In this document: positions 1-64,000 of the stretch, in pieces
How positions within the stretch are numbered: position 1 is the stretch's first letter
Layout of the letters: every line of letters begins with the position of its first letter
NCBI GenBank assembly: GCA_045598105.1
Contig: JAZLLK010000087.1
Location: forward strand, 11,772 to 75,771
Source: Bacteroidales bacterium
Lineage (GTDB): Bacteria; Bacteroidota; Bacteroidia; Bacteroidales; WCHB1-69
Length of the DNA stretch: 64,000 nt
Direction of reading: 5' to 3'
Notes under the pieces: model-generated
Told to the model about the DNA's origin: nothing
What the model saw: the letters and a program-made list of their open reading frames with translations, nothing else
Database searches by the model: none
Position numbers and translations under genes: made by a program

Positions 1-338
1 GGAAATGACATATTCATGTATTTATTTATCACCTTTGATAATACGGTTTTATTAGTACCTAATAGCATTGACAATGATTTTATGCTAAGCGCTTTATCCA
101 AGTATATTTTTTCCTGCTCAAATAAATTTTTAAGTTCTTCCAGCAACCTTTTTTCATTAGCATCATCGGCCTTTTCACTATGATACATGCTTACATCTAT
201 CCATATAAGGTCTTTTTTGTGCTGCATTAGACTTTGTTTTAACAGTTTTTTATGTGCATAACTCTTTTGAGCCAAACACAGACTCAAAATCACAATAGTT
301 ATTAACAATACTACTATTATAACGTATTCTTTTACCAT
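1..338 (-). CDS. AraC-type HTH regulator, N-terminal part (continues beyond window edge)
   Basis: Absent from the ORF track because no stop lies in the window. The reverse-strand ATG at 338-336 gives MVKEYVIIVVLLITIVILSL (a TM helix), then LSIKSLSMLLGTNKTVLSKVINKYMNMSF, which looks like the start of an AraC/XylS HTH. Confidence 0.5.
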   Translation of the reverse strand, partial: MVKEYVIIVVLLITIVILSLCLAQKSYAHKKLLKQSLMQHKKDLIWIDVSMYHSEKADDANEKRLLEELKNLFEQEKIYLDKALSIKSLSMLLGTNKTVLSKVINKYMNMSF

Positions 339-364
339 TATTTAATAATTTTAATATACATAGG

Positions 365-372
365 CAAAAGTA
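365..372 (-). promoter_or_regulatory. Bacteroidota -7 box (TActTTTG on minus strand) for the AraC-like gene
   Basis: The plus strand reads CAAAAGTA, 27 nt upstream of the minus-strand ATG at 338. Confidence 0.5.
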
Positions 373-398
373 GCACTTTTATTTGTAATAATTTCTTG

Positions 399-438
399 TT
401 TTTGCCGTTTCTTTACAAATTTTTGCCGTTTCTTTACA
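399..438. repeat. Perfect 19-bp direct repeat x2 (TTTTTGCCGTTTCTTTACA), 21-bp period
   Basis: The copies at 399-417 and 420-438 are identical. They lie between the divergent regulator and hdr-like promoters. Confidence 0.9.
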
Positions 439-480
439 TTTTTAGCGGGCTATACCGGTCTTTTTTTATTCAAAAAATGA

Positions 481-488
481 TACCTTTG
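481..488 (+). promoter_or_regulatory. -7 box TAccTTTG (distal hdr-like promoter P1)
   Basis: Part of the duplicated block AAAAAATGATAcCTTTGT (472-489). Confidence 0.4.
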
Positions 489-532
489 TCTTTTTTATCA
501 TACGCATTATTTGGCATGTGAATAAAAAATGA

Positions 533-540
533 TAACTTTG
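533..540 (+). promoter_or_regulatory. -7 box TAacTTTG (proximal hdr-like promoter P2) with a -33 TTTG at 510-513
   Basis: Part of the duplicated block AAAAAATGATAaCTTTGT (524-541). The TTTG lies 19 nt upstream, and the ATG at 570 is 30 nt downstream. Confidence 0.6.
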
Positions 541-569
541 TAAGTTGTAATAATGGGATAAAAGTTTAT

Positions 570-1286
570 ATGGGAATTATTACCGATAAAATAAAAAATG
601 ATGTTCGCTTTCAGGAAGCGTTTAAATCATGTATGAATTGTGGCATGTGCACAGCCGTATGCCCTGCTGCCGAATTCTACCTGTATGACCCGCGAAATAT
701 ATGTAACATAGTTCAGCGCGGCAATGATGAAGAACTGGAAAAATTACTTCGCTCTAATGCCATTTGGTACTGCGGGCAATGTATGTCGTGTAAAACACGC
801 TGTCCTCGCGGTAATGCACCGGGAGTGGTAATAACCATACTGCGTTCCATTAGTCAGGAAATGGGATATTTTACTGATAGCGAAAAAGGAAGACAACAAT
901 ATGCCATAGAACAAATAGTAGGTAGCAATATACTTAATATAGGATATTGTGTACATCCTGACACGGTAGATCCTGATTTGCACCCCGAGCAGGGGCCGGT
1001 GTGGTCATGGTTTGTAAAAAACATAGACGCCCTTAGTGAAAAAATGGGTATTAACTGGAAAAAGGAAGGCGCCGGTGCCTTAAGAAATATTAGTAGGGAA
1101 AATTTGGACGAAATGAAGAAAATATTTGACGTAACCGGTGGCACCGAACTGAGAAAACGCATAGAACAATATTCCGAAGAAAAAGCTAAAGAGCTTAATA
1201 TAAGTACTACACGTGAAGAAAATAAAAAATACAGCGACTATTTGATGAACACCATGACCCAAAACAATAACCAACATTGTAAATAA
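570..1286 (+). CDS. HdrC-like 2x[4Fe-4S] protein
   Basis: Two CxxCxxCxxxCP motifs (CMNCGMCTAVCP and CGQCMSCKTRCP), spaced as in heterodisulfide reductase subunit C. First gene of a tightly packed operon. Confidence 0.75.
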   Translation: MGIITDKIKNDVRFQEAFKSCMNCGMCTAVCPAAEFYLYDPRNICNIVQRGNDEELEKLLRSNAIWYCGQCMSCKTRCPRGNAPGVVITILRSISQEMGYFTDSEKGRQQYAIEQIVGSNILNIGYCVHPDTVDPDLHPEQGPVWSWFVKNIDALSEKMGINWKKEGAGALRNISRENLDEMKKIFDVTGGTELRKRIEQYSEEKAKELNISTTREENKKYSDYLMNTMTQNNNQHCK

Positions 1287-1291
1287 TAATT

Positions 1292-2353
1292 ATGGAACAT
1301 AAAAAACGTTTTTGGAACGAATATCAAAAGGACATAGCTGACGATCACTATTTTTTTGCCCGCAGTTGCATACGTCAAAGTTTTAACCCCGGTGCCGAAG
1401 CCATGTTTTTAACCATGCTGAAAAACGACTTACATAAAGATATTATAGATGATGCTAATCAACATACCTGCACCGGTATAGGCTACCATTCCGACGTGGT
1501 TCCCTTTTACACTACCGCTACCATTATGGCTCGCCTGTTCTCACTCATGACCGAATTAGGCTATAAAAATTACGTTCCGTCATGTGTTACCTCCTTTGGC
1601 TTATACGTGGAAGTGCTGGAAACATGGAAAAACGAACCCGAAACTTTGGAAAAAACAAGGGAATACCTGTACCAAGCCTGCAAACGGGAATTTGAAGTAC
1701 CTGAAAATATAGCTCACGCATCAGATATTATATATAAATTTCGTAATGAGCTAAAAGCTAAAATGAAATATCAGCTTATTAACAAAAAAACAGGAAAACC
1801 CCTTAGAGGTGTAGAACATGTGGGCTGCCACTATGCTAAAGTATTTCCTTCCTTTGGTGAAGGTGGTGCCGAATTTCCTTATGTATTGGCAGGCCTTATA
1901 GAAGCATGGGGAGGCGAAGTAATAGACTACCCTGAACGCCGCCACTGCTGCGGATTCGGCTTTAGAAACTATCTGGTTCAATCTAACCGCGGCTATTCTA
2001 TTAATAATACCCATAAAAAACTGGAATCTATGGAACCTTATCATCCTGATTTTATACTTACCAATTGCCCGGGATGTAACATGTTTATAGACCGTTGGCA
2101 ATACACCATAGCCGAAATGGAACACAAAACATATGATACGGAAGGTAAAGGTATACCTGTGCTTTCACATGAAGAACTGGCTGCCCTGCTCATGGGCTAC
2201 GACCCATGGAAAATAGGCTTACAACTGCATCAGGTACAATGTGAATCTTTAATGGACAAAATAGGAATAGAATATAATCCGGCTGAAAAATATGCCGATA
2301 GCAAAGGTAATTTGCTTACACCTCCCGAAAAACCTGATTTTTTAAAAATTTAA
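1292..2353 (+). CDS. HdrB-like CCG-domain protein
   Basis: The C-terminal CCG domain is intact (GCHYAKV...RHCCGFGF...TNCPGCN). The N-terminal copy is degenerate (CIRQ...HTCTGIG...PSCVTS). Confidence 0.7.
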   Translation: MEHKKRFWNEYQKDIADDHYFFARSCIRQSFNPGAEAMFLTMLKNDLHKDIIDDANQHTCTGIGYHSDVVPFYTTATIMARLFSLMTELGYKNYVPSCVTSFGLYVEVLETWKNEPETLEKTREYLYQACKREFEVPENIAHASDIIYKFRNELKAKMKYQLINKKTGKPLRGVEHVGCHYAKVFPSFGEGGAEFPYVLAGLIEAWGGEVIDYPERRHCCGFGFRNYLVQSNRGYSINNTHKKLESMEPYHPDFILTNCPGCNMFIDRWQYTIAEMEHKTYDTEGKGIPVLSHEELAALLMGYDPWKIGLQLHQVQCESLMDKIGIEYNPAEKYADSKGNLLTPPEKPDFLKI

Positions 2354-2369
2354 CTTTTAAGCAAAGAAT

Positions 2370-3392
2370 ATGAACAATATAGACGTTATCATAATAGGCG
2401 GCGGTCCTGCCGGTATTCAAGCTGCCATCCGCTTGGGACAATTCACCTGTAAAACCCTCATTATAGAAAAAGAAAACACCATAGGCGGTAAACTTACCCA
2501 ATGGGATAAGCTGTTTCCTGATTTTTATTCGGCAGAAGAACTTTTACAACATTTAAGTGCCCGGCTGAATGAAAATGTAAGTATTATTACCTCCCAAGCC
2601 GTTACTGATATTAATCATACTGATAACATATGGACAGTTACCACTGCCAATAACTCCTCTTATACAGCTAAAGCTGTATTGCTGGCCAGTGGCTATGACT
2701 TTTTTGACGCTAAACGAAAAGAAGAATTTGGTTATGGCATATACCCTAATGTAATTACCTCTGTAGAACTGGAAGCCATGATAAAAAATGGCAACATACA
2801 TACTCTGGATGGTCGTACACCACAAAGAATAGCTTATTTACAATGTGTGGGATCACGTGACGAAAAAGTAGGCAACCACTACTGCTCTATTAACTGCTGT
2901 ATATGTGCCGTAAAACAAAGCATAGAAGTACGGGAACTCCTACCTGAAGTAGAACAATACTGCTTTTATATGGATTTACGTATGGCAGGCCAACATTATG
3001 AAGAACTCTATAGAAAAGCACAAGAAAAATACAATGTACAATTTATACGCGGGCGCGTATCGGAAGCTGCTGCCACTATAGACCATCGTATACAAATAAA
3101 AGCAGAAAATACCCTGCTTTCTACTCCATTAAAACTTACGGTGGATCTGTTTGTACTTATGATAGGTATGGAAGCCGGCCACACTACACGCTACATAAGC
3201 CAAAAATTCAACATTAATAATAACTACGGATTTTTGCAAAGCAAACAACGTTATTACAATGATAATGAAACCGAATTGGAAGGCCTGTTTTTAGCAGGTA
3301 CCTGCAAACGTCCCATGACTATTCCCAAGTCACTCAAAGATGGTGATGCAGCCGCCAATGCCGTGTTTACTTATATTCAAAACATAAAATAA
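2370..3392 (+). CDS. HdrA-like FAD-dependent oxidoreductase (short form)
   Basis: IIIGGGPAGIQAA dinucleotide fold plus the HdrA-type cysteine signature CVGSRDEKVGNHYCSINCC. At 340 aa it lacks the ferredoxin inserts of full-length HdrA. Confidence 0.7.
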   Translation: MNNIDVIIIGGGPAGIQAAIRLGQFTCKTLIIEKENTIGGKLTQWDKLFPDFYSAEELLQHLSARLNENVSIITSQAVTDINHTDNIWTVTTANNSSYTAKAVLLASGYDFFDAKRKEEFGYGIYPNVITSVELEAMIKNGNIHTLDGRTPQRIAYLQCVGSRDEKVGNHYCSINCCICAVKQSIEVRELLPEVEQYCFYMDLRMAGQHYEELYRKAQEKYNVQFIRGRVSEAAATIDHRIQIKAENTLLSTPLKLTVDLFVLMIGMEAGHTTRYISQKFNINNNYGFLQSKQRYYNDNETELEGLFLAGTCKRPMTIPKSLKDGDAAANAVFTYIQNIK

Positions 3393-3736
3393 TGAAAGAT
3401 TTTGGATTTAACTTATATAAAGGTCGTACTCTTGATTATGACAACTGCGATTTTTCACTAAAGAAAAATTTAGAACAACAGGTTCCGTCATATAAACGCT
3501 GTATAGGTTGTGGCGCCTGCGCCTCATCATGCTCTGCCGCCAAATTCACTAACTTCAGCATAGTAAAATGTAATATGCTTTTTCGCAATGCCAAATATGA
3601 TGACTTAAAACAGGAACTTGACAAATGTATGCTATGCGGAAAATGCACTATAATATGCCCCAGAGGTGTAAATATACGCCGTATGATATTAGAAATGAGA
3701 AATTTAATAGAAAAACACACACATAATAATGAATAA
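3392..3736 (+). CDS. 2x[4Fe-4S] ferredoxin-domain protein
   Basis: CIGCGACASSC and CMLCGKCTIICP motifs. TAATG overlap with the upstream gene. Confidence 0.75.
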   Translation: MKDFGFNLYKGRTLDYDNCDFSLKKNLEQQVPSYKRCIGCGACASSCSAAKFTNFSIVKCNMLFRNAKYDDLKQELDKCMLCGKCTIICPRGVNIRRMILEMRNLIEKHTHNNE

Positions 3737-5498
3737 TTATCATCCGTTTGTTCTTCCTTTTTTTATAGGAACTATTATACTATTTGCTATTCTTATAGGT
3801 CTTTTTGCAAAATGGCTTATACAAATGGACAAACACCAACAAAAAACTGCTCTTAAAAATATTATCAGTTTTAAAACCATTAAAGCTATATGGGAAGCTA
3901 TAAGAGAATGCTTATTCCATAGAAATATATTCCGTACTAATCCCGTATTAGGCTATATGCACCTTAGCTTTGCCTTTGGCTGGTTTTTACTAATAGTAAT
4001 AGGTAAAATAGAAACCACCTTCTATAGCCGTACATTTTTTGATGAATTTTGGCTGGCCATATTCTTCCGCTACTTTGAAGATACTTCCATAAGTTTTACT
4101 GCCAGCCACTTACTTACTACCATAATGGATGCCTGCCTGCTTTTTGTATTATCAGGTGTGTGTATGGCTATAATTAAGCGTTTTTATTCCAAAATGTATG
4201 GTATGAAAAAAACTACCAAACACACCACTATTGATCGCATAGCCCTGGCTTCATTATGGTGTATATTTCCTTTTAGATTGCTGGCCGAAAGTATTACTGC
4301 AGGCATAAAACATAACGGAGGCTTTCTTACTCAAACATTGGGCAATGCCCTTAGTTTTTTACCATTAGAACAAATACAACTGCCCATGTGGTGGCTTTAC
4401 TCTATAGCCTTATGTACTTTTTTCATATTCATGCCTTTTACCCGTTATATGCATATATTTACCGAAGTACTTTTAATATTTTTGCGTAAATGGGGCGTTA
4501 CCGAAAATAATTACAAAACAGGTTATACTTCCATAGAAATGAATGCCTGCTCCCGCTGTGGAATTTGCTTGGACGTGTGTCCGCTTAATACCGAAGCAGG
4601 TATTAATAATGTACAATCGGTATATTTTATCAAAAATGCCCGCTATGGTACACTCACAAGCGATGTAGCCGATAACTGCCTTATGTGTGGTAGATGTTCT
4701 CAAGCTTGCCCTGTAGGACTGGAATCTACTAAAATAAGACAAATTATGCGTAAAAAAGAGCAATTTAATAACCATGATTATTATCAATATATACCTGAAA
4801 ATATAGCTGCTCATAATGAAGAAGTAATATATTTTGCCGGATGTATGTCACATATTACTACTTCCATTCCCATAGCTATGCAACATATATTTAAGGCAGC
4901 CAATGTAAAATACTGGTACATGGATGAACATGAAACCATGTGTTGCGGTCGTCCTCTTATGCAACAAGGACTTGATAAACAGGCTGAAATATTAAGAAAT
5001 AAAAATACCAAAGCTATTTTAGATTCAGGTATTGCTACTTTGGTTACTTCATGTCCTATTTGCTATAAATCATTTAAAGAAGAATATAACTTACCTATAA
5101 AGGTAATGCACCATACTCAATATATAGAACATCTTATAAAACAAGGAAAACTGAAAGTAAAAAAATCAGATATAAAGGTTACTTATCATGACCCCTGTGA
5201 ATTGGGAAGAGGATGTAATATATATGACGAACCACGTAATATATTGAATTCCGTATCACAATTAATGAGTGTGAAAATGGAAAAAGAAAACAGCTTGTGC
5301 TGCGGTTATAACCTGGCCAATACCAAACTGGAACTAAGTGAGCAAATGAAAATAAGAAACAATACTCTTAATAACCTTACACAACCTCATCCTGATACTG
5401 TAGTTACAGCCTGCCCTATGTGTAAAAGAGCACTGCAACACGGTACTTTAACTAATGTAAAAGATATAGCTGAAATAGTTACCGAACATATTTTATAA
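3729..5498 (+). CDS. Membrane-anchored Fe-S/CCG protein (NarI/DsrM-like TM domain fused to a DsrK/HdrD-like domain)
   Basis: The N-terminal ~250 aa are hydrophobic, with conserved-looking His residues (GYMHLSF, PFTRYMHIF). These are followed by CSRCGICLDVCP and CLMCGRCSQACP, then two CCG domains (FAGCM..MCCGRP..SCPICY; HDPCELG..LCCGYN..ACPMCK). It overlaps the upstream gene by 8 nt. Confidence 0.7.
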   Translation: MNNYHPFVLPFFIGTIILFAILIGLFAKWLIQMDKHQQKTALKNIISFKTIKAIWEAIRECLFHRNIFRTNPVLGYMHLSFAFGWFLLIVIGKIETTFYSRTFFDEFWLAIFFRYFEDTSISFTASHLLTTIMDACLLFVLSGVCMAIIKRFYSKMYGMKKTTKHTTIDRIALASLWCIFPFRLLAESITAGIKHNGGFLTQTLGNALSFLPLEQIQLPMWWLYSIALCTFFIFMPFTRYMHIFTEVLLIFLRKWGVTENNYKTGYTSIEMNACSRCGICLDVCPLNTEAGINNVQSVYFIKNARYGTLTSDVADNCLMCGRCSQACPVGLESTKIRQIMRKKEQFNNHDYYQYIPENIAAHNEEVIYFAGCMSHITTSIPIAMQHIFKAANVKYWYMDEHETMCCGRPLMQQGLDKQAEILRNKNTKAILDSGIATLVTSCPICYKSFKEEYNLPIKVMHHTQYIEHLIKQGKLKVKKSDIKVTYHDPCELGRGCNIYDEPRNILNSVSQLMSVKMEKENSLCCGYNLANTKLELSEQMKIRNNTLNNLTQPHPDTVVTACPMCKRALQHGTLTNVKDIAEIVTEHIL

Positions 5499-5697
5499 TA
5501 CAAAATCATATAAATGAACCATTGTTAATAAATAAAAATAATAAAAATAATAAAACACTAAATTTCAATAACTTAAAAAAAATATTTAAAAGGCTTATTT
5601 ATAGATATATATATAAAAAAAAGGTTGCAAGTATTTTACTGTAAATATATTATAAATTATCAACATAGTAATGTTTATATCCGTTTTATAACATTTT

Positions 5698-5740
5698 AAA
5701 ACATGTTCAAAACTTAGTTTTGAACATGTTTTAATTTTTT
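5698..5740 (+). terminator. Intrinsic terminator (17-bp perfect palindrome plus T-run)
   Basis: AAAACATGTTCAAAACT/T/AGTTTTGAACATGTTTT followed by AATTTTTT, about 200 nt after the operon stop. Confidence 0.6.
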
Positions 5741-5900
5741 ATAAGCAAAATAATAAACAATTTTAAACTGTATAAATATCTATAACACTTATTAAAAAAA
5801 ACTTTTCAACTGTTTTAACATTGTTATATACTATCACACTCTTTAAAAAAAATGAAATAAACCTATAATAATAACGAACATAAAATCATAAAAAATATGC

Positions 5901-5908
5901 TACCTTTG
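5901..5908 (+). promoter_or_regulatory. -7 box TAccTTTG (nadA)
   Basis: 27 nt upstream of the ATG at 5935. Confidence 0.55.
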
Positions 5909-5934
5909 CAACACTAAAAAAAATACAAAAAAAT

Positions 5935-6849
5935 ATGAATTACAAAGAGCAGATATTAAAACTGAAAAAAGAACAAAATGCTGTAATATTGGCACATTAT
6001 TACACTACCGGTGAAGTGCAGGATATAGCTGATTGTTTAGGTGATAGCCTTGCTTTGGCTCAATATGCACAGCAGACGCATGCTAATAAAATTATATTTG
6101 CCGGAGTTTATTTTATGGCCGAAACGGCCAAAATATTGAATCCTACTAAGCAGGTTTTAATACCGGATGTAAAAGCATCATGCTCATTGGCCGATAGTTG
6201 TAAAGTAGAAGATTTTAAATTATTTAAAAGTCTTTATCCTGACTATAAGGTTATTACATATGTAAATTGTAGTGCAGAAATTAAAACTTTATCTGATGTG
6301 GTGTGTACATCAGGTAATGCAGTAAAAATAGTGGAAAGCTTTCCTAAAAACGAAAAACTGATATTTGCTCCTGATAGAAATTTAGGTAATTATATAAATA
6401 AACTTACCGGCAGAAACATGCTTTTGTGGGACGGAGCCTGTCATGTTCATGATGCCATAATGGCTATAGATGTTATAAGATTAAAAGCGCAATACCCTAA
6501 TGCTAAATTTATAGCTCATCCCGAATGTAAGTACACTATTCTTCAATATGCCGATTTTATAGGTTCTACTACCCAGCTTTTATCATATATACAGCATAAT
6601 GAAGCTGATACATTTATAGTAGGAACCGAAACAGGAATACTACATAAAATGAAAGAAACATGTCCAAATAAACATTTTATAATCTTATCAGCATGTAACA
6701 AATGCGGTAATGATTGTAATTACATGAAACTTAATTCATTGGAAAATATTTATAAGTGTTTGATTTCTTCGGAAAATGAGGTAAATTTAAGTGATGAAAT
6801 AATAAAAAAAGCCAAAACTTCCATATTAAGAATGTTTGATCTTTCGTAA
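5935..6849 (+). CDS. nadA: Quinolinate synthase
   Basis: N-terminus ...ILKLKKEQNAVILAHYY and overall NadA-like sequence, with conserved Cys residues. 304 aa. Confidence 0.9.
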   Translation: MNYKEQILKLKKEQNAVILAHYYTTGEVQDIADCLGDSLALAQYAQQTHANKIIFAGVYFMAETAKILNPTKQVLIPDVKASCSLADSCKVEDFKLFKSLYPDYKVITYVNCSAEIKTLSDVVCTSGNAVKIVESFPKNEKLIFAPDRNLGNYINKLTGRNMLLWDGACHVHDAIMAIDVIRLKAQYPNAKFIAHPECKYTILQYADFIGSTTQLLSYIQHNEADTFIVGTETGILHKMKETCPNKHFIILSACNKCGNDCNYMKLNSLENIYKCLISSENEVNLSDEIIKKAKTSILRMFDLS

Positions 6850-7013
6850 TGTAGTCAAATATGTTAATTTAGTAAAGCACAAGTAAAAGTAATAAATTAT
6901 TATATATAAAATATTTTATTTTTTTTTACTTGAAAAAAATAAAAATATATAAATTTGTAAAGTAATATGTTTGCTATATATGTAAAAAATTATAAGCATA
7001 GCAGTATTTTATT

Positions 7014-7049
7014 TGTTTCTGCCTTACATAGGCAGAAACAAAATTTTTT
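7014..7049. terminator. Bidirectional terminator hairpin between nadA and comM
   Basis: TGTTTCTGCC-ttacata-GGCAGAAACA followed by AAATTTTTT. Confidence 0.6.
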
Positions 7050-7080
7050 GTGATGTAAATATAAATATTTATGTTAATGT

Positions 7081-8619
7081 TTATTTACCCCAATTTTCCC
7101 TGTCAAGGCTTCTAAAATTAATAGCTTCACTCAAATGTTTGACATATATATTTTCACTATTATCTAAATCGGCAATAGTACGGCTTACTTTAAGTATTCT
7201 GTCATAAGCTCTTGCAGAAAGACCTAATGTTTTCATAGCTGTTTTAAGTCTGTTAGTACTTTCTTCATCTAATTGGCAAAATTTATTTACCAGTTTGGTA
7301 TTCATTTGAGCATTACAATATATGCCTTCCACTTCTTTAAATCTTTCTATTTGAATTTTACGGGCTTGCATTACTCTTTCTCTTATAACGGCACTTTTTT
7401 CTCCTTTTCTTTTTTCGGAAAGTTGATTAAAGTTTACAGGTATTACTTCTACATGTAAATCTATTCTGTCCATAAGAGGACCTGATATTTTATTCAAATA
7501 TCGTTGTACTGTACCGCTTTGACAGGTACAATCTATAGTAGGATGATTGTAATATCCGCAGGGACAGGGGTTCATGGCAGCTATAAACATAAATGAAGTA
7601 GGGTATTCTACGCTCATTTTAGAGCGGGAAATAGTTACCACCCTGTCTTCTAAAGGCTGTCGCATTACTTCCAGCACCGAACGTTTAAATTCGGGCAATT
7701 CATCCAAAAACAGTACGCCGTTATGTGCCAATGAAATTTCACCCGGCTGAGGATTACTTCCACCACCTACTAAGGCTACATCAGATATGGTATGATGAGG
7801 TGCTCTAAATGGCCTTACCGTAATAAGTGAAGTATTTTTAGATATTTTTCCGGCTACGGAGTGTATTTTGGTAGTTTCTAACGATTCATGTAAGGTAAGA
7901 GGGGGTAATATAGATGGTATTCGCTTTGCCAACATGGTTTTGCCGCTTCCCGGAGGACCTATAAGTATGGCATTGTGGCCGCCTGCAGCAGCTATTTCCA
8001 AGGCTCTCTTAGTGTTTTCCTGCCCTTTTACGTCTTCAAAATCATATTCATATTCATTCACGGAGTTATAGAATTCTTCTCTGGTATTTACCACGGTTTC
8101 GGTAAGAGGCTTGTTGTCATTAAAAAAATCTATTACTTCTTTTATATTATCTACTCCATACACTTTCAAATCATTCACTATAGCGGCTTCTTTGGCGTTT
8201 TCTTTAGGTAATATAATGCCTTTAAATCCTTTAGCCCGTGATTCTATGGCTATGGGGAGTGCACCTTTTATGGGTTTAAGACATCCGTCAAGTGACAATT
8301 CACCCATAATTATGTATTCACTCAGGTGAGGAGCTTTTATTTGTTCCGATGCTACCAGTATACCTATAGCAATAGTTAAATCATAAGCCGATCCTTCTTT
8401 ACGAATATCGGCAGGTGCCATGTTAACAATTATTTTTTTACCGGGAATGCGGTACCCGAAATATTTAAGTGCCGAATCAATACGTTGTTCACTTTCTTTT
8501 ACGGCGCTATCAGGTAAACCCACTAAGTAGAAATTAACTCCGGCATCTACGTTTACTTCCACTGTGATAGTGGTAGCATTAATGCCGTAAATACAGCTTC
8601 CATAAGTCTTTGCAATCAT
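7081..8619 (-). CDS. comM: YifB/ComM family Mg-chelatase-like AAA ATPase
   Basis: N-terminal Lon-like domain, Walker A LIGPPGSGKTM, GVLFLDELPEF, and a C-terminal ChlI-like region. 512 aa. Confidence 0.9.
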   Translation of the reverse strand: MIAKTYGSCIYGINATTITVEVNVDAGVNFYLVGLPDSAVKESEQRIDSALKYFGYRIPGKKIIVNMAPADIRKEGSAYDLTIAIGILVASEQIKAPHLSEYIIMGELSLDGCLKPIKGALPIAIESRAKGFKGIILPKENAKEAAIVNDLKVYGVDNIKEVIDFFNDNKPLTETVVNTREEFYNSVNEYEYDFEDVKGQENTKRALEIAAAGGHNAILIGPPGSGKTMLAKRIPSILPPLTLHESLETTKIHSVAGKISKNTSLITVRPFRAPHHTISDVALVGGGSNPQPGEISLAHNGVLFLDELPEFKRSVLEVMRQPLEDRVVTISRSKMSVEYPTSFMFIAAMNPCPCGYYNHPTIDCTCQSGTVQRYLNKISGPLMDRIDLHVEVIPVNFNQLSEKRKGEKSAVIRERVMQARKIQIERFKEVEGIYCNAQMNTKLVNKFCQLDEESTNRLKTAMKTLGLSARAYDRILKVSRTIADLDNSENIYVKHLSEAINFRSLDRENWGK

Positions 8620-8734
8620 TTTTTAATAAGTTTGATAAATTAATAGTGCAAAGGTACAATCTTTTTTTGTTACATAGATAATATTACGGAAAATAATTTT
8701 AGGCTAATATGAGTAATATATCAAATAAAATGAT

Positions 8735-8742
8735 TACCTTTG
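8735..8742 (+). promoter_or_regulatory. -7 box TAccTTTG
   Basis: 39 nt upstream of the ATG at 8781. Confidence 0.5.
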
Positions 8743-8780
8743 TAAATTATTATATATACATTAGGCAAAATAGGTAAAAT

Positions 8781-9239
8781 ATGTTTTTTTCAAAAGTTAT
8801 ATTAAAGTCAACTTCAGGTCAAATAACTGAGTTAGAAAAGTTTATTGATAGCATTATGCATAACTATAGTATAGAGGAGCAGTATAGAGGAGTTATAACG
8901 GTTCCATTAGTAGAGAGTGTAAAAAATGCCATAAGTCATGGTAATGGCAATGATGCTTCTAAGCGGGTAACAGTAGCTATGCAGGTGCATAATTCCAAAT
9001 TGAAGTTTTCAGTGGAAGATGAAGGTAAAGGTTTTGATTATGAATTGGAAATGCATAAAAATATAGCTGAAAAAACGGGAAGAGGATTAAATAAAGTAGA
9101 GTTATTGGCTCAAAATGTAAGTTTTGAAAAAAACGGAGCTTGTATAACGTATAGTGTGGATGTACCTTTTAAGGTAATGATGCCGCAACGCACATTGAGC
9201 AAAGCACACTCTAATATATCAGTAGAACAATATATATAG
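8781..9239 (+). CDS. Histidine-kinase-like ATPase, RsbW/SpoIIAB-type (anti-sigma-factor-like)
   Basis: N-box-like NAISHGN, a G-box-like EDEGKGFD, and TGRGL. Single-domain protein of 152 aa. Confidence 0.5.
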   Translation: MFFSKVILKSTSGQITELEKFIDSIMHNYSIEEQYRGVITVPLVESVKNAISHGNGNDASKRVTVAMQVHNSKLKFSVEDEGKGFDYELEMHKNIAEKTGRGLNKVELLAQNVSFEKNGACITYSVDVPFKVMMPQRTLSKAHSNISVEQYI

Positions 9240-9243
9240 TATA

Positions 9244-9669
9244 ATGAAGTCCATATATTTTTATAATGAAGATACAGTTTTTGAATTAAAAAACAAAACC
9301 AAAATAAGAAGTTTACTTCAAATTATGGCTCAGGAAGAAAAAAAGAATATAGGTCAACTGACCTATATTTTTTGTTCTGATGAGTATTTGTTACACATGA
9401 ATCAGCAGTATTTACAGCATGATTACTTAACCGATGTAATCACATTTGATTACACGGTAAAAAATGAAATATCCGGAGATGTTTTTATATCCGTTGATAG
9501 AGTAAAAGATAATGCTAAAATATATCATCAAAAGTTTTTTGACGAAACATTAAGGGTAATATGTCACGGAACTTTGCATTTGTGTGGATACAAGGATAAA
9601 TCCGAAAAAGACGAAAAACTGATGCGAAAGAAAGAAAATTATTACCTTGAAAAGTATTTAAGTATTTAA
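9244..9669 (+). CDS. ybeY: rRNA maturation RNase YbeY
   Basis: Zinc motif HGTLHLCGY. 141 aa. Confidence 0.9.
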
Positions 9670-9689
9670 ATATCAGTATTTAATATTAA

Positions 9690-9705
9690 TGTTTCACGTG
9701 GAACA
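9690..9705. other. parS centromere-like site (TGTTTCACGTGGAACA)
   Basis: Exact reverse complement of the classical parS 16-mer TGTTCCACGTGAAACA. It lies just upstream of the likely mnmG start. Confidence 0.8.
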
Positions 9706-9715
9706 TATACAAAAA

Positions 9716-11584
9716 ATGAATAATACGTACGACGTAATAGTAGTGGGTGCGGGTCATGCCGGTTGTGAAGCTGCCGCTGCCGCTGCCAAGTTAAAATGTA
9801 AAACATTGTTAATAACAATGAATTTGAATACTATTGCACAAATGTCATGTAATCCGGCCATAGGCGGAGTGGCCAAGGGGCAAATAGTACGTGAAATAGA
9901 TGCGTTAGGAGGTATCACGGCTAAAATTACCGATATGTCCACCATACAATTCAGAATGCTTAATTTATCAAAAGGTCCGGCAATGTGGAGCCCCAGAGCT
10001 CAATGTGATAAAACCCGTTTTTCATTGAATTGGGCACAGGTGCTGAGCACTATTCCAAATTTGTACATGCGGGAAGATACCGTAGTGGATTTAAATTTGG
10101 AAAACGGAGCGTATAAAACCATAGTTACCAAGTTAGGAGCAATATTTTATACCAAGGCCATAATACTTACTAATGGTACTTTTCTTAATGGTAAAATACA
10201 TGTAGGAGAAGTTAATTTTTCAGGAGGTCGCATAGGTGAAAAATCCAGTAAAGGCATAACCGAAAAATTAAAGGAATACGGATTTGAATCCTATCGTCTC
10301 AAAACAGGTACTCCGGTTAGAATAGATAAGCGAACCATAGATTTTTCAAAAATGGAGTGTCAGGCGGGCGATGAAAATATAGTAGGTTTTTCATTTTATA
10401 GAACTAAAAAAATAAAAAATAAACTGCCATGTTGGATATGTTATACTTCCACACAGGTACATGACATATTACGCAAGGGGTTTAAATATTCACCCATGTT
10501 TCAGGGAAGAATATCAGGAGTGGGCCCCAGATATTGTCCATCAATAGAAGATAAAATAGAACGTTTTTCCGATAAGGACCGCCATCAGTTATTTTTGGAA
10601 CCCGAAACCGAGGATGGTATATCATATTATTTAAACGGCTTTTCTTCTTCACTGCCCGAAGATGTACAAATAGAGGCTTTGCATAAAATAGCAGGCTTAG
10701 AAAACGCGCATGTACTCAAGCCCGGCTATGCCATAGAGTATGATTATTTTGACCCTACACAGTTAAAAGCCACATTAGAAACCAAAATAGCGGAGAATTT
10801 GTATTTTGCCGGGCAAATTAACGGAACTACCGGATATGAAGAAGCAGCCTCGCAGGGATTAATAGCCGGAATAAATGCAGCTTTAAAAATACAAAATAAA
10901 ACTCCGTTGGTATTATCACGTGACCAGTCGTATATAGGTGTACTCATAGATGATTTGGTTACTAAAGGGGTAGACGAACCTTATAGAATGTTTACCTCCA
11001 GAGCAGAATATCGTATATTGCTAAGACAGGATAATGCAGATATGCGATTAATGCCTGTAGCCCATAGTATAGGTATGATAAACGATGCCGTATATAAAAA
11101 ATATTTGCTTAAAAAACAACAAATAGAGCAGGTTGTAAAACTCATTCGGGAATGGAGTGTAGAACCGAGTGAAATAAATGCATTATTAAATGAAAATGGT
11201 TTATCACCACTTACCCAAAAAATAAAAATGAGTCAATTATTGTTGCGTCCTCAAATATGTTTGCAACAAATAATAACAACCATTCCTTCCTTTAAACAAT
11301 ATATAGAAAGAAAAAAATGGAAACCTTCTGTGCTGGAGCAGGCAGAAATAATCATTAAATATGAAAGCTATATACAAAAGGAAAACGAAATGGTGAAAAA
11401 AATGCACGAGTTGGAAAAAATAAAAATTCCTGAAAATATCAATTACATGTCATTGCAATCACTTTCTACTGAGGCCCGACAAAAACTAACCAGAATAAAA
11501 CCGGACACTATAGGTCAGGCATCACGTATTCCCGGAGTATCGCCTTCCGATATTTCAGTGCTATTAATATTATTAAGAAGATAG
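9716..11584 (+). CDS. mnmG: tRNA uridine 5-carboxymethylaminomethyl modification enzyme MnmG (GidA)
   Basis: [19 protein letters not shown] fold and full-length GidA-like sequence. The ORF-track start at 9689 (MFHVEH) is a translation of the parS site, so the ATG at 9716 is preferred. Confidence 0.93.
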
Positions 11585-11598
11585 TTTCACGTGAAACA
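11583..11598. other. parS-like site (AGTTTCACGTGAAACA, 15/16 to consensus)
   Basis: The core GTTTCACGTGAAAC is a perfect palindrome. It overlaps the mnmG stop codon. Confidence 0.7.
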
Positions 11599-11796
11599 TT
11601 AGTGTAAAATATTAATAATCAAGTAGTAAGTGTAATATCAAATAGCGTAAAAGATGGCAGATTTAAAAAAAACACGTTAGGAGGCACTTTTAAAAAAAAG
11701 TGGAAGAATATATCAACTTTAAGAAAAAAATGGCTTAAATCGAATTTTTTAAGAAAACAATTAAAAAACAAATAGTTAAAGAATTTGAAAGGCAAC

Positions 11797-13065
11797 ATGA
11801 GTAACACAGATACTAATCAAATAGAAATAATGGCACCGGTAGGCTCGTATGAGTCATTAATGGCGGCCATACAGGCCCAAGCCGATGCGGTATATTTTGG
11901 AATAGGAAATTTGAATATGCGGTCGCGTTCGTCCATCAATTTTTCTATTGACGATATGCAGCAAATAGTGAAGATATGTAAGGAGTACCATGTAAAAACA
12001 TATCTTACCGTAAATACCATTATATATAATGATGAAATAGAGCAAATGAAGTATTTGGTGCAAATGGCCAAAAAAAATGATATTACAGCTATTATAGCAT
12101 CAGATTTATCGGTAATACAATACGCCCGTGAAATAGGGGTAGAAGTGCACATATCTACACAATGTAATATTACCAATATAGAAGCCGTAAAGTTTTTTGC
12201 CCGTTATGCAGATGTAATAGTAACAGCCAGAGAACTTAATTTAACGCAGGTAGCGGCCATTATAAAGCAAATAAAAGAAAACAATATATGCGGACCTTCA
12301 GGTCAATTGGTAAGAATAGAGGTGTTTGCACATGGGGCATTGTGCATGGCTGTATCGGGTAAGTGCTATTTAAGTTTGCATAATTTTAATTATTCGGCCA
12401 ATAGAGGAGCCTGTTTGCAACCTTGTAGAAGAGCTTACACGGTACATGATGCTGAAAATGAAGTGGAAGCACTAATAGACGAAAAATACATAATGTCTCC
12501 TAAGGATTTGTGTACCATAGGTTTTTTGGATAAAATAGTGCAGGCCGGTGTAATGGTGCTAAAAATAGAAGGAAGGGGCCGTTCCCCGGAATATGTAAAA
12601 ACAGTAACCCAATGTTATAAGGAAGCATCACAAGCTGTGTTGGATGGTACTTATAATGAACAAAAAGTAAAAGGATGGATACAAAAGCTTGAAAGTGTAT
12701 ATAATAGAGGTTTTTGGGATGGGTATTATTTAGGCCGCCGATTAGGCGAATGGACCCAACGTTATGGTTCACAGGCCAAAAAAGTAAAGGTGTATGTAGG
12801 CAAAATAACCAATTATTTTGCCAAAATAGGTGTGGCTGAAATAAAGATGGAATCGGAAAACTTGCATATAGGAGATAGTATTTTAATTATAGGCCCTACT
12901 ACAGGTGTATGCGAAACTACATTAGATGAAATAAGGGTGGATTTAAAAAATGTGGAACAGGCCGAAAAAGGTTGTGACTGTTCTATACCGGTAAATGCGG
13001 TTTTACGTAGAAATGATAAAGTGTATAAGTTGGTAAGTGCTTGCGATAGTGATATATACGAGTAA
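11797..13065 (+). CDS. Peptidase U32 family protein
   Basis: U32 signature region EVFAHGALCMAVSGKCYLS. The ORF opens at a TTG at 11785, and the first ATG is at 11797. Confidence 0.85.
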   Translation: MSNTDTNQIEIMAPVGSYESLMAAIQAQADAVYFGIGNLNMRSRSSINFSIDDMQQIVKICKEYHVKTYLTVNTIIYNDEIEQMKYLVQMAKKNDITAIIASDLSVIQYAREIGVEVHISTQCNITNIEAVKFFARYADVIVTARELNLTQVAAIIKQIKENNICGPSGQLVRIEVFAHGALCMAVSGKCYLSLHNFNYSANRGACLQPCRRAYTVHDAENEVEALIDEKYIMSPKDLCTIGFLDKIVQAGVMVLKIEGRGRSPEYVKTVTQCYKEASQAVLDGTYNEQKVKGWIQKLESVYNRGFWDGYYLGRRLGEWTQRYGSQAKKVKVYVGKITNYFAKIGVAEIKMESENLHIGDSILIIGPTTGVCETTLDEIRVDLKNVEQAEKGCDCSIPVNAVLRRNDKVYKLVSACDSDIYE

Positions 13066-13121
13066 CAATATTTTTTCTTAAAAAATTTTCATAAAAAGGC
13101 TGTTCGTATTTAAAAAAAGTT

Positions 13122-13129
13122 TACCTTTG
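13122..13129 (+). promoter_or_regulatory. -7 box TAccTTTG (ssb)
   Basis: 34 nt upstream of the ATG at 13163. Confidence 0.55.
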
Positions 13130-13162
13130 TAGCAATTAATAACTTTAAAAAACAATATAATT

Positions 13163-13594
13163 ATGGCAGGAATTAATAAAGTAATTTTAGTAGGAAACTT
13201 AGGCAGAGATCCTGAAGTTAAAACATTGGAAACAGGCGCAAAGTACGCCAGATTTTCGTTAGCAACCACCGAAAGTTATAAAGACAAAAGCGGTGAAAGA
13301 AAAGATCGTACCGAATGGCATAATATTATATGCTGGAGGGGTTTGGCTGAAATAGCCGAAAAGTACCTTACCAAGGGGAATTCTATTTATTTGGAAGGTA
13401 AAATAAGAACCACTTCATGGGAAGATAACGGTCAAAAAAGAACCAGCGTTGAAATAGTAGCAGATACTTTTACCATGCTAGGGTCTAAAAACAATGGTGC
13501 ATCTGCCTCAGAGTCAAACGGACTTAAGGCACCGGTGGTAGAGCCGGCACCTATTAACGCCGAGCCGGATTCCGGTGATGATTTACCATTTTAA
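13163..13594 (+). CDS. ssb: Single-stranded DNA-binding protein
   Basis: OB-fold N-terminus MAGINKVILVGNLGRDPE and the acidic C-terminal tip DDLPF. Confidence 0.93.
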   Translation: MAGINKVILVGNLGRDPEVKTLETGAKYARFSLATTESYKDKSGERKDRTEWHNIICWRGLAEIAEKYLTKGNSIYLEGKIRTTSWEDNGQKRTSVEIVADTFTMLGSKNNGASASESNGLKAPVVEPAPINAEPDSGDDLPF

Positions 13595-14265
13595 TGACAG
13601 TTCAATTAAGCACACAAGTATTTGATTTTCTTCAAAATATAGAAGAAAACAATAATCGTGAATGGTTCTTGGAACACAAAAACGACTATAACAAAGCGTT
13701 CACTAATGTAGAACGCTTTGTTTCTGTTTTAATACAAGAATTATCACAATATGATGTTACCATAGCCGATCAGGAAGCCAAAAAATGCATATACAGAATA
13801 TATCGTGATTTAAGGTTTAGTCCGGATAAGCGTCCGTATAAAACATATTTTGGTGCCTATATAGCCATGGGCGGAAAAAGCCTTAATAATGCCGGTTATT
13901 ATGTGCATATACAGCACAATATGTCAATAATAGCTGCCGGATTATGGTGCCCGGAGCCGGCATTACTTAAAAAAATAAGAGAAGAATTATATTATGGTCC
14001 GGAAGAAATGCACCAAATATTACATGAAAAAAATTTTGTGGAACATTGGGGTGGCATAAGTGATGAGGATAGCTTGAAAAAGGTTCCCTTGATGTATCCT
14101 AAAGATTTTGAATATGCGTACCTGTTAAAATACAAAAGTTTTTGTGCGGTAAAACCTTATACTGATGTACAGGTATGTGCAAAAGATTATATGGCGAATT
14201 GTATAAATGATTTTTTGTCTGCAGTGCCTTTAATTAATTATATGAATTATTTAAAGCATTTATAA
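13594..14265 (+). CDS. DUF2461 (TIGR02453) family protein
   Basis: NNREWF...IYRIYRDLRFSPDKRPYKTYFG motif. TAATG overlap with ssb. Confidence 0.75.
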   Translation: MTVQLSTQVFDFLQNIEENNNREWFLEHKNDYNKAFTNVERFVSVLIQELSQYDVTIADQEAKKCIYRIYRDLRFSPDKRPYKTYFGAYIAMGGKSLNNAGYYVHIQHNMSIIAAGLWCPEPALLKKIREELYYGPEEMHQILHEKNFVEHWGGISDEDSLKKVPLMYPKDFEYAYLLKYKSFCAVKPYTDVQVCAKDYMANCINDFLSAVPLINYMNYLKHL

Positions 14266-14271
14266 TCAATA

Positions 14272-15207
14272 TTATATAGTAATATAGTGAAGGAGTTTTT
14301 CGTATAGCTCATCATAGAAGTGTATCACTTTTTTTATGTCTTCTACCGAGGAATAAGGTCCGTTTTGTTCTCTATATATTACCAGTGATTTGGCTACAAA
14401 ATAATCTATATAAGGGTGTTTACTCATGGATTTAATATCCGCAGTGTTAATATTTATTTTCACTATAAGTGATGTATCTATATAAAAGTATGGCTTAATT
14501 TGTTCATATTGAGTACTATCCATGCCATATATTTCCCGTAATTGGTTCACTTGATAGTATCCGCCCAGTTTGTTACGATAGCGAATTATTTTAGAGGCAG
14601 TTTTAGGTCCCACTTTAGGAACCCTTAGTAGTCCCAAACTGTCTTCAGCGTTCAAGTTAATTTGAAATTTATACATTTTGGCAGTAAGTGGAGTATTATG
14701 GCCGGTGGCGTGTTGTGTATGGGTAGCAGTAGTGTAAGCAAATTGTATATAAGGTTTTAGCTGTTGGTATTCGTAGTTGTTAATACAATATATCTTTTTC
14801 AAATCCTCAGCAGTACGTATTTTACCGCCTTTAGACATATATTTATTTATTTGAGTCGCTTTTTTGCGATTAAAACCCATGTTTATCCAATCATTAATGG
14901 TCATGGTATCAGCACAAAAAGTGTGCGGATGCATGTAGTGAGGCATGTTATGGGTGTATTTTTGTCTGCGTGTTAGGGCAATAGAATCCTGTATGTGTTT
15001 TTGATAAGCAAAAAAATCGGCTATTTCGGTATTATCGTTTTGTTGCAACTTATAGGACTTATGTAAAGATATATAACTTACTATGCATGTAGCTGTAATT
15101 ACAAGGCAAATGATAATTACAAGGACTATTATACCACGGGTTTCGGCCATGGTAAAGTCAAGAACATCCTTTATTTTAGCCGTAAAACGCCCGGATGATT
15201 TAGCCAT
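14272..15207 (-). CDS. Membrane-anchored helix-hairpin-helix (ComEA-like) DNA-binding protein
   Basis: N-terminal TM helix and repeated HhH-like segments (LLRVPKVGPKTASKIIRYR; NTADIKSMSKHPYIDYFVAKSLVIYR). Confidence 0.6.
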   Translation of the reverse strand: MAKSSGRFTAKIKDVLDFTMAETRGIIVLVIIICLVITATCIVSYISLHKSYKLQQNDNTEIADFFAYQKHIQDSIALTRRQKYTHNMPHYMHPHTFCADTMTINDWINMGFNRKKATQINKYMSKGGKIRTAEDLKKIYCINNYEYQQLKPYIQFAYTTATHTQHATGHNTPLTAKMYKFQINLNAEDSLGLLRVPKVGPKTASKIIRYRNKLGGYYQVNQLREIYGMDSTQYEQIKPYFYIDTSLIVKININTADIKSMSKHPYIDYFVAKSLVIYREQNGPYSSVEDIKKVIHFYDELYEKLLHYITI

Positions 15208-15946
15208 ATATGTGTAAATTTTGATTCAAATGTATAAGTTTAACGCCAAACCATGTAAAAAGTAAGGTCATATAAGCTATAATGTGTAGTATATAAAAAA
15301 GAGTAGGCTTATGCAAAGAGCATTTACACATGGTATATATAAGTAAAGAAATAAGGGCAAAGCATTCTTTACTATCCCAATTCCAATAATATCCCCATAT
15401 ATTTTTTGCCCATATACAGCCTATAAGCAATCCGCAAAACAAGCAAAAATACCCTATATTGAAGCAGAATATAAAAGGTTTACTTACATTGGTGTTATGT
15501 ATAATATTATGTATAGCCCACACACAGCATATACTTAAGCAAGCATATGCTATAATATAAACAAGTACATGCGGTACAAACCAAAAACTGCTCAAAGCCG
15601 GAGTGAGCGTGTATGGGGATATATGAACAAACAATAAATTATTGATAATAAATATTATACTAATAATTCCACCCATATAATATATTTTGTCCCATTTTGT
15701 ATGTTTCCATATAAACAGGGTAAAGAGCACTATAAGCAATATAAACCATGTAACGGTGTGCCACATAATGGCAAAAGGAGGAGTATGGTATAAACAAATA
15801 TAGGTTATAAGTAGGGTTAAGGAGCCTATACCGGAGCATAATAATAAGTAGAACGCCCATTTATGATGGCCTTTTTGTAGTAATAAGCATCCTAAAATAA
15901 GGAAAAGTAATTGTGTAGAAAGTATTAAAGTTGATAGTAAAATCAT
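15200..15946 (-). CDS. CcsA/CcmC-family heme-handling membrane protein (short, standalone)
   Basis: Polytopic protein with the W-rich motif WAKNIWGYYWNWDSKE. It overlaps the downstream HhH gene by 8 nt (ATGGCTAA). Confidence 0.6.
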   Translation of the reverse strand: MILLSTLILSTQLLFLILGCLLLQKGHHKWAFYLLLCSGIGSLTLLITYICLYHTPPFAIMWHTVTWFILLIVLFTLFIWKHTKWDKIYYMGGIISIIFIINNLLFVHISPYTLTPALSSFWFVPHVLVYIIAYACLSICCVWAIHNIIHNTNVSKPFIFCFNIGYFCLFCGLLIGCIWAKNIWGYYWNWDSKECFALISLLIYTMCKCSLHKPTLFYILHIIAYMTLLFTWFGVKLIHLNQNLHIYG

Positions 15947-15969
15947 AAGTAGTATATTTTAGTAAAAAG

Positions 15970-16005
15970 CAAAAAGACTCTTTCCCTAAAGAAAGAGTCT
16001 TTTTT
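15970..16005 (-). terminator. Intrinsic terminator after mreB
   Basis: AGACTCTTTC-cctaaa-GAAAGAGTCT flanked by A and T runs, immediately 3' of the mreB stop. Confidence 0.65.
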
Positions 16006-16010
16006 AGGTT

Positions 16011-17036
16011 TTATTTTTTAAGGAATGTAAATCCGTCAAAATTCTTAAGAGCAATAGCGGTACCTCTGGCTACAGCTTTAAGAGGATCTTCGGCTACGTG
16101 AACGGGCAGTTTGGTTTTAAGATTAATACGTTTGTCTAATCCTCTCAGCAAAGCGCCACCGCCGGCCAAATAAATACCGGTATTGAATATATCAGCTGAT
16201 AATTCAGGCGGAGTACGTTCCAAGGCATTGAGTACGGCTAATTCTATTTGTGAAATAGATGGATCCAATGCTGTGGCTATTTCCTGATGGGATATCATCA
16301 CGGCTTTAGGAATACCGGTAATAATATCGCTACCGCGTACTTCATACAATGGAGGTATGTCATCTATATCTGCCAAAGCGGCACCTACATTTATTTTTAT
16401 CAATTCAGCGGTACGCAAACCTATAGCCAAATTATGTTCTTTACGCATAAAGTCTATAATGTTATTGTTGAATTCATCTCCGGCTACTTTAATAGATTTA
16501 TTACTAATAATACCACCTAAAGCTATTACGGCTATTTCGCTGGTACCACCACCTATATCTACTACCATATTACCGGTGGCTTCCAACACATTAAGGCCTA
16601 TACCTATGGCGGCTGCCATAGGTTCGTGTATCAGTCGTATTTCTTTGGCTCCGGCCTGTTCGGATGAATCTCTTACAGCTCTTTCTTCTACTTCAGTAAT
16701 ACCTGAGGGGATACATACCACCATTTTGAGTGAAGGAGGAAATAATGATTTTTGTTTTTGATTCATCATGTTCAAAAATTCAATAATCATTAATTCAGCT
16801 GCCTGAAAATCGGCAATAACACCATCACGCAGCGGACGAATTACCTTAATGTCATCAGGTGTTTTACCTTCCATGAGCATGGCTTTTTCGCCTACGGCTT
16901 CCAGTTTGCCTGTATTACGATTAATGGCTACTATAGACGGCTGGTCCACTATTATTTTATCATTGTGAATGATAAGGGTATTGGCAGTACCAAGGTCTAT
17001 GGCTATTTCTTTTGTGAGGAATGAAAAAAATCCCAT
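16011..17036 (-). CDS. mreB: Rod shape-determining protein MreB
   Basis: Actin-fold motifs IAIDLGTANT and VVDIGGGTSEIAV. 341 aa. Confidence 0.95.
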   Translation of the reverse strand: MGFFSFLTKEIAIDLGTANTLIIHNDKIIVDQPSIVAINRNTGKLEAVGEKAMLMEGKTPDDIKVIRPLRDGVIADFQAAELMIIEFLNMMNQKQKSLFPPSLKMVVCIPSGITEVEERAVRDSSEQAGAKEIRLIHEPMAAAIGIGLNVLEATGNMVVDIGGGTSEIAVIALGGIISNKSIKVAGDEFNNNIIDFMRKEHNLAIGLRTAELIKINVGAALADIDDIPPLYEVRGSDIITGIPKAVMISHQEIATALDPSISQIELAVLNALERTPPELSADIFNTGIYLAGGGALLRGLDKRINLKTKLPVHVAEDPLKAVARGTAIALKNFDGFTFLKK

Positions 17037-17099
17037 ATTGTTACTTTATTTTAATATTAGCGAATAGTTTACGATGTTAAGTGTGAAAAGGTTACATTA

Positions 17100-18680
17100 T
17101 TAGTGCTTAAAATGACGTTTTCCTGTAAATACCATAGCAATACGGTATGCATTGCAGGCAGCTATTACCTCTTCATCTCTAATGCTTCCTCCGGGTTGAA
17201 CTATATATTTAATACCATATTCATTGCAAGCTTCTACACTGTCTTTAAACGGGAAAAAGGCATCGGATATAAGAACCGATTCTTCTATTTTGCAATTTTC
17301 TTTTAAGTGAAAACGCGGAATGGTAAGCCGTTGTAAACTGTCAATACGATTAGGCTGACCCATACCGGCGCCGGTGAGCCAATAATGTCCTTCAGGAGTT
17401 TGTGATACCAGGGCCATAGCATTACTCTTAAGGTATTTGCAGGCTTGGGTACCAAATTTGGCCAAGTCAATTTGCTTATGGTCAAAAGTACATTCGGTTA
17501 CCTGAGTGTAATCGGTATCTATACCTTCATCTTCATCTTGTACTAATATACCACCATTTACGGAGCGATATAATTTTTCTCCTGTAATTTGCGGTTTAAC
17601 AGGAGTAACCAGTACTCTTAAATTCTTTTTACCGGCCAATATAGCTTTGGCTTCTTCGGTATAGGAAGGAGCTATAATGATTTCTATGAATTTTTTGGCA
17701 AACCAGGATGCTATTTCAGCAGTAATTTCACAAGTGAAACATACTATACCGCCATATGCACTAACGGGGTCACCTGCCCATGCCAGTTCTAAAGCTTTCA
17801 TAGGGGTATCGGCCACGGCCAATCCGCAAGGATTCAAATGCTTAACTACTGATACGGCTACTTTATTGTTTATATTGGTAACAGCATGATAGGCGTCACT
17901 GGCGGCTTTCCATGCGGCATCAGCGTCCAGCATGTTATTATATGAAATTTCTTTACCTTGTAGACAGGGAGAATTGGCCAAAGTGTGCTCTAAGCGGGTA
18001 TTAGCAAAAGGATAAAAAACAGCCTTTTGATGAGGATTCTCTCCGTAGCGGAGCTCTTTACCATTGGTGAGACTTATTTTTTCACTTTGGGTATTACCTT
18101 GGTTAAAATAATTGAATATGGCCGAATCATAATGTGATGATGTATCAAATGCCATGCGGGCAAATTCTCTACGCTGTTCCAATGATGTTTCATTACCTTG
18201 AGTAGAAAGAAGTTCTATAAGATCATCGTACTGATTGCGTGAGCTTACGATAAGTACGTCAGCATAATTTTTAGCAGCTGCACGTATTAAAGATATGCCG
18301 CCTATGTCTATTTTTTCTATAATAGCCTGATTATCGGTAGTTTGCTTTACAGTATCTTCAAACGGATATAAATCTACTACTACCAAGTCAATGGGAGGAA
18401 TATTATATTTTTGTGCCTGTTGTAAGTCCCCTTCTTCATTACGACGATATAATATGCCACCCATTACAGATGGATGTAATGTTTTAACCCTTCCGCCAAA
18501 TATGGAAGGATATCCGGTTAATTCTTCTATGGCAGTAACTTCAAAACCTTGATTTTTAAGGTATTCGTATGTTCCACCAGTAGAAAAAATGTTTATACCA
18601 TTATTACGAAGTAATTGGGCAATGGTATCTACTTTTTCTTTATTGAAAACGGTTATTAATGCGTTTTGTATCTTTTTCAT
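17100..18680 (-). CDS. purH: Bifunctional AICAR formyltransferase / IMP cyclohydrolase
   Basis: Full-length PurH-like sequence (MGS-like N-terminal domain, VKTLHPSV..GGIL, and a C-terminal AICARFT domain). Confidence 0.95.
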   Translation of the reverse strand: MKKIQNALITVFNKEKVDTIAQLLRNNGINIFSTGGTYEYLKNQGFEVTAIEELTGYPSIFGGRVKTLHPSVMGGILYRRNEEGDLQQAQKYNIPPIDLVVVDLYPFEDTVKQTTDNQAIIEKIDIGGISLIRAAAKNYADVLIVSSRNQYDDLIELLSTQGNETSLEQRREFARMAFDTSSHYDSAIFNYFNQGNTQSEKISLTNGKELRYGENPHQKAVFYPFANTRLEHTLANSPCLQGKEISYNNMLDADAAWKAASDAYHAVTNINNKVAVSVVKHLNPCGLAVADTPMKALELAWAGDPVSAYGGIVCFTCEITAEIASWFAKKFIEIIIAPSYTEEAKAILAGKKNLRVLVTPVKPQITGEKLYRSVNGGILVQDEDEGIDTDYTQVTECTFDHKQIDLAKFGTQACKYLKSNAMALVSQTPEGHYWLTGAGMGQPNRIDSLQRLTIPRFHLKENCKIEESVLISDAFFPFKDSVEACNEYGIKYIVQPGGSIRDEEVIAACNAYRIAMVFTGKRHFKH

Positions 18681-18803
18681 ATTATGATATATATAATTAT
18701 CAAAATGTTACGTTATTTTTTTATACTATGTGAACTATTGGCAAAAATACACAAAATTTTGTTGTTGTATGTGGTTAAAAAAATTTTTTTGGACAAAAAA
18801 TTG

Positions 18804-18811
18804 TACCTTTG
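18804..18811 (+). promoter_or_regulatory. -7 box TAccTTTG (gmk operon)
   Basis: 22 nt upstream of the ATG at 18833. Confidence 0.55.
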
Positions 18812-18832
18812 CAAAAAATGTAAAATTTATAC

Positions 18833-19399
18833 ATGGAAGGAAAGCTTATAATATTTTCAGCACCCTCCGGTTCAGGGAAAACTACCATAGTAAAAAAGTT
18901 ATTGGCTATGGGATTGCCTTTGTCGTTTTCTATATCGGCTACCAGCAGAAATATGCGTAGCGGTGAGCAAAACGGAAAAGATTATTATTTTTTTACTCCG
19001 CAGGAGTTTAAACAAAAAATAGAGCAAAACGAATTCTTAGAATGGGAAGAAGTGTATGCCAATCAATATTACGGTACGCTTAAAAGTGAATTGAACAGAA
19101 TATGGAGTCAAAACAGGCATGTAATATTTGATGTGGATGTAAAAGGCGGTATTAATATTAAGAACAAATATCCTCAGCAGGCTTTGTCATTGTTTATTAT
19201 GCCACCATCGTTAGAGGAATTAAATCGCAGGCTTATAGGTCGCGGTTCCGAAACCGAGGAATCACTCAAACGTCGTCTGGATAAGGCCGCATATGAAATA
19301 AGTTTTGCCCCGCAGTTTGATAAAATAATAGAAAACACTGATTTAAACAAAGCTGTACAGGAAACGTACAATGTTATTACAGCGTTTTTACAAAAATAA
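18833..19399 (+). CDS. gmk: Guanylate kinase
   Basis: P-loop SAPSGSGKTT. 188 aa. Confidence 0.93.
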   Translation: MEGKLIIFSAPSGSGKTTIVKKLLAMGLPLSFSISATSRNMRSGEQNGKDYYFFTPQEFKQKIEQNEFLEWEEVYANQYYGTLKSELNRIWSQNRHVIFDVDVKGGINIKNKYPQQALSLFIMPPSLEELNRRLIGRGSETEESLKRRLDKAAYEISFAPQFDKIIENTDLNKAVQETYNVITAFLQK

Positions 19400-19404
19400 G
19401 CAAT

Positions 19405-20136
19405 ATGCCGTTAATAAGTATTATTACCGTAGTATATAACAGTGCGGAATATATAGAAGGAACCTTGCAAAGCATAGCCGAGCAAACGGGTACCGACTAT
19501 GAATATATTATTATAGATGGAGGTTCCACTGATGCTACACTCAGTATTATAAACAAATACAGGAAGTGGGTTACCACATTGGTAAGTGAGCCGGATAAGG
19601 GTTTGTATGATGCCATGAATAAGGGTTTGCGAATAGCCAAAGGCAAATATGTATGGTTTATTAATAGTGGTGACAAGTTATATGATGCTCATACCATACA
19701 AAATGTGGAAGCTTGCTATGCTCAGCATCCTGATACGGATATATTATATGGGCAAACACAGCTGATAGATAAGCATAATAATGTGCTGGGCATGCGTAAA
19801 AAAGCAGCGCCCGAGCATTTAACCGTTAATAGTTTTAAAATGGGTATGATGGTTTGCCATCAATCGGTACTTATTAATAAAGCCATAGTCGAAGAATATG
19901 ATATAAATTACAAGGTAGATGCGGACTATTTATGGGTATTGCAGGCCTTGGAAAAATCAAAAAAGAATGTGTATACCGGCCTTATATTGTCCCGCTATTT
20001 GGAAGATGGATTTTCAGTTAAAAATCGTAAAAAAGCCAATAAGGAGCGATGGAATATAATGTGTGAACATTACGGATATGCGGCCACGGTGTGGGCACAT
20101 GTAAAAATATTGATACGATATATTAAAGAAAAATGA
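19405..20136 (+). CDS. Glycosyltransferase family 2
   Basis: ISIITVVYNSAEYI and IIIDGGSTD motifs. Confidence 0.85.
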   Translation: MPLISIITVVYNSAEYIEGTLQSIAEQTGTDYEYIIIDGGSTDATLSIINKYRKWVTTLVSEPDKGLYDAMNKGLRIAKGKYVWFINSGDKLYDAHTIQNVEACYAQHPDTDILYGQTQLIDKHNNVLGMRKKAAPEHLTVNSFKMGMMVCHQSVLINKAIVEEYDINYKVDADYLWVLQALEKSKKNVYTGLILSRYLEDGFSVKNRKKANKERWNIMCEHYGYAATVWAHVKILIRYIKEK

Positions 20137-20684
20137 AAGCAAAGGTAAAAGTAGTCAAGTGGATATTAAGAACAGCCGGATTTGATATAGATTATAACAT
20201 TCCCGAAGAATCACACAAATGTGTGGTGGTATTTGCTCCTCATACTTCCATGTGGGATTTTGTAGTAGGAAAATTAGCTTTTGTAGGCATGCAGGTGGAT
20301 ATAAAGTTTTTTATAAAGAAGGAAGCTTTTAAGCCTGTGATAGGTTCTATACTTAAAAAATTGGGAGGTATACCCATAGACAGGCAGCATGTGAAAAATT
20401 TGCCTTTACATGTGGGTGAAATGATAAAACAAGCCGATAAGTTATCGGTATTGATAGCTCCTGAAGGCACCAGAAGAAGGGTAAATACCTGGAAAAAAGG
20501 ATTCTATTTTATAGCTCAATATGCACAGGTGCCCATGTGCCTTGGTTATTTGGATTGGAATACCAAAAAAGGCGGTATAGGTAAAGTAATGTATCCTACC
20601 GGCAATTATGAAGAAGATTTAAAGAAAATAGAAGACTTTTATAGAGGTAAGAAAGGTCGGCATGCAGATCAGTTTAACCTATAA
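20133..20684 (+). CDS. PlsC-type acyltransferase (1-acyl-sn-glycerol-3-phosphate acyltransferase family)
   Basis: HX4D motif (HTSMWD) and APEGTR. ATGA overlap with the upstream gene. Confidence 0.7.
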   Translation: MKAKVKVVKWILRTAGFDIDYNIPEESHKCVVVFAPHTSMWDFVVGKLAFVGMQVDIKFFIKKEAFKPVIGSILKKLGGIPIDRQHVKNLPLHVGEMIKQADKLSVLIAPEGTRRRVNTWKKGFYFIAQYAQVPMCLGYLDWNTKKGGIGKVMYPTGNYEEDLKKIEDFYRGKKGRHADQFNL

Positions 20685-20693
20685 GCAGGCGAT

Positions 20694-20951
20694 ATGCTGA
20701 AAAAAGCAATAATTATAGTGGTAAATGGCCTGAGCCGGGCAGCCCGACGGGTAGTATTGCTATTAATACGTTTTTATCAGCTATGTATATCACCATTGTT
20801 CCCTTCTACCTGCCGATATACGCCCACCTGCTCAACTTATGCCATACAGGCTGTACAGAAATATGGTGTAATTAAAGGTGGGTGGAAAGCCTTGAAACGC
20901 ATACTCTCTTGCCGTCCCGGTGGGGGAAGCGGTTATGATCCGCTAGTATAA
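20694..20951 (+). CDS. yidD: Membrane protein insertion efficiency factor YidD
   Basis: [14 protein letters not shown] signature. Confidence 0.9.
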
Positions 20952-21026
20952 ATATTTAATTATAAGCAATTTAAAAAAAATTTTTAAAAAAAACACAAAA
21001 CCATGGTTTTGTATTAAAAAAAGTTG

Positions 21027-21034
21027 TAATTTTG
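21027..21034 (+). promoter_or_regulatory. -7 box TAatTTTG (tRNA-Asp)
   Basis: 13 nt upstream of the mature tRNA 5' end. Confidence 0.55.
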
Positions 21035-21046
21035 CAGTTCGAAAAT

Positions 21047-21121
21047 GGTGCGGTAGTTCAGTTTGGTTAGAATACATGCCTGTCACGCATGGGGTCGCGA
21101 GTTCGAGCCTCGTCCGCACCG
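21047..21121 (+). tRNA. tRNA-Asp (anticodon GTC)
   Basis: Folded by hand: acceptor GGTGCGG/CCGCACC, anticodon stem CATGC/GCATG with loop CTGTCAC, T-arm GCGAG-TTCGAGC-CTCGT. No CCA is encoded. Confidence 0.93.
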
Positions 21122-21122
21122 C

Positions 21123-21151
21123 AAAAAGGGTAGCGTAAGTTACCCTTTTTC
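21123..21151 (+). terminator. Terminator hairpin after tRNA-Asp
   Basis: AAAGGGTA-gcgtaagt-TACCCTTT followed by TTT. Confidence 0.6.
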
Positions 21152-21172
21152 TATTATAGAAAGTATATCATC

Positions 21173-21943
21173 ATGGCAAGCAGAAAAAAATCAAACAGGT
21201 TTTGGATAGTATGCGGAAAAATAATAATGTGGTTTTTTATTATCACCATAGGTATTACTATATTGTACCGTTGGATTAATCCGCCTATTACACCATTAAT
21301 GGTAATGCGTAAAATACAGGATGGTGCTTCCATAGAAAAGCACTGGGTGCCTATAGAAAATATATCTCCTTATATGATGCAGGCTTCCATTGCTTCAGAA
21401 GATAACAGGTTTTTGGGGCATAAGGGCTTTGATTACTCTGCCATACAAAAAGTGATAAATGAAAGAAAAAAAGGAAAAGATAATAGAGGAGGCAGTACCA
21501 TATCACAGCAAACAGCCAAAAATGTGTTTCTTACTCCGCACCGTACCTGGCTTAGAAAGGGCATGGAAGTGTATTTTACGGTATTGATAGAAGCCTTGTG
21601 GAGTAAGGAAAGAATTATGGAGGTGTATTTAAATGTAATAGAAATGGGTAATGGTATATATGGTTGTGAAGTAGCGGCCCATACTTATTTTCATACCTCT
21701 GCAGCCCGGCTTACCAAGCGGCAGGCAGCCCTTATAGTGGCCTGCTATCCGGCTCCCCGAAAAAGGAATCCCGCTCATCCCACTTCATATTTGAATAACA
21801 GAGCATCTCATATTATGTGGCTTATGCCTAAAATGGGAAAAATAGATTTTAGTCCCGAAAGCATAGCACAAGCCCGGGAACGATATAAAAAAGCGGAAGA
21901 AAAGCGTATAGCCAAAAACGACGGTAAAGTGCTCAAGTTTTAA
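21173..21943 (+). CDS. mtgA: Monofunctional biosynthetic peptidoglycan transglycosylase
   Basis: GT51 motifs ASEDNRFLGHKGFD and GGSTISQQTAKN. Confidence 0.9.
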   Translation: MASRKKSNRFWIVCGKIIMWFFIITIGITILYRWINPPITPLMVMRKIQDGASIEKHWVPIENISPYMMQASIASEDNRFLGHKGFDYSAIQKVINERKKGKDNRGGSTISQQTAKNVFLTPHRTWLRKGMEVYFTVLIEALWSKERIMEVYLNVIEMGNGIYGCEVAAHTYFHTSAARLTKRQAALIVACYPAPRKRNPAHPTSYLNNRASHIMWLMPKMGKIDFSPESIAQARERYKKAEEKRIAKNDGKVLKF

Positions 21944-22024
21944 CCATGGGTCTAAAAATGGAAAAAGGTGCTTGGGAGGCACCTCTTTCACGATTTTTGA
22001 AACAATAATGATGGTATATTTTTC

Positions 22025-23344
22025 TTATTTAATAGCTTTTTTCTGCATATTTTCTTCTGTTTTATTCAAGTCAATACACATTATATAGTTTAAGGAACTG
22101 CAATATAAATATCCTGTCTGCTCATCTAAGGCTAAAGGTGCCATGATTCTTTTGCATGGTCCCGCATCCCGCCACAGTTCTTTGCCGGTATACATGTCTA
22201 AGCAGGTTAAACCATTGAAATAAACGCCATTTTTACTATCTGAACCTGCTATATAGATATGGTGATTGTATGCAATAATAGAACCTCTTCCATCGTGACG
22301 ATCAAGCAATTGATCATTTTTCCATAATTCTTCTCCTGTGTGAGCATCTATACAATACACATTACCTACATGTGAGCGGGCATATATTCTGTCATGATAT
22401 AATATTATACGATTTAAGGCTAATGATTCCGATGTACGACCGGAACCATTAGGATTGAAATGAGTATAATATGTTTTTCCCCATATAAGCTCACCCGTGT
22501 AAGCATTTAAGCAATGTACTCCTATAAGGGTTTGAATAATTATTTTGTCGTTTTCGTATAGTATGGGGGGGGCTATTTCCCCACAGGCATCTTTGTCATT
22601 GGTGAAATTTTGGTTTTTCCACACCATTTCCTTTTTGCTTGCATTGTAGCAGCATGCCCATACTCTTCCTTCATATACATCGGGTGCCCAGTCGCCTATG
22701 GTATAGTATAATAATGTATCGCCATTGGCATTGATATAGGCAGCGGGAGGATTCATGCCCAGCATGGTAAATTCATCGTTTTCATACTTATGATTGATTA
22801 TACTTGTAACCCGGCCGGTAGTGGCCTCTATTTTTGACATGGTTTGCAAGGTTTTTGACTTTTCAACCGTAGCATATAAATTTGTAAAATTAACAGAAGT
22901 TTCATAGCCAACTTGTAATTCCCTGTCCCATAATTTTTTACCACTGACTATGTCAAATGCAAATACCCTGTAGCAACTATTGACTATGAGAATATTGTTA
23001 TTTACACCGGCCAAATGCTCATCCTGTAGCGTAATATCCTCATTTATTTGCGTGCCGAATTCTTTTTGCCAGGCAGGGTGATTTTTGCCCGTGAGTTTAT
23101 CATACACTCCTATACCGGGAGGAATGGTGTTATCAGGATTGTTTGAATTGGTAAAAATAACGTATTTATCGGTTAATAAGGGAATACCCATGTATTCACC
23201 CATGGTGTCACTATGAATAGGGCGTATCCATATTATTTCCATATCGGTGGGAGCAAAAAAAGGTTCCTTATCAGGAGTAGCGGGCTTGTTATTGTGTTTG
23301 CACCCGCACACGGATGCAAACACAATAATACAAAACCACAACAT
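22025..23344 (-). CDS. PQQ/BamB-like beta-propeller lipoprotein
   Basis: Recurrent G-x-x-L-W blade motifs (GKKLWDRE, GELIWGKT, GEELWKND, GKELWRDA). Lipoprotein-type signal MLWFCIIVFASVCGC. The ATG at 23344 is preferred over the ORF-track start at 23407, which overlaps the upstream gene. Confidence 0.6.
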   Translation of the reverse strand: MLWFCIIVFASVCGCKHNNKPATPDKEPFFAPTDMEIIWIRPIHSDTMGEYMGIPLLTDKYVIFTNSNNPDNTIPPGIGVYDKLTGKNHPAWQKEFGTQINEDITLQDEHLAGVNNNILIVNSCYRVFAFDIVSGKKLWDRELQVGYETSVNFTNLYATVEKSKTLQTMSKIEATTGRVTSIINHKYENDEFTMLGMNPPAAYINANGDTLLYYTIGDWAPDVYEGRVWACCYNASKKEMVWKNQNFTNDKDACGEIAPPILYENDKIIIQTLIGVHCLNAYTGELIWGKTYYTHFNPNGSGRTSESLALNRIILYHDRIYARSHVGNVYCIDAHTGEELWKNDQLLDRHDGRGSIIAYNHHIYIAGSDSKNGVYFNGLTCLDMYTGKELWRDAGPCKRIMAPLALDEQTGYLYCSSLNYIMCIDLNKTEENMQKKAIK

Positions 23345-23366
23345 CAGGTAGTTAGTAGAATGTTTT

Positions 23367-24929
23367 TTATTTAAGATTTGTTTTGAAAAAAGTTCCATAT
23401 TTACCATTAAAAATATCTGTTAAGCAATTTTTTATGCCTCCGTCATTACGCATTTGCATGTGGGAGGTACCTTTATTAGGATTTTTAGGATTACGGGCAT
23501 CGTTATATTCAACTTTTATGGGAGCTCTTGACATAGCCGGTAAATTGCCGGCGCTTTCGGCAAGTACTACGCCATCATTTTCTTTATGGGTCCATCTTAT
23601 GGTAATAGAGGTAATGGGGGTAATATTATCACAATTTTTAATTATACAGTCTTCTTTATTATTGACCAGATGTTGAATTTTCAGGAAACTTCCATTTTCA
23701 TCGGCACAGTAGCAGAGATATTTAGTATTGGTGTCTATATGAGGGGTATAGGCACCTATAATGGCTTCCCATTCGGCATCGGAGTTATGAAACCAATCTA
23801 CACCGGCTTTCCATTTAGCAGCTTTATCCAAGTATATGGATGCAATAAGGTCGGTAATATTGCCTATAACGGGAAATACATTAAAAATATCACATATTTC
23901 AGCTTTGCTAATATTTATATTATATTTGATTCTATATTGCGTATATACGGTGTTGAATATCTCAGTAAACAAACTCCAGTCGTCATTGGCTTCAAAGTAA
24001 TAAGAATTATTAGGTTCGTTTATCATCCAATTGGCGGTCCGCCAAAAGATGAATTCGGAGGGTTCCAGACCATAAACGGCTAATTTAGGCATATTACAAT
24101 AGTCCGAACTTATGGTGTCATTATTCAGGACGTCTATCCAAGGGGCGTTTACCATATAAAAATTAGTAATACTGTCAAAATAGGCTCCGCAAAGCATGGG
24201 GAGAAGAGTATTGGATATTAAATTACAGGTTTTTTGAGGAAACTGGACACCTAAAATGTCAAAGATGATTTTACCCAGTATATTGCTATTGGGCCCTTTC
24301 ATAAGTTGACGGCAGGCATCGTTTGCCATACTCAAAATATCATTTCTGTTATTAAGAATGTAGGTGCCTTGTAAAGGAGCGCCTAAAGTAATCATACCTC
24401 CATATCCTTTGCCATTACTGGGAACATAGTAAGGTTCTTCTACTGAATTAAGGTGTTCCAGAGTTCTTAATATTAGTCCGCCCTGGCTGTGTCCTATAAG
24501 TATAGCGGAAGCTGGGTTCATATCAAATAGTCGGCTGTCCAGATCTGCCTGATAATGTATTTGGTTTCTAACATCACGGGCTGCCTGTGACAAACTGCCG
24601 GTACTATTAGTATAATCCACTCGGGTACTAGCGCACTTTCTGGCCGGAAAACCGGGAATATTTAAGCTTTTGTCTTCGCAAGCTTCAGCTATTCTTTGTA
24701 ATGATTTGGCAGAGCCAGACAGCCCATGAACAAAATACAATCGACGAATGGAAGAAACGTCTATTTCATTTTGAGGAGAATTATTAAGGGATATAATAGA
24801 GTCAAAATGAGTGGGAATGAGAGTATGGCATGGAGAAGACTGAATGTATATGGATTCTTCTTCAGGAAATTGACTATATGCCGATATACTAATGAAAATC
24901 AGGCTGATAACAAAAAATATACGTTTCAT
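23367..24929 (-). CDS. Secreted alpha/beta-hydrolase, lipase-like
   Basis: Signal peptide MKRIFFVISLIFISISAYSQ, an oxyanion-type FVHGLSGS, and the nucleophile elbow GHSQGG (about 24481-24497). The ATG at 24929 is preferred. Confidence 0.65.
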   Translation of the reverse strand: MKRIFFVISLIFISISAYSQFPEEESIYIQSSPCHTLIPTHFDSIISLNNSPQNEIDVSSIRRLYFVHGLSGSAKSLQRIAEACEDKSLNIPGFPARKCASTRVDYTNSTGSLSQAARDVRNQIHYQADLDSRLFDMNPASAILIGHSQGGLILRTLEHLNSVEEPYYVPSNGKGYGGMITLGAPLQGTYILNNRNDILSMANDACRQLMKGPNSNILGKIIFDILGVQFPQKTCNLISNTLLPMLCGAYFDSITNFYMVNAPWIDVLNNDTISSDYCNMPKLAVYGLEPSEFIFWRTANWMINEPNNSYYFEANDDWSLFTEIFNTVYTQYRIKYNINISKAEICDIFNVFPVIGNITDLIASIYLDKAAKWKAGVDWFHNSDAEWEAIIGAYTPHIDTNTKYLCYCADENGSFLKIQHLVNNKEDCIIKNCDNITPITSITIRWTHKENDGVVLAESAGNLPAMSRAPIKVEYNDARNPKNPNKGTSHMQMRNDGGIKNCLTDIFNGKYGTFFKTNLK

Positions 24930-24942
24930 GGTGATTAAGTTT

Positions 24943-26028
24943 TTAGTAATTGTTTTTAATGAATTTCTTTTGTACTGTGGTATTGTTTTCACTACATTTA
25001 ATAATGTAGAGGCCTTGTGGTAATGAAGAAATATCTACGCTGAATGAGGAGCGGTCTTCATTTTTTTGTGATAGCACACACTGACCTACACTATTGTATA
25101 TGCTTACATTTACATTACTCATGTTAAATGGCAGAGTAACGTTTATACAATCATAAGCCGGGTTGGGATATATTTGAAGCAAATGATTGAGTTTTTCCAT
25201 TTCTTTATACTGATATATAGTGGTAGGCTGATCGGTGTTAGGAGTATACACAGTATCGTGTTGAACTATAATTTCATCACCATTAGTAATTTCATATGAA
25301 GAAAAAACCGTTACATCGGTAATTTGGTATCGAATATTACTTTCTGACAATGTGTCATAGTGAATATTGATATCAGCAGTAGGAATAATAATATCAGAAA
25401 CATTAGAAAACAATTGTTGGCGTACCCAGCAGAGGGCATCCTGAGCGTAATAGCGGGTTTCATATATAAGATTACGGAAGTCTATTTTTACTTCATAATA
25501 CCCGTTAGAAGCAATAAGAAAGTTTTCATTAAGCTCAATGGTAAATCCGTTTTCATTTAAAGTGCAGTAAAATACATCAAAGAATGGTGATTCCGTGCTA
25601 AACAAATAGTTGTAAGTACCATAATGTTGCGTTTGTATTTCCGAAAGGGTAAATTTGGCAGAATCTTCTTCTCCCCATGACTCATGACAAATAAGACCGC
25701 TATCTATACTATATATATAAACGCCGTGGGCATTAGAAACGGTTTTATCTATCATATCCAGCATAATGCGATTGCATCTTTGGTATGGGATATTGTATTT
25801 TGTAATAGAGAGTTGGAAGTTTTCATCTATGGATTTTACAATGTATTCTCCATAGTTGTGTGGAGTTAAAGAAATAAGGTCTATTTTGGACAAACTGTTA
25901 ATGTTTGTACCAAAGGGAATAGCAAAAGAAGTCTCAGTCCAAGTGGAACATCTGACTTCTCTTTGACTTTGGCCGTAGCTGAAAGCAAGGCCGAAAATGG
26001 TGAATGTAATAATAATAAAATTTTTCAT
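24943..26028 (-). CDS. T9SS C-terminal-sorting-domain protein of unknown function
   Basis: Signal peptide plus a C-terminal LQIYPNPAYDCINVTL...GLYIIKC Por_Secre_tail-type domain. Confidence 0.7.
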   Translation of the reverse strand: MKNFIIITFTIFGLAFSYGQSQREVRCSTWTETSFAIPFGTNINSLSKIDLISLTPHNYGEYIVKSIDENFQLSITKYNIPYQRCNRIMLDMIDKTVSNAHGVYIYSIDSGLICHESWGEEDSAKFTLSEIQTQHYGTYNYLFSTESPFFDVFYCTLNENGFTIELNENFLIASNGYYEVKIDFRNLIYETRYYAQDALCWVRQQLFSNVSDIIIPTADINIHYDTLSESNIRYQITDVTVFSSYEITNGDEIIVQHDTVYTPNTDQPTTIYQYKEMEKLNHLLQIYPNPAYDCINVTLPFNMSNVNVSIYNSVGQCVLSQKNEDRSSFSVDISSLPQGLYIIKCSENNTTVQKKFIKNNY

Positions 26029-26194
26029 AAGATTTTGTTTTTATAAAGTGTTGACAATAAAAATGTTTTAAAAAATTTGATAGTGGGGAGTACCTTTTAA
26101 AATTCCGTAATAATATATATGTATTTAGTTTACATCAAAACTATATGAGAATGAAGAAAAACAGCATAAAGATATAATGTGCATTTTTCTATGC

Positions 26195-26336
26195 AGGATA
26201 AAAAAAGGAGAACGCACGTAGACATAACCCAAAACACTAAACCTGCTAACAGGCTAACCCCCGGCTTTATGTAAGGCGGGCGGTGTGATAGTGTATGTCT
26301 ACGTGCGTTCTTCATATAAAAAGTTTGATAGTTATA
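26195..26336 (-). ncRNA. Candidate structured small RNA (promoter, 17-bp closing stem, U-tract)
   Basis: Perfect inverted repeat 26209-26225 / 26295-26311 enclosing 69 nt. A minus-strand TAccTTTG box lies at 26343-26350, and CCTTTTTTT follows the stem on the minus strand. The ends are approximate. Confidence 0.3.
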
Positions 26337-26533
26337 CGACTGCAAAGGTAAAACAAAAAAATGAATAAAACGCAAAAAAGCACAAAAAAAGTTATACACG
26401 AAAAGTGTCAGTAAGTTTTTGAAAATCATATTAATTTTGGCATGATTGTTGTAGCATGAATTATAAAGAAGATTTCCCAAATTTTTTGTGCATAAAAAGC
26501 GGCAACAGAGGTGATGCTTTAAATAAAAAGTGT

Positions 26534-26541
26534 TATCTTTG
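26534..26541 (+). promoter_or_regulatory. -7 box TAtcTTTG (uxs operon)
   Basis: 24 nt upstream of the ATG at 26565. Confidence 0.55.
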
Positions 26542-26564
26542 CCAATAATTTTATATATATATTA

Positions 26565-27506
26565 ATGAAGAGAATATTGGTAACCGGTGGAGCTGGTTTT
26601 ATAGGCAGTCATTTGTGTGAGCGTTTGCTTAAAGAGGGCAATGAGGTAATATGTTTGGACAATTATTTTACAGGGGCCAAGCGTAACATTATACATTTAA
26701 TGGATAATCCTTATTTTGAGGTGGTGCGTCATGATGTGTGCACTCCTTATTTTGCCGAGGTGGATGAAATATATAATTTGGCTTGTCCCGCTTCGCCGGT
26801 GCATTATCAGTATAATCCTATTAAAACGGTGAAAACATCGGTAATGGGGGCATTGAATATGCTGGGTTTGGCCAAAAGAGTAAATGCCAAAATACTGCAG
26901 GCAAGTACCAGTGAGGTGTATGGTGATCCTACCATACATCCGCAGGTAGAGTCCTATTGGGGTAATGTAAATCCCATAGGGGAGCGTAGCTGTTATGATG
27001 AAGGTAAGCGGTGTGCCGAAACATTGTTTGTGAACTATTACAAGCAGAATAATGTGAACATTAAAATAATACGTATATTTAATACTTATGGTCCGCACAT
27101 GCACCCGTGTGACGGCAGAGTGGTAAGTAATTTTATAGTGCAGGCTTTGCAGAATAAGGATATAACCGTGGCCGGTGACGGTATGCAAACACGCAGTTTT
27201 CAGTATGTAGATGACCTTATAGAAGGCATGACCCGTATGATGGATACTTCAAGAGACTTTACCGGTCCGGTAAATATAGGTAATCCGGGTGAGTTTACCA
27301 TATTGGAATTGGCCGAAAAGGTAATAGCACTTACACATTCCGCTTCCAAAATAAAATTTATACCGTTGCCTTCCGATGATCCTATGCAGCGCAAGCCGGA
27401 TATCAGTTTGGCTCAGCAAAAACTGAATAACTGGACGCCTAAAATACAATTGGAAGAGGGCCTGATAAAAACCATAGATTATTTTAAAACCATACTTGAT
27501 ATGTAA
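26565..27506 (+). CDS. UDP-glucuronate decarboxylase (UDP-xylose synthase), extended SDR
   Basis: [10 protein letters not shown] Rossmann motif, catalytic YDEGKR, and overall UXS-like sequence. 313 aa. Confidence 0.85.
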
Positions 27507-27508
27507 TT

Positions 27509-28441
27509 ATGGAACAATTTGATATACCTATATTATTTGTAATATTCAATCGTATGGATACGGCCGAAAAAGTATTTGAGGCCATACGTGCGTGCAAGCC
27601 CCAAAAGTTATATGTAGCTGCTGACGGGCCGCGAGAAGGCAGAGAAGGCGAGGCCGAAAAATGTGAGCATGTGCGTAGCCTGACACAAAGGGTAGATTGG
27701 GATTGTGAGGTAAAAACGCTGTTCAGAGAGCATAATTTAGGCTGTGGCAGGGCTGTAAGCGGAGCTATAAGCTGGCTATTTGAAAATGAGGAAATGGGCA
27801 TTATATTAGAAGATGACTGTTTGCCTAATCCTGATTTTTTTCCTTATTGTAAAGAGCTATTGGAAAAATATCGTTATGAAGACAAGGTAAAAATAGTATC
27901 GGGAAACAACTTTCAGGATGGCATAAAAAGAGGTGATGCATCGTATTATTTCTCTGCTTATTCACATATATGGGGATGGGCTTCATGGGCCAGAGCATGG
28001 AAGAATTATGATTTATACCTGGAAAGCTATACCGTGAAGGAATTCATGCAGAATATAAAGCCGTATTTTTCATCATGGAACGAGCGTATGGTGTGGAAGG
28101 ACCGTTTTCAGGTAATGAAAAAGCAAGGTAACAATACTTGGGATTACCAGTGGAATTTTCATATATGGAAGCAAAAAGGATTGTGTATTATACCTAATAC
28201 CAATATGATATCCAATATAGGGTTTGGTGCCGATTCCACTCATACGAGTAATGCAGATGATAAAAATTCCAATATGAAGGCTAATAGCATTATGCCCCTG
28301 GTACATCCTCAGGTAATAGAGCAGAACAGGGAGGCAGATGCCTATTTTAGACAGCATAATAATAAAAAGACCCTGATACAACTGGTGTGGCGTACATTCA
28401 GGCGTATATTTTTGGTGAAACCCACATTCAATAAAGAATAA
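27509..28441 (+). CDS. Putative nucleotide-diphospho-sugar transferase (HlpA-like family)
   Basis: N-terminal IPILFVIFNRMD...LYVAADGPR and EDD motif, as recalled from HlpA-like GT-A proteins. 2-nt gap to uxs. Confidence 0.4.
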   Translation: MEQFDIPILFVIFNRMDTAEKVFEAIRACKPQKLYVAADGPREGREGEAEKCEHVRSLTQRVDWDCEVKTLFREHNLGCGRAVSGAISWLFENEEMGIILEDDCLPNPDFFPYCKELLEKYRYEDKVKIVSGNNFQDGIKRGDASYYFSAYSHIWGWASWARAWKNYDLYLESYTVKEFMQNIKPYFSSWNERMVWKDRFQVMKKQGNNTWDYQWNFHIWKQKGLCIIPNTNMISNIGFGADSTHTSNADDKNSNMKANSIMPLVHPQVIEQNREADAYFRQHNNKKTLIQLVWRTFRRIFLVKPTFNKE

Positions 28442-28443
28442 AT

Positions 28444-29307
28444 ATGAATACATTATTGGCAGGTAAGCAGTTTTTGCAGGAGCACAGCATTATAGTATGT
28501 GGTATTATACGTAATGGCGAAATAGGGTTAAAAAAGAACATACCTGTAATAAATGCCTTGTGCGATACTGCTAAGCAGTATGATGTAATCATATTTGAAA
28601 ATGACAGTACTGACCACACCAAGCAAATACTTACCCAATGGAGCAAAGAACGGGAAAGGATACATGTGAGTATGGAAGATTTTCATACACAAACTATTCC
28701 TTCACAAAAGAGCACCAAGGCAAATAGATTTTTTTCACACATGCGTATCAGTAAAATGGCCGGTTATAGGAATCAGTATTTAGATTATATGCAAAGCCAT
28801 AATATGCAGGCTGATTATGTAATAGTGGTAGATATGGATGTACAGTATATACATTTAAATGGTATATATGACTCATTTGCCCGGCATGAGCAGTGGGATG
28901 TAATTACTTCTAACGGATATATATATTCTCCTTCAGCGTATTTTTGCAAAAGATATAATGATACCTATGCATTGGTGGAATGTGGTATGGAACATATGCC
29001 ACAAACCGAAGCTGATATAGCTGAAAAACAATATAAATGGGCTTTTTTAAAGCCGGGCATGCCGCTTATGGCAGTGTATTCGGCTTTTGGAGGCATGGCT
29101 ATATATAAGTATGAAGCCATAAACGGGTGCAGATATGAAGTATTGCCTAATAATGATGAAAAAGTGGAGGTAAGATGTGAGCATTATGCCCTGTGCAGGC
29201 AAATGCATGATAAAGGATACGGGAGAATATTCATTAATCCCGGCATGACTATACGTTACAGGCCTTATATGTATGACAGATTATATAAAATAATACACAA
29301 ACAATAA
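28444..29307 (+). CDS. Hypothetical protein, possible GT-A-type glycosyltransferase
   Basis: Only weak motif evidence: VIIFENDSTDHT, VVDMD. 2-nt gap to the upstream gene. Confidence 0.3.
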   Translation: MNTLLAGKQFLQEHSIIVCGIIRNGEIGLKKNIPVINALCDTAKQYDVIIFENDSTDHTKQILTQWSKERERIHVSMEDFHTQTIPSQKSTKANRFFSHMRISKMAGYRNQYLDYMQSHNMQADYVIVVDMDVQYIHLNGIYDSFARHEQWDVITSNGYIYSPSAYFCKRYNDTYALVECGMEHMPQTEADIAEKQYKWAFLKPGMPLMAVYSAFGGMAIYKYEAINGCRYEVLPNNDEKVEVRCEHYALCRQMHDKGYGRIFINPGMTIRYRPYMYDRLYKIIHKQ

Positions 29308-29329
29308 GAATAAGCACAAAAAAAAGTGC

Positions 29330-29337
29330 TATCTTTG
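29330..29337 (+). promoter_or_regulatory. -7 box TAtcTTTG
   Basis: 49 nt upstream of the ATG at 29386. Confidence 0.5.
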
Positions 29338-29385
29338 CCAATTCAAAAAAAGAATAATAAAGTAAAAATATAATAAACATTAAAT

Positions 29386-30591
29386 ATGAAAAAATTTGAT
29401 CCGGCTACAGCGATTAATGCTGTACAAAGTTTGAGTGCAGAAAGAGGTGTTAACCCTTCTATTAATGATTCAGCCACCTTTACATTCCCTCATGGACAAA
29501 CCATGACCGATACTTTCCATGGTGAAACGGAAGGATATTATTTATATTCCCGTCATTGGAATCCCAGTAATATGTCATTATGTACTGCTTTGGCTGCTAT
29601 GGAAGGCACTGAAGCTGCATGGGCTACAGGTAGTGGTATGGCTGCTATTACATGTGCATTATTACATTGTGTAAAACAAGGTGATCACATAGTAGCCAGT
29701 ATGACAGTATATGGCGGTACATTTGCATTTTTGAATAATTATATCAAGCGTTTTGGTGTAGAAGTTACATTTGTAGATACTACTAATTTGGCACAGGTAA
29801 AAGCTGCCTGTAAAGCCAACACCAAGGTGATATATACCGAAACCATGTCTAATCCTTTGTTAAGAATATGTAATGTAGGTGAATTGAGAAAAATAGCCGA
29901 TGAATGTGGTGCAAAACTCATAGTGGATAATACTTTTACTCCTATGATATTCTCACCTTACCGTTTGGGTGCACACATAGTGGTATATTCTATGACAAAA
30001 TTCATTAATGGTAAGAATGACTGTGTAGCCGGTGCTATATGTGCCGATGCCGAATTCATTAACGGTTTAATTAATGTAAATGACGGTACTGCTATGTTGT
30101 TAGGTCCGGTATTGGATTCTTTCCGTGCTACTTCTATACTTAAAAACTTATATACTTTGCATATACGTATGCAGCAGCACAGCCGCAATGCTATGTATTT
30201 AGCAGAAAAATTTAATTCGGTAGGAATTAAAGCCAACTATACCGGTCTTCCTTCACATGTGGATCACAAATTGATGAAAAAACAAATGAATCCTCAATTC
30301 GGTTTTGGCGGTATGATAGCTATAGACCTTGGCACAGCTGAAAACGCTAATAAATTCATGGAAGCTATGCAAAAAGAAGGTATAGGTTACTTAGCCGTAA
30401 GTTTGGGTTATTTCCGCACCTTGTTCTCCTGCTCGGGTAAATCCACTTCTTCTGAAGTTCCTGAAGAATTTCAAAAAACCATGGGTATGAGTGAAGGTTT
30501 GGTACGTTTCTCTGTAGGCTTGGATAATGACATAGAAGATACTTTTAACCGTATGGCCAAAATATTGAAAAAAGAAGGTTTTATAAAATAA
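29386..30591 (+). CDS. Cys/Met-metabolism PLP-dependent enzyme (methionine gamma-lyase / cystathionine synthase family)
   Basis: YSRHWNPS and the PLP-lysine context VVYSMTKFINGKND. 401 aa. Confidence 0.75.
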   Translation: MKKFDPATAINAVQSLSAERGVNPSINDSATFTFPHGQTMTDTFHGETEGYYLYSRHWNPSNMSLCTALAAMEGTEAAWATGSGMAAITCALLHCVKQGDHIVASMTVYGGTFAFLNNYIKRFGVEVTFVDTTNLAQVKAACKANTKVIYTETMSNPLLRICNVGELRKIADECGAKLIVDNTFTPMIFSPYRLGAHIVVYSMTKFINGKNDCVAGAICADAEFINGLINVNDGTAMLLGPVLDSFRATSILKNLYTLHIRMQQHSRNAMYLAEKFNSVGIKANYTGLPSHVDHKLMKKQMNPQFGFGGMIAIDLGTAENANKFMEAMQKEGIGYLAVSLGYFRTLFSCSGKSTSSEVPEEFQKTMGMSEGLVRFSVGLDNDIEDTFNRMAKILKKEGFIK

Positions 30592-30612
30592 TTATAAGTA
30601 TCCCGATTCATA

Positions 30613-30647
30613 ATTAGAGACTGTTTTGGCAGTCTCTAATTGTTTTA
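30613..30647 (+). terminator. Intrinsic terminator
   Basis: ATTAGAGACTG-ttttgg-CAGTCTCTAAT followed by TGTTTTA. Confidence 0.65.
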
Positions 30648-30711
30648 TATTGTAAATCAAAGGTAAACGTATTTGTCAAAAGTATATCACTATAAATAAA
30701 GAGAAATATGT

Positions 30712-30719
30712 TAACTTTG
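30712..30719 (+). promoter_or_regulatory. -7 box TAacTTTG (R-M islet)
   Basis: 16 nt upstream of the ATG at 30735. Confidence 0.55.
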
Positions 30720-30734
30720 CAGCAAAAAAACAAT

Positions 30735-31591
30735 ATGGAATTTTGAAATATTAAAACAGAACAGAAATTTTTTAAAGAAGCATTAAAAAGTTGGGCTTCT
30801 CCCGAACAATTATTTTATAAATTAAAGCAAGGATATATGCATATGTTCCTAAAGGAGCGGATGTAGAAGGAAAAACATTACAATCCAGAAATTCTTTGAT
30901 AGGTCATTATACGGAACAATGGTGTAAAGCATTAATGGAACCTATAGCACGTAAATATGGGTTATATACTATTAATGGCGTAATATGCGAAGAAATAGGG
31001 TTAACTAAAACATCAAGTGCAGATTTGGCTTTTTGTACAAAGAATAAAATAACGCAGGAGGCAAAAGATATAAAAATAATATTTGAGATAAAAATGAGTA
31101 TTGTCTCAAATTATGAGTATATTCGTAAAAGTGTTAATTACATTGGTGATTATAAAACTCATAAAGGGACCCCGTCGTTATTAAGATCAGATAGTATGTT
31201 GAAAGCAATAGGAAAGGCTATTAACATAAGAGTTTCCGGTAGAGAAAGTGTAAAAATTCCAATAGTAATATTAGGAAATTCTCCAATAACAGAGAATTAT
31301 TTTAAAAAAGTTGATTACTTAAGAGAAAATGGAGTAATACAATATTTTTTATCTTTAAATCCACAACCAACTACAGGTATATTTATAGAACGTAGTCCGA
31401 ATAATGCGTTTATAACAGTTAAGACAGAAAAAGCATTAGAAAACATATGTAAAGAATTATTAAATAGCGATTTATACTATTTTTCATCAATGATAAGTAA
31501 AAAATCATTAGGATCAATTATAAAAACAGCAAGTAAAGAAACAACAGACATTGCCAGAGCGAATAAGTTTTTATCATTAATCAATGCATAA
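30735..31591 (+). pseudogene. PD-(D/E)XK restriction endonuclease gene, apparently disrupted at the 5' end
   Basis: The ATG at 30735 sits right behind the promoter, but codon 4 is TGA (30744-30746). The same frame then reads NIKTEQKFFKEALKSWASPEQLFYKLKQGY to a TAG at 30864. The long ORF (track 30896-31591, TTG start) is in another frame that is open from 30821. A candidate catalytic D..EIK motif is present (ADLAF...IIFEIKMS). Confidence 0.5.
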
Positions 31592-31593
31592 AT

Positions 31594-32499
31594 ATGGAAG
31601 AACCATTTAATAAAAAAGGCACCGAAACAAGTTCGTTTGGGACCAAAGGGAGAATTAATCATAATTCCGAAAAATTTTATAATTCAAAATTATATTCTCA
31701 AATTACTCAGGTTAATGTGGAGGACAAACGGGAAAATATGGTTCCTGATGCATATGTAAACAGGTTTATATTGGGTACGGCAGAGCAAATGAAAGAAATC
31801 CCCAATAATTCTATTCATTTAATGATTACTTCACCTCCTTATAATGTATCCAAAGAATATGATGATGATTTGTCATTGGAAGAATATTTAAATTTATTGG
31901 AAAATGCATTTAAAGAAACATATAGAGTACTCGTAAATGGAGGGAGAGCATGTATTAATATAGCAAATGTAGGAAGAAAACCATATATTCCGTTATCGGA
32001 CTATATTTCACGAATAATGATAGGAATAGGATATAATATGCGAGGAGAAATAATATGGAATAAAGCGGCGAGTGCAAGTCCTTCAACAGCATGGGGGAGT
32101 TGGCAAAGTGCAGCAAATCCTATATTAAGAGATATACATGAATATATATTAGTATTTTCAAAAGGTGATTATAAAAGGGAAAAAGGCAGGAAAGAGAACT
32201 CAATAACAAAAGAACAATTCATGGAATGGACAAAGTCAATATGGACCATGAAAGCGGAAAGTGCTAAAAGGATAGGTCATCCGGCACCTTTTCCGGAAGA
32301 ATTACCATACAGACTTATACAAATGTATTCATATGTAGGTGATGTAGTGTTAGATCCGTTTATGGGAAGTGGAACCACTGCGGTAGCAGCGTTGAATAGT
32401 AACAGAAGGTTTGTAGGATATGATACTAATAGTGATTATATAGCATTGGCAAATAAAAGAATAGAATATTATTTAAAACAAGGAAAAATAAATTTATAG
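31594..32499 (+). CDS. DNA methyltransferase, beta-class N4/N6 family (SPPY motif, likely N4-cytosine)
   Basis: Motif IV SPPY (31831-31842) precedes motif I DPFMGSGTT. HPAPFPEELP is typical of the N6_N4_Mtase family. Confidence 0.85.
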   Translation: MEEPFNKKGTETSSFGTKGRINHNSEKFYNSKLYSQITQVNVEDKRENMVPDAYVNRFILGTAEQMKEIPNNSIHLMITSPPYNVSKEYDDDLSLEEYLNLLENAFKETYRVLVNGGRACINIANVGRKPYIPLSDYISRIMIGIGYNMRGEIIWNKAASASPSTAWGSWQSAANPILRDIHEYILVFSKGDYKREKGRKENSITKEQFMEWTKSIWTMKAESAKRIGHPAPFPEELPYRLIQMYSYVGDVVLDPFMGSGTTAVAALNSNRRFVGYDTNSDYIALANKRIEYYLKQGKINL

Positions 32500-32503
32500 C
32501 ATA

Positions 32504-33694
32504 ATGTTCACAATAGAAAAAACAGTTATACCTCATGTAAAGCACACCATAGTGGTGGCTTCAGGTAAGGGTGGTGTAGGCAAGTCCACCGTGTCGGCCT
32601 CGTTGGCCATAGCGTTAGCACGTAAAGGGCACAAAACAGCTTTAGTAGATGCTGATATATACGGACCTTCAGTGCCTAAAATGTTTGGTTTGGAAAATGA
32701 GCAGATAATGGCTCACACTGTAGGAGAGGAAGATATAATGATACCTATGGAACGGTATGGGGTAAAACTCAATTCGGTAGGTTTTATAGCAGATCCTCAT
32801 CAGGCGGTAATATGGAGGGGCCCGTTGGCTGCCAATGTAATGGGGCAGTTATTTACCAAAACCGAATGGGGAGAAACAGATTATATGGTAATAGATTTTC
32901 CTCCGGGAACAGGTGATATACAGTTATCGGCTTTACAGCAGTACAAAATAGATGCTGCTATTATAGTAACCACTCCGCAAATATTATCGGTAAATGATGC
33001 CCGTAAGGGAGCAGATATGTTTTCGGCACAAAAATTGAATATTCCCTTATTGGGCATAGTGGAAAACATGAGTTGGTTCACTCCTGCAGAGCATGCTAAT
33101 GAAAAGTATTACATATTCGGACAGGGAGGAGGTAGCACATTGGCCCGGGAATTCAATACTACGTTATTGGCCCAAATACCATTAATAAAAGAAGTGGGTG
33201 AGGCTACAGAAGAAGGCAATAATATATTGGATAAGAATAATGAATGTATTAATAATATATTCAGCCAAATGGCAGATTATGTAGTAAAAGCATTGGATGA
33301 TCCTATGTTTACCCGTCATAATGGTAATGTAAAAATAGCCGTACCTACAGTAAATGGTATGGTAGATGATCATTTTGGTCATTGTGACCATTATACTATA
33401 TTTGAAGTAGATGACAACAGGCAAATAGTAGGAGAGGAAACATTGTCTGCCGGCACAGGTTGCGGATGCAAATCGGGTATAGTTTTAGATTTACGTCAAA
33501 AAGGAGTAAGTATAATGTTAGCCGGTAATATGGGTGACGGAGCCAGGGATGTGCTCACGGCCAACGGCATACATGTAATACGCGGTTGTAGTGGAAACAT
33601 ACACCAATTAATTAACGATTATATGGCCGGTAAAATACATGATTGTGGTGTGGGATGCAGTTCACATGATTGTGATTCACATCAATGTCATTAG
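32504..33694 (+). CDS. Mrp/NBP35 (ApbC) family ATPase fused to a NifX/NifB-like domain with a Cys/His-rich tail
   Basis: Deviant Walker A ASGKGGVGKST and ENMSWF. The C-terminal KIAVPTVNGMVDDHFGHCDHYTIFEVDD resembles the Nitro_FeMo-Co fold, and the tail reads HDCGVGCSSHDCDSHQCH. Confidence 0.8.
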   Translation: MFTIEKTVIPHVKHTIVVASGKGGVGKSTVSASLAIALARKGHKTALVDADIYGPSVPKMFGLENEQIMAHTVGEEDIMIPMERYGVKLNSVGFIADPHQAVIWRGPLAANVMGQLFTKTEWGETDYMVIDFPPGTGDIQLSALQQYKIDAAIIVTTPQILSVNDARKGADMFSAQKLNIPLLGIVENMSWFTPAEHANEKYYIFGQGGGSTLAREFNTTLLAQIPLIKEVGEATEEGNNILDKNNECINNIFSQMADYVVKALDDPMFTRHNGNVKIAVPTVNGMVDDHFGHCDHYTIFEVDDNRQIVGEETLSAGTGCGCKSGIVLDLRQKGVSIMLAGNMGDGARDVLTANGIHVIRGCSGNIHQLINDYMAGKIHDCGVGCSSHDCDSHQCH

Positions 33695-33712
33695 TATAAA
33701 AGAATATATGAT

Positions 33713-33742
33713 AAAAAGGCAGCCGAAAGGTTGCCTTTTTTT
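33713..33742 (+). terminator. Intrinsic terminator (GAAA tetraloop)
   Basis: GGCAGCC-gaaa-GGTTGCC followed by TTTTTTT. Confidence 0.7.
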
Positions 33743-33830
33743 GTGTGAAAAACAGCTATAAAAAATAATTTCATTTTTTTACAATAGAAATAAAACCTTT
33801 ACGTTATAAATGAAAATATAGAGGTAAAAT

Positions 33831-34454
33831 ATGTCAAAGGTACGCATAAAAGTAAAGGATGTAATAGATTCGGGAGTAAGCTATTCTTATATGTTATTGA
33901 TGCAAACTTTTGATGAAAAAACCATTTTTCCTATTTTTATTTCCAATAAAGATGCTGATAGTTTTATAGAGGTGATAAAGGATATTCACTTTAAGCGTCC
34001 GCAAACGCACGTATTACTCATGGATTTTTTTGACAGATTTGGGGTAAAGGTGCAGGAGGTGTATATACATAAATTGCAGGAAGGTGTATTTTATTCCACT
34101 ATATATTGTGTGCAGAATGGTGAAGTACATGAATTTGACGCTCGTCCGTCAGATTCCATTATATTGGCACTTAAAAGTGATGCTCCTGTATATATTCATT
34201 CGGACATAATAGAAAATGTGGGTCGTCCGTCACAGGAGGTGATAAAGGAATTGTCAATGCAGGAGGATATATCAGAAGAGGATTATTTTCCTAATGATGA
34301 CCATGAAGATATAGAAGTAAATACAGATGCTTTTTCAAATGAAGAATTGGAAGCCATGCTGGAGGATGTGGTGTCGGTAGAAGATTATGAAACGGCATCA
34401 AAAATACGGGATATATTATTAACCCGTAAAAAGCAGGCGGGAGAGGCCGAATAA
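33831..34454 (+). CDS. Bifunctional nuclease (DUF151) with C-terminal UVR motif
   Basis: PIFISNKDADSF...ARPSDSIILAL core and a C-terminal EDYETASKIRD UVR-like helix. Confidence 0.7.
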   Translation: MSKVRIKVKDVIDSGVSYSYMLLMQTFDEKTIFPIFISNKDADSFIEVIKDIHFKRPQTHVLLMDFFDRFGVKVQEVYIHKLQEGVFYSTIYCVQNGEVHEFDARPSDSIILALKSDAPVYIHSDIIENVGRPSQEVIKELSMQEDISEEDYFPNDDHEDIEVNTDAFSNEELEAMLEDVVSVEDYETASKIRDILLTRKKQAGEAE

Positions 34455-34474
34455 AGTCAGGGGGAGTAGGAGTA

Positions 34475-35311
34475 ATGATAAATTCTATTATAGCCGCTGA
34501 TGAAATATCACATCAAATACCTTATGTAAGTGCGCAGGATAGTATTTCTGTTTCCGCAAGTGATACTTTGCGTGATGCGTTATTTATTCATCCACATGGT
34601 AATGACACATTAGTGCAACAGGCAAAGGCTTTTTTTATTCACAATGCTCCATGCTATATACCTAAGAATAAAGAGGTTATTCCTTTAGATATATTCTTTA
34701 TATTGTCATTGATATTGTTAATATGTGTAGCTATATTACGGGTGTCAGTGGCAAATGATGAAAACTGGTCTTTTTTTTCTAAGCAGAGCAGTTCTTTATC
34801 TTCCAATAAAGTATTATTTTCATCTTTGCGGCTAATTCCGTCCATATTGATAATTATATCAGGTTATACGCTTATAACAGGCTATACTATGGGTTTATGG
34901 TATATGTCGGCCAATTATTTATTAGGTATATCATTATTATTGGTGGTAGTATATATGGTGTTTTATTATGTTATTATGTTGTTATCGGGTTATATATTCA
35001 GTTGGGCGGAGCAAACAGGTTTGTATTTAAAGAAAGCAACCATTTTTCGATTCATATTGGCAGTAGTATTGTTTCCTATAGTATTTATATTTAATTATAT
35101 GAATATATATATAAATAGTGTATGGAAAATAGTGTTAGGTGTGGCATTAGTGAGTGTTTTATTATATAAAGGATACTTATATATAAGTATTTTTAGTAAA
35201 AAGATGCGATGGTATGAGATTTTTTTGTATTTTTGCACAATTGAAATATTGCCATTAGCAATATTTATAAAATTTTGTAGCGGTCAGCTACACAGGTCTT
35301 TAATAATATAA
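34475..35311 (+). CDS. DUF4271-like polytopic membrane protein
   Basis: Multiple TM helices. Its position upstream of hemD is typical of Bacteroidota. Confidence 0.5.
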   Translation: MINSIIAADEISHQIPYVSAQDSISVSASDTLRDALFIHPHGNDTLVQQAKAFFIHNAPCYIPKNKEVIPLDIFFILSLILLICVAILRVSVANDENWSFFSKQSSSLSSNKVLFSSLRLIPSILIIISGYTLITGYTMGLWYMSANYLLGISLLLVVVYMVFYYVIMLLSGYIFSWAEQTGLYLKKATIFRFILAVVLFPIVFIFNYMNIYINSVWKIVLGVALVSVLLYKGYLYISIFSKKMRWYEIFLYFCTIEILPLAIFIKFCSGQLHRSLII

Positions 35312-35321
35312 TAGTAGAACT

Positions 35322-36095
35322 TTGAAGATAAAAAAAATATTATTTTCGCAGCACAAACCTGCAAACATAGATAAGAGTACGTATGCAGAGTTGGATAAAA
35401 AGTATGGAGTGAAGATAGATTTCTTCAAGTTCTTCTCTATAGAGGAAATACCTTATTCCGAATTTAAAAAAAGCCACATTAATATATTGGAATATTCGTC
35501 GGTAATAATGACGAGTAAGAATGCGGTGGATCATTTTTTTCGTATAGCTACAGCGGGTAAAATAGAGTTACCCATTAATACCAAGTATTTTTGTTCTAAT
35601 CAGTCCATAGCATTATATTTACAAAAATATGTTACGTATCGTAAGCGTAAAATATTTTTCCCTGAAGATGCTACTATAGTTTCATTGGTGGAAGAAATAG
35701 CTAATAATCATGCCGAGGATAAGTTTTTGGTACCGTGTTCGGCTGATTCCAGTTTGAATCAGTTATTAGAGCATTTAGATGCCAAAAGGAGCATTAAATA
35801 TACGCGGGCGGAAATGTTCAAAATAGTGTTTCCTAAATTGCAGGATCACATTAACATATTTGATTACGATATGTTGGTATTGTTCAGTCCGCACGGGGTT
35901 CAGTCTCTATTCCAGAGTTATCCTGATTTTAAGCAGCCGGACAATATGTATGTAGCCACTTCGGGCAAGCGGGTATTGGAGGCGGCCACCGAAGCCGGGT
36001 TAAAAGTGGAGATATGGGCACCGCAGGAGCCTAATATTAATTCTATATTCACGGCATTAGATCAATTTTTACAGCGTACTAATCGTAGGCATTAA
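35322..36095 (+). CDS. hemD: Uroporphyrinogen-III synthase-like protein
   Basis: HEM4-like length and layout. TTG start. The call relies partly on conserved synteny (DUF4271-hemD-rnpA). Confidence 0.5.
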   Translation: MKIKKILFSQHKPANIDKSTYAELDKKYGVKIDFFKFFSIEEIPYSEFKKSHINILEYSSVIMTSKNAVDHFFRIATAGKIELPINTKYFCSNQSIALYLQKYVTYRKRKIFFPEDATIVSLVEEIANNHAEDKFLVPCSADSSLNQLLEHLDAKRSIKYTRAEMFKIVFPKLQDHINIFDYDMLVLFSPHGVQSLFQSYPDFKQPDNMYVATSGKRVLEAATEAGLKVEIWAPQEPNINSIFTALDQFLQRTNRRH

Positions 36096-36502
36096 TGAGT
36101 ACTATTGTTGATAAAACATTCCCTAAGTCGCAGCGTTTATATTCCCACACTGATTTACAATGGATGTTTTCAAAGGGGCAGTCATTTTATTTTTACCCTT
36201 TTGTATGTTACTATAATATTGTATATAACGCAAATAAGTTTGAATCTAAGGTAGCTGTATCTGTTAGCAAAAAGCGGTTTAAGCATGCGGTGGACCGCAA
36301 TAAAATAAAGCGACTGGTAAGAGAGGCTTATCGCCATAATAAGCATTTAATATATAGTACGCTACAGCATGAAAATATGGAACTTCATGTAGTATTTGTG
36401 TATACGGAGCGAAAAATACTATCGTATTACTTTATCAACAAAAAGTTGATATTGCTGATAAACAAATTATTAGAAATTTGTTCAAAAAAAAATGAAGTCT
36501 AG
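36095..36502 (+). CDS. rnpA: Ribonuclease P protein component
   Basis: Basic RNR-like region AVDRNKIKRLVREAYR. TAATG overlap with hemD. Confidence 0.8.
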   Translation: MSTIVDKTFPKSQRLYSHTDLQWMFSKGQSFYFYPFVCYYNIVYNANKFESKVAVSVSKKRFKHAVDRNKIKRLVREAYRHNKHLIYSTLQHENMELHVVFVYTERKILSYYFINKKLILLINKLLEICSKKNEV

Positions 36503-36548
36503 GAACGTAAAAAACACAAAAAACCGTCAATAAATCAATATTTTCTGG

Positions 36549-36556
36549 TATATTTG
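36549..36556 (+). promoter_or_regulatory. -7 box TAtaTTTG (secDF)
   Basis: 59 nt upstream of the ATG at 36615. Confidence 0.5.
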
Positions 36557-36614
36557 CAAACTTAAAATATAAGTAAAAATTTATTATAAAGAGTTAATAA
36601 TTAAATAGAAAGAG

Positions 36615-39600
36615 ATGCGAAACAAAGGATTTATTTCATTTTTTGCTGTAACTTTTGCTTTGGTATGTTTGTATTCTTTATCATTCACCTTTTGCACACG
36701 CAGAGTGGAGAATAAGGCTAAAGAATATGCACAAAATGACCCGAGTAAGGAGCTCTTAAGGGAGCAGGCACAAGGTAACACTTTTGTAGAGAGTTACTTA
36801 TTGGATTCTTCTGCTAAAGCAAGAGAGAATGATTATCTTTCCAGAATGGCTGACTCTGTAGTTTATAATTTAGGCTTTGCCAAATGGACTTACAGGGAAT
36901 GTAAAGAGTTGGAAGTTAATTTGGGATTGGACCTCAAGGGAGGTATGAACGTAATGTTGGAAGTTTCGGTTCCAGACATTGTAGAAGCTTTAGCCGGTAA
37001 TGGGTCTAAAGATTCTTTGTTTGTGAAAACAATGAAACTTGCCAAAGAAAAACAAAAAACATCCCAATCAGATTTTATATCACTATTTGAGCAATCGTTT
37101 AAGGAAGTAGCACCTGCCAATGCTAAATTATCCACTATTTTCCGTAAATTGCAATTGAATCAAAGCAATCCTGCCAATGGTGACGTAATTAAAGCTTTGC
37201 GTGAGGAAACAGAAGCAGCTTTGGAAAACACCTTTATGGTATTGCGTGCACGTATTGACCGTTTTGGCGTAGCACAGCCTAATATTCAGCGTTTGCCTCA
37301 GTCAGGGAGAATAATGATAGAATTACCCGGTGTAAAAGAGCCCGAGCGTGTACGTCGTTTGTTACAGGGTACGGCTAATTTGGAATTTTGGAAAACATAT
37401 GAATTATCAGAAATAGCCGGTTTATTCTCACAAATAGACGAGCGTGTAGCTACTTTGAATGACGAATCGGTTGAAGTAGCTGACGTAGTAGAGGAAACTT
37501 CTGAAACCGAGGAAATGGTTGCCGAAGGAGAGGAAGTGACTGAAGAAGTTACAACAGAGGGTGACACCTTAGAAGGTTTGCCTGAAGTGGAAGCTGATGA
37601 TGTTGCCGATAACAACCAAATGACAAGAGAAGAAGTATTGAAAAAATATCCTTTCTCTGCCCGTATTCAGTTCAATGACAGGCCTGATTCAGATGGTAAA
37701 TATGGTCCTTTGGTGGGTTTTGCCATGGAAGGTGATACTGCTGAAATTAATCGTATATTAGAATTAGACGTGGTAAAGAACATGTTACCACAGGATTTGA
37801 AGCTTTGTTGGCATGCTAAAACAGGTAAAGATAAAACAGCCATACACCAATTAATAGCCTTAAAGGCTGTAGGAGAAGCAGGTTGTATATTAGATGGCAA
37901 GGTGGTATCTGATGCACGTCAGGATTTCAATCAGCAATCCGGTAATGAAATCAGCATGACCATGAATCAGGAAGGTGCCAAGCGTTGGAAGAAGATAACC
38001 GAAGAAAATGTAGGTAATTGCATAGCCATAGTATTGGATAACTTAGTGTATTCGTATCCCAGAGTAAACGATGTAATTCCTAATGGCCGTTCTTCTATTA
38101 GTGGAGCTTTCTCATTGGAAGAAGCTAAAGACTTAGCAAACTTGCTTAAGGCCGGTAAATTACCTGCACCTGCAGTAATAGTTTCAGAAGAAATAGTAGG
38201 TCCTACCTTGGGTAAAGAATCTATACATGATAGTATAATATCATTTATTATAGCTTTCTGTTTGGTACTTATATACATGGTATTCTTCTATAACAGGGCT
38301 GGTATAGTAGCCAGTATAGCATTGATTACCAATATTCTTTTCCTGTTTGGTACATTGGCTTCATTGGGGGCTGTACTCACATTGCCGGGTATAGCCGGTA
38401 TAGTACTTACCTTAGGTATGGCTGTGGATGCTAACGTTATTATATACGAGCGTATAAAAGAAGAGTTGCGAGCCGGAAAAGCCATAAGAATGGCCATATC
38501 GGATGGTTATAGTGCAGCTTATTCAGCTATTATAGATGGTAACATTACTACTATTATTACCGGTATTATATTGTACATATTCGGTTCAGGTCCTGTACAG
38601 GGTTTTGCCACTACCTTAATAATAGGTATTCTCACCTCATTATTTACTGCTATATTCATTTCACGATTGGTATTTACTTGGGCATTGGATAGAAATATGG
38701 AATTAAATTTCTCCAATAGAATTACTCAAAATATATTTACCAATACACATTTTGATTTCTTATCAGTACGTAAAATATTCTATTGTATATCCGGCTTTAT
38801 AGTATTGGCAGGTATAATTTCATTATGTACTAAAGGTTTGGATTTAGGTATAGATTTTGCCGGTGGTCGTAGTTATACCATACGTTTTGACCAACCGGTA
38901 AAAACTGCTGAATTGCGTGAATCGCTTACTGCCGAATTTGAAGGTGTGGCACCTGAAGTAAAAACATTCGGATCAGATAATCAAATAAAGATAACCACTA
39001 AATGGAGAGTTAATGAAGATAATACTACAGTAGATTCATTGGCTGAAGATCATTTGTATAAAGGATTGTCTCCTTTCTTCAAAACAGAATTGACCAAAAC
39101 AGACTTTAGTGTACAAAACCAAAGTGTAGGTTTGATAAGTTCACAAAAAGTGGGAGCTACCGTATCAAAGGATATTACCCGTGGTGCTTTCATGGCAGTG
39201 TTCTTCTCATTAATAGCCATATTCATATACATAGCCTTCCGTTTCCGTAACTGGCAATTCGGTTTGGGCGGTATTATATCTTTGGTACACGTTACATTAA
39301 TCACCATAGGTTTGTACTCTTTGTTATATGGTATATTGCCGTTTACTATGGAAGCAGACCAATCGTTTATAGCGGCTATTTTGACCATTATAGGTTATGC
39401 TATTAACGATAGCGTGGTAATATTTGACCGTATACGTGAATACAAAACATTATATCCTAAGCGAGGAATAAGAGAAAATATGAATGCCGCTCTTAATTCT
39501 ACTTTAGGTCGTACTATTAATACATCAGGTACCACTATTGTAGTATTGTTATCCATCTTTATATTAGGTGGTGATGTAATACGCGGATTTGTATTTGCAT

Positions 39601-39704
39601 TGTTGGTAGGTATTATAGTAGGTCCGTATTCTTCTATATTCATTGGTTCATCAGTAGTGTATGACTTCAGAAATAAAAAAGGCGAAATAGAAGAACAAAA
39701 ATAA
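36615..39704 (+). CDS. secDF: Protein translocase subunit SecDF (fused)
   Basis: 1029 aa, with SecD and SecF TM bundles (LDLKGGMNV; TLPGIAGIVLTLGMAVDANVIIYERI; GYAINDSVVIFDRIRE). Confidence 0.93.
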   Translation: MRNKGFISFFAVTFALVCLYSLSFTFCTRRVENKAKEYAQNDPSKELLREQAQGNTFVESYLLDSSAKARENDYLSRMADSVVYNLGFAKWTYRECKELEVNLGLDLKGGMNVMLEVSVPDIVEALAGNGSKDSLFVKTMKLAKEKQKTSQSDFISLFEQSFKEVAPANAKLSTIFRKLQLNQSNPANGDVIKALREETEAALENTFMVLRARIDRFGVAQPNIQRLPQSGRIMIELPGVKEPERVRRLLQGTANLEFWKTYELSEIAGLFSQIDERVATLNDESVEVADVVEETSETEEMVAEGEEVTEEVTTEGDTLEGLPEVEADDVADNNQMTREEVLKKYPFSARIQFNDRPDSDGKYGPLVGFAMEGDTAEINRILELDVVKNMLPQDLKLCWHAKTGKDKTAIHQLIALKAVGEAGCILDGKVVSDARQDFNQQSGNEISMTMNQEGAKRWKKITEENVGNCIAIVLDNLVYSYPRVNDVIPNGRSSISGAFSLEEAKDLANLLKAGKLPAPAVIVSEEIVGPTLGKESIHDSIISFIIAFCLVLIYMVFFYNRAGIVASIALITNILFLFGTLASLGAVLTLPGIAGIVLTLGMAVDANVIIYERIKEELRAGKAIRMAISDGYSAAYSAIIDGNITTIITGIILYIFGSGPVQGFATTLIIGILTSLFTAIFISRLVFTWALDRNMELNFSNRITQNIFTNTHFDFLSVRKIFYCISGFIVLAGIISLCTKGLDLGIDFAGGRSYTIRFDQPVKTAELRESLTAEFEGVAPEVKTFGSDNQIKITTKWRVNEDNTTVDSLAEDHLYKGLSPFFKTELTKTDFSVQNQSVGLISSQKVGATVSKDITRGAFMAVFFSLIAIFIYIAFRFRNWQFGLGGIISLVHVTLITIGLYSLLYGILPFTMEADQSFIAAILTIIGYAINDSVVIFDRIREYKTLYPKRGIRENMNAALNSTLGRTINTSGTTIVVLLSIFILGGDVIRGFVFALLVGIIVGPYSSIFIGSSVVYDFRNKKGEIEEQK

Positions 39705-39720
39705 CGATATTGTATCAATA

Positions 39721-39758
39721 AAAAAAAGAAACTCCCTAAAAAGGAGTTTCTTTTTTTT
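39721..39758. terminator. Bidirectional terminator 1 (secDF/clpX convergence)
   Basis: GAAACTCC-ctaaaaa-GGAGTTTC flanked by A and T runs. Confidence 0.7.
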
Positions 39759-39781
39759 ATATACTGTGAATAAGCAGGGAT

Positions 39782-39821
39782 AAAAAAAGATTTTCCGAAG
39801 GTGAAGGAAAATCTTTTTTTT
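39782..39821. terminator. Bidirectional terminator 2
   Basis: GATTTTCC-gaaggtgaa-GGAAAATC flanked by A and T runs. Confidence 0.65.
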
Positions 39822-39847
39822 ATTGTAGGGTAAAATGCTATGTTATA

Positions 39848-41065
39848 TTATGCGAATATATGTTGGCATTTTTCTTGTACATATTCCAATGAAATGTTTA
39901 ATTGTTTGTTTTGGGTATCTATATTAAACATAGCATCGGTCATTACCTGCTCCATAATGGAGCGGAGGCCTCGGGCGCCCAGCTTAAGGTCTAAGGCTTT
40001 TTTTACTATAAAATTGATGGCTTCATCACAAAAGTGAAGGGTGATGTCATCCATGTCCAAAAGCTTGGTATATTGCTTTACCAAGGCATTTTTAGGTTGT
40101 AGTAATATGCGTTTCATACTTTCCTCATTCAGCGGACTCAGATGAGTAATTACAGGAAAACGACCACAAAGTTCAGGTATGAGCCCGTAGGCTTTAATAT
40201 CCTGGGCGGCCACATAATCCAAAAAATATCCTGATTTAATGGCGGTGTCTTTCTTTTTGTATCCTATAACATTAGTATTAAGGCGGTTAGCTATTTTTCT
40301 TTCTATACCGTCAAAAGCGCCACCGGCAATAAAAAGTATGTTTTGGGTGTTTATTTGTACAAATTTTTGTTCAGGATGTTTTCTTCCGCCTTCCGGTGGT
40401 ACATTTACTATGCTACCTTCCAAAAGTTTGAGCAGAGCCTGTTGAACACCTTCACCTGATACATCACGGGTAATAGAGGGATTATCTGCCGCGCGGGCTA
40501 TTTTATCTATTTCGTCTATGAATACTATACCGCGTTCGGCTTTAGCCACGTTATAGTCGGCGGCTTGCAGCAGGCGGCTGAGTATGCTTTCCACGTCTTC
40601 ACCCACATAGCCGGCTTGGGTAAATACGGTAGCATCGGCTATGCAGAAGGGGACGTCAATCATATTGGCAATAGTGCGGGCTAAAAGGGTTTTACCGGTA
40701 CCGGTTTCTCCTATGAGTATAATGTTGGATTTTTCTATTTCCACATCATCTTGGGAGCGTTTGTTGCAGTAGTCTATGCGTTTATAATGGTTATACACGG
40801 CTACTGACATTACCTTTTTGGCTTCTTCCTGGCCTATTACGTATTGATCCAAATATGCCTTAATTTCCTTAGGCTTTTTGTTCATGTGAAATTGGCAGGC
40901 GTCTTCGGTGTCTTTTTTTAGTTTTTCGCCTCGTATTTGCTGCATTATTTCGCCGGCGCGGGCAATGCACTGCTCACAAATGGAGCCGTCAAATCCATCT
41001 ATGAGCAAGTTAGAAGATGATTCATTTGCACCGCAAAAAGAGCAGCAGCGTGTTTTTTTTGCCAT
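39848..41065 (-). CDS. clpX: ATP-dependent Clp protease ATP-binding subunit ClpX
   Basis: Zinc finger CSFCG...CEQC and Walker A GETGTGKT. Confidence 0.95.
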
Positions 41066-41069
41066 AGTA

Positions 41070-41741
41070 CTATCGGTGTAATATTTCGTCTATCATACCG
41101 TAGTCTTTGGCTTCTTGGGCTGTCATCCAGTAGTCACGGTCGCTGTCTTTCCACACTTTATCAAAGTCCTGATTACTATGTGTGGCAATAATGTCATAGA
41201 GTTCGTGTTTTATTTTTTGAATTTCACGAGCTTCTATTTCTATATCTGATGCTTGTCCGGAGGCGCCACCCATGGGCTGATGTATCATTACTCGGGCATG
41301 TTTAAGTGCCGAGCGTTTGTTTTTTTGACCGGCACACAGCAGTACGGCAGCCATGGAGGCGGCCATACCGGTACATATGGTAGCTACGTCAGCACCTATG
41401 TATTGCATGGTGTCATATATGCCTAAGCCGGCGTATACACTTCCGCCGGGGGAGTTAATATATATTTGAATATCTTTTTGGGAATCTACTGATTCCAAAA
41501 ACAGTAATTGGGCTTGTATAATATTGGCCACATCATCGTAAATGGGCACACCCAAAAAGATAATTCTATCCATCATTAATCGGGAAAACACGTCCATAGA
41601 CACAGCATTGAGCTGGCGTTCTTCAATAATGTTTGGGGTAATATACTCACTCACCACCGAGGTATAATTATGCAATGTCATGCTATTAATACCCATGTGT
41701 TTAGTAGCATATTTTCTAAATTCGTCTTGCATATTCAGCAT
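41070..41741 (-). CDS. clpP: ATP-dependent Clp protease proteolytic subunit
   Basis: GMAASMAAVLL catalytic-Ser context and MIHQP. Confidence 0.93.
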   Translation of the reverse strand: MLNMQDEFRKYATKHMGINSMTLHNYTSVVSEYITPNIIEERQLNAVSMDVFSRLMMDRIIFLGVPIYDDVANIIQAQLLFLESVDSQKDIQIYINSPGGSVYAGLGIYDTMQYIGADVATICTGMAASMAAVLLCAGQKNKRSALKHARVMIHQPMGGASGQASDIEIEAREIQKIKHELYDIIATHSNQDFDKVWKDSDRDYWMTAQEAKDYGMIDEILHR

Positions 41742-41743
41742 AA

Positions 41744-43120
41744 CTATTCGTTTTCTTTTTTAGTACTTTTTTTAGTTGTTTTGGTTTTTTTAGGTTCTCC
41801 GCTGGCTTCAGTCATAAAATCCTGATAGCTGAGTTCTTTTACCTTAGGAGTTAATTTTGCTCTTAAGCCTTCGGTAATTTTTTCAAAGAAAAGGTTTTCG
41901 TAAGCGTTTTTGAAATTTTCCTGATTTTTCATCATTTCATGAGCAAAATTTTCTACCTGGGCTTCCTGTTCGGCGGGCAGTACTTCGGCAGAACCAAAAT
42001 AGCTTAAGCGTATGTAGTCTTTAATGTATTTGGTAACATCGTCAGCTTCTATTTTTATTTCGCAATCTCTGGCTATTTGGTCTTCCAGCAATTGGTAAAC
42101 TATAGATTTTTTAACATTTTCATATTGTTCATCTATATTTTCGGCGGTATATTTATCGTTGGTTTCTACCAAATAAGCCTTAATAAAGTTATCGGGTAAT
42201 TCCATAGAAGTGTGGTCCATCATGGTGTCCACCACTTTATTTCTATAATATATGTTAGCGTCGTTTACGTAACGAAGTTCTATTTGTGATTTTATTTTAT
42301 CACGTAAAGCGGCTTCATCTTTTACGCTACCATCGGGGAACATTTTGGTAAAGAAATCTTCATCCAAGTCAGCGGATTCCACGTGGTGAATAGCGTTAAT
42401 GGTAACTTTTACTGTTTGAGGTGCAGTGGCCAATTCGTCTATTTTTACTTTTAGGAATGTGGAACGTTCGTAGTCGCTTTTGAATACTTTGGTAGTATCT
42501 ATGTTTACTTCTTCGTGTAACTTTTTACCTACAAATTCATTCAAACATTCATCTTTTAAATAGGATAGTACCAATGAGGAGGTGAAAGCTTCGCCTTGTT
42601 CGGGAGTAACATTCACCAGCAGCATATCTTCAGCTACGGCTTCTTCGGTAGAAGAGAATTTACCTACGCGTTTACGCATGCTTTCTATTTCGGTATTTAT
42701 TTCGGTATCAGTGGCTGTAATGTGGTAGTCTCCTACTTTTTTAGCACATTCGTAGTCTACTGTAATATTGGGGCATATACCTATTTCAAAAGAGAAACTG
42801 AATTTATCGGCATGGTTAAAATCACCTTCTGTTTTTTCAGGCTTGGCTATGGGTTCAAACAGAATATTTAAATTTTCATCACGAAGGTATTGGTATAATT
42901 TGTCATTGGTGAGCTTGCTTATTTCATCTACCAATACAGCTTTACCATATTTACTGGTAATAATACCCATAGGAACATGGCCGGGACGAAAACCGGGTTC
43001 ATTAGCTTTGCGTTTTAAATCCTTTAATGATTTTTCTACCATTTCTTTATAATCGGCAGGTTCAAAATTAATAGTAAGCATTTCATGCATGTTGCCGATT
43101 TGTTCTCTTTTAATATTCAT
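41744..43120 (-). CDS. tig: Trigger factor
   Basis: GFRPGHVP ribosome-binding signature. Sits in the tig-clpP-clpX order. Confidence 0.9.
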   Translation of the reverse strand: MNIKREQIGNMHEMLTINFEPADYKEMVEKSLKDLKRKANEPGFRPGHVPMGIITSKYGKAVLVDEISKLTNDKLYQYLRDENLNILFEPIAKPEKTEGDFNHADKFSFSFEIGICPNITVDYECAKKVGDYHITATDTEINTEIESMRKRVGKFSSTEEAVAEDMLLVNVTPEQGEAFTSSLVLSYLKDECLNEFVGKKLHEEVNIDTTKVFKSDYERSTFLKVKIDELATAPQTVKVTINAIHHVESADLDEDFFTKMFPDGSVKDEAALRDKIKSQIELRYVNDANIYYRNKVVDTMMDHTSMELPDNFIKAYLVETNDKYTAENIDEQYENVKKSIVYQLLEDQIARDCEIKIEADDVTKYIKDYIRLSYFGSAEVLPAEQEAQVENFAHEMMKNQENFKNAYENLFFEKITEGLRAKLTPKVKELSYQDFMTEASGEPKKTKTTKKSTKKENE

Positions 43121-43166
43121 TCGTGTATATTATTTTTTACAATTATTATTAATATTACTAATTTTA

Positions 43167-43174
43167 CAAAGATA
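43167..43174 (-). promoter_or_regulatory. -7 box TAtcTTTG on minus strand (tig operon)
   Basis: The plus strand reads CAAAGATA, 47 nt upstream of the tig ATG. Confidence 0.5.
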
Positions 43175-43376
43175 TAATAAATTTATGAGATTTTCTTTAT
43201 AGTAAAAGGAGAAAAAAAACCAACGCAAATAATTGTATTACATAGTTGTAGAAATTTATTTGATTTTTTTCCTTTTTTGTCAGAGGCGTGAATTTTGCAG
43301 TTTTTTTGCCCTGTTAGGGGCAAAAAAAAATAGTGTAATGCATTACACTATTTTTAAAATAAAAACTGATTAAAAG

Positions 43377-44195
43377 TTATCGTTGAATGATAAATTTTTG
43401 GCTAATACCATTATATGTATATATATATATACCGGCGGGGTAGTGTGATACATTAAGCATAATGTGGTTAAAGCTGCCTTCTATTTGTTTTTGTTCCATT
43501 AATTGTCCCTGTATATTATATATTTGCATTATGGCTATTTCGCCTTTATTAAGCAGATAGGGTAAGTTTACTATATTTTGGGAAGGATTAGGGAAGGGGG
43601 GATTAAGGTTAGCATTTGCTTTTTCAGTTTCGCTGATAGAAGTATAGCACTTGCCTGGTAATGTATATATTACGGTATAGTTTTCATGTTCTCCACCCGA
43701 GGAATACATGTTTAGTCGGCAGGAGCCGTCAGCCAGCACGCTTACGCTACCACCGTTACACGAGCCTTCAAGTGTGCCAAAATCATGTACTATGTTACCA
43801 TCTTCATTTACTATGTATGGGTGGTAAGTTTTGTTAGAATAGTTAATGGGCTGGGTATAAAAGCAGAATTCTATTTTATTGTCGGCATTGAATAGCCGTT
43901 TGCTCATGGCACCGCGTCCGTACTGGTAGTAATTATTGGCCCACAGCATATTCCATGAGCATGTATCGGGAATATAAGGGGTAAGGTCCACAATACGATA
44001 CAGAGAATAATCCTGATTATATATTTTTACCAAATAATTGAGTTCGTGGGTACGTATTTCGGTAAAATAGTAGAGGGTATCATCTACTGATATGGTGTAC
44101 CAGTATTCGTTTACAGAGTGCGCTTTAGTAATTTGTGCTTGAGTAAAAGGTAGTGCAAGCAGTAAAAAGTATAGGTTTAATAAAATTTTTTTCAT
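43377..44195 (-). CDS. T9SS C-terminal-sorting-domain protein
   Basis: Signal peptide MKKILLNLYFLLLALPFTQAQ and a C-terminal FPNPSQNIVNL...GIYIYTY tail domain. Confidence 0.65.
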   Translation of the reverse strand: MKKILLNLYFLLLALPFTQAQITKAHSVNEYWYTISVDDTLYYFTEIRTHELNYLVKIYNQDYSLYRIVDLTPYIPDTCSWNMLWANNYYQYGRGAMSKRLFNADNKIEFCFYTQPINYSNKTYHPYIVNEDGNIVHDFGTLEGSCNGGSVSVLADGSCRLNMYSSGGEHENYTVIYTLPGKCYTSISETEKANANLNPPFPNPSQNIVNLPYLLNKGEIAIMQIYNIQGQLMEQKQIEGSFNHIMLNVSHYPAGIYIYTYNGISQKFIIQR

Positions 44196-44201
44196 ATTAT
44201 A

Positions 44202-44546
44202 TTATTTTAGAAGGTTATTATCAGGAAATACGCATATAGGTTTATGAGTGGCAGCTTCTTCGGGAGTGAAGGAGGCATAAGATATAATAATAACAATATC
44301 ACCTACTTTTGCTTTATGGGCGGCGGCTCCGTTAAGGCATATAATACCGCTTTTACGTTTACCTTTAATAACGTAAGTAACCAAACGTTCACCATTGGTA
44401 ACATTTACCACATGTACTTTTTCATATTCCATCAAATGTGCGGCCTCCATCAGGTCCTCATCTATGGTAATGCTGCCTATATAGTTTACATTGGCTTGAG
44501 TAACCTTAACACGATGAATTTTTGATTTTAAAAGTTCTATTTGCAT
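44202..44546 (-). CDS. panD: Aspartate 1-decarboxylase
   Basis: Self-processing site YIGSITID. 114 aa. Confidence 0.93.
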
Positions 44547-44553
44547 GATGGGT

Positions 44554-45393
44554 TTATTTTAGAGTAATATTGTCAATAAGTCTAACATTGTCTATCCAGG
44601 CGGTAATGCATATTACTATGGATGAGCATTCGTCATAGTTGTGAACGGGTTGTAATGTTTCGCCATTTACTATTTGCACATATTCCAATTCAAAATTAGT
44701 GTTGGCGGCAAATTGCTGTTCTATCCATGCCTGTAATTGGGGTACGCTCATGCGGTTCATATTGGCTTTGGCTGCCTGTAGGGTATGATATATGAAGGGT
44801 GCTTCCTTGCGGGCCTGCTCCGATAGTCGCTTATTACGGGAACTTAGGGCCAGGCCGTCTTCGGAGCGTACTATTTCTACCGGTCGTATTTCTATATTCA
44901 AATGCTCGGTTTTTACCAAATGTTGAATAATAACCAACTGCTGAAAGTCTTTTTTACCAAAATAGGCTCTATGAGGCTGTACCATGTGAAACAAACGATT
45001 CACTACTATGCCCACGCCATTAAAATGGCCGGGACGCATAGCGCCTTCCATTACCTGTTCCAGCGGACCAAAATCATATTTTTCAGTGGGTGGAGTAGGG
45101 TACATTTCCTCTACGGAAGGCATAAAGCATATATCACAATAGTTTTGAATAAGGGCTATATCCTGTTCCGGCAGGCGGGGGTATTTTTCCAAGTCCTCCT
45201 GATTATTGAATTGAACCGGATTCACAAATATGGAGCATACCACTATGTCGTTTTCGGCTTTGGCCTGTTTTATAAGGGTGAGGTGACCATTATGTAAAGC
45301 ACCCATAGTGGGCACCAGTCCCACTTGTTTACCTTCTTTTTTGTAAGCGTTCACGGCATTTTGTAATGCCGATTTGGTATTAACTATAATCAT
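44554..45393 (-). CDS. panC: Pantoate--beta-alanine ligase
   Basis: [16 protein letters not shown]-type motif. 279 aa. Confidence 0.93.
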
Positions 45394-45644
45394 TATATGT
45401 TCTTCTTTTGGGCTTTGGCGGCTATGCAGCTACGCAAAAAAAGCAGTTTTTGGTATATAAAGCCTATATTCTACCTTCTTTTTTCTCTACAGAGGAAAAA
45501 GTATTTTGCATATTAGCAATACATTAGCACCAATGCTAATATTATATATTTAAGCGAACAAATGTATAAATTTTTGTCCACAAAAACAGGTATAAGAGTA
45601 AATATTTTTTTTGACGCAGCCATTTACGGTATATATTTTTATGT

Positions 45645-45652
45645 TATTTTTG
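45645..45652 (+). promoter_or_regulatory. -7 box TAttTTTG (bcp)
   Basis: 26 nt upstream of the ATG at 45678. Confidence 0.5.
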
Positions 45653-45677
45653 CTTACAAATAAAAGCAAAGCATATT

Positions 45678-46124
45678 ATGTTATCAATAGGAACCAAAGC
45701 ACCTGATTTTACGGGTATAATTGAAACGGGCGAAAAAGTAAGCCTTAGTGATTATAAAGGGAAAAAGTTGGTATTATATTTTTATCCTAAAGACAGCACT
45801 CCCGGATGCACGGCCGAGGCCTGTGACTTGCGGGATCATTATAAATTATTTATATCGCAGGGGTATGAAATATTAGGAGTAAGTAAGGATAGTACGGCGT
45901 CACACCAAAAATTTATAGCCAAATACGATTTACCGTTTCATTTGATAAGTGATACTGACAAGGTAATATTAAAGGCTTATGAAGCGTGGGGTATAAAAAA
46001 GCTATATGGTAAAGAAAGTGAGGGTATCATACGTACCACATATATAATAGATGAACAGGGAACAATAACCGATGCCGTAGCCAAAGTGGATACCCAAAAT
46101 CATACGGCACAATTATTGAAATAA
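45678..46124 (+). CDS. bcp: Thioredoxin-dependent peroxiredoxin Bcp
   Basis: FYPKDSTPGCTAEA peroxidatic-Cys motif. Confidence 0.9.
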   Translation: MLSIGTKAPDFTGIIETGEKVSLSDYKGKKLVLYFYPKDSTPGCTAEACDLRDHYKLFISQGYEILGVSKDSTASHQKFIAKYDLPFHLISDTDKVILKAYEAWGIKKLYGKESEGIIRTTYIIDEQGTITDAVAKVDTQNHTAQLLK

Positions 46125-46135
46125 TATATAGTAAA

Positions 46136-46720
46136 ATGAAAAAGCATATTTTGTTATGTATATACATTGTATGTGCAGGGAGTATTATTGCTCAAAATAA
46201 GTTACAGGGTTTTAGTGGCGGAATGATGCTGCATACCGGGTACTTACAGGGTGAAATATTACAGGTAAATAATGTATTTAAAGGGGCACCTTTTGGTTTG
46301 GGAGGGGTAGCCCGTTTGCATTTAGGTCAACATTGGATGTTGGGAGCGGAAGGGTATGTATCAACATTAAAGCAAATGAAAAACGGGAGTTATATTAAAT
46401 ATTGTTGGGGCGGCATACTGGGTGTGTTTTATTGGCAATTTGAGCATGTAATGCCTTATGTGGGAATAATGGCGGGAGGTGGAAGTCAAACCGGTTTTTT
46501 ACTTTTTTCCGGAAGTAAGGATGATTGGGAAGTTGAAGAGTATGCAATATTTCACAAACAGGCTTTTGGGGCTGTAAATCCGTTTATAGGTTGTGATTTT
46601 ATTCTTACTTCTTTTTTACATCTTACGTTAAAAATGGATTGTTTAAACGGATTTACAAGTTATGGGTTGGTAAAACCCATGGGGCCTCGATTATATATAG
46701 GGTGTATATTTTATAGGTAG
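46136..46720 (+). CDS. Small secreted protein, probable outer-membrane beta-barrel
   Basis: Signal peptide, an alternating Gly/aromatic-rich pattern, and a terminal aromatic-containing FYR. Confidence 0.35.
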   Translation: MKKHILLCIYIVCAGSIIAQNKLQGFSGGMMLHTGYLQGEILQVNNVFKGAPFGLGGVARLHLGQHWMLGAEGYVSTLKQMKNGSYIKYCWGGILGVFYWQFEHVMPYVGIMAGGGSQTGFLLFSGSKDDWEVEEYAIFHKQAFGAVNPFIGCDFILTSFLHLTLKMDCLNGFTSYGLVKPMGPRLYIGCIFYR

Positions 46721-46723
46721 GAG

Positions 46724-47452
46724 TTATCGTTTGAGTATGAATTTTTCACCCAAATATACTTTTTTTACTTTTTCGTCTTCGGCCAGTATTTCAGGCGTAC
46801 CGCTACGGAATACGCTTCCGTTTACCAATATGTAGGCGTAGTCGGTAATGGCTAAGGTTTCATCTACATTATGGTCTGTAATGAGGATGCCTATATTTTT
46901 TTCTTTCAGCTTGGCTACTATGGATTGAATATCTTCCACCGCTATGGGGTCCACACCGGCAAAGGGTTCATCCAGCAGTATAAAATTAGGACCGGTAGCC
47001 AGGCTGCGGGCTATTTCGGTACGACGGCGTTCACCTCCTGACAGCTGGCGACCCTGGCTTTTGCGAATACGCTGCAGGCCAAATTCATCCAGCAGACTTT
47101 CTAATTTGTCGTTTTGTTCTTTTTTGGTAAGCCGGGTAAACTGGAGTACGCTGCGTATGTTATCTTCTACTGTCATGGTACGAAATACCGAGGCTTCCTG
47201 TGCCAAATAGCCTATACCCATACGTGCCCGCTGGTACATGGGCATTTCGGTAATGTTAATGTCATTAAGATATACTTTACCCGAATAAGGCTTAATAAGC
47301 CCTACTATGGTGTAAAACGATGTGGTTTTACCGGCACCGTTAGGTCCTAGCAGCCCTACTATTTGCCCTTGTTTTACTTCTATGCTTACATCGTTTACTA
47401 CCATGCGGTTATGGTATTTTTTGAAAATAGATTCGGTACGAAGTATATCCAT
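46724..47452 (-). CDS. lptB: LPS export ABC transporter ATP-binding protein
   Basis: [17 protein letters not shown] and ILLDEPFAG. The ATG at 47452 ([10 protein letters not shown]) is preferred over the 50-aa low-complexity extension in the ORF track. Confidence 0.9.
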
Positions 47453-47578
47453 ATTATATATATATTGTGTGGCTGCAAAATTAGCATTTTTATTTGAAGC
47501 GTACCTGCTTAAGAAAAAAATAAATGTGAAGCTGTCTTTTTTTGTTAAAAAGTGGACGGGTGGTCTATAAAAAAATTG

Positions 47579-47586
47579 TACTTTTG
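47579..47586 (+). promoter_or_regulatory. -7 box TActTTTG (purL)
   Basis: 34 nt upstream of the ATG at 47620. Confidence 0.5.
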
Positions 47587-47619
47587 CAATATATATTTTC
47601 ATAAAAAATCATATTGCAA

Positions 47620-50600
47620 ATGATAGTATTTTTTCAAAAGGAGTCCACTTATTATATAGTTGAGACAGAGCACGCTTTTAATGCAGAAGAGCAGTTGAAG
47701 TTATCCTGGCTGTTCTCCGGTGCCAAAATAATGGAGCAGAACATGATAGAGGGTGTATTTATAGGTCCTCGTAAAGAAATGATAACCCCTTGGAGTACCA
47801 ATGCGGTGGAAATAACCCAAAATATAGGTTTGAAAGGCATAAGCAGAATAGAACAATTTGAAAAAGTATTGTCTCCGGAACCTGATGTTACTGCCGAAGC
47901 GTATGCGAATAAGATATATGATCCTATGTTGCAAAATGTATATATAGGCTTGTACCAAAGCACATTTGAGCAAACCATGAAAGCCGAGCCCATAAAATAC
48001 ATAGATGATTTGCATGCATATACTAAGGAAGAGGGCTTAGCATTAAGTGAAAAGGAAATGGAGTATTTGGAAGGCTTGTCCCAAAGGCTGGGCCGTAAGC
48101 TTACCGATTCGGAAATATTCGGTTTTTCACAAGTGAATTCGGAACATTGTCGTCATAAAATATTTGGCGGTACATTCATTATAGATGGTGAAACCATGCC
48201 GGACTCCTTATTCGGTATGATAAAAAAGACCTCTAAGGAGCATCCTAATCGTTTGGTATCAGCATATAAAGATAATGTAGCCTTTGTGGAGGGGCCTCAG
48301 GCGGTTCAATTTGCTCCGGCTTCTGCCGATAAGGCCGATTGGTTTGGTGTAAAAGATATAAATACCGTAATATCTCTTAAGGCCGAAACGCATAATTTTC
48401 CCACTACGGTAGAGCCCTTTAACGGAGCTGCTACCGGTTCGGGTGGTGAAATAAGGGATCGTATGGCCGGTGGTATAGGTTCTATTCCTATGGCCGGTAC
48501 GGCGGTGTATATGACATCATATCCCCGTAATGACGAGCACAAGCCATGGGAAAAGAATATAGAAGCCCGTAAATGGTTATATCAAACTCCGGAAGAAATA
48601 CTCATTAAAGCATCAAACGGAGCCAGTGATTTTGGTAATAAATTCGGACAACCGCTTATATGCGGTTCATTGCTTACCTTTGAGCATACCGAAAATAAAA
48701 AGATATATGGCTTTGATAAAGTTATTATGCTTGCCGGCGGCATAGGTTTTGCCAATAAGGACCATGCTATTAAGCATGAGGCCGAGCCGGGTGAGAAGGT
48801 AGTGGTATTGGGCGGTGATAATTATCGTATAGGTATGGGTGGCGGTGCCGTATCATCGGTAGCTACAGGTGAATTTTCTAAAATGATAGAATTGAATGCC
48901 GTGCAGCGTTCTAATCCCGAAATGCAGAAACGTGTATTCAACGTGGTGAGGGCACTTACCGAAAATGAAACCAATCCCATAGTAAGCATACATGACCATG
49001 GTGCCGGCGGGCATTTGAACTGTTTGTCGGAATTGTTGGAAGAAACCGGTGGAAAAATAGATATAGACCAATTACCGGTAGGTGATAAAACATTATCGGC
49101 TAAAGAAATAGTGGGTAATGAGTCACAGGAAAGAATGGGTTTACTGCTACATGATGAAAATGTGGAAGAATTGCACCGCATAGCCGAACGCGAGCGAGCT
49201 CCCATGTATGTGGTAGGTGAATCTACTAATAATCACATGCTGGTATTTGAGCAAAAGCAGGCCGGAACTACACCTATTAACTTAACCATGAGTGACATGT
49301 TAGGTAATCCTCCTAAAACTGTTATACAAGATGTAACCGTACCTACCGAGTATAAGCCGGTAAATACTGTCCACGCTCAGGTGGAGCAGGCCGTAGCCGA
49401 TGTATTCCGCTTGGAGGCTGTAGGCTGCAAGGATTGGCTTACCAATAAGGTGGACCGTTCCGTTACCGGTAAAATAGCCCGTCAGCAGTGTTGCGGTTCT
49501 TTACAGTTGCCATTGAGTGACTTAGGCGCTGTAGCCATAGATTATCATGGTACTAAAGGTATAGCCACTTCACTGGGGCATGCTCCTGCCACTGCTTTAA
49601 TTAATGCGGAACATGGTTCGGTAATGTCAATAAGTGAAGCGCTTACCAATATAGTATGGGCTCCGCTACAGGGGGGATTAAATGCCGTATCATTGAGTGC
49701 CAATTGGATGTGGCCCAGCAAGAACAAAGGAGAAGATGCCCGCCTGTATAAGGCTGTGCGTGCCGCTTCGGATTTTGCCTGTCAATTAGGTATTAATATA
49801 CCTACAGGTAAGGATTCATTGTCTATGACCCAAAAGTATCCTGACGGCAAGGTAGTGTATTCACCCGGTACTATTATAGCTACAGCAGTAGGTGAGGTGG
49901 AAGATGTGAAAAAAATAGTAACGCCTAATGTAAAATTGCAGGATGAAAGCCGCATGGTATATATTGATTTTTCTTCTGACAGCTTTAAATTGGGTGGTAG
50001 CAGTTATGCGCAAACTCAAAATATGCTGGGTAATGAAACGCCTACAGTTAAAGATGTAAATTACTTTAAACAGGCCTTTGCTGCCATACAATCACTAATA
50101 CAAAGCGGAAAAATATTGGCCGGTCATGATATATCAGCCGGTGGTATGGTTACTGCCATGTTTGAAATGGTGTTTGGAGATAATTGTGTGGGCTTGGATA
50201 TGAATTTGTCGGGTATGCCCGAAAAGGATATATTTAAAGTACTGTTTGCCGAAAATGCGGGTGTGCTTATACAAATAGCCAAAGACGATAATGAAGTGTT
50301 ACCTTTCCTGAGTAAACAGGGCATACGTTATGTGGAAATAGGTAAGGTAAATACCCGTTCACATCATGCGGTGGTTAATATAGCATTTGGGGACCATACT
50401 TATAAGTTCGGGGTAGATGAATATCGTGATGTATGGTATGAATCATCTTATTTATTGGATTGTCGTCAGTCAGGTGATAAAAAGGCATTGGAACGTTATG
50501 ACAATTATAAAAACCAGCAGCTTGTATATCGTTTTCCTGACCATTTTACCGGTAAAATGGCTCAATATGGTATAGCCGAAGGCAAAACCAATGGAGTAAA

Positions 50601-51348
50601 AGCCGCCATAGTAAGAGAAAAAGGCACTAATGGCGATAGGGAAATGGCATATAGCTTGTATTTGGCCGGTTTTGAGGTAAAGGATATACACGTAACCGAC
50701 CTTATGTCGGGGCGTGAAAATTTGGAAGATGTGAGCATGGTGGTGTTCCCCGGCGGCTTCTCCCATTCTGATGTATTGGGTTCGGCTAAGGGTTTTGCCA
50801 GCTCCTTCCTTTTCAATGATAATGCCAAAAATGCCCTGAAGAACTTTTTTGCCCGAAAAAATACCCTGAGTTTGGGTGTGTGTAACGGATGTCAGCTCAT
50901 GGTGGAATTAGGGCTCATAGCTGATGCTCATGACCAATTACGTCCTATAATGATGCACAATGATTCACATAAGTTTGAGTCAAACTTTGTAAATGTGGAT
51001 ATCACCGATAATCACTCTGTAATGCTGTCCTCGTTAAAGGGCAGCCGATTGGGTATATGGATAGCACATGGTGAAGGAAAATTCCATTTACCTTATGAGG
51101 AGGACCATTATCACATTCCTATGAAGTACAGTTATTCTGCCTATCCGGGTAACCCTAACGGGTCGGCTTATAATGTGGCAGCCTTGTGTAGTGAAGACGG
51201 CAGGCATTTGGCCATGATGCCACACTTGGAAAGAGCTATATTCGGTTGGCAGTGGGGGTATTATCCTTCCAATAGGGAGCAGGATGAAGTATCTCCATGG
51301 ATAGAGGCATTTGTAAATGCCCGTAAGTGGATAGAAGAGCATAAATGA
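47620..51348 (+). CDS. purL: Phosphoribosylformylglycinamidine synthase (large single-chain type)
   Basis: About 1240 aa, with a SEHCRHKIF N-terminal region, AIR-synthase-like repeats and a C-terminal glutaminase (LGVCNGCQ). The ORF track starts at a TTG at 47614. Confidence 0.95.
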   Translation: MIVFFQKESTYYIVETEHAFNAEEQLKLSWLFSGAKIMEQNMIEGVFIGPRKEMITPWSTNAVEITQNIGLKGISRIEQFEKVLSPEPDVTAEAYANKIYDPMLQNVYIGLYQSTFEQTMKAEPIKYIDDLHAYTKEEGLALSEKEMEYLEGLSQRLGRKLTDSEIFGFSQVNSEHCRHKIFGGTFIIDGETMPDSLFGMIKKTSKEHPNRLVSAYKDNVAFVEGPQAVQFAPASADKADWFGVKDINTVISLKAETHNFPTTVEPFNGAATGSGGEIRDRMAGGIGSIPMAGTAVYMTSYPRNDEHKPWEKNIEARKWLYQTPEEILIKASNGASDFGNKFGQPLICGSLLTFEHTENKKIYGFDKVIMLAGGIGFANKDHAIKHEAEPGEKVVVLGGDNYRIGMGGGAVSSVATGEFSKMIELNAVQRSNPEMQKRVFNVVRALTENETNPIVSIHDHGAGGHLNCLSELLEETGGKIDIDQLPVGDKTLSAKEIVGNESQERMGLLLHDENVEELHRIAERERAPMYVVGESTNNHMLVFEQKQAGTTPINLTMSDMLGNPPKTVIQDVTVPTEYKPVNTVHAQVEQAVADVFRLEAVGCKDWLTNKVDRSVTGKIARQQCCGSLQLPLSDLGAVAIDYHGTKGIATSLGHAPATALINAEHGSVMSISEALTNIVWAPLQGGLNAVSLSANWMWPSKNKGEDARLYKAVRAASDFACQLGINIPTGKDSLSMTQKYPDGKVVYSPGTIIATAVGEVEDVKKIVTPNVKLQDESRMVYIDFSSDSFKLGGSSYAQTQNMLGNETPTVKDVNYFKQAFAAIQSLIQSGKILAGHDISAGGMVTAMFEMVFGDNCVGLDMNLSGMPEKDIFKVLFAENAGVLIQIAKDDNEVLPFLSKQGIRYVEIGKVNTRSHHAVVNIAFGDHTYKFGVDEYRDVWYESSYLLDCRQSGDKKALERYDNYKNQQLVYRFPDHFTGKMAQYGIAEGKTNGVKAAIVREKGTNGDREMAYSLYLAGFEVKDIHVTDLMSGRENLEDVSMVVFPGGFSHSDVLGSAKGFASSFLFNDNAKNALKNFFARKNTLSLGVCNGCQLMVELGLIADAHDQLRPIMMHNDSHKFESNFVNVDITDNHSVMLSSLKGSRLGIWIAHGEGKFHLPYEEDHYHIPMKYSYSAYPGNPNGSAYNVAALCSEDGRHLAMMPHLERAIFGWQWGYYPSNREQDEVSPWIEAFVNARKWIEEHK

Positions 51349-52439
51349 GAATAGGGTTTGACGCTAAGCGAGCATATTTTAATACCAGCGGATTGGGCAA
51401 TTACAGCCGTAATATTATTACGGCTATAGTTGCTTCATATCCCTTACATCAGTATTATGCTTTTACTCCACCGGTATATAATAATATGTATAGTCCGGCA
51501 GGAGTAACCAGGGTAAGTCCGCAGTATGCCTGCATGGCCGGTGTGTGGCGTTATGCTCACATGGGTAAGGCAGCTAATGAGTTACACATAGATGTATTTC
51601 ATGGGCTTAGTAATGAATTACCTAAGGATATTTCGGCCTGTAAGGCCAAAAAAATAGTTACCATACACGATACCATATATATGCGTTATCCGCAGTGGTA
51701 TAAGTGGCATGACAGGCAAATGTATAGGCATAAAACAGCCGGAGCCTGTGAAGTAGCAGATGTAATAGTAGCTGCCAGTGAGCAAACTAAAAGTGATATT
51801 ATACAATATTTTAGGGCGTCTGAAAAAAAAATAGAGGTCGTGTATCAGCCTTGTAATCCGTTATTTACAGTATTGCCTACAGCCGATGATTGTGCTCGTG
51901 TGGCTTCCGCATATGCATTGCCGAATGACTATGTGCTTATGGTAGGCAATATAGAACCCCGTAAAAATATAATGGCAGTAATACAGGCCATAGAACAATA
52001 CATGCCACAGCAGTCACTGGTAATAGTAGGAAAAAACAATGCTTATGCGCAGCAATTGAAAGAATATGTAAAGCAGCACAACTTATCCGGCATACATTTT
52101 TGTCACGGGGTGAGCAATAATGAACTGTCGGCTATATACGCCATGGCAAAAGTATTGGTGTATCCTTCATGGTTTGAAGGTTTTGGTATACCTATTATAG
52201 AGGCCATGCATAGCGGAGTACCGGTAATTACAAGTAATAATTCCTGCTTTACCGAAACAGCGGGGAAGGCCGCCTTATATGTACAGCCGGATAATATAGG
52301 TGATATAGCCGAAAAAATAGCTGCCGTAAATAGCAGCAGTGCGTTAAGACATAGTATGATACAGGCAGGAAGGGAGCAGGTGAAGAAATTTGATGCTAAA
52401 ATTATAGCTCATCAGCTGATGCAAATATATGAAAGATAA
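51345..52439 (+). CDS. Glycosyltransferase family 4 (GT-B)
   Basis: EGFGIPIIEAM motif. ATGA overlap with purL. Confidence 0.85.
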   Translation: MRIGFDAKRAYFNTSGLGNYSRNIITAIVASYPLHQYYAFTPPVYNNMYSPAGVTRVSPQYACMAGVWRYAHMGKAANELHIDVFHGLSNELPKDISACKAKKIVTIHDTIYMRYPQWYKWHDRQMYRHKTAGACEVADVIVAASEQTKSDIIQYFRASEKKIEVVYQPCNPLFTVLPTADDCARVASAYALPNDYVLMVGNIEPRKNIMAVIQAIEQYMPQQSLVIVGKNNAYAQQLKEYVKQHNLSGIHFCHGVSNNELSAIYAMAKVLVYPSWFEGFGIPIIEAMHSGVPVITSNNSCFTETAGKAALYVQPDNIGDIAEKIAAVNSSSALRHSMIQAGREQVKKFDAKIIAHQLMQIYER

Positions 52440-52595
52440 CATATTTATTTTAAATATGTTATTATAAAAACACCATAAATATATTGTTTTTTTGTATATA
52501 TTGTATTCTTTTTTGTAACAACAAAAGAAAAAAATCTTTTTTTTATTTTTTTTGGTCGCAGGCCGTAAAAAACATAATGCTATAAAAAAAAGTGT

Positions 52596-52603
52596 TATCT
52601 TTG
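52596..52603 (+). promoter_or_regulatory. -7 box TAtcTTTG (tsaC)
   Basis: 69 nt upstream of the ATG at 52672. Confidence 0.45.
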
Positions 52604-52671
52604 CATTGTTATAATATGGAAGAGGAAGCGTTATATAGTACGTAATATATAAGAATATAAATAAAGGTAAA

Positions 52672-53253
52672 ATGATATCAGGTATCAATATAAGTGAAGA
52701 AATCATTAAAACGAACGAGTACCTTAAAAAGGGCTCGGTTATATTGTATCCTACTGATACGGTATGGGGTATAGGGTGTGACGCCACCAATACAAGCGCC
52801 ATTAATCGTATATTTGATATTAAAAAGCGTTCCAGCAGTAAAAGTTTTCTTATATTACTGGATGAGCCGGAAAAGTTGTCGTTATATGTGGAGCATATAC
52901 CTATTATTGCTTGGGATTTAATAGCACAGGCCAACAGGCCCACTACTTTTATATATTCAGGGGTTAAGAATTTACCGTCATCACTTATAGCAAGTGATAA
53001 CACCATAGCCATACGTATAGTAAAGAATGAATTTTGCAAAAAGCTCATCAGTTTATTTGGCAGGCCCATAGTGTCCACATCGGCTAATTTATCGGGGGAA
53101 CCCACGCCGGTAAGGTATCAGGATATAAGTGAGGAACTTAAAGGCAAAATGGATTATATAGTCAATCAGGAAATAGGCAGTATAGGTGATGTAAAGCCAT
53201 CTACCATTATTCGTTTTATTGATGATTATAACTTTGAAATAGTAAGAGATTAG
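52672..53253 (+). CDS. tsaC: L-threonylcarbamoyladenylate synthase (YrdC/TsaC type)
   Basis: YPTDTVWGIGCDA and VSTSANLSGEP. Confidence 0.9.
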   Translation: MISGINISEEIIKTNEYLKKGSVILYPTDTVWGIGCDATNTSAINRIFDIKKRSSSKSFLILLDEPEKLSLYVEHIPIIAWDLIAQANRPTTFIYSGVKNLPSSLIASDNTIAIRIVKNEFCKKLISLFGRPIVSTSANLSGEPTPVRYQDISEELKGKMDYIVNQEIGSIGDVKPSTIIRFIDDYNFEIVRD

Positions 53254-53280
53254 CATTTATTATATAGGTTTACCCGTGTT

Positions 53281-54246
53281 ATGACTGAAGATATTATAAG
53301 CATACAGCCGCAAAACATGATAGATATATGTGGAGTAAATAATGAAAACATAGATTTGTTACGCCGTATATATCCGCAGGTAAAGCTGGTAGCCAGGGGT
53401 AATGAAATTAAAGTATTGGGTTCGCAGGCTCAAATAGAGGAGGTGCAGCACTTATTTGAAGTATTATTACAATGGTATGAAAAGCACGGGGATCTTACTG
53501 AAAATGATATAGTTCGTTTGGTAGAAAAGGGTGATGAATTTTTAATGGTAGCTCAAAACGAGCAGGCCGATGGTGATTTTATATTGCGAGGCCGGGACGG
53601 CCAAAGCATAAGAGCCCGCACCGTAAATCAGCTTAAAATGGTGCAGGGAATACAAAAGAACGATATGATATTTGCCATAGGGCCTGCCGGTACGGGCAAA
53701 ACCTATACTGCAGTAGCCCTGGCGGTACGGGCTTTGCGTAATAAGGAAATAAAACGCATAGTGCTTACCCGTCCTGCAGTGGAAGCCGGTGAAAATTTAG
53801 GTTTTTTGCCCGGTGATGTACAGGATAAATTAGATCCTTATTTACAGCCTTTATATGATGCTTTGCGGGATATGATACCTCCACAAAAGTTGTTATCATA
53901 CGTGGAAGATAAAACTATAGAAATAGCCCCTTTGGCATTTATGCGAGGGCGTACGCTTGACAATGCCTACGTAATATTAGACGAAGCTCAAAATGCCACT
54001 GCTACACAGCTCAAAATGTTTCTTACCCGTATGGGTAAAAATGCCAAATTCCTCATTACGGGGGACCTTACGCAAATAGACCTGCCCAAGCACCAAACAT
54101 CAGGGCTGCCTTCGGCTATAAAAATATTACAAAATATTAGTGGTATAGATATTATCATGTTAGATAAAAGTGATGTGGTAAGGCATCCTTTGGTGTCGGC
54201 TATTATACAGGCATACGAAAATAGTGAAACCGATAATAATAAATAG
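53281..54246 (+). CDS. phoH: PhoH family ATPase
   Basis: Walker A GPAGTGKTY, ILDEAQN and ITGDLTQIDLP. Confidence 0.9.
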   Translation: MTEDIISIQPQNMIDICGVNNENIDLLRRIYPQVKLVARGNEIKVLGSQAQIEEVQHLFEVLLQWYEKHGDLTENDIVRLVEKGDEFLMVAQNEQADGDFILRGRDGQSIRARTVNQLKMVQGIQKNDMIFAIGPAGTGKTYTAVALAVRALRNKEIKRIVLTRPAVEAGENLGFLPGDVQDKLDPYLQPLYDALRDMIPPQKLLSYVEDKTIEIAPLAFMRGRTLDNAYVILDEAQNATATQLKMFLTRMGKNAKFLITGDLTQIDLPKHQTSGLPSAIKILQNISGIDIIMLDKSDVVRHPLVSAIIQAYENSETDNNK

Positions 54247-54249
54247 TAC

Positions 54250-55302
54250 ATGCATAAGCGTACAGGTATAGGAATGGCGGTAATGCTGTTAATGCTGAAT
54301 ATATCGGCACAAACGGGCGGCAAAACGGTATATAATTTCTTGGATATGCCGGTGTCGGCACGTCAGGCGGCATTGGGAAGCCACATGGTAGCTCTATATG
54401 ACCATACCGATGCTTCTATGGTTATACTCAATCCCTCCATGTTACATGCATCCATGAGCACGGGGCTGGCCGTGAACTGTGTGGACTATTATAGTGACGC
54501 CGTATATGGACACGCCAATTATATACAGCATTTTAACAAAGCCGGTACTTTTAATTTTGCTTTTCAATTTGCCACCTATGGCAAATTTGATGCTTATGAT
54601 GAAACCGGAGAGCCGGCCGGTACCTTCAGCGCCGGAGATTATGCTTTATATGTAGGTTATGGTCGTGAACTTATAGATAGTACCTTTGCCTTGGGAGTAA
54701 ATATCAAAACCATATTTTCCAATTATGCCGGTTATTTTTCGTCAGGGCTGGCCGTAGATATGGCGGCTTCCTACTATTGTTGTCCTAAAAACATAGCTTT
54801 AAGCTTGCTTATAAAGAATGTGGGCGCTCAATTCAATGCTTATGACGGCCTTAGAGAAAAGCTCCCGTTTGATATTCAGCTGGCTTTTTCTCAGCGTTTG
54901 CAGCATTTGCCCGTAAGGTATCACATTATATTACATCATTTATACACATGGAATATGCTGTATAATGACCCTAATGACCCTTTTGCCTCTACCGATATGT
55001 CCACCGGTAAGGTGGTAGAAAAAAGTAAAGGCAAAAAGTTCGCTACCAATTTGTTTCGTCACATTGGCTTTGCTTTGGAAATAATGCCGGTGAAATATGT
55101 ATCACTGCAGGCAGGCTTTGATTATGACACCCGTTATCAAATGCGTACCTATGCCAAAAAAGGCCTTGTAGGGTTTTCCTATGGTGTGGGCCTGCATTTT
55201 TATCATTTTAATATATATTATGGGCGTAACCATAATAACCTCGCCTCTACCCCTAATTATTTTACGATTTCAACCAATATTAATGAATTTTTAATCAAAT
55301 AA
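54250..55302 (+). CDS. porQ: PorQ-like type IX secretion outer-membrane beta-barrel protein
   Basis: Signal peptide, N-terminal YNFLDMPVSARQAALGS as recalled for the PorQ family, beta-barrel-like periodicity, and about 340 aa. Confidence 0.55.
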   Translation: MHKRTGIGMAVMLLMLNISAQTGGKTVYNFLDMPVSARQAALGSHMVALYDHTDASMVILNPSMLHASMSTGLAVNCVDYYSDAVYGHANYIQHFNKAGTFNFAFQFATYGKFDAYDETGEPAGTFSAGDYALYVGYGRELIDSTFALGVNIKTIFSNYAGYFSSGLAVDMAASYYCCPKNIALSLLIKNVGAQFNAYDGLREKLPFDIQLAFSQRLQHLPVRYHIILHHLYTWNMLYNDPNDPFASTDMSTGKVVEKSKGKKFATNLFRHIGFALEIMPVKYVSLQAGFDYDTRYQMRTYAKKGLVGFSYGVGLHFYHFNIYYGRNHNNLASTPNYFTISTNINEFLIK

Positions 55303-55308
55303 CATATT

Positions 55309-55830
55309 ATGAATGAATTAGCAATTGTCCTTATTAGTTTTGTACCTGCCGTATTAGTGGCTTTAACCGCTTATTATGTTCTTAAAATAAATCAGGAAAA
55401 AGAATTGCGTATAATGACGCTGAATTTTAAGCAGGAAAACAAAAAAATAATTAATCCCATACGTTTGCAGGCCTATGAAAGAGTGGCCTTGTTTTTAGAG
55501 CGTATGCGTCCCGAAAGTTTATTGCTGAGAGTATCAAGCAGCGAATTGTCGGCTGTGCAATATCGTATATTGCTTTTGGCTAATATACGCAGCGAATTTG
55601 AGCATAATTTATCACAACAGGTGTATATATCCGGCTTGCTATGGCAAACAACCAAAGCCGCCAAGGAAGACTTATTCAAAATAATTAATTTGGCTTCAGG
55701 CAGGGTAGCAGATAATGCTACAGGTGCCGATTTGGCTGCCAAAATACTGGAATTGAATATAGAGCAGCCCATACAGCCTATAGATGAAGCCTTGGATTTG
55801 CTCCGAAAAGAAATAACGGAACTGTATTAG
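55309..55830 (+). CDS. Hypothetical protein with N-terminal TM anchor
   Basis: Good coding pattern but no recognisable motif. Confidence 0.5.
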   Translation: MNELAIVLISFVPAVLVALTAYYVLKINQEKELRIMTLNFKQENKKIINPIRLQAYERVALFLERMRPESLLLRVSSSELSAVQYRILLLANIRSEFEHNLSQQVYISGLLWQTTKAAKEDLFKIINLASGRVADNATGADLAAKILELNIEQPIQPIDEALDLLRKEITELY

Positions 55831-55848
55831 CAGTAAAGCAAGCGGGGA

Positions 55849-55885
55849 ATTATAAAAAAAGAGTAAGCGTTATATGTAACACTTA
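55849..55885. terminator. Bidirectional terminator hairpin
   Basis: GAGTAAG-C-GTTA ... TAAC-A-CTTACTC with flanking A and T runs, between convergent genes. Confidence 0.55.
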
Positions 55886-55920
55886 CTCTTTTACTTTGTG
55901 TCCTACTAAAAATGTAACGA

Positions 55921-56091
55921 TTATTCGGGTTGAATAGCATCACAAGGGCATACGCCGGCGCATGAACCGCAACTAACGCATTCGTCAGGATTGATAGAAT
56001 ATACATCACCTTCAGAAATAGCACCTACAGGACATTCATCTTTACATGTACCACAACCGGCACATACATCAGGATTAATTTTATAAGCCAT
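55921..56091 (-). CDS. Small 2x[4Fe-4S] ferredoxin (56 aa; absent from the ORF track)
   Basis: The reverse strand translates to MAYKINPDVCAGCGTCKDECPVGAISEGDVYSINPDECVSCGSCAGVCPCDAIQPE. It has two CxxCxxCxxxCP motifs and a minus-strand TActTTTG box at 56126-56133. Confidence 0.9.
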   Translation of the reverse strand: MAYKINPDVCAGCGTCKDECPVGAISEGDVYSINPDECVSCGSCAGVCPCDAIQPE

Positions 56092-56386
56092 ATCTGTTAC
56101 TTTTTTTTAATTTGTTTAATTATTGCAAAAGTAGCAAGATTAGTTGTATGTTTTAAATAAAATGCAAAATTTAAAATTATTCCTAATAATTACATTTTAA
56201 ACACATGATATTCAATATTATTATATTTTTTCATAAATTTTTTCAGGACTATAAAAAAACATTAGCAGGTCGGTTTGACCGTTAATATGGGTATAATTTT
56301 ACCTTTTTAAAAGGCATTTTGCATGGTTTAACAATAATTAAAGTGATATTTCGTTTTATAATCATATAATAACAGGCACAGCAATT

Positions 56387-57472
56387 ATGAAATATAAGGT
56401 AGGTGATAAAGTAAAATTTTTGAATGAAGTAGGTGGAGGCGTTATTAAAAAAATATTGTCGCCCACCATGGTAGAAGTAGCTATGGAAGACGGGTTTGAC
56501 ATGCCCGTGTCAACCGCTGAAATATTACCTGCTCAATCAGAAGATATTAAGGCTTCGGTATTCAATCAGGATTTTCATGTAGATGAGGAGCAGTTGAAGG
56601 TAGAAGCAGGAGGTGGAGAAGAATATGAGCGGGAAACAAAATTGCAAAAATTGTCTTCGCTTCAAAATAAGCAGGGAGGCATATATTTGGCCTATGTACC
56701 GCATGATCAGGTGTGGTTGTTAAAGGATGATATAGATCTCTATTTGGTGAATTTTACTTCCTATGAGGTGTTATATAGTTTTACCATAGTGCACGAGGAC
56801 GGAAGCTGTAGTAATGTGGATTACGGTAATATTATGCCTCAAAGCAAGGTACTTATGCAAACCATAGCCCGCAGTGATATAGAGCAATGGTTGCACGGGT
56901 ATGTGCAGGTGTTGTTCATGAAGGAAGCCGATACGGATATATGTATGCCTATGCATCAGGAATTCAAGGTAAAAATGCTTCGATTTATGAAGCAGGAATC
57001 TTTTTCGGCCTGTAATTTTTTGGCCGAAAAGTCGGTGCTCATATATGTAGGTACTCCTGCCAAAAATGGAAGTTTTGCTAATATACAGGCACAAAAAGAC
57101 GACACCATAGCCGAGCAAATGCAGCAGCCTAAGCAGATAAAAAAAGTTTCATCTTTGCAGGAGTATGAAACAGCCCGTGGAGAGCTGGAAGTGGATTTGC
57201 ATATAGAATCATTGGTAGACAACCATAGCGGTTATAGTTCATCACAAATAATAGATATACAAAAGAAAAAAATAATTCACACTATGGAGAATGCCATAAC
57301 GGACCATTATAAAAAAGTGGTGTTTATTCATGGCGTGGGTAATGGTACTTTAAAGCAGGAATTGCTAAAAATACTTAAGCAGTATCAAAATATACACTAT
57401 TTTGATGCTTCCATGAATAAGTACGGCTGTGGTGCCACCGAAGTATTAATAGGCAATAATTGTAAATTATAA
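56387..57472 (+). CDS. Smr-domain protein (DUF2027-like N-terminus plus C-terminal Smr nuclease domain)
   Basis: C-terminal ELEVDLHIESL...KVVFIHGVGNGTLKQEL is Smr-like. Confidence 0.7.
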   Translation: MKYKVGDKVKFLNEVGGGVIKKILSPTMVEVAMEDGFDMPVSTAEILPAQSEDIKASVFNQDFHVDEEQLKVEAGGGEEYERETKLQKLSSLQNKQGGIYLAYVPHDQVWLLKDDIDLYLVNFTSYEVLYSFTIVHEDGSCSNVDYGNIMPQSKVLMQTIARSDIEQWLHGYVQVLFMKEADTDICMPMHQEFKVKMLRFMKQESFSACNFLAEKSVLIYVGTPAKNGSFANIQAQKDDTIAEQMQQPKQIKKVSSLQEYETARGELEVDLHIESLVDNHSGYSSSQIIDIQKKKIIHTMENAITDHYKKVVFIHGVGNGTLKQELLKILKQYQNIHYFDASMNKYGCGATEVLIGNNCKL

Positions 57473-57477
57473 TTTTC

Positions 57478-57912
57478 TTACTGTATAGGGGAAACAGGAG
57501 TGTGGTATTGAGTGAGCATAAAGTAATGTTTGCGTATGCTCCATTCATATATAAGCCAAAATATAAAGTATCCGTTAGTAAATATTTTATATGCTATATT
57601 CCATGGATGAGGCAGGCTGAAAAAGCAGTCGGCTATCCATAGTATCATATCTATGCAGAACAATATATCCCACCATTTTTCCTTATCGCCAAATTCTACC
57701 ACATGTGTGTAGTGTTCTTGCGGGTGCACATTGGCTTTGGCATATATGTAAGGTATCATGCTTCCTATGGTAAGCGTATAGCAGCCTTCAGGGAGGTGTA
57801 TATTAAGTTCACGGGTATTCATAATACCCACTAATTGATTATTAATAAATATTTTATGAGGTATTTTTAATGCAAATTTACTCTTTTTTTGCCTTATAAC
57901 AAGGGTAGCCAT
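57478..57912 (-). CDS. Hypothetical membrane protein
   Basis: Two C-terminal hydrophobic helices. Last gene of the tetR-DUF2147 operon. Confidence 0.45.
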   Translation of the reverse strand: MATLVIRQKKSKFALKIPHKIFINNQLVGIMNTRELNIHLPEGCYTLTIGSMIPYIYAKANVHPQEHYTHVVEFGDKEKWWDILFCIDMILWIADCFFSLPHPWNIAYKIFTNGYFIFWLIYEWSIRKHYFMLTQYHTPVSPIQ

Positions 57913-57915
57913 GGT

Positions 57916-58392
57916 TTAACGGGAAATTTTTTTCCAATATACTGTTCTTCCTAAAGCCGGAGTGCCTATATAGCCTCGCACTTTCAGCTTATTGGGGGCC
58001 TCAAATTTCATTTTGCATTTATATATTCTGCCGTGTATGGGGTCATATACCTTGCCGTTAATCCATTCACCGGTAGCAGGGTTAAAAGTAAAGTCCCATA
58101 GCAGTTGTATTTTGTTTCCAGGTGTGTTACGCAGGTTTTTGTCCGGGTTGTTTATATCGGTTTTCATGGTGCCGTCCGGGTAGTATAAATTTTTAACCCA
58201 TATAATTTTTCCGGCATAGGTGTTATGATTGGTAAGGTATATTTTTACCCTTGATTCTTCCTTGGTTTCTTCATCTGTTACGGAATATATGCCTGCTATG
58301 CTGTCTTGGGCTACCTGAGCCATAAGCGGGCTGTGGTTATATACGGCGCACAGTATAAATAGAATAATGCTGATATATGTTTTTTTGTTCAT
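57916..58392 (-). CDS. DUF2147 domain protein (secreted)
   Basis: Signal peptide and GKVYDPIHGRIYKCKM...LKVRGYIG...GRTVYWKK signature. Confidence 0.75.
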   Translation of the reverse strand: MNKKTYISIILFILCAVYNHSPLMAQVAQDSIAGIYSVTDEETKEESRVKIYLTNHNTYAGKIIWVKNLYYPDGTMKTDINNPDKNLRNTPGNKIQLLWDFTFNPATGEWINGKVYDPIHGRIYKCKMKFEAPNKLKVRGYIGTPALGRTVYWKKISR

Positions 58393-58393
58393 G

Positions 58394-59023
58394 TTATTTT
58401 GTTTTTTGTTCTACTGATGTGTTATTAGTAAAAAATGATAGCAAAAATTCTACCAAAGTATTAAAAGTATGGGCATAATGATCATATTTACATTGGGTAA
58501 AAAACTGTATTTCCAGTCCTTTGAGTAGCATGGTCATCATGTCGGCAAAGGCTAAAGGGTCTATGGCTATGTTTAACTGCCTGGAGTATATGCCGGATTG
58601 TATTATTTTTACAAATTGGGCGGTTTCCCATTTGTCAAATTCCTGTTTTACATCATTTAAAAAAAACATTTGCTGTTGTGTGGACAATTGCCGGGGAAAT
58701 GCCAGCCGAAGTGTTTGTAAATAACTGGGTGATTGCTGTATAAGCTGCATATGCAGTATTAAATAATGCTTCAGTTGCTCAAATATAGAGTATTCGGGAT
58801 TATTAATAATAGCTTGCAGCTGTTGCTGAAAAACAGCTATTTCATTTCTTACTACAGCAGTAAACAGGCCCTCCTTACTTTCATAATAATAGTACACCGA
58901 GCCTTTGGCCTTTTGTGACAGGCGGGCTATTTCTTCTATCGATGTTTTTACATAGCCGTTTTTATTGAATACCTGGGTAGCTGTTTGTAGTATATGTTCT
59001 TTGGTGGATATTTTGTGTGCCAT
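58394..59023 (-). CDS. TetR/AcrR family transcriptional regulator
   Basis: N-terminal HTH ILQTATQVFNKNGYVKTSIEEIARLSQKAKGSVYYYY. The ATG at 59023 is preferred because a minus-strand TAttTTTG box at 59050-59057 lies inside the longer ORF. Confidence 0.85.
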   Translation of the reverse strand: MAHKISTKEHILQTATQVFNKNGYVKTSIEEIARLSQKAKGSVYYYYESKEGLFTAVVRNEIAVFQQQLQAIINNPEYSIFEQLKHYLILHMQLIQQSPSYLQTLRLAFPRQLSTQQQMFFLNDVKQEFDKWETAQFVKIIQSGIYSRQLNIAIDPLAFADMMTMLLKGLEIQFFTQCKYDHYAHTFNTLVEFLLSFFTNNTSVEQKTK

Positions 59024-59156
59024 ATATGTACGATAAACAAATGAAAGTGCAAAAATACAAAAAAAAATCATATCTCACCTTTTTTTTAATAATTAAATTA
59101 TGCTTATAAAATAGGAGTAATATGTATTTTTATTTTATAGAGGGGCAGCGTAGGGT

Positions 59157-59190
59157 ATATTTGACTTTGCGTATGCTTATAGTCAAATAT
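59157..59190. repeat. 10-bp inverted repeat ATATTTGACT-N14-AGTCAAATAT
   Basis: Perfect arms in the tetR/uvrD intergenic region. Confidence 0.8.
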
Positions 59191-59299
59191 TATCATAAAT
59201 TATATTCCATACATAAGGCGACAGGCGTAGTATTTTTTGTTAACAAAAAGGTATGGAGTAAAAGTTGCAATAAAAAAGGAAGCGGACAAAAAAAAATGT

Positions 59300-59307
59300 T
59301 ATCTTTG
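59300..59307 (+). promoter_or_regulatory. -7 box TAtcTTTG (uvrD)
   Basis: 13 nt upstream of the first in-frame TTG (59320). Confidence 0.5.
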
Positions 59308-59319
59308 CAAGTAAGATAG

Positions 59320-61710
59320 TTGGGAAACTATCAGTTGTATTTTATTAACAATCACATTTATATAAAACACTTGGAAGATTTACTATCACAACTGAATGAA
59401 GTACAGCAGCAAGCGGTAAGCCATATAGACGGGCCTGTAATGGTAATAGCCGGAGCGGGTTCGGGTAAAACGCGTGTACTTACCTACCGTATAGCTTATA
59501 TGATAGCGCAGGGCATAAGTCCGTTTAATATATTAAGTCTTACTTTTACCAATAAGGCCGCACAGGAAATGAAGGACAGGGTGGTAAGCCTGTTAGGAGA
59601 TGCCAAGGGCAATCATGTGTGGATGGGTACTTTTCACTCGGTGTTCAGTAAAATATTGCACATAGAGGCAGCTTATTTGGGCTTTACTTCTAATTTTACC
59701 ATATATGATACCGATGATTGTAAAAGTTTGGTAAAAACCATACTTAAGGAGAATAATCTGGACACTAAGGAGTATAAGGTTACTACGGTAATATCGGAAA
59801 TATCCTCTGCCAAGTCAAATATGATACTGCCTGAAGATTATATAGCCAATGACATTATAGCTGCCAATAATAAGGCACGCCGTATGCCGGAATTGGGAAG
59901 AATATATAGTATATATAATAGCAGGCTTAAGCAGTCAGACGCTATGGATTTTGATGACTTGCTCACCAATATGTACATATTATTGCGTGATTTTCCTGAA
60001 ATATTGCTCAAGTATCAGCATAAATTCCGTTACATTATGGTAGATGAGTATCAGGATACCAATGGTGTACAGTACAAAATATTAAAAAAACTGGCCGGTG
60101 CCTATGAGAATATATGTGTGGTAGGTGATGATGCGCAAAGTATATATTCTTTTCGTGGTGCTGATATAGGTAATATATTGGGTTTTCAGTCTGACTATCC
60201 TGATTGTGAGGTATATAAGCTGGAACAGAACTATCGTTCTACCCAAAATATTATTAATGCGGCTAACGGGGTTATAGCCCATAACAGGCGGCAAATACCC
60301 AAGCTGATATGGACAGCCAATCAGCAGGGAGAAAAGTTACAGTTGGCTTGTCTTTCTTCTGATTTGGAGGAGGCCCTGTATGTGGTAAAAACCATAAGTG
60401 AACTCAAGGAAAAGCATAATTACAGGAATGAGGACTTTGTGGTAATGTACCGTGTAAATTCGCAGTCACGTACATTTGAAGAGGCTTTTCGCCGTATGAA
60501 TATTCCATATCGTATATATGGGGGCATATCGTTTTATGACCGCAAGGAAATAAAGGATATGATGGCTTATTTCAGGCTCACGGTGAATTATAAGGATGAA
60601 GAAGCCTTGCGCCGCATTATTAATTATCCGCAGCGAGGCATAGGCGCTACCACTATGGAAAAGCTCATAGCTGCTGCCGATGATCATAAGGTAAGCTTAT
60701 GGGAAGTAGTGGAAAACCCTTTACAGTATAATGTGAGTTTGTCTTCAGGTATCATTAATACTTTAGATATATTTGTAAATAAAATAAAAAGTTTTCATGC
60801 CGAATTGCAGCAAACCGATGCTTTCCTTTTAGGTAAGCATATAGCACAGTCCAGCGGTATGGAGCAGGCATTAATGGGGTTAAAAGATGAGCCGGAGCGA
60901 TACCAAAACCTGGGAGAATTATTCAATGCCATGCAGGATTTTGTAAACAGGCCGGCCGATACCCGCATAGATATGGAAACGGGGGAGGACTTACAGGATA
61001 AGTTTCCTTCATTGGATTTGTTTTTGAATGAAGCGGCTTTATACACCGATGCCGATAAGGATGATGAAAATCCTGACAAGGTAAAACTCATGACGGTGCA
61101 TGCCACCAAGGGGTTGGAATTTCCCTGTATATTTGTGGTGGGCATGGATGAAGGATTGTTCCCCAGCAGCATGGTGTCAAGTGATAATGAATTGGAGGAA
61201 GAGCGAAGGTTATTCTATGTAGCGCTTACCCGTGCTAAGGAACGGGTGTATATGACTACGGTTCAAAGCCGTATGATATTCGGCAATGTGGTATTCAGTC
61301 AGCCCAGTTCGTTTTTAAAGGAAATAGATACGCAGCTGTTAGCCGTTAACAGGGAGCAGGAATCACAGGCTACCCGCCAAAATTATTATTACAAGCCGGT
61401 ACAAAAGACTGCGTCTTCTTATGTGGCTAAGCCTGTATTTCGCCAAGCTACCATGCAGAAGCCCACATTCAATATGCCACATGAAACACCTGCAGCCAAG
61501 GCTAAGCCTTCTATCAGTTTGGCTCCGGTTATACTTACTGCCAATACCTCTGCCGAGGGCATGAGGGTGTATCATGCCAAATTTGGAGAGGGCGTAATAC
61601 TGGAAATAAATAAGGAAGATAACAGGGTGAAGGTGGACTTTGGTGATAAAGGTCAAAAAACGCTGTTATACAATTTTGCTAAGTTACAACAAATAATAGA
61701 CAATGAATAA
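59320..61710 (+). CDS. uvrD: ATP-dependent DNA helicase, UvrD/PcrA/Rep family
   Basis: AGAGSGKT, VDEYQDTN, and TVHATKGLEF..VALTRA motifs. There is no ATG before the Walker A. Candidate TTG starts are at 59320 or 59371 (LEDLLSQLNEVQQQAV). Confidence 0.9.
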   Translation: MGNYQLYFINNHIYIKHLEDLLSQLNEVQQQAVSHIDGPVMVIAGAGSGKTRVLTYRIAYMIAQGISPFNILSLTFTNKAAQEMKDRVVSLLGDAKGNHVWMGTFHSVFSKILHIEAAYLGFTSNFTIYDTDDCKSLVKTILKENNLDTKEYKVTTVISEISSAKSNMILPEDYIANDIIAANNKARRMPELGRIYSIYNSRLKQSDAMDFDDLLTNMYILLRDFPEILLKYQHKFRYIMVDEYQDTNGVQYKILKKLAGAYENICVVGDDAQSIYSFRGADIGNILGFQSDYPDCEVYKLEQNYRSTQNIINAANGVIAHNRRQIPKLIWTANQQGEKLQLACLSSDLEEALYVVKTISELKEKHNYRNEDFVVMYRVNSQSRTFEEAFRRMNIPYRIYGGISFYDRKEIKDMMAYFRLTVNYKDEEALRRIINYPQRGIGATTMEKLIAAADDHKVSLWEVVENPLQYNVSLSSGIINTLDIFVNKIKSFHAELQQTDAFLLGKHIAQSSGMEQALMGLKDEPERYQNLGELFNAMQDFVNRPADTRIDMETGEDLQDKFPSLDLFLNEAALYTDADKDDENPDKVKLMTVHATKGLEFPCIFVVGMDEGLFPSSMVSSDNELEEERRLFYVALTRAKERVYMTTVQSRMIFGNVVFSQPSSFLKEIDTQLLAVNREQESQATRQNYYYKPVQKTASSYVAKPVFRQATMQKPTFNMPHETPAAKAKPSISLAPVILTANTSAEGMRVYHAKFGEGVILEINKEDNRVKVDFGDKGQKTLLYNFAKLQQIIDNE

Positions 61711-62488
61711 TAGAAAACGCCAACCATTGATATTGCTTACCAATGATGACGGGGTAGATGCCAAAGGCATAAGGGTAATGCTGGAGGTGGTAAAAAATTA
61801 TGGCAGGGTAGTAGTAGTGGCCCCTGCTACGGGTCGCTCGGGTATGAGCCATGCCATTACATTCAGTATGCCACTACGCATACGTAAAATATATCAGGAT
61901 AACAAAGTGGAAATATATCGTTGTAACGGTACACCGGCCGATTGTGTAAAATTGGCCCAGCGTTACATACTCAAAGATAAAAAAATAGACCTTTTGGTAT
62001 CAGGCATTAATCAAGGGTCGAATACCGCCACCAGTACGCACTATTCCGGTACGGTAGCCGCCGCCATGGAAGGATGTATTAATCAGCTTACGGCTGTAGC
62101 TTTTTCGGAGGTGAACTATAATTCCTCTTCACATTTTGAGGCCACCCTGGCCGCCGCCCGTAAAATTATACCTTATGTATTGGAAAAAGGGCTGCCTAAG
62201 CATGTGTGTCTGAATGTAAATGTTCCCTGTGTGCCGCCGGCCGATATTAAAGGGTATAAAATAACCCGTCAGGCTAATAATTACTGGGTGGAGGATATGA
62301 AAGAAAGAAAAGACCCTACGGGTCGTTCCTATTTTTGGATGGATGGTAATATGAAAGAATGTGATAAAGGCAGAGATACCGATCAATGGGCGGTAAAACA
62401 TAATTATGTATCCATTACCCCTATAAGGTCCGATATTACCGATTATGATGCTATAGATGAACTTAAGCAATGGAAATTGAAAAAATAA
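61703..62488 (+). CDS. surE: 5'/3'-nucleotidase SurE
   Basis: ILLTNDDGVDAKGI N-terminus. 8-nt overlap with uvrD. Confidence 0.9.
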   Translation: MNNRKRQPLILLTNDDGVDAKGIRVMLEVVKNYGRVVVVAPATGRSGMSHAITFSMPLRIRKIYQDNKVEIYRCNGTPADCVKLAQRYILKDKKIDLLVSGINQGSNTATSTHYSGTVAAAMEGCINQLTAVAFSEVNYNSSSHFEATLAAARKIIPYVLEKGLPKHVCLNVNVPCVPPADIKGYKITRQANNYWVEDMKERKDPTGRSYFWMDGNMKECDKGRDTDQWAVKHNYVSITPIRSDITDYDAIDELKQWKLKK

Positions 62489-62495
62489 TATATAA

Positions 62496-62813
62496 ATGGA
62501 AGAAATAAATAATAACAAAGAGCAGAATATATTGAAAAAAGACGCTATGTGGTTAGGATTACTTATGGGTGTTGCTGTTCCCGGTGCATTGTATGGGCTG
62601 TTATATGCCATATCGGTGTCATTGGCACCGCAACATGCCGATTTATTAATTAAAAACAGCACCATGATGTTGCTGGCCCTGTTTCCTAATTTGCTTATAA
62701 TGCGGTATTATTTGGTTAAGTTGAAGTTGGACAAAACAGGTAGAGGATTGCTGTTGTCCACCTTTGTACTGGCTATGATATATTTTGCTTTTTATATGAA
62801 GTTTTACGCCTAA
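62496..62813 (+). CDS. Small hypothetical membrane protein
   Basis: Three predicted hydrophobic helices. No recognisable motif. Confidence 0.4.
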   Translation: MEEINNNKEQNILKKDAMWLGLLMGVAVPGALYGLLYAISVSLAPQHADLLIKNSTMMLLALFPNLLIMRYYLVKLKLDKTGRGLLLSTFVLAMIYFAFYMKFYA

Positions 62814-62822
62814 AAACCAATC

Positions 62823-63788
62823 ATGAGCCAAGACTTATACACATCCATACATCAACCCATGCAGGTATTTAGAGAACAATATAAATCCATGTTGTTTTCA
62901 CATGCCGATGATAGAATAATGCCCTATATGGAGCAGGTGTGGGAGCAGTCCGGCAAGCAATTGAGGCCGGCCATGGTATTGTTATCGGCTATAATGAACG
63001 GAGGCGTACAGGAAGATACTTATAAAGTAGCCATGCTTATGGAAATGGTGCATGGCGCCTCTATTATACATGATGATGTGGTAGATAATGGTATGCTTCG
63101 CAGAGGCATGCCTTCCATTAATGTGCATTATGGTAATCAGGTGGCAGTGCTACTGGGCGACTATGTATTGTCACATTGCATGCAAATGGTGAGCGATCAC
63201 GCCTATATGGTAAAGTTATTGGCCCATGTTACCCATAAAATGGCCGAAGGAGAACTTATACAGTTGCGGTGCAAGCATACATATGTTATAAGTGAAGCCG
63301 ATTATTATGAAATAATAAGGAATAAAACAGCGGAGCTGTTCTCCGCATGTATGGTTGGCGGAGTGCAGTCGGTAGCAGGTAATAATACCGCGTTGCTTTC
63401 ACGGTGGGCCGAGGCGGGCATTCATTTTGGGCTTATGTATCAGTTGTGTGATGATATATCCGATTACTATACCAAAGATGACAAAAAAGACAACCATAAG
63501 GATATACAGGAGCATAAAATTACCCTGCCATTAATAGCAGCTCTGCAGCATTGTAACGCTGAGGAAAAAGAGCAGTTGGAGCAACTTTATTTACATCATG
63601 AAGGTAGGCCGGAGCAAATACGGCGTATATGCTCCATGGTAGCCGAAAAAGGCGGATTAGATTATACCATGCAGGCCGCCTTGCGGCAAAAAGAGCAGCT
63701 GGAAGCCTTTATATTGTCATATCCCTGTACGGAACATACCCGTACATATATGAATATTATCCGATATGTAGTGGAACAGGTAAAATAA
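62823..63788 (+). CDS. Polyprenyl diphosphate synthase (trans-IPPS family)
   Basis: First and second Asp-rich motifs (IIHDDVVDN and CDDISDY). Confidence 0.88.
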   Translation: MSQDLYTSIHQPMQVFREQYKSMLFSHADDRIMPYMEQVWEQSGKQLRPAMVLLSAIMNGGVQEDTYKVAMLMEMVHGASIIHDDVVDNGMLRRGMPSINVHYGNQVAVLLGDYVLSHCMQMVSDHAYMVKLLAHVTHKMAEGELIQLRCKHTYVISEADYYEIIRNKTAELFSACMVGGVQSVAGNNTALLSRWAEAGIHFGLMYQLCDDISDYYTKDDKKDNHKDIQEHKITLPLIAALQHCNAEEKEQLEQLYLHHEGRPEQIRRICSMVAEKGGLDYTMQAALRQKEQLEAFILSYPCTEHTRTYMNIIRYVVEQVK

Positions 63789-63796
63789 ATACAGGC

Positions 63797-64000
63797 ATGA
63801 CAAAATTCATACTTAAAAGGGTGGCTTACGGAGTATTGGTAATGCTGGGTGTAATAACAATTATATTCCTGCTGTTTTCGGTATTGCCCGGTGACAGTGC
63901 CGTTATGACCATGGGTCAGCGATCTGATGTGGCCAGTGAGGAAGCCGTGCGAAAAGAAATGGGTTTAGATTTACCCTTAGGTGTGCGATATATTAATTAT
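63797..64000 (+). CDS. ABC transporter permease, Dpp/Opp type (5' part, runs off the window)
   Basis: MTKFILKRVAYGVLVMLGVITIIFLLFSVLPGDSA...LGLDLPL matches the usual N-terminus of DppB/OppB-family permeases. Confidence 0.7.
   Translation, partial: MTKFILKRVAYGVLVMLGVITIIFLLFSVLPGDSAVMTMGQRSDVASEEAVRKEMGLDLPLGVRYINY

Follow-up and report, generated by a model that had tools for sequence, protein, structure and literature searches.

Among described Hdr-like systems, sHdr is the closest known relative of the locus analysed here. Its genes are arranged as shdrC1B1A...C2B2, its two HdrB proteins have been published as non-classical (sHdrB1) and classical (sHdrB2), and the product attributed to it is sulfite. 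According to published accounts, sHdr genes are 'inevitably' linked to lbpA and sulfur transferases are always present, 50–90% of these being encoded within the shdr clusters. Other related systems are the HdrA of methanogens, which contains ferredoxin-type domains, and several membrane proteins: HdrDE, in which an HdrD-type site works reductively; the EMOs, both solved examples of which have a histidine blocking the substrate site; and NarI and DsrM, which carry two hemes. No published description of the five-gene complex considered below was found in the literature consulted.

The window is the whole 64,000-nucleotide stretch of Bacteroidales DNA that was analysed. Its flanks encode NadA, ComM/YifB, YbeY, MnmG, a U32 peptidase and SSB, and near its start lie five open reading frames, all intact at the positions reported in the earlier note, together with putative control elements:

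3–338, − strand: N-terminal 112 codons of a divergent gene for a membrane-anchored AraC-type regulator, continuing beyond the window edge
399–440, + strand: tandem 21-nt direct repeat, two copies of TTTTTGCCGTTTCTTTACA (repeat search, family D1)
472–541, + strand: two copies of AAAAAATGATAnCTTTGT, each with a Bacteroidetes-type −7 box, TAnnTTTG (repeat family D2)
570–1286, + strand: ORF1, 238 aa, HdrC1-like dicubane ferredoxin
1292–2353, + strand: ORF2, 353 aa, HdrB1-like protein
2370–3392, + strand: ORF3, 340 aa, short sHdrA-type flavoprotein
3392–3736, + strand: ORF4, 114 aa, HdrC2-like dicubane ferredoxin
3729–5498, + strand: ORF5, 589 aa, single-chain HdrDE/EMO-like membrane protein
5696–5745, + strand: intrinsic-terminator-like hairpin (stem of 18 bp) with a T-run after it, some 200 nt 3′ of the ORF5 stop

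ORF1 and ORF2 are separated by 5 nt (rather than the 6 first reported) and ORF2 and ORF3 by 16 nt. ORF3 and ORF4 share a TAATG overlap at 3392 and ORF4 and ORF5 overlap by 8 nt at 3729–3736, start and stop codons overlapping at both junctions. The proximal −7 box, TAACTTTG, at approximately 533–540, is about 30 nt 5′ of the ORF1 start; we take the D2 boxes to be a putative promoter from their agreement with the known Bacteroidetes consensus. No + strand terminator comparable to the 5696–5745 hairpin occurs within 570–5498. Since the genes overlap or nearly abut between an upstream promoter box and a downstream terminator, with no terminator inside, ORF1–5 probably form one transcript. The regulator fragment alone gave no match in a Pfam search; it is assigned to the AraC type because in L081, a relative with 92% identity, the gene in this position is complete (187 aa) and its product matches PF12833 (HTH_18/HTH_AraC). 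The D2 copies are also kept in L081, as is the core of the tandem repeat, TGCCGTTTCnTTACA, in both copies, each with an identical T→A change. The tandem repeat may be the place where the AraC-type regulator binds.

Domains were called with Pfam and NCBIfam profiles, all five proteins scoring far under the NCBIfam equivalog cut-offs, and motif conservation was assessed across 60–78 homologues. The best profiles agree with the earlier assignments: HdrC for ORF1, HdrB for ORF2 and HdrA/HdrA2 for ORF3. ORF1 is a Fer4 dicluster protein (Fer4_8 match; HdrC profile 85 bits against a cut-off of 270) that matches PDB HdrC with an E-value of 2e-10 and is 43% identical to a cyanobacterial C1; C21/24/27/31, C68/71/74/78 and C127 are invariant. 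ORF2 has a single Pfam CCG match. Its C-terminal site is classical (C179, C219, C220, C259, C262), while the N-terminal site is non-classical (C26, C60-T-G, C98-V-T-S). This CTG copy had been described as degenerate; it is indeed present, but C26, C60-T/S-G and C98-x-T-S are strictly kept in 60 of 60 sequences, and by this measure the site is a conserved feature rather than decay. The C-x-T-S hallmark is common to cyanobacterial, deltaproteobacterial, Acidithiobacillus-type and some archaeal homologues.

ORF3 matches Pyr_redox_2, and the HdrA/HdrA2 profiles in two pieces. Residues 6–333 align full length to sHdrA (6tjr, 197 bits), whereas methanogen HdrA aligns in two pieces only. The signature CVGSRD...YCSxxCC (C159, C172, C176, C177) is present as first read and invariant among homologues; the protein is predicted to bind FAD and, through these cysteines, one [4Fe-4S] cluster. 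It is short, as noted before, and lacks every ferredoxin-type domain of methanogen HdrA, which makes the proposed bifurcation unlikely. sHdrA itself is reported to have a stable semiquinone incompatible with bifurcation. Given a short HdrA alignable over its whole length with 6TJR, the C1-B1-A order and the non-classical B1 site, ORF1–3 is, at the level of sequence, an sHdr-type C1-B1-A module.

ORF4 is, as the earlier note proposed, a separate 2x[4Fe-4S] ferredoxin (Fer4 dicluster) with two invariant CxxCxxCxxxC motifs. Its suggested role as supplier of the clusters missing from HdrA is not obvious, because the protein is HdrC2-like and its linkage to ORF5 persists without hdrA. Residues 3–106 share 29% identity with the C2 portion of a deltaproteobacterial C2B2 fusion and 25% with a cyanobacterial C2, the N-terminus preceding the clusters included. 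ORF4 lies directly upstream of ORF5 in 77 of 80 related loci, among them loci without hdrA.

ORF5 joins a membrane domain to two cytoplasmic iron-sulfur domains, the location of the latter following from the predicted topology:

3729–4493, + strand: membrane domain, residues 1–255, five TM helices (AF2 model, Foldseek, loop charges)
3960–3962, + strand: His78 (GYMHLSF), putative proximal heme b ligand
4398–4400, + strand: Tyr224, invariant, at the EMO distal-His position
4452–4454, + strand: His242 (RYMHIF), putative proximal heme b ligand
4536–4721, + strand: dicubane [4Fe-4S] domain, C274/277/280/284 and C317/320/323/327 (Fer4 matches)
4821–5486, + strand: non-cubane-cluster (double CCG) domain, two CCG stretches

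The loops of the membrane domain follow a positive-inside pattern with the N-terminus out and the C-terminus in. Its AF2 model (pLDDT 93.8) has EtfD/EMO 9ojn as top Foldseek match (prob 1.0, TMq 0.56), followed by NarI 3ir5_C (prob 0.90); a Pfam search of ORF5 gave no NarI (PF02665) match and no NarI signal at sequence level. By sequence, ORF5 matches 9ojn with an E-value of 5e-25, the double-CCG domains aligning residue by residue. Both histidines pointed out earlier are present and, with Tyr224, are conserved in 78 of 78 sequences; H78 and H242 are constantly offset by 9 from the bP ligands H87 and H251 of SaEMO, the EMO heme-ligand positions and site-blocking histidine being taken from the EMO preprint. 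The likeness to a NarI/DsrM cytochrome b therefore holds for fold and quinone link but not for the di-heme type, the distal ligand being replaced by an invariant tyrosine: ORF5 has predicted ligands for one heme only, the proximal. Heme and quinone binding are suggested by the two histidines together with a fold similarity that is modest (TMq 0.56). EtfD/EMO and NarI are the top fold matches, and H78/H242 coincide with the proximal-heme ligands of EMO, which makes a link to quinone the most plausible interpretation.

All eight dicubane cysteines of ORF5 are invariant, and both CCG motifs are complete, as had been claimed (C372, C405, C406, C442, C445; C490, C524, C525, C562, C565). The B2-like part is thus classical, as in sHdrB2, and Ile444 stands where EMOs have the site-blocking histidine. 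This complete, unblocked site resembles that of HdrDE and counts against an oxidative reading. The operon does unite, as first reported, a soluble HdrC-B-A-type module with a membrane fusion of cytochrome-b-like and HdrD/DsrK-type FeS/CCG parts.

In a genome collection in which each species is represented once, the five genes were confirmed together in at least 595 hits, essentially all from Bacteroidia, in line with the Bacteroidota origin given earlier. The genes occur in two permuted orders, C-B-A-Fdx-TM in 31 loci and C-Fdx-TM-B-A in 22, most of the remaining loci being interrupted by contig ends. Seven of the 80 loci have ORF4–ORF5 without ORF1–3, beside unrelated housekeeping genes; they count against a single complex, as the modules may work apart. 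The reported absence of the usual partners nearby holds in the window and in all 80 loci: LbpA, TusA/DsrE sulfur transferases and EtfAB were each found near none of them. A canonical sHdr or EMO system was rejected on these grounds, and the likeness to sHdr may stop short of the substrate. Nor do Qmo, Tmc, Hme or Flx-Hdr fit; that the cluster belongs to no assigned system is qualified by its kinship with sHdr, whose gene order the window follows.

CapA/B/C-like (cysteate-synthase-like) genes and a VOC protein adjoin the cluster in about a third to a half of relatives. A threonine/cysteate-synthase-like PLP enzyme or an Spt-like alpha-oxoamine synthase, often with an SDR gene, adjoins it in 17 of the 47 loci with flanks of at least 4 kb, and in about ten loci same-strand gaps to the Hdr-like genes are 18–58 bp. 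These genes apparently share an operon with the Hdr-like genes in several relatives, a supporting sulfur context. The association persists through rearrangements (upstream, downstream, opposite strand). The neighbours score well under curated cut-offs (cysteate_syn 118 against 325; Spt 312 against 640) and are annotated generically at source. No cysteate-synthase/sulfonolipid-type gene occurs within the 64 kb window, and many loci, including those of Alistipes and Butyricimonas, have none close by.

On balance, it seems somewhat probable that the five genes encode one membrane-anchored, menaquinone-linked Hdr-like complex oxidising thiol or sulfane sulfur. A cytoplasmic thiol or sulfane-sulfur compound would be oxidised at the CCG sites of ORF2, and possibly ORF5 too; the Cys-poor site of ORF2 could leave an iron or cluster position open to the sulfur substrate. 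The FAD/[4Fe-4S] flavoprotein ORF3 would store and relay electrons, and ORF4–5 would form the membrane link, with cytoplasmic dicubane and double-CCG domains on a five-helix domain with one heme b. By way of the FeS chain and FAD, electrons would reach heme bP and then menaquinone, the resulting menaquinol being re-oxidised by fumarate reductase. Both sulfite/sulfide (about −116 mV) and thiol/disulfide couples (−140 to −300 mV) are more negative than menaquinone (about −74 mV), so flow to menaquinone would be downhill; reverse flow would require energy coupling, which the single proximal heme does not suggest. As this heme would lie on the cytoplasmic side, the reaction, like that of mycobacterial EMO, is probably uncoupled from the proton gradient.

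A rival in the line of the earlier note is a (hetero)disulfide reductase driven by menaquinol, perhaps one that also bifurcates or confurcates electrons at its flavin: ORF5, like HdrDE/DsrMK, would reduce a disulfide or trisulfide and HdrA would couple this to a second, low-potential carrier via ORF4. The ten retained CCG cysteines of ORF5, a catalytic look like HdrB/HdrD owing to Ile444, and an HdrA-family FAD protein beside a separate dicluster ferredoxin all favour this; we nevertheless find it rather unlikely, as ORF3 has the sHdrA architecture, ORF4 follows ORF5 rather than hdrA, ligands exist for the proximal heme only, and DsrC/DsrAB-type and CoM/CoB context is absent. Menaquinol is, moreover, too weak to reduce ordinary disulfides without energy coupling. 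That ORF4–ORF5 is a stand-alone quinone-linked oxidoreductase next to a separate soluble enzyme, ORF1–3, would suit the seven loci with the pair only and the permuted order, which shifts B-A and leaves ORF4–ORF5 joined. It is highly improbable given that, whichever the order, the great majority of loci hold all five genes side by side, that codons overlap at the ORF3/ORF4 and ORF4/ORF5 junctions, and that soluble cousins likewise keep C1-B1-A adjoining C2-B2.

Two further readings concern the sulfur product. Cysteate synthase acts on phosphoserine with sulfite as co-substrate, and sulfite is the product assigned to sHdr; the complex could then turn sulfide-derived sulfane sulfur into sulfite anaerobically, passing electrons to menaquinone, for cysteate synthase and sulfonolipids (capnine/sulfobacin-type) in anaerobic Bacteroidia. 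The PLP-enzyme/Spt-like neighbours and their persistence agree with this, but their low scores and generic annotation, their absence from the window and many other loci, the lack of a sulfur transferase and LbpA, and the unexplained VOC protein make such a generator unlikely. Canonical dissimilatory sHdr sulfur oxidation, with LbpA, lipoate-maturation and TusA/DsrE genes elsewhere in the genome, would accord with the gene order, the short HdrA and the C-x-T-S of an Acidithiobacillus HdrB-like protein near a GcvH/LbpA-type gene. It is very unlikely: the linkage described as obligatory is seen in 0 of 80 loci, outside Bacteroidia, B1 is closest to proteins of cyanobacteria, deltaproteobacteria and archaea, with proteobacterial sulfur oxidisers at only 27% identity, and the hosts live by fermentation as anaerobes of gut and rumen.

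The menaquinone-linked oxidative complex thus remains our preferred reading. Hundreds of Bacteroidia from gut, rumen and sediment carry this gene set, whose products would form a still uncharacterised complex, an iron-sulfur flavoprotein relative of sHdr that seems to connect to the quinone pool of the membrane.

As read from the sequence, the five genes are laid out as a single operon on the forward strand:

570-1286, + strand: ORF1, HdrC1-like protein (C1)
1292-2353, + strand: ORF2, HdrB1-like protein (B1)
2370-3392, + strand: ORF3, short HdrA-like protein (A)
3392-3736, + strand: ORF4, HdrC2-like ferredoxin (Fdx)
3729-5498, + strand: ORF5, membrane-FeS-CCG fusion of 589 residues (TM)
5696-5745, + strand: hairpin of 18 bp followed by a T-run, about 200 nt past ORF5

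ORF1 and ORF2 are separated by 5 nt and ORF2 and ORF3 by 16 nt; ORF3 and ORF4 share a TAATG stop/start, and ORF4 and ORF5 overlap by 8 nt. The earlier note had described the last three junctions correctly and had given the first as 6 nt. No plus-strand terminator comparable to the hairpin at 5696-5745 was found within the five-gene cluster. The intergenic region upstream of ORF1 is 230 nt long and contains two TAnnTTTG boxes of the Bacteroidetes type; beyond it lies a divergent gene for an AraC-type regulator (3-338, minus strand). Between this gene and the operon, a 21-nt unit is directly repeated in tandem and in perfect register (399-440). Both copies are kept in the 92% identical relative L081, each with an identical T to A change, and the pair behaves as expected of a candidate regulator binding site. 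In the window, the operon is flanked by housekeeping genes (nadA, comM/yifB, ybeY, mnmG, U32 peptidase, ssb). Intergenic stretches around nadA (window 5000-7000) are extremely AT-rich, with a GC content of about 25% (35–40% in the operon), and a second strong hairpin terminator (7012-7042) separates nadA from comM, which converge on it. Around the operon, neither the window nor seven relatives showed a riboswitch or any other Rfam element.

The domain assignments made in the earlier note for all five proteins agree with Pfam and NCBIfam. ORF1 and ORF4 are dicluster ferredoxins, ORF1 being HdrC-like; ORF2 is HdrB-like with a single Pfam CCG match; ORF3 is an HdrA-core flavoprotein; and ORF5 has a hydrophobic N-terminus followed by a dicluster ferredoxin domain and then two CCG domains. 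The NCBIfam scores are 85 bits (cut-off 270) for HdrC with ORF1, 145 (450) for HdrB with ORF2 and 247 (1100) for HdrA2 with ORF3; ORF1 scores 48.5 (300) against QmoC, and ORF5 scores 116 (385) against TfrB, 66.8 (400) against DsrK, 44.7 (735) against TmcB and 34.2 (750) against HmcF. All lie far under the equivalog cut-offs, so none of the five proteins is an orthologue of a named enzyme. Besides the recognised cluster and heme motifs, C127 of ORF1 and H64, H461, H462 and H487 of ORF5 are also invariant; by alignment, the histidines of the HH and YHDPC motifs of ORF5 are common to mycobacterial EMO.

Homologues of ORF5, of 585–640 residues and best labelled ‘(Fe-S)-binding protein’, number in the thousands in Bacteroidales. 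A pattern scan of a one-genome-per-species collection matched at least 599 stretches, 595 of them confirmed, and the best 80 of these were compared for synteny by tblastn and ORF clustering. These best 80 loci belong to Bacteroidia (Rikenellaceae, Alistipes, Butyricimonas, Tannerella, Paludibacteraceae, rumen Bacteroidaceae/Prevotellaceae, and Prolixibacteraceae including the cultured Gaoshiqia hydrogeniformans). The sole other label among them is that of a Clostridia-labelled MAG (L037, JAZOOY010000052, a 4.9-kb contig), whose genes are 48–68% identical to those of the window and have a rumen-type permuted order; its label is probably a binning error and not a case of horizontal transfer. The order of the window, C-B-A-Fdx-TM, is found in 31 of the 80 loci and C-Fdx-TM-B-A in 22, most of the others ending at contig ends. 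That the five genes are kept together despite rearrangement is good evidence for functional linkage. The tighter pair is ORF4-ORF5, which are adjacent in 77 of the 80 loci. Seven loci (L021, L024, L025, L027, L028, L029 and L030) have Fdx-TM only, among unrelated housekeeping neighbours.

The soluble module ORF1–3 belongs to the sHdr type. Residues 6-333 of ORF3 align in one piece (197 bits) to residues 4-337 of 6tjr, the 349-residue sHdrA of Hyphomicrobium denitrificans; against methanogen HdrA, the alignment falls into two pieces, with the inserted domains skipped. The four cluster cysteines of this 340-residue protein, which has the sites for FAD and one [4Fe-4S] cluster, are invariant, and syntenic C1-B1-A genes with such a short HdrA are one of the features of sHdr systems. 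In the literature, sHdr loci read shdrC1B1AHC2B2 in type I and shdrC1B1AHB3-etfAB-emo in type II, with catalysis proposed to reside in B1; B2 is described as having ‘two classical non-cubane clusters’. Of the two CCG motifs of ORF2, the C-terminal one is complete, and the N-terminal one keeps only C26, C60 and C98. This CTG copy had been described as degenerate; it is instead a conserved non-classical site, since the C-T/S-G and C-x-T-S elements around the N-terminal cysteines are invariant in 60 of 60 homologues. The C-x-T-S element is shared by B1-type proteins from a few cyanobacteria, one deltaproteobacterial MAG and some archaeal MAGs, and by an HdrB-like protein of Acidithiobacillus with a GcvH-type gene close by; CxxC is retained in HdrBs that are more distant. 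A search of the plasmid collection for a canonical sHdr cluster gave none, only this single Acidithiobacillus gene. In the two solved EMOs, one cysteine is lost from the same motif, giving a [3Fe-4S] or [4Fe-5S] cluster (EMO cryo-EM preprint), so that an altered cluster with an open position may reasonably be expected in ORF2.

Type I sHdr (Hyphomicrobium, Acidithiobacillus, Aquifex) resembles the Bacteroidales cluster in its order of C1-B1-A, a small gene and C2/B2-type functions, in an HdrA of about 340 residues with FAD and one [4Fe-4S] cluster, in a non-classical B1 and in a B2-type part with two classical CCG sites. It differs in that C2B2 is here fused with a five-helix cytochrome-b-like membrane domain, while the position of ‘H’, between A and ORF5, is occupied by a dicluster ferredoxin resembling C2 (ORF4). 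ORF2 shares about 27% identity with the single Acidithiobacillus-type HdrB-like protein compared, and the carriers here, in contrast to type I, are anaerobic fermenters. Type II shares the C1-B1-A core, a fused C2-B2-type protein and a proposed EMO-type membrane route for electrons to menaquinone; here, however, ORF5 alone unites fusion and membrane domain, and it retains both CCG sites where B3 binds one. In place of a separate C2 and B2, or of B3 with etfAB and emo, there is a TM-C2-B2-type fusion and no ETF. Published sHdr surveys require C2B2 or B3 with etfAB in synteny and would therefore have missed this cluster.

The closest relatives found outside Bacteroidia are two soluble clusters whose C1, B1 and A proteins are 37–44% identical to ORF1–3. 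On a plasmid of Picosynechococcus sp. PCC 7003 (NZ_CP016476; L083 8227-13967), C1-B1-A-C2-B2 are accompanied by an FAD oxidoreductase gene, and C1, B1 and A are 42–43% identical to ORF1–3. The product of this sixth gene is a weakly SQR/NDH-2-like flavoprotein (SQR match 83 bits, cut-off 525). Close copies of this type of B1 are present in Planktothrix and Phormidium. In a deltaproteobacterial MAG (GCA_016928025; L085 5028-10187), C1-B1-A are followed by a 422-residue soluble C2B2 fusion. Next comes an Amidohydro_2 gene, in a polysaccharide/LPS-type locus with genes for a flippase, hexapeptide transferases, PIG-L, LpxD and glycosyltransferases; this is a second instance of a B1-type module in a biosynthetic setting. 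Both cousins share the C-x-T-S of B1 and have the C2/B2 functions directly next, but lack a membrane domain and a separate ORF4. Residues 271-588 of ORF5 are homologous to the deltaproteobacterial C2B2 fusion (24% identity, E 3e-26). ORF4 aligns to the C2 part of that fusion and to the cyanobacterial C2, including the segment before the first cluster motif; its alignment to C1-type proteins covers the FeS core only. On these alignments, the best reading of ORF4 is a relative of HdrC2, and that of ORF5 a C2B2-type protein to which a membrane domain was added.

ORF5 shares with the EMO/EtfD proteins (M. smegmatis 9OJN; S. aciditrophicus) a single chain made up of a NarI-like five-helix membrane domain, an HdrC-like dicubane part and an HdrB-like non-cubane part. 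The structure of M. smegmatis EtfD/EMO, 9ojn, is the best PDB match of ORF5 by sequence and by fold: it matches the ORF5 family profile (E 5e-25) and is the top Foldseek match, over the whole length, of the full-length AF2 model (pLDDT 75; E 2e-16). When the membrane domain was modelled alone (AF2, pLDDT 93.8, pTM 0.88), the best fold matches were to 9ojn (prob 1.0, TMq 0.56) and then, weakly, to NarI (prob 0.90, TMq 0.43). By sequence, the N-terminus of ORF5 gave no match to the NarI family in Pfam (PF02665, E<=0.01) or NCBIfam, and a profile of the membrane domain found nothing among PDB sequences at E<=10, so the likeness to NarI and EtfD is one of predicted fold alone. The loops obey the positive-inside rule for five helices with the N-terminus out and the C-terminus in, a topology which would place the FeS domains in the cytoplasm.

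In SaEMO, H87 and H251 ligate the proximal heme and H233 the distal heme, and all three are conserved in EMO-like domains (EMO cryo-EM preprint). The proximal pair is common to ORF5, where the invariant H78 and H242 are each displaced by 9 positions; in contrast, the place of the distal histidine is taken by an invariant tyrosine, Tyr224, in 78 of 78 ORF5-type sequences. We infer that ORF5 carries one cytoplasm-side heme b. The di-heme cytochrome b of the NarI/DsrM/HdrE kind, with four histidines and two hemes, does not fit this single conserved pair. MsEMO reduces menaquinone without energetic coupling (EMO cryo-EM preprint), and a single-heme ORF5 would parallel it. In both EMOs one CCG cysteine is missing, and the histidine of the first CxxC (C581-P-H583-C584 in 9ojn) fills the HdrB substrate site (EMO cryo-EM preprint and 9ojn alignment). 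ORF5 differs from EMO here too, having CPIC in place of CPHC: all ten CCG cysteines are kept, and in C442-P-I444-C445 the invariant Ile444 stands at the position of the EMO histidine. In its cysteine set and Ile444 it looks like catalytic HdrB/HdrD.

Several known systems have to be weighed against an sHdr-like module joined to this membrane protein. An EMO system has the same kind of chain as ORF5 but uses EtfAB as its electron donor, typically in an acyl-CoA dehydrogenase context; the partners here are an Hdr C-B-A module and a ferredoxin. No EtfAB genes were found in the window flanks or among the conserved neighbours of the 80 loci, so the cluster is neither an EMO system nor a type II sHdr. 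HdrDE (Methanosarcina) and DsrMK/HmeCD (sulfate reducers) likewise combine a cytochrome b part with an HdrD/DsrK-type dicubane/CCG protein, and HdrD has the full double CCG motif, as does ORF5. Unlike them, however, ORF5 has these parts fused, has ligands for one heme only, lacks a CoM/CoB or DsrC/DsrAB context and belongs to a bacterial, menaquinone host; its cytoplasmic part scores well under the equivalog cut-offs of DsrMK/HmeCD/TmcBC/HmcF. Methanogenic HdrABC has homologous A, B and C proteins, with the FAD and [4Fe-4S] core of HdrA and the non-cubane fold of HdrB in common. ORF3, however, has 340 residues against about 650 and is without the N-terminal, inserted and C-terminal ferredoxin domains; the HdrB has one non-classical CCG site; neither a hydrogenase nor a formate dehydrogenase accompanies it, and NCBIfam scores are far under the cut-offs. 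QmoABC needs two HdrA-like subunits, a QmoC in which HdrC is fused to HdrE, and aprBA next to them, and here there is a single HdrA-like gene with no apr genes nearby. Low scores and absent partner genes led to the rejection of Qmo, Flx-Hdr, Tmc/Hmc, DsrMK and methanogen HdrABC. At the cluster there is no second HdrA gene and no aprBA, flxABCD or DsrC/DsrAB context, and the claim that none of the usual partners is nearby holds for the window flanks and the 80 loci alike.

The partners of sHdr itself were also sought. According to published descriptions, the link of sHdr genes to lbpA is ‘inevitable’, and genes for TusA, DsrE or rhodanese are always present as well. No LbpA (GcvH-like) or lipoate-maturation genes lie within 10 kb in the window or form a conserved family in the 80 loci, and clustering of ORFs of at least 55 residues in these loci gave no conserved TusA, DsrE-type or rhodanese family near the clusters.

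Other genes recur beside the cluster. Among the 80 loci, a VOC/glyoxalase-fold protein of about 357 residues is encoded there in 28 (on the same strand and within 150 bp in 21), an Spt-like alpha-oxoamine synthase in 20, a threonine/cysteate-synthase-like PLP enzyme in 20 and an SDR in 19. Where both flanks reach 4 kb or more (47 loci), at least one of these families is present in 26 and either PLP enzyme in 17. About ten loci have such genes on the same strand as the Hdr-like genes, 18–58 bp away, and the association is kept across arrangements. CapB/CapA/CapC-like sets are located as follows in loci related to the window:

L002, 10849-13461: CapB/CapA/CapC-like set
L003, 10851-16080: CapB/CapA/CapC-like set
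L013, 3322-8059: CapB/CapA/CapC-like set
L045, 2786-5461 and 10351-12319: CapB/CapA/CapC-like set

The set, of Spt-like, threonine/cysteate-synthase-like, SDR and VOC genes, recurs beside the Hdr-like genes in about 20 further loci; none of these genes was found in the 64 kb of the window. Three of the neighbours look like the capnine/sulfobacin genes for cysteate synthase, cysteate fatty-acyltransferase and 3-ketocapnine reductase, with scores under the NCBIfam cut-offs and generic database names. The threonine/cysteate-synthase-like family matches threonine synthases only in the PDB, where the VOC protein has no match, and the sulfonolipid identity of these neighbours remains at the level of family resemblance.

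A HisKA_3 membrane kinase and a NarL/LuxR-type regulator are encoded directly upstream in about a dozen loci, mainly Prolixibacteraceae-like, among them:

L002, 4054-5659: HisKA_3/NarL pair
L050, 96-1426: HisKA_3/NarL pair
L057, 3991-5587: HisKA_3/NarL pair
L079, 3838-5416: HisKA_3/NarL pair

This pair suggests signal-dependent expression in those loci; the window has the AraC-type gene instead.

A cytoplasmic thiol or sulfane-sulfur compound would, on the reading preferred here, be oxidised by a menaquinone-linked sHdr-like complex, its electrons passing by way of FeS clusters, FAD and a single heme b to menaquinone. The assembly of a complex, its binding of heme and quinone, the way the electrons run and the nature of the substrate are all inferred. 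Menaquinone lies above the thiol/disulfide and sulfide/sulfite couples in potential, and flow would thus be towards menaquinone; with only a proximal heme, nothing points to the energy coupling that the reverse reaction would need. A stable semiquinone has reportedly been found for sHdrA. The flavin-based bifurcation that the earlier note raised as a possibility is unlikely, given the sHdrA architecture of ORF3. Type II sHdr provides a precedent for sending such electrons to menaquinone. A more specific proposal, to which we attach a low probability, is a lipoate-independent, menaquinone-dependent sHdr-like enzyme that oxidises sulfide-derived sulfane sulfur as far as sulfite, or turns a thiol into a sulfonate, and so feeds cysteate synthase and sulfonolipid production in gut/rumen Bacteroidia. 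If true, this would be a hitherto unrecognised anaerobic route to oxidised sulfur for biosynthesis in organisms living on reduced sulfur.

Each part belongs to a known family, and in its logic the cluster is close to sHdr type II and HdrDE/EMO. The combination of an sHdr-type C1-B1-A with a free C2-like ferredoxin and a putatively mono-heme, membrane-fused C2B2 was not found described, and the searchable literature yielded nothing on this cluster in Bacteroidales. Its further traits are a full, unblocked double CCG, no LbpA or ETF beside the genes and near-confinement to Bacteroidia. This natural hybrid of sHdr and HdrDE/EMO, with its unblocked double CCG on a predicted mono-heme membrane domain and its conserved, Cys-poor B1 cluster site, offers a test case for catalysis versus electron transfer by non-cubane clusters.

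Hdr-like complexes have a central place in methanogenesis, sulfate reduction and sulfur oxidation, and the present one is a conserved unit, under generic ‘(Fe-S)-binding protein’ names, in hundreds of Bacteroidia species of gut, rumen, digester and sediment origin. Host TLR4 signalling and inflammatory bowel disease have both been linked to gut bacterial sulfonolipids (PMC11525784), and the operon link to cysteate-synthase-like genes that recurs in relatives frames a testable question, that of the source of sulfite for gut sulfonolipids. If electrons from sulfur or thiols go to menaquinone, the complex would be an added, so far unrecognised input to the fumarate-respiring electron transport chain of dominant gut anaerobes.
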